Source of the DNA: Actinomycetota bacterium
Lineage (GTDB): Bacteria > Pseudomonadota > Gammaproteobacteria > Burkholderiales > Rhodocyclaceae
Assembly (NCBI GenBank): GCA_050259815.1
Contig: JBLNBI010000222.1
Span: 1 to 14,429 of the forward strand
Direction: 5' to 3'
Length of the DNA stretch: 14,429 nt
In this document: one piece after another, positions 1 through 14,429 of the stretch
How positions within the stretch are numbered: the first letter of the stretch is position 1
Layout: each line of letters opens with the position of its first letter
The notes under the pieces: model-generated
Databases searched by the model: none
What the model was told of the DNA's origin: nothing
Seen by the model: the letters and a program-made list of their open reading frames with translations, nothing else
Made by a program: the position numbers and the translations under genes

Positions 1-71
1 ACGACGAAGCGGCCTATCTGGCGGCGATCAGGTAAATCCCCCTTTTCAGCCGGACGCGCGTCCGGCAGGTC

Positions 72-2246
72 ATGGGCCTCATCGTCAACCTGGCCTCCTA
101 CCTCTCCCAGCTGTCGCTGACCAATCTTCGCCTGAGGGAAAGCCAGGGGCAGATGGAGGCCCTGATCAACGCACTGCCGGACCCTATCTGGCTCAAGGAC
201 ACGGAGGGCCGTTTCCAGGCCTGCAACCGCGCCTTCGAGCGCATGCTCGGCAGTTCCGCCGACCGGATTCTCGGCAAGACCGACCACGATTTCTTTCCCG
301 AGGCGATCGCCCGGTTCTTCCGCAGCAAGGACGAAGAGGCGCTGGCGGCGGGCCAGCCTAGCAGCAACGAGGAGTGGATTCCCCTGGCTTCGACCGGAGA
401 ATCCATTCTCGTCGAGACGGTCAAGGCGCCCCTGCCGGGAATGACCGGCGAACCGGTCGGCGTCCTGGGCATTGCGCGGGACATCACCGAGCGCAAACAG
501 GCCGAAGATCATCTGCGCCTGATGTCCAAGGTCTTTTCCAACAGCGGCGAAGCCATCCTGATCACCGACTCGAACAACAGGATCCTGGCCGTCAACAAGG
601 AATTCACCAAGCTCACGGGTTATAGCCCGGAAGAGGTCTACGGACGGAACCCGAGCATGCTGTCCGCGGGGAAAGCCTCCCGCGAAGTGTATGAGGAAAT
701 GTGGTCTTCGCTGGCCGCCAACGACTACTGGCAGGGCGAACTCTGGGACCGCCGGAAGTCCGGCGATCCGTATCCGAAGCGTCTTTCCATCTCCGTGGTC
801 CGCGACGAACGGGGCAACGTCACCAATTACATCGGCCTGTTCCAGGACATCACCAAAACCAAGGCGGCCGAAGACAAGATCCGCCATCTGGCCCATCACG
901 ACGCCCTGACCGGCCTGCCCAATCGTTTCAGCCTGTACCAGCGGATGGAGCAATCCATCGCCTTTGCGCGACGCTTCGATAAACGGGTCGCCGTCCTGCT
1001 GATCGACCTCGACCGGTTCAAGTCCATCAACGACACCCTCGGCCACAACGTGGGCGATCAGTTGCTGATCCAGGTTGCCTCCCGCCTCAGTCAGTCGGTG
1101 CGGCAAACCGACATCGTCGCCCGCCTGGGCGGTGATGAATTCGTTATCGTCCTGACGGGAATCGAACTCGGCCGGCATGCGACCGAAATCGCCGACAAGA
1201 TCGTCCAGCAGATTTCCCTTCCCTACAGCATCGCCGGCCATGTGCTGCGCACTTCTCCCAGTGTAGGTATCTGCCTGTGCCCGGATGACGCTCTGGAGAT
1301 CAACGATCTGATCAAGAACGCGGACATCGCCATGTATCAGGCCAAGGCGCTCGGCCGCGGGAACTACCAGTGCTATACGGAAGGCATGCGGGCGGAGGTG
1401 GCCCGACGGGTCACCGCCGAAAAGGAATTGGAAGCCGCGCTGGACCAGGGCCAGTTCGTCCTGCATTACCAGCCGCAAATCGATCTGGCAACCGGCAGCG
1501 TCACCGGCATGGAAGCCTTGATCCGCTGGCAGCATCCAAGCCGCGGGCTGGTTTTTCCGGGGGACTTCATTCCCGTTGCCGAAGAGACCAACCTGATCAT
1601 CCCTCTGGGCAAGTGGGTACTCGAAGAAGCCTGCCGGCAGTTGAAAGATTGGCATCAGATGGGGCTGGCTCACCTCACTGTTTCGGTCAATCTCAGCGCC
1701 GTCCAATTCGAGGACATCGCCTTGCCGACTCTGGTAGCCAATGTGCTGGAGACCTGCGGACTGCCTCCCCACAGCCTCCATCTCGAAATTACCGAGTCGA
1801 TGGCCATGAGGCGTCCGGAAGACAGCATCCGCATGATGAACACCCTGGCGGATATCGGCGTGAAACTGGCCTTGGACGACTTCGGCACCGGCTACTCTTC
1901 TTTAGCCTATTTGAAGCTCTTCCCCCTGGATATCATCAAGATCGACCGGGCCTTCGTCAAAGATCTCGAAACCGACGAGAACAACGCGGCCATCTGCGAA
2001 ATGACCATGCTGCTCGCCCAGAAGCTGGGCAAGCGGGTAGTGGCCGAAGGGGTCGAAACCGAGGACCAGCGTCGATTCCTGTCGGAGATCGGCTGCCAGG
2101 AGATTCAAGGTTATCTCTACAGCAAGCCCTTGCCTGCGCCTCGGGCGGCGGCGTTCGCCGAAGGCTTTTCCGTGGCGGAAGCTTGCGACTTGGCTTCAGC
2201 GGATGTGCAACACTTCCCAGCGAAGTCGGTCCAATCGAAACCTTAG
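72..2246 (+). CDS. PAS/PAC-PAS-GGDEF-EAL c-di-GMP signalling protein (diguanylate cyclase/phosphodiesterase)
   Basis: 724-aa ORF. GGDEF motif intact (RLGGDEFVIV). EAL motif intact (EALIRWQHP), plus the DDFGTGYSSL and KIDRAFV EAL catalytic motifs. The N-terminal ~290 aa carry PAS-like repeats. Stop TAG at 2244-2246. Confidence 0.9.
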   Translation: MGLIVNLASYLSQLSLTNLRLRESQGQMEALINALPDPIWLKDTEGRFQACNRAFERMLGSSADRILGKTDHDFFPEAIARFFRSKDEEALAAGQPSSNEEWIPLASTGESILVETVKAPLPGMTGEPVGVLGIARDITERKQAEDHLRLMSKVFSNSGEAILITDSNNRILAVNKEFTKLTGYSPEEVYGRNPSMLSAGKASREVYEEMWSSLAANDYWQGELWDRRKSGDPYPKRLSISVVRDERGNVTNYIGLFQDITKTKAAEDKIRHLAHHDALTGLPNRFSLYQRMEQSIAFARRFDKRVAVLLIDLDRFKSINDTLGHNVGDQLLIQVASRLSQSVRQTDIVARLGGDEFVIVLTGIELGRHATEIADKIVQQISLPYSIAGHVLRTSPSVGICLCPDDALEINDLIKNADIAMYQAKALGRGNYQCYTEGMRAEVARRVTAEKELEAALDQGQFVLHYQPQIDLATGSVTGMEALIRWQHPSRGLVFPGDFIPVAEETNLIIPLGKWVLEEACRQLKDWHQMGLAHLTVSVNLSAVQFEDIALPTLVANVLETCGLPPHSLHLEITESMAMRRPEDSIRMMNTLADIGVKLALDDFGTGYSSLAYLKLFPLDIIKIDRAFVKDLETDENNAAICEMTMLLAQKLGKRVVAEGVETEDQRRFLSEIGCQEIQGYLYSKPLPAPRAAAFAEGFSVAEACDLASADVQHFPAKSVQSKP

Positions 2247-2424
2247 CCCATTGACATTATTGCGACTGAACAAGAAACTGCCCCTTCCCTTAAGACCAAC
2301 CACTTTCCACAAGGAGATTTCGATGCCTGCCACAGCCAACACCAAGGAAACAATGCGCTGAGACCGTAGGCATCGTGCTGCCCGGAACTCGCGCAAGGCG
2401 AATCCGGGCTGGGAAGGAGCGAAA

Positions 2425-2455
2425 CCCCTGGCCATTGCCGGGGGTTTTTGTTTTT
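2425..2455 (+). terminator. Rho-independent terminator (8-bp GC stem with one U-G, loop CAUU, then TTTTTGTTTTT)
   Basis: ccccuggc-cauu-gccggggg followed by a T-rich tract, read directly from the sequence. It lies 180 nt after the GGDEF-EAL stop and after a 12-codon ORF with a strong SD. Confidence 0.6.
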
Positions 2456-2523
2456 GGCTTTCCCTATCCATCCCGGATTCCAGAAAGAGCGGCCCCGCCG
2501 CTGCAAGAAATTCAGGAATCATC

Positions 2524-2679
2524 ATGGGAATACAAATTGAGTTGAACAAAGGTCGCGTGCCGGTCAAGGTCTGGACCCGCGACATCGAGCCGGACGCCAT
2601 CCGGCAATTGCTGAACGTCGCTTCGCTGCAGGTCGTGCATGGCCACACTCAGAAGCCAGTGCTCTGCGTGAAGGAGTGA
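2524..2679 (+). CDS. 51-aa ORF homologous to the N-terminus of RtcB (possible rtcB remnant or stand-alone N-domain protein)
   Basis: AGGA 6 nt upstream of ATG. MGIQIELNKGRVPVKVWTRDIEPDAIRQLLNVASL aligns with the N-terminus of the bona fide RtcB in this window, MTYQLQEVQNGKPIKLWTEGVPVEDDARVQLMKTAR. The shared pattern is G[KR]-P-[IV]K[LV]WT...P.-DA.-QL...A. Confidence 0.4.
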   Translation: MGIQIELNKGRVPVKVWTRDIEPDAIRQLLNVASLQVVHGHTQKPVLCVKE

Positions 2680-2682
2680 GCC

Positions 2683-2877
2683 ATGGCGACCAAGAAGACC
2701 GTCCTCATCCTGCCCCAGACCAAGCCTCGCAACCCGCTGCTGGTGCCCGGCCTGACCCGCCGTGCCGGCCCCCACGACAAGTCGCGCAAGGCCGTCCGCC
2801 AGCAGATGCGCCAGCGCACCCAGCAGTCTCTCGCCGCCCTGATGAACAGCGAGAAGGCTGAATTCGAAATCGACTAA
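2683..2877 (+). CDS. Small basic protein (64 aa), translationally coupled to the upstream RtcB-N-like ORF
   Basis: AAGGAG lies inside the last codons of the upstream ORF, 6 nt before ATG 2683. The protein is Lys/Arg/Gln-rich (MATKKTVLILPQTKPRNPLLVPGLTRRAGPHDKSRKAVRQQMRQRTQ...). A strong terminator follows. Confidence 0.5.
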   Translation: MATKKTVLILPQTKPRNPLLVPGLTRRAGPHDKSRKAVRQQMRQRTQQSLAALMNSEKAEFEID

Positions 2878-2883
2878 CCCTGC

Positions 2884-2910
2884 CCGCCCCGCCCTGGGGC
2901 GGCCTTTTTC
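2884..2910 (+). terminator. Rho-independent terminator (ccgcccc-gcccu-ggggcgg + CCTTTTTCTC)
   Basis: Perfect 7-bp GC stem plus a T-tract immediately after the 2683-2877 ORF. Confidence 0.7.
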
Positions 2911-2994
2911 TCAAGGAGAAAGCCATGAACCGACCGACTGCCCGACTTGTTCCGCACGCGCCATCGAACGCCGATCAATTTACGGAAACCCGAC

Positions 2995-3297
2995 ATGGAC
3001 CACCACGCTATCGAAGAAATCATCGCTTGCCTTCGGGGTGAGCGCACCGTCTATCCCTATTACCGAGACCGCTACAGCATCGGGCTGTTGCGCCAGTTGA
3101 GCCGCCACGGCCGCCGTGCCGAGCCCCTCAGTGTCGCGTCCCTGAAGAAATTCCTCTTCGCGCCGACGAGCGAGGTGCCGCCTTTCCTGGCGGAGGACAA
3201 GGAGGTGCGCCAAGTGCTGCGGAGGAATCCGGAGATCGGGTTCTTTTGCCTGCGTCCGGATAGCTCGGTGCAGACAGGCGGGCCGCTGATGGACTAA
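2995..3297 (+). CDS. Hypothetical protein (100 aa from ATG 2995; ORF track starts at TTG 2947)
   Basis: High-GC ORF with no recognisable motif. A strong SD (AAGGAG 2914-2919) with ATG 2925 opens a different frame, a 38-codon ORF ending at 3041. The true start is therefore ambiguous. Confidence 0.45.
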   Translation: MDHHAIEEIIACLRGERTVYPYYRDRYSIGLLRQLSRHGRRAEPLSVASLKKFLFAPTSEVPPFLAEDKEVRQVLRRNPEIGFFCLRPDSSVQTGGPLMD

Positions 3298-3562
3298 CGA
3301 ACCAGCCCCAGCCTGCCCACGGCGCTCGCCAGCAATCCGCGGCCGGTGCTGCTGCATTGCCGCAGCGGGTACCGGACTAAATTAACAATAGGCTGCTTGT
3401 CGGCCTAAGCCGAACTTGGGCCTCTAGCCAGAATCGGGCGGCTATGCGCCAGTTACCAGCCGCTGATGACGGTTAATGGCCGCTTTCGTCATCGGCATGG
3501 GGGCAGCACCCGACCCAAACCGGAAGTTGCGACCTTTAGAAAGCGGACGGTCTGGAACGTGG

Positions 3563-3605
3563 AGCTAACCGGTCTGCGCGGCTTTTCGCGCAGCTCCGGT
3601 TGAGC
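3563..3605 (-). other. Short attC-like palindrome after last cassette (GCTCAAC...GTTAGCT on - strand), or a simple hairpin
   Basis: On the - strand: GCTCAAC-cgg-AGCTGCGCG-aaaag-CGCGCAG-accg-GTTAGCT. The inverse core matches RYYYAAC. The core is degenerate and the element is only 43 bp, which is short. Confidence 0.3.
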
Positions 3606-3611
3606 GACGGG

Positions 3612-4229
3612 TTAGGTATTTGCGCGAGAAAACTCTGCATGATCGTACAGTGTGAGTTGAGCCGCCAATGCAAGCTCCTTGGCTGTGGAGCTTTCTGATG
3701 CTCTGACAATTAACGAGCAATAGGAATCCGAGTTTGTCTCGAAGTGCAGAAGCGCAAAGTCTCTATCGGCCAACCAGTCGGACAAGGCCAGTAATGCTTC
3801 GGGAACTGAGCGGAATTCCGTTTCGCAATCATGCTCCCAGCGCTGGTTGATGCCGAATGTGGCCAGAATCTCTGAAACCTGCCAAACGATTTCCTCGCGT
3901 GCCTTCCAATCCAACTGGATAAACACCCATTTCCCACGCCGTTGGCCTTCTTCACCGGACATGACTTCGCTCAACGCATCGAACATGTCTTCGGAGTCAT
4001 CTAGAGCTCGTTTCGCAACTCGGCACAAGCGTTGAACTTCACTCTTGTTCAGCTGGGCCGTTGCAAATTGAAGGAAGTTCTGTAGGTTCTTTTTCTTTCG
4101 CCATAACTCGGCCTTGTTCGTCGGATGCAGTAGTTCCCAAATCTCGTCGTCAGGCACATTGGTATCAATAGGCTCTGCCGGGGTTGTGAGATTCCTGTTG
4201 AGCAGCTTGCCTAGAAACCTAAGCATCAT
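3612..4229 (-). CDS. Cassette ORF A, hypothetical protein (205 aa)
   Basis: ATG lies 5 nt after core site GTTAGGT. Lower GC. No recognisable catalytic motif. Confidence 0.6.
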   Translation of the reverse strand: MMLRFLGKLLNRNLTTPAEPIDTNVPDDEIWELLHPTNKAELWRKKKNLQNFLQFATAQLNKSEVQRLCRVAKRALDDSEDMFDALSEVMSGEEGQRRGKWVFIQLDWKAREEIVWQVSEILATFGINQRWEHDCETEFRSVPEALLALSDWLADRDFALLHFETNSDSYCSLIVRASESSTAKELALAAQLTLYDHAEFSRANT

Positions 4230-4233
4230 GAAT

Positions 4234-4290
4234 ACCTAACGATTGAATTAAGCGGCGCGGTAAGGCATCCGCTGGAATGCCGGGTTGGGC
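4234..4290 (-). other. attC-like site (57 bp): R'' GCCCAAC ... R' GTTAGGT (- strand)
   Basis: Inverse core GCCCAAC lies 31 nt after the stop of ORF B. Core GTTAGGT lies 5 nt before the ATG of ORF A. The 3' half (CCGCTTAATTCAATCGTTAGG) is conserved with the other two sites. Confidence 0.55.
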
Positions 4291-4320
4291 CTGAGCCAGA
4301 GCATGGCTGAGCAACGGCCG

Positions 4321-5061
4321 TTACCAGAGCCGCCACCACGGGCGCTTGCGCGCTCCTGCGCCTACGCCTTGGTCAAGCTGAGAAACGCTGGTGTCGGTTT
4401 GCTGCGCATCCCTGGTATCAGGTTTGGAGCAATGCCAGTAATAGTCGCCACCTAGATATCCAGCATCCAGCGCCCGGGAGGAATCGAGGCGAGCGGCATG
4501 GTCCAGTTCCGCGGGCGATCGCGAATAGAAGTCTTCTGCGCTAAACGGTTGGAACCCCTCGTGGTATCCAGCCCAGAACTTCAATAGCTCCATTGGCGGT
4601 AGCTGGGACTTGAAACAGGCTGAAAACTTGTCTGCTGCCTCGGCGATGTACCCCATGAGAAGCACCTCAATAGGGTTCATGGCGAGATACGGCAATGGAA
4701 GCTCCGCCAAGCCTTCGCAGGCGCGCTGCCAATACCCTTCGCCTAAGGCGGTATCGCCCGCCATCTCCTGGAAAGTCTCAAGGCTGGCTTGCAGGTTGTG
4801 CCATGCGGTCGCCACGTCAATGCAAGGAAGGTGAACGGTCAGCTCATCCGGCCCATTCTCTTGTCCCCAATATTCCAGTGGAACGTGCACTTCAGTTAGC
4901 TGCGCGCCGCGGAAACAACAGAACCATGGAAGCGGGACGCGATACGACACTTCTGCGATTTCTGCGTAGTTGGCTTGCGGGCCTTGCCGCAATGCTGCCT
5001 GCAGGGAATAGGGGTCGCCGGTCAGAGTTGGCGTATTCAGTAGGTACGCACGATTTGCCAT
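4321..5061 (-). CDS. Cassette ORF B, hypothetical protein (246 aa)
   Basis: Lower-GC ORF. A 70-nt leader follows the attC core and contains a 9-codon uORF (MKSNLTNDL, 5070-5099). Confidence 0.6.
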   Translation of the reverse strand: MANRAYLLNTPTLTGDPYSLQAALRQGPQANYAEIAEVSYRVPLPWFCCFRGAQLTEVHVPLEYWGQENGPDELTVHLPCIDVATAWHNLQASLETFQEMAGDTALGEGYWQRACEGLAELPLPYLAMNPIEVLLMGYIAEAADKFSACFKSQLPPMELLKFWAGYHEGFQPFSAEDFYSRSPAELDHAARLDSSRALDAGYLGGDYYWHCSKPDTRDAQQTDTSVSQLDQGVGAGARKRPWWRLW

Positions 5062-5130
5062 GTCAGACCCTACAGATCATTGGTTAAGTTCGACTTCATC
5101 TGTTCCGCTTCAAGGAAGCGCGACCCTGAA

Positions 5131-5223
5131 GCCCAACGATGGAGGTAAGCGGACTGCCGCGCGAGGCGCAACAGGAAGGCCAAGGCGGGTGTCCGGCAGG
5201 TCCGCTTGACCGTAGGCTTAGGC
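5131..5223 (-). other. attC-like site (93 bp): R'' GCCTAAG (degenerate) ... R' GTTGGGC (- strand)
   Basis: ~90-bp direct repeat of the 5709-5798 element. Shared segments are AACGATGRARGTAASCGGNCTGCCGCGCGAGGCG and GGCAGKTCCGSTTGAC. It contains an internal imperfect inverted repeat, aagcggactgccg / cggcaggtccgctt. Confidence 0.55.
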
Positions 5224-5253
5224 AATGACTTAGTCATGTGGTGAACTGCCGGG

Positions 5254-5703
5254 CTATACACGACGAAACAGAAGATCAAAAGAGATTCCGGGAACGCCAT
5301 GCATCGCTGTTAAGCAGTTGCCGTCGTCACGCCAAATATAGAGCTGCTCCCCGACTTCTTGGCCGGATGGGTATAGCGGAAATATCCATGAACGTCGGGC
5401 CTTAACGATACTAAGAGCTGACGCTTCGTATGTTCCTGCAAAGAAGTAAATTGATCCGTTCTCTGCATGTCCTGTACCCGATTCCTTGGCTTCGGAAAGG
5501 CTGGCCGCATCAAGGGATTCTGTGAATTTCCAAAAAGGGAAAGAGCTGGTCGTGTTGTCTTTCTCTGAGCGCGAAACGCTGATCCACTTTCCGTCCGGAT
5601 AAAAGCGAAAGAAAATCGTATTCCAGCCACGTAGCAACCCGCCTCCATGCATTTCTTCCCAATAGGACGGACGTGACAAGTAATAGCCGTTTGTGTGAGG
5701 CAT
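5254..5703 (-). CDS. Cassette ORF C, hypothetical protein (149 aa from ATG 5703; ORF track extension to 5754 would run through the attC)
   Basis: ATG (MPHTNGYY...) lies 6 nt after core GTTAGGC. The longer ORF-track start overlaps the repeat element and is unlikely. Confidence 0.55.
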   Translation of the reverse strand: MPHTNGYYLSRPSYWEEMHGGGLLRGWNTIFFRFYPDGKWISVSRSEKDNTTSSFPFWKFTESLDAASLSEAKESGTGHAENGSIYFFAGTYEASALSIVKARRSWIFPLYPSGQEVGEQLYIWRDDGNCLTAMHGVPGISFDLLFRRV

Positions 5704-5708
5704 GCTGT

Positions 5709-5798
5709 GCCTAACGATGAAAGTAACCGGCTGCCGCGCGAGGCGGGCAGCCATGACGACGACGGTTCTCGGCAGTCCGGTTGACTGGATTGTTAGGC
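5709..5798 (-). other. attC-like site (90 bp): R'' GCCTAAC ... R' GTTAGGC, perfect inverse/core pair (- strand)
   Basis: GCCTAAC starts 9 nt after the TAG of ORF D. GTTAGGC ends 6 nt before the ATG of ORF C. Internal inverted repeat caaccggactgccg / cggcagccggtt. Confidence 0.6.
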
Positions 5799-5804
5799 TG
5801 CTGG

Positions 5805-6203
5805 CTATTTGAACTCAAAGCGAACGTTTTTAACGACCTGATGCTTACCCCAGAAGAAGTTGCAAACCCTTGCAACCTCTGCTCCGTCCTTACTTTCGGG
5901 AACGCACCCGCCCTTGATGGTTACCGATTTTTCCCCTTGCTTTGACAGCGGGAACTCCATTGATATGCCTTCAGGGATGACATGTTCAAGCTGCACGTTT
6001 TCGGAATAGTCATCAACGAGGGCGAATATCATGACCTTGTCGGCTTTGAGCGTGTAAAGGTCATGTTGGAACGCGGCCCCTGGCAAGAGACACATTTCAA
6101 TGACCGATTTCTCAATAGTCTGCTGCTTGCATTGTGGTGGCTCGGCAGCCTGAACGCTAAATGCAGCACATGCCAACCAGACCGAGAAAATTGAATATTT
6201 CAT
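5805..6203 (-). CDS. Cassette ORF D, small secreted protein (132 aa, signal peptide MKYSIFSVWLACAAFSVQA, 4 Cys)
   Basis: GAGGA SD 5 nt before ATG. N-terminal hydrophobic signal sequence with an AXA-like cleavage site. Confidence 0.65.
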   Translation of the reverse strand: MKYSIFSVWLACAAFSVQAAEPPQCKQQTIEKSVIEMCLLPGAAFQHDLYTLKADKVMIFALVDDYSENVQLEHVIPEGISMEFPLSKQGEKSVTIKGGCVPESKDGAEVARVCNFFWGKHQVVKNVRFEFK

Positions 6204-6241
6204 GAATTCCTCAATAAGAAGGTGAGAGAGGGAATAAAGCA

Positions 6242-6308
6242 GTCTAACTTCGTTTTAGGGAGACTGTTTTGACGGATAACTTCGGCGCCTGTCTCCCTAA
6301 CTTAGGAC
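6242..6308 (-). other. attC-like site (67 bp): GTCCTAAG-TTAGGGAGAC-(26 nt)-GTCTCCCTAA-aacgaa-GTTAGAC (- strand)
   Basis: 10-bp perfect inverted repeat (6255-6264 / 6291-6300) nested inside a degenerate inverse core and a GTTAGAC core. The core lies ~39 nt upstream of the ORF D ATG. No ORF lies upstream of it, so it marks an ORF-less cassette or the edge of the array. Confidence 0.5.
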
Positions 6309-6785
6309 TGTCATATCGCCGGAAACCGGCATGATTACGGGCTTTTGGAAACTTAGGCGAGGTGACCATGGCTGCTAAAAATGCGTGAAAAGCGGCGCGC
6401 CAGTACATTAGCATAACGCTCATCTTGTATGTCTGCTATGAGCAGCAACAGCCAAGGTCCGCTCCTGGCCGGAAGCGCCTGTTGGGGTTCCTTCCCCCAA
6501 AGCAGACAGTGATCTAAACCAGTCCTATTCAACGACCGCGATCGGGCTCTTACTTAAGACGTGTGCCCCCGGCCAGGAGCCGCCCGTCACTATCTCTACT
6601 GAGCAACCATCCAAACGACCGCGGTGCTGAGCGAACTGCCAGTCAAGGCGGATAATTCGGCCTCATGTTGAGATCCACATAAGGCCGACATTCCACCCGT
6701 GAAAAGTCGTCTTGGATGGAAAGCGTTACTGCGATTCGATCGATAGCCAGACTCCGCTCGTGAGACTGATGTATCTTTGCCGCCC

Positions 6786-7379
6786 ATGAACTACCTGGCT
6801 CATGGCTTTCTTGCCGGTTCCGTTCCTGCGTTGGTTGTCGGTGGGGTTGCCGGCGACTGGGTCAAAGGACCGCTGCCCGGCCTCCTGCCGCCGGATTTGG
6901 CGCAGGGCGTGGCGCTGCACCGGGCCATCGACGCCTTCGCGGAAACCCATCCCGCCTTTTGCCGTAGCCGGGCGAGGATGTCGGCCGGGCGCCGTCGTTA
7001 TGCGGGGGTTCTGGTTGATATCTTCTACGATCATCTGCTGGCCCGTGACTGGTCAGAATTCAGCGATGAAGGGCTCAATGCCTACTGTTCAGGGGTGTAT
7101 CGGCAGATCGGGCTTCGCCTGCATGAGTTGCCCGAGTCGTCTCAAGGCGCGTTAGCGCTGATGGCCCGCGAAGACTGGCTACAGAGCTATCGTGACCTGA
7201 CCGGCATTGCCGATGTTCTGGACCGCATGTCGCAGCGGGCAAGACAGCCCAATCCGCTGGCCGGCGGCGAGCAGGAGTTCATGGCCGATCCTTTGGGTTT
7301 CTCCGATGATTTTCGCTGCTGGCTCGAGGATGCCAAGCGCTTCACCGAAGGCTGGCGGGCCAACGTTTTCGGATTGTGA
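6786..7379 (+). CDS. acpH: Acyl carrier protein phosphodiesterase (AcpH family)
   Basis: MNYLAHGFLA... N-terminus. Also HRAIDAF, DIFYDHLLARDWSEF and WLQSYRDL blocks that match the E. coli AcpH pattern (MNFLAHLHLA...HRRID...DVMWDHFLSRHWSQL...WLVRYRDM). Confidence 0.75.
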   Translation: MNYLAHGFLAGSVPALVVGGVAGDWVKGPLPGLLPPDLAQGVALHRAIDAFAETHPAFCRSRARMSAGRRRYAGVLVDIFYDHLLARDWSEFSDEGLNAYCSGVYRQIGLRLHELPESSQGALALMAREDWLQSYRDLTGIADVLDRMSQRARQPNPLAGGEQEFMADPLGFSDDFRCWLEDAKRFTEGWRANVFGL

Positions 7380-7470
7380 CGGCGGTACGAGCACAGGGCT
7401 CGCATCACTTAAGCTAATCAATACCGAATCGGCCGCTCAATGCTACGAGTAGCCGCTGAAGAGCCGCTTA

Positions 7471-7497
7471 CCGACGTATTGCCGACGTATTGCCGAC
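7471..7497. repeat. Tandem 11-bp repeat CCGACGTATTG x2.5
   Basis: ccgacgtattg ccgacgtattg ccgac in the convergent acpH/rtcA intergenic region. An adjacent direct repeat AGCCGCT-gaag-AGCCGCT lies at 7451-7468. Confidence 0.8.
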
Positions 7498-7620
7498 TGA
7501 ATTGACCTGCAGACCGGATGGCCGTAAAGGCCGAGCACCCGACAATCAACCAAAGCATCCCTGCATGCTGCGAAACGGGTGGCGAGGACACAGCGCGGCG
7601 ACCATCTCAAGCCCTTTCCT

Positions 7621-8646
7621 TCAGGCCACCGCAACGCTATACCCCGTATCCCCCTCCTCGCACCGAAACTCCACCGCCAGAAACTTCTCGATCACTTCGA
7701 TATTGGTGTGCAGATGCGAGGACAGCGTCGTCGTCGTGAAACTGCCCTTCCCCGCTAGGGCCAGGGGAAGGAGTAGCTGGTCGGCAAGGTGCTCGCCGAC
7801 CGCGCCAGCCCCATCACGGAATTGGCGCACCCGCTTGGCGACGCCATCGGCGACGCGCTCCGCCGGCAGGCCCCGCTCGCCAAAGCCGGTGAAGACTTCG
7901 GCAAAACCGGGATAGACCAGATCGACCATGAGCGCATTGCCCGGCCCTTCACGGGAGGGCAATTGGCGCAGTTGCCGCTCGACCGGCCCCAACTGGGCGG
8001 CCAGGCGGTCGAGTTCCCGGAGGGCCACGTCGCCCGGCACCCCGGCAACCACAGCCGTCGCCCGGATTTCCTGCAGTTCGCCGCGAGTCTCCAGCGACAG
8101 GGCCGACAGGCTTCCACCGCCACCCGCCAGCGGCCGGATGCTCGCCTTCACCTCGCCGCCCCCGGCCGGATAGAAACCGTGGCGGAGCAGTTCGATGTCC
8201 ATATCGACGCCCATGGCGCGAACCAGCGGCAGCCAGGAGCGGATCAGGAAGTCTGCCGGCGGCGCAGCCGGGTTGTGGGTGCCGCCGCTCACGGTCAGGG
8301 TGGCCGGCCCGTCGGCGAACCACAGCGCCGGCGCGACGGTTTGCAGGACCAGGGTGCAGCTCCCCGCCGTACCGATGGCGAAGCGGTAATCGCCGCCCCG
8401 AATGCGGCCCGGCGCAAAGGAGAGCGTCTGCGAGCCCGGCGCCGCGCCCTCCACCTCGGCCCCGCAAACCTCCGCCGCCGCTTTGACGGCGGTCAGGTGC
8501 TGGCGCAGCAGCCCCGGCTTGGCGCGCCCGGCACGGATCTTCTCGATGCGAAAGGGCGTGCCCGTGATCATCGAGAGGCTCAAGGCCGTGCGCAGGATCT
8601 GGCCCCCGCCCTCTCCCCGGGAGCCGTCCAGTTCTATCGTTTGCAT
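7621..8646 (-). CDS. rtcA: RNA 3'-terminal phosphate cyclase RtcA
   Basis: 341 aa. N-terminus MQTIELDGSRGEGGGQILRTALSLSMITGTPFRIEKIRAGRAKPGL, which includes the GGGQILR pattern of RtcA. AAGGAAA SD. Last gene of the operon. Confidence 0.9.
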   Translation of the reverse strand: MQTIELDGSRGEGGGQILRTALSLSMITGTPFRIEKIRAGRAKPGLLRQHLTAVKAAAEVCGAEVEGAAPGSQTLSFAPGRIRGGDYRFAIGTAGSCTLVLQTVAPALWFADGPATLTVSGGTHNPAAPPADFLIRSWLPLVRAMGVDMDIELLRHGFYPAGGGEVKASIRPLAGGGGSLSALSLETRGELQEIRATAVVAGVPGDVALRELDRLAAQLGPVERQLRQLPSREGPGNALMVDLVYPGFAEVFTGFGERGLPAERVADGVAKRVRQFRDGAGAVGEHLADQLLLPLALAGKGSFTTTTLSSHLHTNIEVIEKFLAVEFRCEEGDTGYSVAVA

Positions 8647-8682
8647 GTTGCTTGTTTCCTTCTTGTTGTTATGTAGCCGAAC

Positions 8683-9507
8683 CTAGTCCGGTGAACGGGA
8701 GAGCACGGTTTCCATCAGGTAGGCGTCCAGCAATGCCGCGTCGCCCTCCGGCTTGCGGAAATCCGGCAGGCGGTCGGCGCAGGCCCGTTCCAGCTCGCCC
8801 GCTATGAAGGCGTGGATGGCCGGCCAGCGGGGACCGCATTCGGCTTCGCCGGCCCGCATCTTCACCGCCAGCAGTCCGTTGATCTCGTCGAGCAAGACAG
8901 GGTCGTCCACCATGGCCGAAGCCAGATCGGCAAAGCGCATGGGCGGCATGCCCAGGCCCCGGTCGATCCACTGCACCGCCAGGAGCGGACGCAGGACGTA
9001 GAGGTACTTCTTGAGGCGCACCGCCTCGCCCAGCAGATGCTCGCGGAAGTTCTTCCGGGCCATGGCGAGGTAGTGGTAGCGCCCCCGCTGCGGCGAAAAG
9101 AAGGCCGGCGCCAGGGAGCGCAGGCGCCCGGCGGCCGCCGGGTCTTCCCGATAGACGAGGGGCGAATCGAGCCATTCCAGCAGGGTCGGGTTGGAGCGGC
9201 GCAGCAGGCGCAGGGCCTTACGCAGCTCCCAGCCGCCGACATCGAGTTCGTCGCTGATGGGCCGTTCGATCACATCCCGCTTCGCTTCTACCCCAAGGTA
9301 CCAGGGCAGGCGATGCACGTAGATGAAGCGCACGTCGTAATCGCTGTCCGGCGACGCGAAGCCCCAGCCCCGGCTGCCGGATTCGCAGGCGAAGAGGACG
9401 CGCACGTCGTGCTCGGCTTCAATCTCCGCCAGGGTTTCCATCACCCGCTGCCGCACCGCCGGTTCGACCGGGTGGGCGCTCAGCACGGCGGGTTTTTCGA
9501 TCTTCAT
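8683..9507 (-). CDS. RtcB-associated predicted nucleotidyltransferase (Pol-beta superfamily, GS...DxD motif)
   Basis: FACESGSRGWGFASPDSDYDVRFIY is a classic GS-x9-DxD minimal nucleotidyltransferase signature. The start codon is 3 nt after the rtcB stop, so it is translationally coupled. Confidence 0.7.
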   Translation of the reverse strand: MKIEKPAVLSAHPVEPAVRQRVMETLAEIEAEHDVRVLFACESGSRGWGFASPDSDYDVRFIYVHRLPWYLGVEAKRDVIERPISDELDVGGWELRKALRLLRRSNPTLLEWLDSPLVYREDPAAAGRLRSLAPAFFSPQRGRYHYLAMARKNFREHLLGEAVRLKKYLYVLRPLLAVQWIDRGLGMPPMRFADLASAMVDDPVLLDEINGLLAVKMRAGEAECGPRWPAIHAFIAGELERACADRLPDFRKPEGDAALLDAYLMETVLSRSPD

Positions 9508-9510
9508 TTC

Positions 9511-10728
<1,218 letters not shown>

Positions 10729-10796
10729 GATTAATCCTCTTTCAATGCCGCCCGCATGTTAGCGAGGCCGGCGTAATTCGTCTTCAATTGTCGTGT

Positions 10797-11939
10797 CTAG
10801 GTCCATGCCTGGATTTTCACCAGACCGCTCAACACCTGGTCCAGGCCACCGAAGACCGAGATACGGTCGATGCGTTCGGCCACCCGCTCCAGGGTTTCCA
10901 GCTCCTTCAGGCGCAGGGCCGTCGGGTTGTCTTCCATCACCTTGGCGGTGTTCAGCAGCGAACGGGTCGCTGCGGTTTCCTCGCGGCGGCGGATGACGTT
11001 GGCTTCGGCCGACTTCTCGGCCTCCACCACCTGGGCCAGGATCGCCTTCATCTCCCCCGGCAGCACGATGTCTTTGACGCCGACGCTGCCCACCTCGATG
11101 CCGAAGCCCTGGAGCTTCTGCTTCACATGGGCGCCCACCACCTCGTCGATGATCTGCTTGTTCTCCAGCAGTTCATCCAGGGCCCGGGTGCCGACGGCGG
11201 CGCGCAGGCCGAATTGCAGCTCCCGGTAGAGATGCTCGGCCGGCTTGGTCAGCTTCTCGTAGGCGAGCAGCACGTCGGTGAAGCGCCAGGTCGCCGCCAG
11301 GTTGAGCCGCAATCCCACCTTGTCCCGGGACAGGATTTCCTGGCCGGTCACCTCCATGGCCTGGAGGCGCATATCCACCAGCTCCACCTGCACGTCGCGG
11401 TTGAAGCGCCAGAAGACTTCGACTCCCGGCTGCATCAAGCGCTCCACCTTGCCATCGACGCGCAGCACGCCCACGTGATAGGCCGGCACCTGGGCGACCA
11501 GGAGCGCACACGCACCGGCGACCGGACGGCCGCGCAGGGCCGGCTGCATGAGGTGGGACGCCACTTCCGGCGCCACGCCGTAGCCGCGGCGCAGATCGAC
11601 GCGCTCCAGCCGGTGCCGGAGCAGCCCCTTCCAGAAGAAGCGCCGGCTGGCCGGGGGCAGGACCTCCACCAGGACATCGTTCTCGTAGCGCAATCCCGCC
11701 TCGTCCTCGCTCAATTCCATGCACTCGAAGCTCGAGGCGGCGGTTTCCGGTTCGTTTTGCAGCAGGTAATCCACGGTGGCGACATCGGTCATCGGCGCAT
11801 CCAGCTTCCAGGTAACCAGGGAAAGCCGCGACATCGAGTCGATGAAATAGTGGCGGCCGGCATTCAGGATGCGCTCGTAATCGCCATCGCGCAGCAATAC
11901 GCCCTTTTCATTCTTTTTCACCACAAAACGCTTCAACAT
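10797..11939 (-). CDS. SPFH/band-7 (slipin/flotillin-like) domain protein with unique ~170-aa N-terminal region; first gene of rtc operon
   Basis: 380 aa from ATG 11937-11939 with a strong SD (TAAGGAGAAG). The C-terminal half carries SPFH hallmarks (…KDIVLPGEMKAILAQVVEAEKSAEANVIRRREETAATRSL…ALRLKELETLERVAE). The ORF-track extension to 12104 runs into the ~80% GC leader and is not credible. Confidence 0.7.
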   Translation of the reverse strand: MLKRFVVKKNEKGVLLRDGDYERILNAGRHYFIDSMSRLSLVTWKLDAPMTDVATVDYLLQNEPETAASSFECMELSEDEAGLRYENDVLVEVLPPASRRFFWKGLLRHRLERVDLRRGYGVAPEVASHLMQPALRGRPVAGACALLVAQVPAYHVGVLRVDGKVERLMQPGVEVFWRFNRDVQVELVDMRLQAMEVTGQEILSRDKVGLRLNLAATWRFTDVLLAYEKLTKPAEHLYRELQFGLRAAVGTRALDELLENKQIIDEVVGAHVKQKLQGFGIEVGSVGVKDIVLPGEMKAILAQVVEAEKSAEANVIRRREETAATRSLLNTAKVMEDNPTALRLKELETLERVAERIDRISVFGGLDQVLSGLVKIQAWT

Positions 11940-11976
11940 TTTTCTTCTCCTTAGTCTTCCCACATTTACATTGTTT

Positions 11977-12187
11977 GCCGGCGGGCGCCGGCCCGGCGGG
12001 CCTCCGGGACGGCGCAGGCGGGGGAGCCGGCCGGCGGGTGCGGCGCCGATCCCCAACACCCCTCCAGCGCCTTGCGCCGGAGCCGGCGGTAGACCGTGCC
12101 CCACCCTGCCGGCCCGCCCTGCCGCTTGCGCGGGCCAGGAACCGGCCGGGCCGGCGGCGGGTGCTTGCGCATTCCGCAGCCGGCGGG
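11977..12187 (-). repeat. GC-rich (~80%) leader segment with >=5 copies of GCCGGCGG(G)
   Basis: Occurrences at 11977, 11992 (variant), 12030, 12072, 12152 and 12179. The segment lies between the tRNA-like elements and the SPFH start, inside the predicted sigma54 transcript. Confidence 0.6.
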
Positions 12188-12217
12188 TACTGCTGTATTC
12201 ACTGTCGTGACAGGACA

Positions 12218-12291
12218 GTTTTGGAGCGGGAATCGAACCCGCGACCGACCGCTGGTTAGGCGGTTGCTCTACCCGACTGAGCTATCCAAAC
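12218..12291 (-). ncRNA. tRNA-like element 1: near-complete cloverleaf (anticodon AAC) with G1:A72 mismatch, C37, no CCA; tRNA mimic or pseudogene
   Basis: The - strand RNA is GUUUGGAUAGCUCAGUCGGGUAGAGCAACCGCCUAACCAGCGGUCGGUCGCGGGUUCGAUUCCCGCUCCAAAAC. It has a canonical D-arm (GCUC-AGUCGGGUA-GAGC with G18G19). It has a canonical T-arm (GCGGG-UUCGAUU-CCCGC). The anticodon stem is ACCGC/GCGGU with loop CUAACCA. The acceptor is 6/7 paired and AU-rich. It is followed by UGU, not CCA. Confidence 0.55.
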
Positions 12292-12342
12292 GGAGCGTGG
12301 AGGGAATCGAACCCTACGGACCCGCCGACCGGGCACGCACTC
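12292..12342 (-). ncRNA. tRNA-like element 2: mini acceptor + D-like hairpin + T-arm, no anticodon arm; abuts element 1
   Basis: The - strand RNA is GAGUGCG-UG-CCCG-GUCGG-CGGG-UCCG-UAGGG-UUCGAUU-CCCUC-CACGCUC-C. The T-loop is UUCGAUU. The acceptor-like stem is GAGUGCG/CACGCUC, 6/7 paired with one U-G. Its 3' discriminator is immediately followed by G1 of element 1. Confidence 0.4.
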
Positions 12343-12464
12343 GACCACAACTTGCTGCGGCGGCATACGCGAAAGCGACAGAAGCGAATCCGGCTTGCGC
12401 GCACCGGCGGGGTCTCACCCCCTGCCCGTGGGCCATTGCAGCGACGTTGCGATCGCCTTATGCA

Positions 12465-12482
12465 TTGCGAGATGCATGCCAG
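12465..12482 (-). promoter_or_regulatory. Sigma54 (-24/-12) promoter for the SPFH-rtcB-NTase-rtcA operon
   Basis: The - strand reads cTGGCATGCATCTCGCAa against consensus TGGCACG-N4-TTGCW. GG and GC are spaced exactly 12 nt apart. The predicted TSS is ~12455, giving a ~515-nt leader. It is divergent from rtcR, as expected for the RtcR-dependent rtcBA promoter. Confidence 0.65.
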
Positions 12483-12573
12483 GTGGGAATCCGCCGGCCA
12501 GCGTCAATGTACCCAATTGATTTGAAACGAATATTCAATTCGCCGCCAATTTCCTCGCCCGAAAGGGAGGCCA

Positions 12574-12602
12574 TTGAATATAGAATTTGCGATAACTATT
12601 TA
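12574..12602 (+). promoter_or_regulatory. Candidate sigma70 promoter of rtcR (TTGAAT-17-TATTTA)
   Basis: -35 at 12574-12579, 17-nt spacer, -10 at 12597-12602. The ATG is at 12619, so the leader would be short with a weak SD. Confidence 0.3.
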
Positions 12603-12618
12603 TCTTTCTGGATAATCC

Positions 12619-14208
12619 ATGAAGCGCAACGTAGTCATTGGCTTCCTCGGCACCCAACTCGATTACGGCGGCAAGGGAGTGGCCCGCTGGGAAAAATGGC
12701 GCCCGACCGTGGCCCTCTGCCAACAGGAAGACCTGGTGGTGCATCGTCTGGAACTGCTCCACGACGCCCGCAGCCGGGGACTGGCGGAGCGCATCGTCAA
12801 CGACATCGCGGCGGTATCCCCGGAAACCGAAGTGCGCCGGGTGGAGCGGGAATTGCGCGACCCCTGGGATTTCGAGGAGGTCTACACCTCCCTGCACGAC
12901 TTCGCCCGCGCCTACCCGTTTGACCCCGAGAACGAGGATTACCTCATCCACATCACCACCGGCACCCATGTGGCGCAAATCTGCTGGTTCCTGCTGGCCG
13001 AGGCCCGCTACCTGCCGGCGCGGCTGGTGCAGACCTCGCCGCCCCGCAAGAAGGAGACGGCCAACAGCATCGGGCGCTACGAGATCATCGACCTGGACCT
13101 GTCCCGCTACAACCAGATTGCCCAGCGCTTCGCCCGGGAGCACGACGACAACGTTTCCTTCCTCAAATCCGGCATCGCCACCCGCAACCCGGCTTTCAAC
13201 CGCATGATCGAGCGCATCGAACAGGTGGCCGGCCGCTCCCGGGCGCCCCTGCTGCTGATCGGGCCGACGGGGGCGGGCAAGTCCTTCCTCGCCCGCCGGG
13301 TGTATGAATTGAAGCGCCAGCGGCAGCGGCTTTCCGGGCGCTTCATCGAGGTCAACTGCGCCACCCTGCGGGGCGATTCCGCCATGTCGACACTCTTCGG
13401 CCACGTCCGCGGCGCCTTCACCGGGGCCCAGACGGAACGGCCGGGCCTGCTGCGTGCCGCCGACGGCGGGCTGCTCTTCCTGGACGAGATCGGCGAACTG
13501 GGCCTGGACGAGCAGGCCATGCTCCTGAAGGCCATCGAGGAAAAGCGCTTCTTCCCCTTCGGCGCCGACCGGGAGGCGGAAAGCGACTTCCAGCTCATCG
13601 CCGGCACCCACCGCGACCTGCACCGCTGGGTGGCCGAGGGACGTTTCCGGGAAGACCTCTACGCCCGCATCAACCTGTGGACCTTCGACCTACCCGGCCT
13701 CGCCGCCCGGCCGGAGGACATCGAGCCCAACCTGGATTTCGAACTGGAACGCTTCGCCCGGGAACAGGGCGAGCAGGTGCGCTTCAATGTCGAAGCCAAA
13801 CGCCGCTACCTGGCCTTCGCCGGCAGCCCGGAGGCCCGCTGGGCGGGCAATTTCCGCGAACTCACCGCCTCCGTCACCCGCATGGCCACCCTGGCCGAAG
13901 CCGGGCGCATCACCGAGGACAACGTGCGGGAGGAAATCGAGCGCCTGCGCGCCACCTGGACGGACGGCAAGCCTCCCGACATCGTCACCGAGGTGCTGGG
14001 CGACAAGGCCGACGAACTGGACCTCTTCGACCGCTGCCAACTCGCCGCCGTCATTGCCGCCTGCCGCACTGCCGACAGCCTCTCCGCCGCCGGCCGGCAG
14101 CTTTTCGCCATCTCCCGGCAGGGGAAGAAGCAGCCCAACGACGCGGATCGGCTACGCAAATACCTAGCGCGGTTTGGGCTGGATTTCGAGAGAGTGGCGG
14201 GGAGGTGA
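12619..14208 (+). CDS. rtcR: Sigma54-dependent transcriptional activator RtcR (CARF domain + AAA+ + HTH)
   Basis: 529 aa. N-terminal CARF-like region (MKRNVVIGFLGTQLDYGGKGVARWEKWRPTVALCQQEDL...). Walker A GPTGAGKS. GAFTGA motif (HVRGAFTGAQ). The overall sequence closely parallels E. coli RtcR. Confidence 0.95.
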   Translation: MKRNVVIGFLGTQLDYGGKGVARWEKWRPTVALCQQEDLVVHRLELLHDARSRGLAERIVNDIAAVSPETEVRRVERELRDPWDFEEVYTSLHDFARAYPFDPENEDYLIHITTGTHVAQICWFLLAEARYLPARLVQTSPPRKKETANSIGRYEIIDLDLSRYNQIAQRFAREHDDNVSFLKSGIATRNPAFNRMIERIEQVAGRSRAPLLLIGPTGAGKSFLARRVYELKRQRQRLSGRFIEVNCATLRGDSAMSTLFGHVRGAFTGAQTERPGLLRAADGGLLFLDEIGELGLDEQAMLLKAIEEKRFFPFGADREAESDFQLIAGTHRDLHRWVAEGRFREDLYARINLWTFDLPGLAARPEDIEPNLDFELERFAREQGEQVRFNVEAKRRYLAFAGSPEARWAGNFRELTASVTRMATLAEAGRITEDNVREEIERLRATWTDGKPPDIVTEVLGDKADELDLFDRCQLAAVIAACRTADSLSAAGRQLFAISRQGKKQPNDADRLRKYLARFGLDFERVAGR

Positions 14209-14242
14209 CGGTGATCACCCCGAAGTGTTATCCCCTGAAGGG

Positions 14243-14271
14243 GCAACAAAAAACCCGCACTAGGGCGGGTT
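14243..14271 (-). terminator. Rho-independent terminator for tRNA-Leu (stem AACCCGC/GCGGGTT, loop, U-tract on - strand)
   Basis: On the - strand: aacccgc-cctagt-gcgggtt followed by TTTTTTGTTG. It lies 30 nt downstream of the tRNA 3' end. It probably also ends rtcR transcription bidirectionally. Confidence 0.65.
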
Positions 14272-14298
14272 TAACTTACTGCTTCGAACTACACCGTG

Positions 14299-14383
14299 GT
14301 GCCCAGGAAGGGACTCGAACCCCCACGCCTTTCGGCGCCAGAACCTAAATCTGGTGCGTCTACCAATTTCGCCACCTGGGCAG
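14299..14383 (-). tRNA. tRNA-Leu (anticodon UAG), 85 nt with long variable arm and encoded CCA
   Basis: The - strand RNA is GCCCAGGUGGCGAAAUUGGUAGACGCACCAGAUUUAGGUUCUGGCGCCGAAAGGCGUGGGGGUUCGAGUCCCUUCCUGGGCACCA. The acceptor GCCCAGG/CCUGGGC is perfect. Anticodon loop UUUAGGU. Discriminator A followed by CCA. Confidence 0.85.
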
Positions 14384-14429
14384 GCGGCGCGCATTCTACC
14401 ACCCTCCGGGCATTCGCCCATATACTTGC

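Follow-up and report, generated by a model that had tools for sequence, protein, structure and literature searches.

A four-cassette array headed by an attI1-like site and lacking an integrase gene: a probable integron remnant beside acpH

Introduction

In a working integron, the integrase IntI acts on the bottom strand of attC folded as a hairpin (here the + strand of the sequence analyzed), which it reads through the R box, the unpaired central spacer, and an extrahelical G/T. The site is asymmetric (R box, unpaired central spacer, L box bearing an extrahelical G, and another extrahelical base), and this asymmetry sets its orientation. Recombination of attC with attI takes place between the G and the TT of the R core and, because attI is the target, new cassettes enter at the head of the array. 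To our knowledge, CALINs are common and their origin is usually unknowable, since attI sites are unrecognizable outside classes 1 to 3.

CALINs are clusters of attC sites lacking an integron-integrase; they are typically small, with cassettes of unknown function unrelated to resistance cassettes, and IntegronFinder finds attI by exact match to class 1-3 sequences only (Cury et al. 2016, PMC4889954). Direct-repeat accessory sites are a peculiarity of attI1, the site of class 1 integrons, and are absent from most attI sites (PMC8191803). In Xanthomonas, chromosomal integrons with inactivated integrases lie beside a housekeeping gene, and the loss of integrase activity has left the cassette array stable (Colombi et al., bioRxiv 10.1101/2025.06.18.660453).

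The window described here is a contig stretch of 14,429 nucleotides. Its segment 3552-6301 (- strand) is best read, with a probability of roughly 0.85, as an integron without its integrase: an attI followed by four promoterless cassettes, each consisting of one ORF and one attC. Under the IntegronFinder definition the element is a CALIN, and it shares the small size and cassette profile typical of the group (PMC4889954). Unlike the typical CALIN, it keeps a recognizable attI at its head, and its origin can therefore be inferred to be a former complete integron rather than an insertion at a secondary site. The homology of this attI to attI1 makes the CALIN assignable to a cause, an integron whose integrase has been lost or separated, while the exact-match search of IntegronFinder would leave the site unreported. 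As in Xanthomonas, the array is chromosomal, lies beside a housekeeping gene, and has lost integrase activity; its arrangement is identical in three samples. It differs in that no trace of intI is present, whereas the Xanthomonas pseudogene is usually kept beside ilvD, and in being short (four cassettes) with heterogeneous attCs.

The locus does not overturn current understanding. It places an attI1-like site, DR boxes included, in a setting other than the class 1 integron proper, namely a chromosomal, environmental, and probably betaproteobacterial one, and bears on both the ancestry of class 1 integrons and the possibility of cassette exchange between them and chromosomal arrays. It also adds four cassette families of unknown function, including DUF6630.

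Architecture of the cassette array

The array comprises four mutually unrelated ORFs, all on the - strand (Table 1), as the initial annotation of the window had recognized. Every ORF begins 4-69 nt after a GTT core (4/4), in agreement with the same annotation, and is followed on its 3' side by an imperfect palindrome of 57-93 nt (4/4). The start of the second ORF, first placed at 5754, was moved to 5703, after the attC core. A fall in GC content from ~67% to ~50% had also been described; the fall is real but smaller, as the array has 53% GC and its flanks 61% and 65%. The overall proposal of an array of integron-type cassettes with no integrase close by, whether as a CALIN or as a chromosomal integron in decay, is supported by the attC model, by the folds, by the absence of intI, and by the lack of core-gene synteny.

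Table 1. Positions of the integron features and of the adjoining gene in the window
Feature	Coordinates	Strand	Description
attC4	3552-3617	+ (bottom strand)	66 nt; R'' ACCTAAC, R' GTTCCAG; 20.6 bits, E 1.3e-3
Cassette 4	3552..4239	-	ORF 3612-4229 (205 aa, DUF6630) + attC4
attC3	4234-4290	+ (bottom strand)	57 nt; R'' GCCCAAC, R' GTTAGGT; 30.1 bits, E 4e-6
Cassette 3	4234..5136	-	ORF 4321-5061 (246 aa) + attC3
attC2	5131-5223	+ (bottom strand)	93 nt; R'' GCCTAAG, R' GTTGGGC; 26.1 bits, E 4.6e-5
Cassette 2	5131..5714	-	ORF 5254-5703 (149 aa) + attC2
attC1	5709-5798	+ (bottom strand)	90 nt; R'' GCCTAAC, R' GTTAGGC; 38.4 bits, E 3e-8
Cassette 1	5709..6247	-	ORF 5805-6203 (132 aa) + attC1
attI	6242..6301	-	homologous to class 1 attI1; DR1, DR2, L, R boxes
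R box (crossover core)	6242-6248		GTTAGAC
L box	6255-6261		TCCCTAA
DR2	6274-6280		GTTATCC
DR1	6295-6301		GTTAGGG
Non-coding spacer	6302..6785	.	484 bp, GC 54%; usual position of intI and its promoter
acpH	6786..7379	+	acyl carrier protein phosphodiesterase; Pfam PF04336, E 7.5e-56

A CALIN is defined by at least two attC sites no more than 4 kb apart, with no intI less than 4 kb away (Cury et al. 2016, PMC4889954). Four attCs lie within 3552-5798, and no intI occurs within that distance, with only 3.55 kb of distal sequence available before the contig ends. Whereas sedentary chromosomal integrons carry tens of cassettes with highly similar attCs, this array has four cassettes, and its attCs range from 57 to 93 nt with pairwise identities of 47-72% over the alignment. 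On these sequence features, the array resembles mobile integrons more than the large sedentary ones. Of the parts of a complete integron, it appears to retain an attI at its head, to whose GTT core the first cassette is joined, but it has no adjoining intI, the gene for a tyrosine recombinase with an IntI-specific insertion. Neither intI1 nor the 5'-conserved segment (5'-CS) of class 1 integrons is present.

An attI1-like site heads the array

The initial annotation reported no attI upstream of the array. Of the palindromes bounded by core sites that it did list, the one at GTCCTAAG...GTTAGAC (6242-6308) is an attI1-like site and not an attC. The attC covariance model R3 finds no match in 6242-6308 at E<=10, and the segment has no bulged G and a 3' spacer of 0 nt. 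Compared with attI1, the site is identical at 44 of 59 positions (75%, E 3e-6), and the local alignment score of 39 lies ~12 sd above that of 1000 dinucleotide shuffles (mean 14, sd 2.1, maximum 24). Among the fetched loci it matches attI1 alone, in 7/7 class 1 loci. The boundary of the attI core is also marked by the cassettes: homology between cassette 1 and a cassette of another metagenomic array (L025) begins exactly at G6248.

The site shares with the class 1 platform (intI1-attI1) the architecture of DR1, DR2, L, and R boxes, the core GTTAG, and a DR2-to-R distance of 32 nt, whereas DR1 and DR2 are 21 nt apart instead of 19. As a control, four integrons whose integrases are 48-63% identical to IntI1 were examined and show no attI similarity whatever; because of this contrast, a chance origin of the attI1 likeness is unlikely. 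Searches for relatives of the site gave 0 matches by exact pattern in JGI metagenomes, and the four integrons retrieved via the integrase fragment of another array (L010) do not have a similar attI. No relative was found in these searches in which a comparable attI adjoins an intact intI.

Beyond attI, the locus departs from class 1 integrons. It lacks intI1, and the likeness to the 5'-CS ends at DR1, with no significant similarity upstream of that box. It carries no resistance cassettes, its context is chromosomal, and a blastn comparison of the window with two class 1 loci (word size 11) returned nothing, including no qacEdelta1/sul1 or Tn402 DNA. L010 (JGI 3300045290) offers a complementary case of a decayed platform. 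It carries a homolog of cassette 3 as its second cassette (74% DNA identity), and the GTCTCCC motif is common to its attI region and the window. However, what survives in L010 is the 5' end of a pseudo-intI, which shows 52% identity to IntI1 across aa 2-65 and then stops, while the GTTA core of attI is gone; the window, in contrast, has a complete attI and no intI.

The missing integrase and the acpH junction

The usual position of intI is taken by a non-coding spacer, and acpH, a chromosomal gene, abuts the integron remnant, starting 484 bp from attI. The initial annotation had noted acpH in place of an integrase on this side, and neither tblastn nor Pfam contradicts it: IntI1 searched by tblastn against the whole window (E<=100) gave a best E of 0.12 and no integrase or remnant, Pfam found no integrase among all long ORFs, and a six-frame Pfam search of 6301-6790 at E<=10 was empty. 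Rfam has no match for the spacer and no family for attC; the sole Rfam matches in the window are two tRNAs. On the - strand, the fold of the spacer is unusually strong (z -4.6). What looked like a remnant of the start codon of intI and of its promoter, upstream of attI (6309-6480), was rejected, as it scored 15 against a shuffle mean of 16 (n=1000). AcpH itself is 70-72% identical to AcpH of Thauera/Rhodocyclaceae; across 185,579 species genomes its relatives reach at most 72% identity, and no synteny is shared with the window. Since no integrase pseudogene or scar is visible, we infer the loss of intI from the position of attI rather than from direct observation.

The history most consistent with these observations would begin with an array assembled by an integrase closely related to IntI1. 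The intI gene would later have been removed from its place beside attI, by deletion or rearrangement, with a breakpoint probably no more than a few bases upstream of DR1, and the array would now be frozen unless an IntI1-like enzyme were supplied in trans. An incoming IntI1, for instance from a plasmid-borne class 1 integron, might then insert cassettes into the chromosomal array or take cassettes from it, an exchange that we consider improbable. Were it to occur, the locus would represent a natural reservoir of novel cassettes for clinical integrons and a sequence fossil for tracing the source of attI1 and its accessory DR sites.

The integrase may also have been displaced rather than destroyed. 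An inversion or translocation between intI and attI could have left an intact intI elsewhere in the genome, from where it would service the array in trans. This scenario is a sub-case of the best explanation and not an exclusive alternative to it, and we regard it as possible, if rather unlikely. The cassette order, which is identical in three comparable runs, gives no sign of ongoing shuffling, and the window, which extends 8.1 kb beyond the array on the attI side and 3.55 kb on the distal side, contains no intI. Consistent with displacement, all attC cores but one look intact, a relic of rtcB (2524-2679) hints at local rearrangement, and rearrangement is among the described origins of CALINs, half of which occur in IntI-encoding replicons (Cury et al. 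2016, PMC4889954).

A very different origin would be serial insertion of cassettes at a secondary site (attG), catalyzed by an integrase whose gene lay elsewhere or on a transient plasmid, at a locus that never held an integron platform. Integrases can insert cassettes at genomic non-att sites (Loot et al., bioRxiv 10.1101/2022.09.11.507474), and most CALINs lack intI pseudogenes, as is the case here (PMC4889954). The attG sites are, however, reported to be very different from att sites (bioRxiv 10.1101/2022.09.11.507474), while the homology of the 59-bp head of this array to attI1 covers the entire site, accessory DR1 and DR2 included, with identical DR2-to-R spacing; the integrons with 48-63% IntI1-like integrases lack such likeness. 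The retention of an attI1-like site at the head therefore favors an integron that has lost, or been separated from, its integrase over orphan cassettes at a secondary site, an origin that is very unlikely here.

It is more improbable still that the missing integrase is an assembly error, produced by joining an integron head to an unrelated acpH fragment at a repeat. The contig does belong to a metagenome-assembled genome with an apparently wrong taxonomic label, and assemblies of this population do break at attC2. Nevertheless, acpH, the 484-bp spacer, attI, and cassette 1 are spanned with identical spacing in three assemblies from three runs (SRR24085898, SRR24085899, and SRR24085900), and no repeat was found at the attI/spacer boundary.

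In a complete integron, a Pc promoter reads into the cassettes. Here, a strict scan of 3300-6900 on both strands, limited to the sigma-70 consensus, returned no promoter match. With intI gone and no consensus promoter upstream, cassette expression is uncertain. A scan for terminator consensus sequences gave nothing above background, and no terminator-like T-runs occur at the attC sites.

The attC sites share the geometry of class 1 attCs

The attC sites were searched with a covariance model, R3, trained on six class 1 integron attCs only, with masked loops whose length was kept; it was used in place of the IntegronFinder model, for which the attC criterion is E<1. On the 14.4-kb window, R3 yields exactly four significant matches, each located where predicted and on the strand that the ORF direction implies, in line with the cassette structure first proposed; the next non-overlapping match has an E of 0.59. 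As controls, R3 recovers every known attC in the class 1 loci, including attCs outside its training set, and a reciprocal model built from the four sites of the window only ranks the aadA2, aadB, and aacA4 attCs at the top when run on class 1 and metagenomic loci totaling 78 kb. An earlier, trimmed model (R1) missed the 90- and 93-nt sites, probably through its short maximum hit length; attC3 scores 28.8 bits with the trimmed model.

The folds of the bottom strand display the extrahelical bases typical of attC, as the initial annotation had anticipated. The common pattern starts with an R box of 7 bp and an unpaired spacer of 6/5 nt, followed by 3 bp, a bulged G, a further 6-7 bp, and a second bulge. 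In dot-bracket form, the + strand DNA folds of attC1, attC2, and attC4 are the same as those of aadA2 and aadB, and the attC geometry is indistinguishable from that of these two sites. On the + strand, the bulges fall in the 3' half, as ORFs on the - strand require; attC1 has a bulged G and a bulged T, and attC4 folds with a z of -3.9 and a bulged G. The free fold of attC3 is weak and no better than that of shuffles (z +0.74), and its geometry emerges solely from the alignment to the model, where one A/G mismatch occurs.

While both cores of attC1 and attC3 are canonical (RYYYAAC/GTTRRRY), the R'' of attC2 deviates at its last base, which is G instead of C. The site after the last ORF, attC4, had been missed from the original list of palindromes; its R' is degenerate and non-canonical, and its R'' overlaps the ORF stop codon. 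Because of the non-canonical attC4 R' and attC2 R'', some sites may be inactive. On model and fold together, the four palindromes are identified as predicted attC sites. The notion that they are instead REP-like elements or terminators between small native genes, with coincidental GTT/AAC cores, draws on the shortness of the motifs (GTTRRRY occurs 14 times and RYYYAAC 12 times on the + strand of the window) and on the poor fold of attC3 alone, and is effectively refuted by four matches at E 3e-8 to 1e-3 to a model from unrelated class 1 attCs with nothing else in the window below E 0.5, by a strand asymmetry of bulged bases that agrees with ORF direction, by the presence of cassettes 1 and 3 in other arrays with breakpoints at the cores, and by the lack of terminator-like T-runs at the palindromes.

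Cassette contents and mobility

The four genes do not belong to a syntenic core: other arrays also carry cassettes 1 and 3, and there the homology breaks off at the crossover points. In L025, a mid-array cassette matches cassette 1 (6248-5710) at 88% identity, and the DNA homology of cassette 3 extends over 5138-4268 in L010 and over 5195-4237 in a further locus, L011, bounded by attC cores. L011 and L025 are multi-attC arrays. Because this homology starts or stops at GTT crossover points, cassettes 1 and 3 are shown to be discrete mobile units that recur in unrelated metagenomic arrays.

The proteins encoded by the cassettes had been described as devoid of recognizable motifs, which does not hold for cassette 4, whose product belongs to DUF6630 (Pfam PF20335, E 5e-20). 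The secreted, Cys-containing product noted in the same description is that of cassette 1, which has a signal peptide and four conserved Cys. It belongs to a family of 160 members, mostly from Burkholderiales, and is a predicted conserved, secreted all-beta protein widespread in Burkholderiales genomes. The cassette 3 protein belongs to a family of 17 members, while for that of cassette 2 a set of 1.8 billion representatives contains no more than 16 relatives, all distant. Functions in toxin/immunity or defense, suggested at first for these products, find no support in PADLOC, NCBIfam, or structural comparisons, which gave no matches.

The wider context of the array is chromosomal, with acpH, an rtc operon, and a GGDEF-EAL gene. 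The rtcB relic is internally deleted, and the array separates it from the intact rtc cluster.

Array layout

The element is an array headed by an attI site, with four cassettes bounded by attC sites and no integrase in cis. The four ORFs (3552-6301, minus strand; cassettes 1 to 4, numbered from the attI end) encode proteins that show no relatedness when compared with each other. A GTT core lies 4 to 69 nt ahead of each ORF start, and each ORF is followed by an imperfect palindrome. Both flanks consist of ordinary chromosomal genes. The initial annotation of an integron-type cassette array without a nearby integrase is essentially right, with four attCs and no intI in the window; the present analysis adds an attI1-like site and the modularity of two cassettes. 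The drop in GC content described there is real, although smaller than the figure given (53% for the array, with flanks at 61% on the left and 65% on the right).

Features of the array and its flanks; attC strands and scores refer to matches of R3, a covariance model of class 1 attC sites
Feature	Position	Strand	Details
PAS-GGDEF-EAL protein	72-2246		left flank
Small ORF	2524-2679	+	51 aa
Small ORF	2683-2877	+	64 aa
Small ORF	2995-3297	+	100 aa
attC4	3552-3617 (R3 3550-3617)	+	20.6 bits, E 1e-3
Cassette 4 ORF	3612-4229	-	205 aa
attC3	4234-4290	+	30.1 bits, E 4e-6
Cassette 3 ORF	4321-5061	-	246 aa
attC2	5131-5223	+	26.1 bits, E 5e-5
Cassette 2 ORF	5254-5703	-	149 aa
attC1	5709-5798	+	38.4 bits, E 3e-8
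Cassette 1 ORF	5805-6203	-	132 aa
attI1-like site	6242-6301		44/59 identical to attI1
acpH	6786-7379		right flank
rtcR / band-7 / rtcB / rlaP / rtcA cluster, two tRNAs			right flank

Covariance models and folding of the attC sites

Because Rfam holds no attC family, an independent test was built from six known attCs (aac(6')-29a, blaVIM-2, arr-3, aacA4, aadB and aadA2) of class 1 integrons on annotated plasmids. The resulting model, R3, uses the real arms, with the variable loops N-masked and their lengths kept. Searched with filters off, the 14.4-kb window gave exactly four significant matches, base-for-base on the predicted sites and all on the expected strand; everything ranked lower was either noise (E>=0.59) or one of these sites matched on its opposite strand. 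R3 also recovered every attC in the class 1 loci, even those outside its training set (dfrA27, the hybrid aac29b and, in locus L017, the intron-split site), with no false positives below E 0.01 except opposite-strand echoes. The reciprocal model R2, built from the window's four sites only, placed aadA2 (E 2e-8), aadB (E 5e-6) and aacA4 (E 7e-3) among its top matches in 78 kb of foreign sequence, each on the correct strand.

Folding as single-stranded DNA, with identical parameters for the plus strands of the window sites and the bottom strands of aadA2 and aadB, gave the same dot-bracket pattern for attC1, attC2 and attC4 as for the two known sites. A 7-10-bp R box leads into an unpaired spacer of 6 nt (5' side) and 5 nt (3' side); 3 bp separate this spacer from a bulged G, and a further 6-7 bp separate the bulged G from a second bulged base. 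The extrahelical bases typical of attC, a check proposed with the initial annotation, are thus present in these three sites. The bulged bases lie on the 3' half of the plus strand, which identifies it as the recombinogenic bottom strand, exactly what the minus-strand ORF direction demands; this check of orientation does not draw on the palindromic cores. Three sites have weak points. The fold of attC3 on its own is not superior to those of shuffled sequences (z +0.74), and its L box contains one A/G mismatch. The R'' box of attC2 ends in G, not C, and the R' box of attC4 is GTTCCAG. In the R3 alignment, the R' end of this last attC (3550-3560) reads GTT-CC-AGAC, which equals the attI core (GTTAGAC) plus two bases; it may be a mutated scar of the array's original attI-derived end.

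An attI1-like site heads the array

A fifth attC had initially been proposed from the pairing of GTCCTAAG with GTTAGAC (6308-6242). This segment lacks an R3 match, a bulged G and a 3' spacer, and is an attI rather than an attC. Its similarity to attI1 of class 1 integrons is significant (E 3e-6), with a local alignment score of 39, whereas 1000 dinucleotide shuffles average 14 (sd 2.1) and reach 24 at most. Searched against all fetched loci, the site matched attI1 only, in 7/7 class 1 loci. The box order of attI1 is kept, with what we take, following the attI1 literature, to be DR1 (GTTAGGG; GTTATGG in attI1), DR2 (GTTATCC; GTTACGC), L (TCCCTAA; GCCCTAA), the spacer (AACGAA; AACAAA) and R (GTTAGAC). 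The distance from DR2 to R is 32 nt in both sites, and that from DR1 to DR2 is 21 nt in the window versus 19 nt in attI1.

According to Vit et al. 2021 (PMC8191803), most attI sites lack the DR accessory sites that characterise attI1, and no identity is shared among attI sites from diverged integrons. In agreement with this, four metagenomic integrons with integrases 48-63% identical to IntI1 showed only background attI similarity, scoring 12-19 against attI1 or the window site. We infer that the former integrase of the window attI was considerably closer to IntI1 than the integrases of these four integrons.

The missing integrase and the origin of the array

No integrase was found by tblastn of the whole window with IntI1 (best E 0.12) or by Pfam, which placed each long window ORF in another family or none and gave nothing at E<=10 in a six-frame translation of 6301-6790. 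Similarity to the class 1 platform ends within a few bases of DR1, beyond which 484 bp of non-coding DNA (54% GC) lead to acpH, on the strand normally taken by intI. A putative relic of the intI start codon upstream of attI was withdrawn, as its alignment did not exceed shuffles. An assembly artefact does not account for the junction, as acpH, the spacer, attI and cassette 1 are joined on contigs from each of three sequencing runs. Folded as RNA, the spacer (6309-6776, 468 nt) is unusually stable on the minus strand, the cassette direction (z -4.6, 0/100 shuffles as good), with z -2.2 on the plus strand; a strong hairpin lies at 6657-6688. No family, Rfam entry or integrase matches the spacer.

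As Cury et al. 2016 (PMC4889954) define the term, the array is a CALIN; they give four possible origins for such elements. The retained attI argues for loss of intI or for rearrangement, and against secondary-site insertion, because attG sites are very different from att sites (Loot et al., bioRxiv 10.1101/2022.09.11.507474). With intI1, the 5'-CS and the 3'-CS all absent, the element does not qualify as a class 1 integron, and it differs from a large sedentary integron in having four cassettes with heterogeneous attCs.

An IntI1-like integrase would have built the array through insertion at G6248|T6247, which would make cassette 1 the most recent arrival. The integrase gene would later have been deleted or moved off, with a breakpoint just upstream of DR1, leaving the array static unless an integrase acts in trans. 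Since intI is gone and no consensus promoter was found for the cassettes, their expression is uncertain.

Cassette mobility and related arrays

Cassette 1 (6248-5710) is 88% identical to a mid-array cassette of the metagenomic locus L025. The homology starts precisely at the G of the attI core, where L025 has the GTTGGGC core of the preceding attC; such a boundary is the hallmark of an insertion by attI x attC. Loci L010 (window 5138-4268, 74% identity, from the GTT of attC2) and L011 (window 5195-4237, 68% identity, stopping at the attC3 core) carry homologs of cassette 3. At the sequence level, modularity is demonstrated for two cassettes (1 and 3).

L011 (1-10280) is a long metagenomic cassette array with at least nine attC matches and SIR2_2, DUF6714 and Peptidase_C92 cassettes, and L025 (1-6696) is another, with three attC matches and a cassette for the immunity protein Imm6; neither contig carries an integrase. 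L010 contains a truncated intI pseudogene (8479-8670, minus strand; 52% identical to IntI1 residues 2-65, then a stop), adjoining a degenerate attI without the GTTA core; an ankyrin cassette comes next, then the homolog of cassette 3. This locus is a second decayed integron, whose lineage is possibly related to that of the window. Independent Logan assemblies of short reads from this population (loci L008, L020 and L021; SRR24085898 and SRR24085900) all break inside attC2, with contig ends or starts about 100 nt before cassette 3, which suggests similar attC repeats or alternative cassette junctions elsewhere in the community.

Cassette proteins

NCBIfam and PADLOC gave nothing significant for the cassette proteins, and the toxin or defence roles suggested in the initial annotation are speculative. 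The cassette 1 protein carries a Sec-type signal peptide and four invariant cysteines, and its family comprises 160 members (58-97% identity) in Comamonas, Ralstonia, Herbaspirillum, Duganella and related genomes. The cassette 2 protein has no close relative among the matches found, and 16 distant ones; two of these are giant proteins (P0142 and P0143, 1269 and 1498 aa) with seven tandem copies each of the cassette 2 domain, so that the cassette protein reads as a stand-alone copy of this repeat module. The cassette 3 protein has 17 relatives among 5.8 billion proteins, and its predicted structure is of moderate confidence (pLDDT 66), with no fold match found. The cassette 4 protein belongs to DUF6630 (E 5e-20).

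Host and flanking relics

The contig was deposited in an 'Actinomycetota bacterium' MAG. It is probably a mis-binned betaproteobacterial fragment, because AcpH shares 70-72% identity with Thauera/Rhodocyclaceae proteins and the family of cassette 1 occurs in betaproteobacteria (Burkholderiales). No syntenic relatives of the window were found among species-representative genomes.

Between the last attC and the GGDEF-EAL gene, the 64- and 100-aa ORFs have plausible ribosome-binding sites, are directed at the array and lack bounding attC sites; neither has a Pfam or NCBIfam match. The 51-aa ORF resembles the two ends of RtcB joined together, with a match to N-terminal residues 7-43 (34% identity, E 1e-3) and one to the final 10 residues (60% identity); it appears to be the relic of a second rtcB with an internal deletion. 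Its position across the array from the intact rtcR-rtcB-rlaP-rtcA cluster hints at a past rearrangement or deletion in the region.

Follow-up and report, generated by a model that had tools for sequence, protein, structure and literature searches.

Organization of the locus

The window, meaning the whole stretch of 14,429 nucleotides analyzed here, carries on its minus strand an SPFH/Band-7 gene followed by rtcB, a nucleotidyltransferase gene (rlaP) and rtcA, in the order and at the coordinates given by the initial annotation. The genes of this region, together with the next one beyond the operon, are the following:

6777-7379, plus strand: AcpH gene, convergent with rtcA
7621-8646, minus strand: rtcA, RNA 3'-terminal phosphate cyclase, at the end of the operon (NF003246; Pfam RTC and RTC_insert)
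8683-9507, minus strand: rlaP, Pol-beta-type nucleotidyltransferase (PF10127, E = 1.4e-95)
9511-10728, minus strand: rtcB, 3'-phosphate/2',3'-cyclic-phosphate RNA ligase (PF01139, E = 1.8e-131, profile positions 1-426 of 426)
10797-11939, minus strand: SPFH/Band-7 ("slipin family") gene, protein of 380 aa (Band_7, PF01145)

The assignment of the two accessory proteins to the SPFH and nucleotidyltransferase families is upheld by HMM searches. Pfam Band_7 matches the former with E = 5.8e-31 and 108 bits, against a cut-off of 23.6, while PF10127, described as "RNA repair pathway DNA polymerase beta family," matches RlaP with 320 bits against a cut-off of 23, over profile positions 1-248 of 249; the translation contains the Pol-beta motif G44-S45 ... 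D54-x-D56-x-D58 (hG[GS]...DxD type). The rtcB and rtcA genes are both intact, the PF01139 match of the former being full length and the product of the latter carrying PF01137 and PF05189 and scoring 462.5 bits with the NCBIfam model NF003246 (cut-off 352). The SPFH gene starts with the ATG at 11939, which has AAGGAG 7 nt upstream and is backed by an MLKRF N-terminus kept in 41 homologues; a longer GTG open reading frame, reaching to 12104, was rejected as an over-extension.

The junctions between the genes are short. A gap of 68 nt, with AGAGGA upstream of rtcB, separates the SPFH stop codon from the rtcB ATG, and the two gaps reported earlier are found in the sequence as described: 3 nt from the rtcB TAG to the rlaP ATG, with the rlaP Shine-Dalgarno (SD) sequence lying within the 3' end of rtcB, and 36 nt from the rlaP TAG to the rtcA ATG, with GAAGGA as SD. 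No sigma-70-like promoter was found inside the operon, and the single terminator-like match, located inside rtcB, compares with 4.3 expected by chance. From sequence and locus comparison, the four genes are thus predicted to form one operon, in agreement with the single-operon reading proposed at the outset.

Conservation among related loci

The locus was compared with 80 related genome loci, a set from which P. aeruginosa itself is absent. RtcB follows the SPFH gene in 67 of the 75 testable loci, and a module of RtcR, a leader of approximately 650 nt, SPFH and RtcB is kept in about 90% of the 80. The commonest variant is the full SPFH-RtcB-RlaP-RtcA order, and gene order is conserved across beta- and gammaproteobacteria. 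The accessory genes are present in some loci and missing in others: among the 66 loci with at least 5.5 kb of downstream sequence, rlaP occupies the equivalent position in 32, P. nitroreducens included, with 60-77% identity. Judged from these comparisons, the SPFH-rtc arrangement is not a chance juxtaposition.

RtcR and the promoter region

Upstream of the operon lie the regulatory gene and signals listed here:

12466-12481, minus strand: sigma-54 promoter (-24/-12), TGGCATG-CATC-TCGCA, with a pattern conserved among loci
12600-12615, no strand assigned: inverted repeat TTATCC-N6-GATAA beside the rtcR start codon, from an alignment of 20 loci
12619-14208, plus strand: rtcR, encoding a CARF and AAA+ sigma-54 activator, divergent from the operon (NF038308, Pfam, PADLOC)

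The rtcR product scores 861.7 bits with NF038308 (RNA_repair_RtcR; cut-off 650), contains the Pfam domains RtcR (PF06956) and Sigma54_activat, and is matched by PADLOC as RtcR--CARF_AAA_HTH with E = 4e-270. In 65 of 72 related loci, the SPFH gene is likewise preceded by a divergently oriented RtcR gene. In Salmonella, the ligand of RtcR is a 5' tRNA fragment with a cyclic phosphate end (PMC7790460). Of 68 related intergenic regions, 64 show the promoter pattern TGGCA[CT]G-N4-TNGC at the equivalent location, always 430-560 nt from the SPFH ATG, and its GG and GC columns are invariant in the locus alignment; transcription of the operon would hence begin near 12456. The inverted repeat, whose ATA/GATAA core columns are invariant or nearly so in the 20 aligned loci, overlaps a sigma-70-like match on the plus strand (TTGCGA-18-GATAAT, 12587-12616), and may be an operator or a component of the rtcR promoter. 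The short gene gaps, the absence of internal signals and the co-upregulation of the P. aeruginosa orthologues lend indirect support to the possibility that this RtcR-regulated rtc operon is co-transcribed and induced by RNA damage.

A structured leader RNA

The SPFH gene had been named as the first of the operon, and it is indeed the first that codes for protein; the first element of the predicted transcript, however, is a structured leader of approximately 517 nt that the initial annotation had missed. In 5' to 3' order, its elements are:

12339-12456, minus strand: domain 1, of ~118 nt, formed by nested helices around conserved GCCCACGGGC...CCGGUGC...GUAUGCCGCC
12293-12340, minus strand: mini tRNA-like unit, with an acceptor-like stem of 7 bp, then a short linker and a T arm (GGG-UUCGAUU-CCC)
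12218-12291, minus strand: cloverleaf tRNA mimic ("band-7-associated tRNA"; Rfam tRNA, 52.9 bits; ARAGORN, tRNA-Val(AAC))
12202-12217, minus strand: hairpin CUGUC-N7-GACAG directly 3' of the mimic, conserved in alignments
11977-12193, minus strand: domain 3, with conserved GCAGUACCCGCCGGC, a closing helix GCCGGY/RCCGGC, a hairpin capped by GCAA and a long helix whose tip varies

The leader folds better than its shuffles (z = -3.84), and three of its modules pass covariation controls. The cloverleaf is the only part matched by Rfam, which returned nothing for domain 1 or domain 3. For domain 1, RNAalifold applied to 53 sequences gives 22 pairs, 15 of them with compensatory changes; 93.4% of cells pair, as opposed to 34-51% when partners are slid, and the covariation score of 0.449 exceeds that of all controls (at most 0.16) and is reached by none of 500 shuffles. 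When a model of this domain (R1) was run on 28 loci outside its training set, 24 of them gave a match some 500 nt upstream of the SPFH gene. Domain 3 behaves similarly: all 28 pairs predicted from 41 sequences show compensatory changes, 92.2% of cells pair (35-43% when slid), and the score of 0.557 stands against at most 0.105 in controls, with none of 500 shuffles attaining it. Its closing helix pairs in 98% of cells and includes one covarying pair (CG 7, UA 6, UG 4).

Between these domains, the mini unit retains a conserved T arm with four covarying pairs. Its acceptor-like strands, fixed at 12-17 nt from the T stem, differ greatly in sequence between loci, and at least six of their seven positions pair in 42 of 43. 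The Pseudomonas loci L054 and L071 have a complete second cloverleaf at this place. The stem of the small hairpin is likewise altered on both sides among relatives (CUGCC/GGCAG, GGUCC/GGACC).

In 55 of the 80 loci, ARAGORN detects a counterpart of the cloverleaf between -330 and -255 relative to the SPFH ATG. Pairing of the cloverleaf holds in 97.8% of cells, where sliding the partners gives 35-53%, and covariation is seen at each of the five anticodon-stem pairs. The D and T arms are almost invariant, whereas the "anticodon" varies from locus to locus and no more than 26 of 48 loci have an anticodon loop of 7 nt, the other 22 having a loop of another length or a tetraloop (GAAA/GCAA/UUCG-type tetraloops in nine, a 6-nt C-GNRA-G loop in nine). 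Such a distribution indicates that shape is selected, and not decoding. The copy in the window carries a G1:A72 mismatch and lacks an encoded CCA. On its sequence, the cloverleaf is a mimic that cannot decode, rather than a working tRNA. Domain 1 and the mimic are also found upstream of the SPFH gene in five loci where RtcR/RtcB are not adjacent (L067, L074, L076, L078, L080), which links the RNA to the SPFH gene and not to the ligase.

The SPFH/Band-7 protein

The SPFH protein comprises two N-terminal beta units (residues ~1-148), an SPFH domain (~149-294) recognizable in both sequence and fold, then a long helix and a highly conserved C-terminus; its top structural matches are stomatin, HflK/C, QmcA and flotillin. 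Beta structure without a transmembrane segment is predicted for the N-terminus, and a long helix for residues 295-337, with pLDDT below 50 after residue 335. The last 60 residues are almost invariant among homologues. The N-terminus had been described as unique and 170 aa long; the extension ahead of the Pfam Band_7 match measures approximately 149 aa, and it matches 308 clusters of a 50%-identity representative library at E <= 1e-3. This region is charged and its beta strands are predicted with high confidence; it is non-basic, with a pI of 6.8 and a net charge of 0, which counts against the cofactor-particle reading given below. No transmembrane or hairpin segment, signal peptide or lipobox was found in the protein. 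Its best 19-residue Kyte-Doolittle window, at residues 140-158, covers the first SPFH beta strand and reaches 1.56, the soluble RtcB reaching 1.61.

RNA repair enzymes and a proposed cofactor

The biochemistry of RlaP was reported in 2025 (PMC12776372). Two Pseudomonas RlaPs, from P. fluorescens and P. aeruginosa, whose genes occupy the equivalent place in the operon, extend RNA 3'-OH ends by one or two NMPs, with damaged RNA as the favored substrate, and it was proposed that nucleotides trimmed off cleaved RNA are refilled before ligation (PMC12776372). By analogy with these orthologues, the RlaP of the window may also add 1-2 NMPs at RNA 3'-OH ends. The 3'-end role first envisaged for the nucleotidyltransferase is therefore retained in general terms, as refilling and not as a CCA-like activity (PMC12776372). 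The product of RlaP is a 3'-OH that RtcB cannot ligate, a gap that the authors of that work acknowledge (PMC12776372) and that counts against the repair-particle reading.

The reading that we favor, and consider reasonably probable, is that of an RNA-repair operon controlled by RtcR and sigma-54 and belonging to the "Band-7 plus tRNA-like RNA" type, in which the SPFH protein and the RNA would constitute a cytoplasmic cofactor particle. The transcript would consist of the ~517-nt structured leader followed by SPFH/Band-7, rtcB, rlaP and rtcA. As judged from orthologue enzymology, RtcA would generate 2',3'-cyclic phosphate ends, RtcB would seal these to 5'-OH ends, and RlaP would place one or two nucleotides onto trimmed 3'-OH ends. 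The tRNA-like part of the leader, in view of its tRNA-like shape only, may be freed by the tRNA-processing machinery and could then bind the transmembrane-less SPFH protein, an association to which genomic linkage points. That protein would oligomerize like other SPFH proteins, and the resulting cytoplasmic ribonucleoprotein could act as a cofactor or scaffold for the repair of broken tRNAs, much like Ro60 and Y RNA in rsr-yrlBA-rtcBA operons.

More tentatively, the partner of the SPFH protein could be the whole leader of approximately 500 nt, giving a cytoplasmic ring- or cage-like ribonucleoprotein in which a soluble SPFH oligomer holds broken tRNAs. If true, this particle would serve RtcB, RlaP and RtcA as the bacterial equivalent of vault or Ro/Y-RNA particles. 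Its RNA would include the two covarying domains absent from Rfam, which flank the mini unit and the cloverleaf, and its protein would bring the extra N-terminal beta units.

Alternative explanations

The leader could instead act in cis only, supplying the mRNA with signals for its processing, stability or control of translation, such as an RNase P cut that sets the 5' end or a gating of the SPFH ribosome-binding site by domain 3, while the SPFH protein works without RNA. We regard this as rather unlikely. Since domain 3 ends approximately 25 nt upstream of the SPFH SD, it could work in cis within the 5' UTR instead of belonging to a released RNA; promoter and SPFH ATG invariably enclose the leader, whose length is constant, and the protein has a non-basic N-terminal region. 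Left unexplained, however, are the near-invariant D-arm/T-arm elbow with its drifting anticodon loop and the presence of two complete cloverleaves in some species. In uninduced P. aeruginosa, moreover, the tRNA-like RNA stands at about half the level of canonical tRNA, which suggests a stable separate species (PMC13637947). The RNA also accompanies the SPFH gene where RtcR/RtcB are missing, as a cis element would likewise do.

We consider it improbable that the mimic is a decoy or sensor, cut by ribotoxins into cyclic-phosphate fragments that feed back on the CARF domain of RtcR and amplify induction. The loop here and in the 26 relatives with 7 nt does have the tRNA-like form CU-NNN-RA, but in at least 18 of 48 relatives it is replaced by GNRA/UUCG tetraloops or C-GNRA-G, and the "anticodon" is unconserved, so that anticodon-nuclease bait is not the conserved feature. 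A decoy would, in addition, leave no role for the SPFH protein.

The membrane-localized or compartmentalized repair step implied by the initial annotation, with the SPFH protein as a membrane scaffold, also has little probability in our estimation. Most characterized SPFH proteins, among them the best structural matches named above, are membrane-anchored cages; in the present protein, however, anchoring segments and signals are missing, hydropathy does not exceed that of a soluble enzyme, and the usual anchor region is replaced by ~148 aa of confidently predicted beta structure. Peripheral membrane binding may occur. Finally, mere adjacency, with the SPFH gene and rlaP neither co-transcribed nor functionally linked with rtcBA, would fit the variable presence of accessory genes but is very improbable given the gaps of 68, 3 and 36 nt, the absence of an internal promoter or credible terminator, the order conserved in beta- and gammaproteobacteria, and the co-upregulation of the PA4582-PA4585 proteins in P. 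aeruginosa (PMC13637947).

Comparison with known systems

The E. coli rtcBA operon with its divergent rtcR shares RtcR, the sigma-54 promoter, RtcB and RtcA with the present locus; to our knowledge, it has no SPFH gene, RlaP or tRNA-like leader. The eukaryotic major vault protein and the vault particle are also counted among the closest known systems. The Salmonella rsr-yrlBA-rtcBA operon is likewise under RtcR/sigma-54 control, and in it rtcBA is preceded by the gene of a ring- or scaffold-type protein and by a noncoding RNA with a tRNA-like domain. That operon employs Ro60 with the Y RNAs YrlA and YrlB, whereas no TROVE domain was found by Pfam in any protein of the operon described here; here the RNA precedes the protein gene, and in Salmonella it is found between that gene and rtcB. 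The leader was also considered as a YrlA RNA, and rejected, its 26.8 bits with the YrlA model falling short of the gathering score of 69.

The rtc locus of P. aeruginosa consists of PA4581 (rtcR), PA4581.1 ("tRNA-Arg4"), PA4582 (PaFlo8), PA4583 (rtcB), PA4584 (rlaP) and PA4585 (rtcA), and agrees with the window in gene order, divergent regulator and a tRNA-like gene without CCA. Its PA4582-PA4585 proteins rise together, and the PA4581.1 RNA, without CCA, is detectable in uninduced cells (PMC13637947). The novelty implied for the SPFH gene in an rtc operon is not sustained here, PaFlo8 having been discussed in its rtc locus in 2026; assays of growth, virulence, motility, biofilm and oxidative stress revealed no phenotype of its deletion, RNA damage being outside those assays (PMC13086221). 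This deletion result counts against the repair-particle reading. The SPFH proteins of P. paraeruginosa, P. nitroreducens, P. brassicae and P. aegrilactucae are 63-66% identical to that of the window, and their RlaPs, where present, 60-63%. The Pseudomonas loci differ in host lineage, that of the window being Rhodocyclales-like, in an extra insertion in domain 3 and, in some species, in the full second cloverleaf that replaces the mini unit.

Burroughs and Aravind reportedly predicted Band-7/b7a-tRNA/RtcB RNA-repair systems in 2016. As far as later citations of that work convey, it named RlaP (Nucleic Acids Res 2016, cited in PMC12776372) and placed Band-7 with a "band-7-associated tRNA" beside RtcB (cited in bioRxiv 10.1101/312249), so that this combination, too, had already been described. 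The features of those systems, namely a Band-7 gene by RtcB, a tRNA-like RNA gene by Band-7, and RlaP in the operon, are also those of the window, whose arrangement is a further example of the described cluster, with no difference in kind. What is added here is that the mimic is embedded in a covarying leader of ~517 nt, with domain 1, the mini unit and domain 3, predicted to be driven by an RtcR/sigma-54 promoter.

Organization of the operon

The region combines an RtcR/sigma-54 promoter, a structured leader RNA that carries tRNA mimics, and four tightly packed genes, which are read as minus-strand ORFs spanning 7621-11939 and from which the regulator gene rtcR diverges:

Genes and promoter of the rtc region
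From 12619, plus strand: rtcR, divergent from the operon (NF038308, 862 bits against a cut-off of 650)
12466-12481, minus strand: sigma-54 promoter, TGGCATG-CATC-TCGCA
ATG at 11939, minus strand: SPFH/Band-7 gene, first of the operon (PF01145, E 5.8e-31)
Second gene, minus strand: rtcB (PF01139 over its full length, E 1.8e-131)
Third gene, minus strand: rlaP (PF10127, 'RlaP, RNA repair pathway DNA polymerase beta family', whole profile, E 1.4e-95)
Fourth gene, minus strand: rtcA (NF003246, 462 bits against a cut-off of 352)

The gaps between the genes are 68 nt for SPFH-rtcB, 3 nt for rtcB-rlaP and 36 nt for rlaP-rtcA, with a Shine-Dalgarno-like sequence at each; the gene order and the last two gaps are as the initial annotation had read them from the sequence, and its SPFH and nucleotidyltransferase assignments are borne out by the unambiguous matches to PF01145 and PF10127. 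The SPFH start codon is the ATG at 11939, preceded by AAGGAG; a longer, GTG-initiated ORF that reaches 12104 is considered an over-extension, because the MLKRF N-terminus is common to all 41 aligned homologues. A scan of the operon interior revealed neither a sigma-70-like promoter nor a credible terminator. Downstream of rtcA the next gene, AcpH, is convergent, and past the rtcA stop lies a weak stem-loop (7547-7569, minus strand; AGCAU-GCAGGG-AUGCU followed by UUGGUUG) that went unreported by the terminator scan, as it contains fewer than three G-C pairs, and that is at best a weak terminator candidate. In defence-system libraries, RtcR alone found a match (PADLOC).

The name RlaP is attributed to Burroughs and Aravind (2016), who chose it for the association of the protein with RNA ligases, according to a 2025 preprint (PMC12776372). 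In this work the enzymes of P. fluorescens and P. aeruginosa, whose genes lie between rtcB and rtcA, extend RNA 3'-OH ends by one or two NMPs, preferring damaged RNA; they are proposed to replace the nucleotides that 'smart' ribotoxins take away. The authors themselves remark that the 3'-OH product does not suit RtcB (PMC12776372). A sequence search of the PDB returned no solved RlaP structure.

The 679 nt that separate rtcR from the SPFH gene hold the sigma-54 promoter and a structured RNA, both of which the initial annotation had overlooked. Among 68 related intergenic regions, 64 contain the sigma-54 pattern, always 430-560 nt from the SPFH ATG. At the rtcR end of this interval, an inverted repeat (TTATCC-N6-GATAA, 12600-12615) abuts the rtcR start codon, is kept in all 20 aligned loci and overlaps a sigma-70-like promoter match for rtcR; it may represent an operator.

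Conservation and modularity

Relatives of the SPFH protein number in the thousands, and the closest, 74-96% identical, belong to Rhodocyclales and further Betaproteobacteria. When one genome per species was scanned, 402 genomes proved to carry an SPFH relative, and the best 80 loci among them were examined; since this census started from SPFH relatives, the counts that follow describe the neighbours of SPFH genes and not the share of RtcB genes that have an SPFH partner. Among these best 80 of 402, a divergent upstream RtcR is found in 65 of the 72 loci with enough sequence, and a same-strand RtcB follows the SPFH gene in 67 of 75. Where at least 5.5 kb past the SPFH gene were available (66 loci), the downstream order is RtcB-RlaP-RtcA in 20, RtcB-RtcA in 15, RtcB alone in 13, RtcB-RlaP in 12 and none of these in 6, and by these neighbour counts the window shows the most frequent arrangement of an operon that is conserved and modular. 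One Viridibacterium locus (L003) carries three additional ORFs: one of 191 aa with a CxxC...CxxC motif between SPFH and rtcB (8137-8712), one of 241 aa between rtcB and rlaP (10050-10775), and one of 108 aa between rlaP and rtcA (11669-11995) that resembles a low-molecular-weight phosphatase and could bear on the mismatch in end chemistry between RlaP and RtcB.

Other features of the window are of note. The source MAG is labelled Actinomycetota, and the close relatives of SPFH, RtcR and RtcB all belong to Rhodocyclales or other Betaproteobacteria; the contig is probably mis-binned. The block at 3500-6500, with a lower G+C content (0.50-0.55, against 0.60-0.73 nearby), may have been acquired; of its four ORFs, all on the minus strand, one is a DUF6630 and the other three are matched by neither Pfam nor PADLOC. 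A PAS-PAS-GGDEF-EAL signalling protein at the left end (72-2246, plus strand) is unrelated to the operon. Just beyond the end of rtcR lies an ordinary tRNA-Leu(TAG) gene (14297-14381, minus strand); in Salmonella, tRNA-Leu(UAG) halves are the best ligand of the RtcR CARF domain (PMC7790460). This adjacency is probably a coincidence, since it is absent from the other loci.

A tRNA mimic within a larger leader RNA

The leader extends over approximately 517 nt between the sigma-54 promoter and the SPFH gene, and is composed of the following elements:

Elements of the leader RNA
12339-12456, minus strand: 5' domain (domain 1), 22 predicted pairs, 15 with compensatory changes
12293-12340, minus strand: mini tRNA-like unit directly before the cloverleaf, with a conserved T arm between acceptor-like strands
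12218-12291, minus strand (operon strand): 'tRNA' cloverleaf (ARAGORN and the Rfam tRNA model, 52.9 bits)
Directly after the cloverleaf, minus strand: conserved hairpin
11977-12193, minus strand: 3' domain (domain 3), 28 predicted pairs, all with compensatory changes

In 55 of 80 loci, ARAGORN detects a counterpart of the cloverleaf equally far from the SPFH ATG, and the 'anticodon' varies from locus to locus (CAT, AAT, GAT, AAC, GAA, ACG, others, or two bases only). Pairing is observed in 97.8% of cells, compared with 35-53% when the partners are slid; all five anticodon-stem pairs covary, and the D and T arms hardly vary. Of 48 loci, only 26 have an anticodon loop of seven bases, while GAAA, GCAA or UUCG-type tetraloops occur in 9/48 and C-GNRA-G in 9/48. 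In the window, the acceptor stem contains a G1:A72 mismatch and CCA is not encoded. A genuine tRNA-Val gene, as the AAC anticodon would indicate, was rejected in view of that mismatch and the missing CCA, and chiefly owing to the non-conserved or tetraloop 'anticodon' loops of the relatives. The element is a tRNA mimic selected for shape and not for decoding, with the elbow of the tRNA fold, and not the anticodon, as the target of selection.

The mimic forms part of a considerably longer RNA that also covaries. Over its entire length (approximately 12456 to 11940), the leader has a better fold than its shuffled counterparts (z = -3.84), and its conservation reaches from Rhodocyclales as far as Burkholderia and Pseudomonas. 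In domain 1, 93.4% of cells pair (34-51% slid), and the covariation score of 0.449, against at most 0.16 in controls, was reached by none of 500 shuffles. In domain 3 the corresponding values are 92.2% (35-43% slid) and 0.557 (at most 0.105), its closing helix being almost invariant, with one covarying pair. The acceptor stem of the mini unit was missed by RNAalifold because the MAFFT alignment misplaces its 5' strand, and an anchored search was therefore used; in 42 of 43 loci the strands proved able to pair, with constant spacing and very different sequences, a count that is biased upward since the search takes the best match per sequence, so that it is the fixed position and the sequence diversity alone that make the stem credible. 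In two Pseudomonas loci a second full cloverleaf replaces the mini unit. A search of Rfam 15 with the window and nine other loci matched the cloverleaf alone, and found no family for the rest of the leader.

The leader travels with the SPFH gene

A covariance model of domain 1 was tested on 28 loci outside its training set; in 24 it matched some 500 nt ahead of the SPFH gene, and the remaining four have no upstream sequence. These 24 include five loci where RtcR and RtcB do not adjoin the SPFH gene, which links the leader to the SPFH gene and not to the ligase. In loci L067, L074, L076 and L080, domain 1 and the SPFH gene (approximately 7001-8130) stand with no adjacent RtcR or RtcB; L067, L074 and L080 also lack a sigma-54 promoter before domain 1, and in the two whose downstream genes were examined (L067 and L074) these encode a Tll0287-like/HAMP sensor and a Ser/Thr protein kinase. 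Given these contexts, the RNA and the SPFH gene behave as a movable module.

Ordinary tRNA genes, 3 to 18 in number, are arrayed 1-6 kb upstream of the SPFH gene in L067, L072, L078 and L080. These are four Burkholderiales genomes (Roseateles, Albitalea, Aquabacterium and one MAG), and the arrays lie just upstream of the module; they could represent spare tRNAs beside a tRNA-repair module.

The SPFH protein

The SPFH protein shows no membrane anchor by hydropathy, and no signal peptide or lipobox at its charged N-terminus; its highest 19-residue hydropathy window (1.56) overlaps the first SPFH-domain strand and equals the value for soluble RtcB. The membrane-localised repair put forward in the initial annotation is thus not supported. 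Nor is the 'unique 170-aa N-terminus' upheld, the region being of approximately 149 aa and matching 308 representative-library clusters, often in several stretches per protein. AlphaFold2 models residues 1-190 at pLDDT 80-90, and predicts successive five-stranded beta units at approximately 2-45, 71-115 and 146-189, an alpha/beta SPFH core and a long helix (295-337); the C-terminus is modelled at low confidence, yet its sequence is almost invariant. By hhalign, residues 13-33 align with the first SPFH-domain strands (E 2e-4, 43% identity), and the other unit pairs gave no significant alignment, so that an internal repeat is suggestive only. The multi-stretch matches and the hhalign link indicate that the N-terminus is probably built from additional copies of the beta unit with which the SPFH domain begins. 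Its pI of 6.8 is not basic, and the charge of this region lends no support to RNA binding.

Proposed mechanism and alternatives

By extension from orthologues, RtcR would sense broken tRNAs, RtcA and RtcB would act as cyclase and ligase, and RlaP would add nucleotides at 3' ends. Most likely, RNA derived from the leader, or at least its tRNA-like part, would be released and bind a soluble SPFH oligomer, and the resulting cytoplasmic SPFH-RNA particle would help the enzymes to repair tRNAs. The chief alternative is a leader that works in cis only, through processing, stability or translation, and the end of domain 3 approximately 25 nt before the Shine-Dalgarno sequence speaks in its favor. A role of the mimic as a decoy or sensor fits poorly with the tetraloop-capped variants of the relatives. 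A membrane model for the SPFH protein lacks the anchor that it calls for.

Comparison with known systems

The initial annotation had presented the arrangement as an expansion of the rtc operon; it is, however, a known kind of RNA-repair operon, described since the 2016 work, of which the window is another member, and the mimic corresponds to the 'band-7-associated tRNA' of Burroughs and Aravind. As cited in a 2018 preprint, these authors predicted a Band-7 protein and a tRNA-like RNA, encoded next to RtcB, as a cofactor pair, and the RNA was there described as lacking experimental validation at that date (bioRxiv 10.1101/312249). The P. aeruginosa counterpart has since been detected by qRT-PCR: PA4581.1, 'tRNA-Arg4', lies between rtcR and the rtc genes, has no CCA and is expressed, and the PA4582-PA4585 proteins rise together (PMC13637947, 2026). 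The orthologue PaFlo8 sits in the rtc locus of the same species, and its deletion had no phenotype in general assays (PMC13086221, 2026). The activators of RtcR in Salmonella are 5' tRNA halves with a 2',3'-cyclic phosphate end (PMC7790460).

The present results correct the membrane inference and place the tRNA-like partner within a long leader RNA that covaries and accompanies the SPFH gene. The comparative data sharpen two questions, namely the roles in RNA repair of an SPFH protein with no anchor and of an RNA that mimics tRNA, and point to defined constructs and predictions suited to tractable relatives, among them P. aeruginosa, Burkholderia and Azoarcus. The 2016 pair was likened to Ro60 and Y RNA, as relayed in the 2018 preprint (bioRxiv 10.1101/312249). 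Membership in that system was rejected for the window (the YrlA model scores 26.8 bits against a gathering score of 69, and there is no TROVE protein), but Ro60/Y RNA is retained as an analogy.

Follow-up and report, generated by a model that had tools for sequence, protein, structure and literature searches.

Introduction

Why RNA-repair operons carry tRNA mimics, YrlA together with Ro60 and b7a-tRNA together with Band-7 proteins, is a question that has stood since 2013–2016. The locus described here, in a stretch of 14,429 nt (the window), raises it anew, since a tandem of tRNA-like elements lies in the leader of an operon that encodes the RNA ligase RtcB. We ask which parts of these elements are under selection, and what the RNA that contains them might do. 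Comparison of related loci indicates that selection falls on the elbow and the acceptor/T minihelix rather than on the anticodon end, and that the mimic sits inside a far larger covarying RNA, which current annotation splits into a “tRNA gene” and an intergenic region shown as empty.

The operon and its promoter

Pfam scans of the ORFs in the window give the operon order slipin, RtcB, RlaP, RtcA, with RtcR encoded divergently (Table 1). The initial annotation of this DNA, made from the sequence by itself, had taken rtcB for the first gene of the operon; that place belongs instead to slipin, an SPFH/Band-7 protein. It was right that the window has no Ro60/TROVE gene: the Pfam scans of the ORFs found none, and no unassigned ORF of Ro60 size is left over. 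The sigma54 promoter, which it had described as well matched, holds up through its position rather than its sequence. Taken alone, the match is not above chance (four sites with at most two mismatches in the window versus 7.25 expected), but 64 related loci share with the window a GGCAYG-N4-YCGCW box located 460–590 nt (mostly 500–570 nt) 5′ of the slipin start, and in the window the gene for the sigma54 activator RtcR adjoins it. The predicted start is the first base of helix P0, the outermost helix listed for the 5′ leader domain. No sigma70-like promoter was found on the leader strand (−), and the leader RNA would be transcribed from the sigma54 promoter.

Table 1. Genes, promoter and leader modules of the rtcR–slipin–rtcB locus, with positions counted from the first base of the window.
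Feature	Positions	Strand	Basis or remarks
rtcA, RNA 3′-phosphate cyclase	7621..8646	−	Pfam PF01137 and PF05189
rlaP, nucleotidyltransferase	8683..9507	−	Pfam PF10127, E = 1.4e-95
rtcB, RNA ligase	9511..10728	−	Pfam PF01139, E = 1.8e-131
slipin (SPFH/Band-7), first operon gene	10797..11939	−	Pfam PF01145, E = 3.5e-31; homologues named “slipin family protein”
Unpaired A-rich tail	11940..11976	−	Sequence; RBS AAGGAG 11952–11947, slipin ATG 11939
3′ rod domain, ~208 nt in window	11977..12184	−	Base helix 12184–12179 with 11977–11982
Rod sub-parts		−	GCAA-capped hairpin 12175–12159; long arm 12156–12115 with 11986–12028, variable tip
Hairpin CUGUC-loop-GACAG, abutting the 3′ end of element 1	12202..12218	−	94.6–98% paired
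Element 1, complete tRNA-like cloverleaf; P. aeruginosa homologue PA4581.1	12218..12291	−	ARAGORN, Rfam tRNA, covariation
Element 2, 48-nt mini-tRNA: acceptor, short GG-loop hairpin, T arm, no anticodon arm	12293..12340	−	Sequence, own-versus-foreign pairing, covariation
5′ leader domain	12342..12455	−	P0 12455–12446 with 12351–12342; P0′ 12442–12438 with 12358–12354; three-way-junction core 12434–12362
sigma54-type promoter	12466..12481	−	TGGCATGCATCTCGCA (GG at −24, GC at −12); predicted start ~12455
rtcR, divergent sigma54 activator, CARF-type RtcR domain	12619..14208	+	Pfam PF06956, E = 7.2e-90; PF00158

Element 1, a cloverleaf that does not decode

ARAGORN calls element 1 a tRNA-Val(aac) at 12218–12291(−), and the Rfam tRNA model RF00005, named in the initial annotation as a check, aligns to it over its full length (model positions 1–71), scoring 52.9 bits where 29 is the gathering score (E = 3.5e-9 for the whole window). 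Elements 1 and 2 together lie ~115 nt into the leader, confirming the tandem that had been proposed there, and the slipin gene begins 279 nt 3′ of element 1. All the hallmarks that had been listed are present in its sequence: D-loop AGUCGGGUA, T-loop UUCGAUU, U33, 5-bp anticodon and T stems, G1·A72, C37 and the absence of CCA.

The proposal that the element is spoiled exactly where a tRNA must function stands as regards the presence of these features, but the AAC anticodon and C37 are not conserved traits. Among 64 aligned sequences the anticodon loop is 4, 5, 6, 7 or 15 nt long and includes GNRA and UUCG tetraloops. Loops of 7 nt occur in 31 of the 64, with eight different “anticodons” and either C (16/31) or A (15/31) at position 37. 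The stems of the same 64 sequences are well kept in the anticodon arm (97% paired, four of five pairs compensatory), the T arm (100%) and the D arm (99%); in the acceptor, pairs 2–7 are 83% paired and pair 1:72 is paired in 27%, leaving it mismatched in 73%, and many Rhodocyclales have an acceptor of 4–6 bp. One of the 64 sequences has CCA at the end of the element; in place of CCA, position 73 is directly abutted by a hairpin. Measured against a decoding tRNA, element 1 thus has no conserved anticodon or purine 37, mostly leaves pair 1:72 open and lacks CCA. Given a variable loop, covarying stems, a missing CCA and a mismatch at 1:72, selection acts on shape and not on decoding, and the pattern is not one of neutral decay. 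Judged from its sequence, element 1 is a shape mimic and no decoder, and we hold it very probable that a non-decoding tRNA mimic lies between rtcR and the slipin–rtcB repair operon.

Element 2 and the tandem

The 7-nt acceptor strand of element 2, GUGCGUG, pairs with CACGCUC at six of seven positions; a 4-bp hairpin carries GG in its loop, and the T arm contains GGGUUCGAUUCCC, identical to element 1. One nucleotide links element 2 to its neighbor on either side in the window, and linkers between modules are 1–3 nt. Run on element 2 by itself, MAFFT and RNAalifold recovered no helix but the T stem (96.9% paired), the middle hairpin being of variable length, and we therefore compared own with foreign partner strands free of any alignment. 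At least six of the seven acceptor positions pair with the own partner in 92% of cases versus 24% with a foreign one. Of 71 sequences, 66 keep an acceptor of 6–7 bp, the 3′ strand of which comes in 41 different forms, and the acceptor/D/T mini-structure lacking an anticodon arm, as first described, is upheld.

Compensatory covariation across related loci, on which the initial annotation had made its proposal depend, is present in the tandem as a whole: the module is 84.8% paired versus 36–50% when partners are slid, and none of 500 shuffles reaches the observed value (64 sequences). The T-loop, D-loop and acceptor are nearly invariant in relatives. A minimum free energy fold of the single sequence instead gives a long Y-RNA-like stem, in which the 5′ part of element 2 pairs with a downstream ACCCGCCGGCUGCGG and both T arms are enclosed; we rejected this stem, as its pairing is not conserved and the homologues fit the mini-tRNA fold.

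A structured leader of six parts

The leader is composed of six consecutive parts, namely the 5′ domain, the mini-tRNA, the full mimic, a hairpin, the rod and a free RBS. RNAalifold on 43 sequences predicts 26 pairs in the 5′ domain, 18 of them with compensatory changes, and 43 pairs in the 3′ rod, 32 of them with compensatory changes. Alignment cells are paired at 94.5% in the 5′ domain (34–51% with slid partners) and at 93.8% in the rod (33–45%), and in both domains 0 of 500 shuffles match the observed value. The hairpin next to element 1 has compensatory changes in five of its five pairs in the 64-sequence alignment and in three of five in the 43-sequence alignment. P0 and P0′ were identified from the whole-leader fold and by eye; own and foreign partners of P0 form 7.1 versus 6.3 bp, a weakly discriminating difference, so that P0 rests mainly on conservation.

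The A-rich tail is variable in length and has no conserved pairing in the alignment. No riboswitch-like expression platform was found, neither a terminator-like site in 11800–12700 nor a helix that sequesters the RBS, and because the former is absent and the RBS lies in the unpaired tail, the leader does not resemble a classical cis switch. Repeated CCCGCCGG boxes, considered as protein-binding repeats, were rejected in that role, since they make up strands of helices that covary in the 5′ domain and rod. Beyond tRNA, no Rfam family matched the leader at the family level. On this comparative evidence the whole leader of ~515 nt is a conserved structured RNA, and element 1 is one of its modules.

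Distribution and natural variants

Related loci with sufficient upstream sequence number 76, of which 71 have the tandem, three have element 1 alone and two have neither. Sampling of related loci reached down to 63% slipin identity. Element 1 keeps its position in 74 of these 76 genomes (Rhodocyclales, Burkholderia, Ralstonia, Gallionellaceae and Pseudomonas). Slipin adjoins the element in all related loci, and RtcR, leader, slipin and RtcB are found together in 58 of 80 loci, several of the others ending at a contig edge. In Sphaerotilaceae-type loci, the leader lies directly 3′ of genuine tRNA gene arrays on the same strand. A scan of metagenomes with the 5′-domain pattern returned at least 120 chance matches, and none among the matches listed lies beside slipin or RtcB.

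Several lineages depart from this arrangement. Element 2 is a full cloverleaf in two Pseudomonas loci (L054 and L071) and has been lost from P. paraeruginosa; in P. brassicae and P. aegrilactucae, plain hairpins replace both mimics, and RtcR, slipin, RtcB, RlaP and the 5′ and 3′ leader domains are retained. From these losses, the mimics are dispensable in some lineages. Among related loci, mimic loss shows no correlation with loss of RlaP or RtcA. We found no published description of flanking domains that persist in two Pseudomonas species without the mimics. Natural loci thus range from two complete mimics through one and a half and a single one to none at all, and provide genetic controls in bacteria that can be cultured, namely P. 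nitroreducens, Burkholderia cenocepacia, P. aeruginosa and P. brassicae.

Relation to b7a-tRNA and PA4581.1

Element 1 has a published counterpart. According to a later preprint that cites their work (bioRxiv 10.1101/312249), Burroughs and Aravind in 2016 (Nucleic Acids Res 44:8525) predicted b7a-tRNA, a strongly tRNA-like ncRNA beside Band-7/SPFH and RtcB genes in neighborhoods without Ro60. Element 1 shows the same combination of a cloverleaf fold, an adjacent Band-7/SPFH gene and an RtcB-centred repair neighborhood; with a Band-7 protein as first gene, RtcB, and no Ro60, it is therefore a member of b7a-tRNA, from which it does not differ in itself, and since the family was predicted in 2016 the core finding is not new. 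As relayed by that preprint, the authors hypothesised b7a-tRNA to be the Band-7 counterpart of YrlA/Ro60, which is essentially the Ro-independent, Y-RNA-like regulator suggested in the initial annotation. They also reported occasional swaps between b7a-tRNA/Band-7 and YrlA/Rsr, which argue for functional equivalence of the two. The family, in 2018 still “not validated experimentally” (bioRxiv 10.1101/312249), has no Rfam entry. As a whole, the first interpretation of this DNA had the anatomy right (a non-decoding mimic and a mini-tRNA near rtcB, sigma54, no Ro60) and missed the Band-7 gene, the prior description and the ~515-nt structure.

The P. aeruginosa PAO1 gene PA4581.1 is annotated as a tRNA-Arg, lacks CCA and gives an RNA detectable by qRT-PCR (PMC13637947). 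PA4582 is the slipin gene of that species. Its homology to element 1 is drawn through a P. paraeruginosa locus (L073) that has the same rtcR–leader–slipin–rtcB layout and in which element 1 is called tRNA-Arg(acg). PA4581.1 RNA is detectable without induction, and its signal is not raised on induction of the Rtc proteins (PMC13637947); this flat signal either speaks against strict co-transcription or reflects cross-reaction of the qRT-PCR with tRNA-Arg. Literature searches found no description of the leader beyond b7a-tRNA/PA4581.1, and no published account of the mini-tRNA, the 5′ three-way-junction domain or the 3′ rod, in a literature in which Burroughs and Aravind 2016 is represented by the citing preprint.

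Possible roles of the leader RNA

The best explanation overall is that the RNA serves as a cofactor or scaffold of a slipin–RtcB repair module, with element 1 being b7a-tRNA; we put its probability at roughly 0.45. Firing of RtcR would produce the leader RNA along with the repair proteins. Of a tRNA, both mimics appear to keep only the shape-giving parts, an elbow of D-loop and T-loop plus the acceptor/T minihelix, and to leave the anticodon end free, for which reason they are proposed as shape mimics. They may dock the RNA to proteins that recognise the tRNA body, namely the slipin oligomer of the operon itself, RtcB and RlaP. Cleaved tRNAs are substrates of RlaP and RtcB (PMC12776372; PMC7790460), so that a tRNA-shaped RNA is what they handle. 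RNase P-type cuts at the 1–3-nt module borders may release the RNA from the mRNA, and it would then be the cofactor or scaffold of a Band-7 ribonucleoprotein, a functional counterpart of YrlA–Ro60. A wider formulation, which we advance tentatively, would make b7a-tRNA an exchangeable module of a ~500-nt structured RNA that begins at the RtcR/sigma54 start and forms the core of a slipin (SPFH-cage) RNA-repair particle. This RNA would extend across Rhodocyclales, Burkholderiaceae, Gallionellaceae and Pseudomonas, as a Ro-independent analogue of Y-RNA or vault-type RNPs. The mechanistic part, in which shape mimics dock repair proteins within an RNP, is to be taken as similarly tentative.

The 1–3-nt linkers and the location in a 5′ UTR that begins at the sigma54 start fit a cis-acting leader just as well. 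Its mimics would be processing or stability signals, cut at their borders by RNase P and RNase Z/E (tRNA punctuation, cf. MALAT1–mascRNA); the cuts would fix where the slipin–rtcB mRNA has its 5′ end and what half-life it has, with the flanking domains protecting it and the freed pieces functionless. The conserved parts, acceptor/T minihelix and elbow, are RNase P determinants, the Sphaerotilaceae-type leader follows tRNA arrays like the last member of a tRNA precursor, and RNase P cuts the YrlA of Mycobacterium smegmatis, to which CCA is added (PMC4201824). We nonetheless consider a cis role unlikely. The 5′ domain and rod add some 320 nt of covarying structure, well in excess of what a processing signal requires, and neither a terminator nor an RBS-sequestering helix accompanies them; element 1, with its short acceptor in many Rhodocyclales and its frequent 1:72 mismatch, should be a poor RNase P substrate, and the two species without the modules retain the remaining leader. 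Element 2 resembles mascRNA in having an acceptor, a small D-like hairpin and a T arm with the anticodon arm reduced or missing, within a longer transcript. The two differ in that mascRNA is eukaryotic, lies at the 3′ end of a lncRNA and is demonstrably processed by RNase P and Z, whereas processing in the window is conjectural; their sequences are unrelated, and the Rfam mascRNA match of element 2 is weak (15.1 bits, E = 4.8).

A decoy or sentinel, a form of which was among the first suggestions for this locus, would have the mimics act as bait for toxins directed at tRNAs, which they would absorb or by which they would be cut into cyclic-phosphate fragments that act on the CARF domain of RtcR in a feed-forward induction. 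We regard this as improbable. The near-invariant T-loop, D-loop and acceptor would suit toxins aimed there, and some Burkholderia CdiA-CT toxins cut the T-loop or acceptor stem. RtcR is activated by tRNA fragments that terminate in a 2′,3′-cyclic phosphate, a competitive-inhibitor role has been proposed for YrlA's tRNA-like domain (both PMC7790460), and PA4581.1 RNA can be detected without induction (PMC13637947). Most known tRNA toxins, however, attack the anticodon loop, which in the mimic is unconstrained and often a tetraloop, and this weakens the anticodon-nuclease form of the decoy. As the sigma54 promoter is silent before activation, the RNA could not be the first sensor unless another promoter served it, and no sigma70-like candidate was found on the same strand. 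In addition, the inducing nuclease leaves Salmonella YrlA intact (PMC7790460), and the mimics are gone from two Pseudomonas species.

YrlA (Rfam RF02553, of rsr–yrlBA–rtcBA operons) is among the closest comparisons: it mimics a tRNA without decoding, has its D and T arms conserved, is encoded in an operon of RtcB under RtcR control and has been proposed as the cofactor of a scaffold protein. It differs in being an RNA of ~100 nt that is permuted, running from the T arm through a closed acceptor hairpin to the D arm, whereas the window has two ordinary unpermuted folds, and in having its anticodon stem replaced by a Ro60-binding stem, with a need for Ro60, of which the window has no gene. The YrlA model, suggested as a check alongside the tRNA model, failed: its match joins the T arm of element 2 to the D arm of element 1 at 26.8 bits, where the gathering score is 69 (E = 0.0018 for 751 nt searched), no match reached the gathering score in 14 homologous loci, and the weak hit, which is not conserved, reflects a shared T-arm/D-arm consensus. 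Bacterial Y RNAs share the conserved motif GNCGAA(N0-1)G (Chen et al. 2014; YrlA/YrlB figures, PMC4201824); GNCGAA is absent from 11940–12455 on both strands. A YrlA-type Y RNA that partners with a Ro60 encoded elsewhere in the genome, already disfavored, is for these reasons very improbable: the weak match and the long stem that encloses both modules in the single-sequence fold would suit it, whereas the score is far too low, the UCCA/UGGA pairing and long stem are not conserved in homologues, the window has no rsr, and both canonical folds strongly covary. A genuine tRNA-Val(AAC) gene, or a functionless decaying tRNA pseudogene, is hardly credible, since the ARAGORN and Rfam calls and the tRNA-Arg label of the P. 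aeruginosa homologue are outweighed by the conserved position and compensatory stems of a variable-loop element that lacks a conserved anticodon, CCA and, mostly, pair 1:72.

For the preferred reading of a slipin-associated RNA, the vault offers an analogy. The vault particle combines a major vault protein with an SPFH-like shoulder, the TROVE-domain protein TEP1 and vault RNA. The likeness, one of analogy only, lies in a cage protein of SPFH fold accompanied by a small, structured RNA, and in TROVE and SPFH as alternative RNA partners; to our knowledge, vault RNAs are not tRNA mimics. The AF2 model of slipin, built on a shallow alignment of 12 sequences, has low confidence (pLDDT 52.5). Its fold matches to stomatin, HflK/C and MVP add nothing beyond Pfam, the one to MVP (E = 2.4e-4, TM 0.24) is not evidence, and the model lends no support to a putative RNA-binding surface.

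The locus also presents an annotation problem: genomes label these elements as tRNA-Val, Met, Ile or Arg genes, and in some of them the slipin ORF is annotated too long, reaching into the leader.

A tRNA mimic between rtcR and the slipin–rtcB genes

On the minus strand of the window, within the ~515-nt leader that runs from the predicted sigma54 start to the slipin start, ARAGORN calls a tRNA-Val(aac), and the Rfam tRNA model agrees, aligning end to end with these bases and scoring 52.9 bits against a gathering score of 29 (E = 3.5e-9 across the whole window). The initial annotation had recognized this tRNA-like element (element 1) from sequence, and its particulars are correct: D-loop AGUCGGGUA, T-loop UUCGAUU, U33, anticodon and T stems of 5 bp each, a G1.A72 mismatch, C37, and no CCA. 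We identify element 1, with a probability of about 0.9, as a b7a-tRNA (for band-7-associated tRNA), a non-decoding tRNA mimic located between rtcR and slipin–rtcB. The second, abutting element that had been proposed is likewise present: element 2 has a 7-nt acceptor strand with 6/7 positions paired, a 4-bp hairpin with GG in its loop, and a T arm that exactly repeats GGGUUCGAUUCCC.

As summarized in bioRxiv 10.1101/312249, Burroughs and Aravind (2016) described RtcB in some bacteria as adjoining a Band-7 protein and a predicted, closely tRNA-like ncRNA that occasionally swaps partners with YrlA/Rsr, a prediction then without experimental validation. The core of the arrangement, as that summary presents it, is therefore a prediction published in 2016; the initial annotation, which saw a Ro-independent Y-RNA-like regulator, a decoy or a built-in inducer, was partly right but had been anticipated in this core. 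The Pseudomonas aeruginosa homologue is annotated as tRNA-Arg PA4581.1, between rtcR (PA4581) and PA4582–PA4585; a 2026 paper reports that it lacks CCA and, by qRT-PCR, is roughly half as abundant as canonical tRNAs, unchanged on induction of Rtc proteins (PMC13637947).

The first of the Pfam-assigned minus-strand operon genes is the slipin gene, and the operon's first gene therefore encodes a Band-7 protein; the initial annotation had described an rtcB operon, and RtcB is indeed encoded, but it did not identify this first gene. Pfam scans of ORFs find no TROVE/Ro60 protein encoded in the window, as had been stated. The box TGGCATGCATCTCGCA agrees with the sigma54 consensus, and a GGCAYG-N4-YCGCW box recurs at a fixed relative position in related loci, 460–590 nt (mostly 500–570) upstream of the slipin start. 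The promoter earlier called well matched thus holds up in consensus fit and recurrence, but the match alone is not above chance (4 in the window versus 7.25 expected).

Features of the window and of tRNA arrays at related slipin loci (L-numbers)
Feature	Coordinates	Strand	Remark
sigma54-type box	12481-12466	minus
5' domain	12455-12342	minus	closing helices P0, P0'; three-way junction
Element 2	12340-12293	minus	directly upstream of element 1
Element 1	12218-12291	minus	ARAGORN, Rfam
YrlA-like order of arms	12242-12336	minus	spans both elements
3' domain, long rod	12184-11977	minus	RNA alignment
Slipin/Band-7 gene	11939-10797	minus	Pfam
RtcB, RlaP, RtcA genes		minus	with slipin; Pfam
rtcR	12619-14208	plus	divergent; Pfam
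In-frame upstream extension of slipin ORF	11940-12104	minus	55 codons, GTG at 12104; spurious
Spurious ORF in leader region	12096-12923	plus	275 aa
tRNA-Leu(TAG)	14297-14381	minus	Rfam 54.6 bits
PAS-GGDEF-EAL protein	72-2246
DUF6630 protein	3612-4229
Acyl carrier protein phosphodiesterase	6777-7379
ORFs with no Pfam match	4321-5061, 5254-5754, 5805-6203
tRNA gene arrays	L067:1713-2886, L078:2497-2872, L080:2466-2807, L072:48-969	leader strand	related loci

Covariation and loss of decoding features

The stems covary in related genomes, the check that the initial annotation had proposed. Across an alignment of 64 sequences (percentages are cells paired), element 1 pairs at 97% in the anticodon stem (4/5 pairs compensatory), 100% in the T stem (2/5 compensatory), 99% in the nearly invariant D stem, and 83% in acceptor pairs 2–7, where G5:C68 becomes C:G in Burkholderia; pair 1:72 reaches 27% and is mismatched in most. 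The hairpin at its 3' end is 95% paired, with 5/5 pairs covarying. Over the whole tandem, 84.8% of cells are paired versus 36–50% with slid partners, and 0/500 shuffles reach the observed values. Because the middle hairpin of element 2 varies in length, its acceptor could not be aligned by MAFFT and was judged by an alignment-free test of own versus foreign partners: it forms 6–7 bp in 66/71 sequences, with 41 different 3' strands, and at least 6/7 positions pair in 92% with the own partner versus 24% with foreign ones.

Element 1 is not a decoder. Its "anticodon" loop measures 4 nt (n = 11), 5 nt (n = 3), 6 nt (n = 18), 7 nt (n = 31) or 15 nt (n = 1); GAAA, GCAA and UUCG tetraloops are among these loops. 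Eight different triplets occur in the 7-nt loops, with C (16) or A (15) at position 37, and CCA follows the acceptor in 1/64. The AAC anticodon and C37, which the initial annotation had stressed, are thus incidental to a variable loop. Since the loop is free and has no conserved triplet, selection acts on the elbow and the acceptor/T minihelix rather than the anticodon end. A further sign that this end varies freely is a 15-nt insertion in the anticodon arm at L022:3700-3730, which adds a GGGC-CAAG-CCCG hairpin. In element 1 of many Rhodocyclaceae (e.g. L028:3634-3708), a C1.A72 mismatch (31/64 sequences) goes together with a CAU triplet (16/31 seven-nt loops). The resulting likeness to initiator tRNA is superficial, the anticodon stem having no three consecutive G–C pairs; the combination was probably inherited from an ancestor resembling tRNA-Met/Ile.

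The mimics within a larger conserved leader

Scanning a slipin alignment against one genome per species yielded 80 loci from Rhodocyclales, Thiobacillaceae, Gallionellaceae, Burkholderia, Ralstonia, Pseudomonas and others. The order RtcR–leader–slipin–RtcB occurs in 58/80, several others being cut at a contig border; RlaP is detected in ~40%, and RtcA is variable. In most loci ARAGORN places a "tRNA" 250–340 nt upstream of the slipin start, its anticodon varying widely (CAT, AAT, GAT, AAC, GTT, ACG, AAG and others) or unassignable, and two T-loop motifs 66–83 nt apart keep fixed relative positions. Upstream sequence is long enough for comparison in 76 loci; of these, the tandem is present in 71, element 1 alone in three (L015, L073, L076), and neither in two (L075, L077).

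Alignment of the whole leader reveals conserved blocks from the promoter through to the ribosome-binding site. RNAalifold gives the 5' domain 26 pairs, 18 of them compensatory (94.5% of cells paired versus 34–51% with slid partners; 0/500 shuffles); the predicted sigma54 start marks the beginning of P0, a helix whose own covariation is weak. The rod has 43 pairs, 32 compensatory (93.8% versus 33–45%; 0/500 shuffles), and closes at its base where ACCCGCCGG pairs with CCGGC immediately ahead of the ribosome-binding site, which lies in an unpaired A-rich tail. Repeated CCCGCCGG boxes form strands of the 5'-domain and rod helices. As these flanking domains are conserved with compensatory pairs, the mimics make up just the central part of a larger RNA. 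A long stem in the single-sequence fold was dropped, its pairing not being kept in homologues. No terminator-like site was found in the leader region, and a classical expression platform is absent.

Some genomes offer natural "deletion mutants" of the mimics. In P. paraeruginosa (L073:3590-3650) a plain hairpin replaces element 2; in P. brassicae and P. aegrilactucae (L075:3540-3760, L077:3540-3760) short plain hairpins replace both mimics, with the 5' domain, rod, RtcR, slipin, RtcB and RlaP retained. One Gallionellaceae genome has lost the element 2 T arm. Two pseudomonads, Pseudomonas sp. L054 and P. nitroreducens L071, have a complete cloverleaf as element 2 (Rfam 52–56 bits). Rfam 15 holds no family for the leader, returning only the tRNA and a sub-threshold YrlA match, and we found no description of tandem modules in a ~515-nt structured leader whose flanks outlast the mimics, Burroughs and Aravind (2016) being represented here by the citing summary. 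This extended architecture is the part that deserves follow-up.

Proposed role and alternatives

SPFH proteins build large oligomers. Our tentative reading, held at somewhat below even odds, is that the leader RNA acts as cofactor or scaffold of a slipin–RtcB particle: it would be transcribed from the RtcR/sigma54 promoter along with the repair genes, and its tRNA-shaped modules could let it dock on proteins that recognize tRNA bodies. The pair would be a counterpart of YrlA–Ro60, as Burroughs and Aravind, in the summary cited, proposed for the tRNA-like part. RlaP and RtcB act on cleaved tRNAs (PMC12776372; PMC7790460).

A purely cis role for the leader, in processing and stability, is less probable, though its location in a UTR, the short linkers joining P0, element 2, element 1 and the hairpin (1, 1 and 0 nt in the window; 1–3 nt elsewhere), and the tRNA arrays before the leader in some genomes all favor it. 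These arrays, of three to nine canonical tRNA genes on the leader strand upstream of leader and slipin, occur in Sphaerotilaceae-type Burkholderiales (Roseateles, Aquabacterium, Albitalea, MAGs) and score 43–66 bits with Rfam (scanned in L067 and L078); they could be spare tRNAs tied to RNA repair; alternatively, a tRNA precursor could end in the leader. Divergent RtcR is absent in L067, L074, L078 and L080 and present in L072; L067 and L080 have an NtrC-type sigma54 activator further upstream in its place, and in L078 RlaP and RtcA precede the array. L074 has one canonical tRNA gene upstream of the leader (L074:2716-2791), not an array.

That the mimics are sentinels or decoys for toxins cutting the T-loop or acceptor, feeding the CARF domain of RtcR, is unlikely: the anticodon loop is free to vary and a sigma54 promoter is silent until activated. 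A Ro60-dependent YrlA is very improbable on the features tested, namely absence of the GNCGAA motif, covariation of two canonical folds, and a sub-threshold match (26.8 bits) in the Rfam YrlA search that had been suggested. This weak match arises because the T arm of element 2, the acceptor strands and the D arm of element 1 follow one another as in YrlA's permuted tRNA-like domain; speculatively, YrlA could have arisen from a tandem of such mimics. Covarying stems, the free loop, missing CCA and the 1:72 mismatch virtually eliminate a genuine or decaying tRNA.

Slipin structure modeling and a metagenome scan were dead ends.

Annotation of the locus

The leader is GC-rich and carries long spurious ORFs, and the length of database homologues P0011 and P0017 (475–525 aa) suggests that gene calling at times stretches slipin over part of the leader RNA. 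The tRNA-Leu(TAG) gene, just past the rtcR 3' end on the opposite strand, looks genuine. The other genes neighboring the repair locus look unrelated to the leader. Every operon protein is 72–90% identical to homologues from Rhodocyclales, Thiobacillaceae and Accumulibacter, and the contig, from a MAG labeled "Actinomycetota bacterium" by NCBI, is probably mis-binned or misclassified, judging by sequence.
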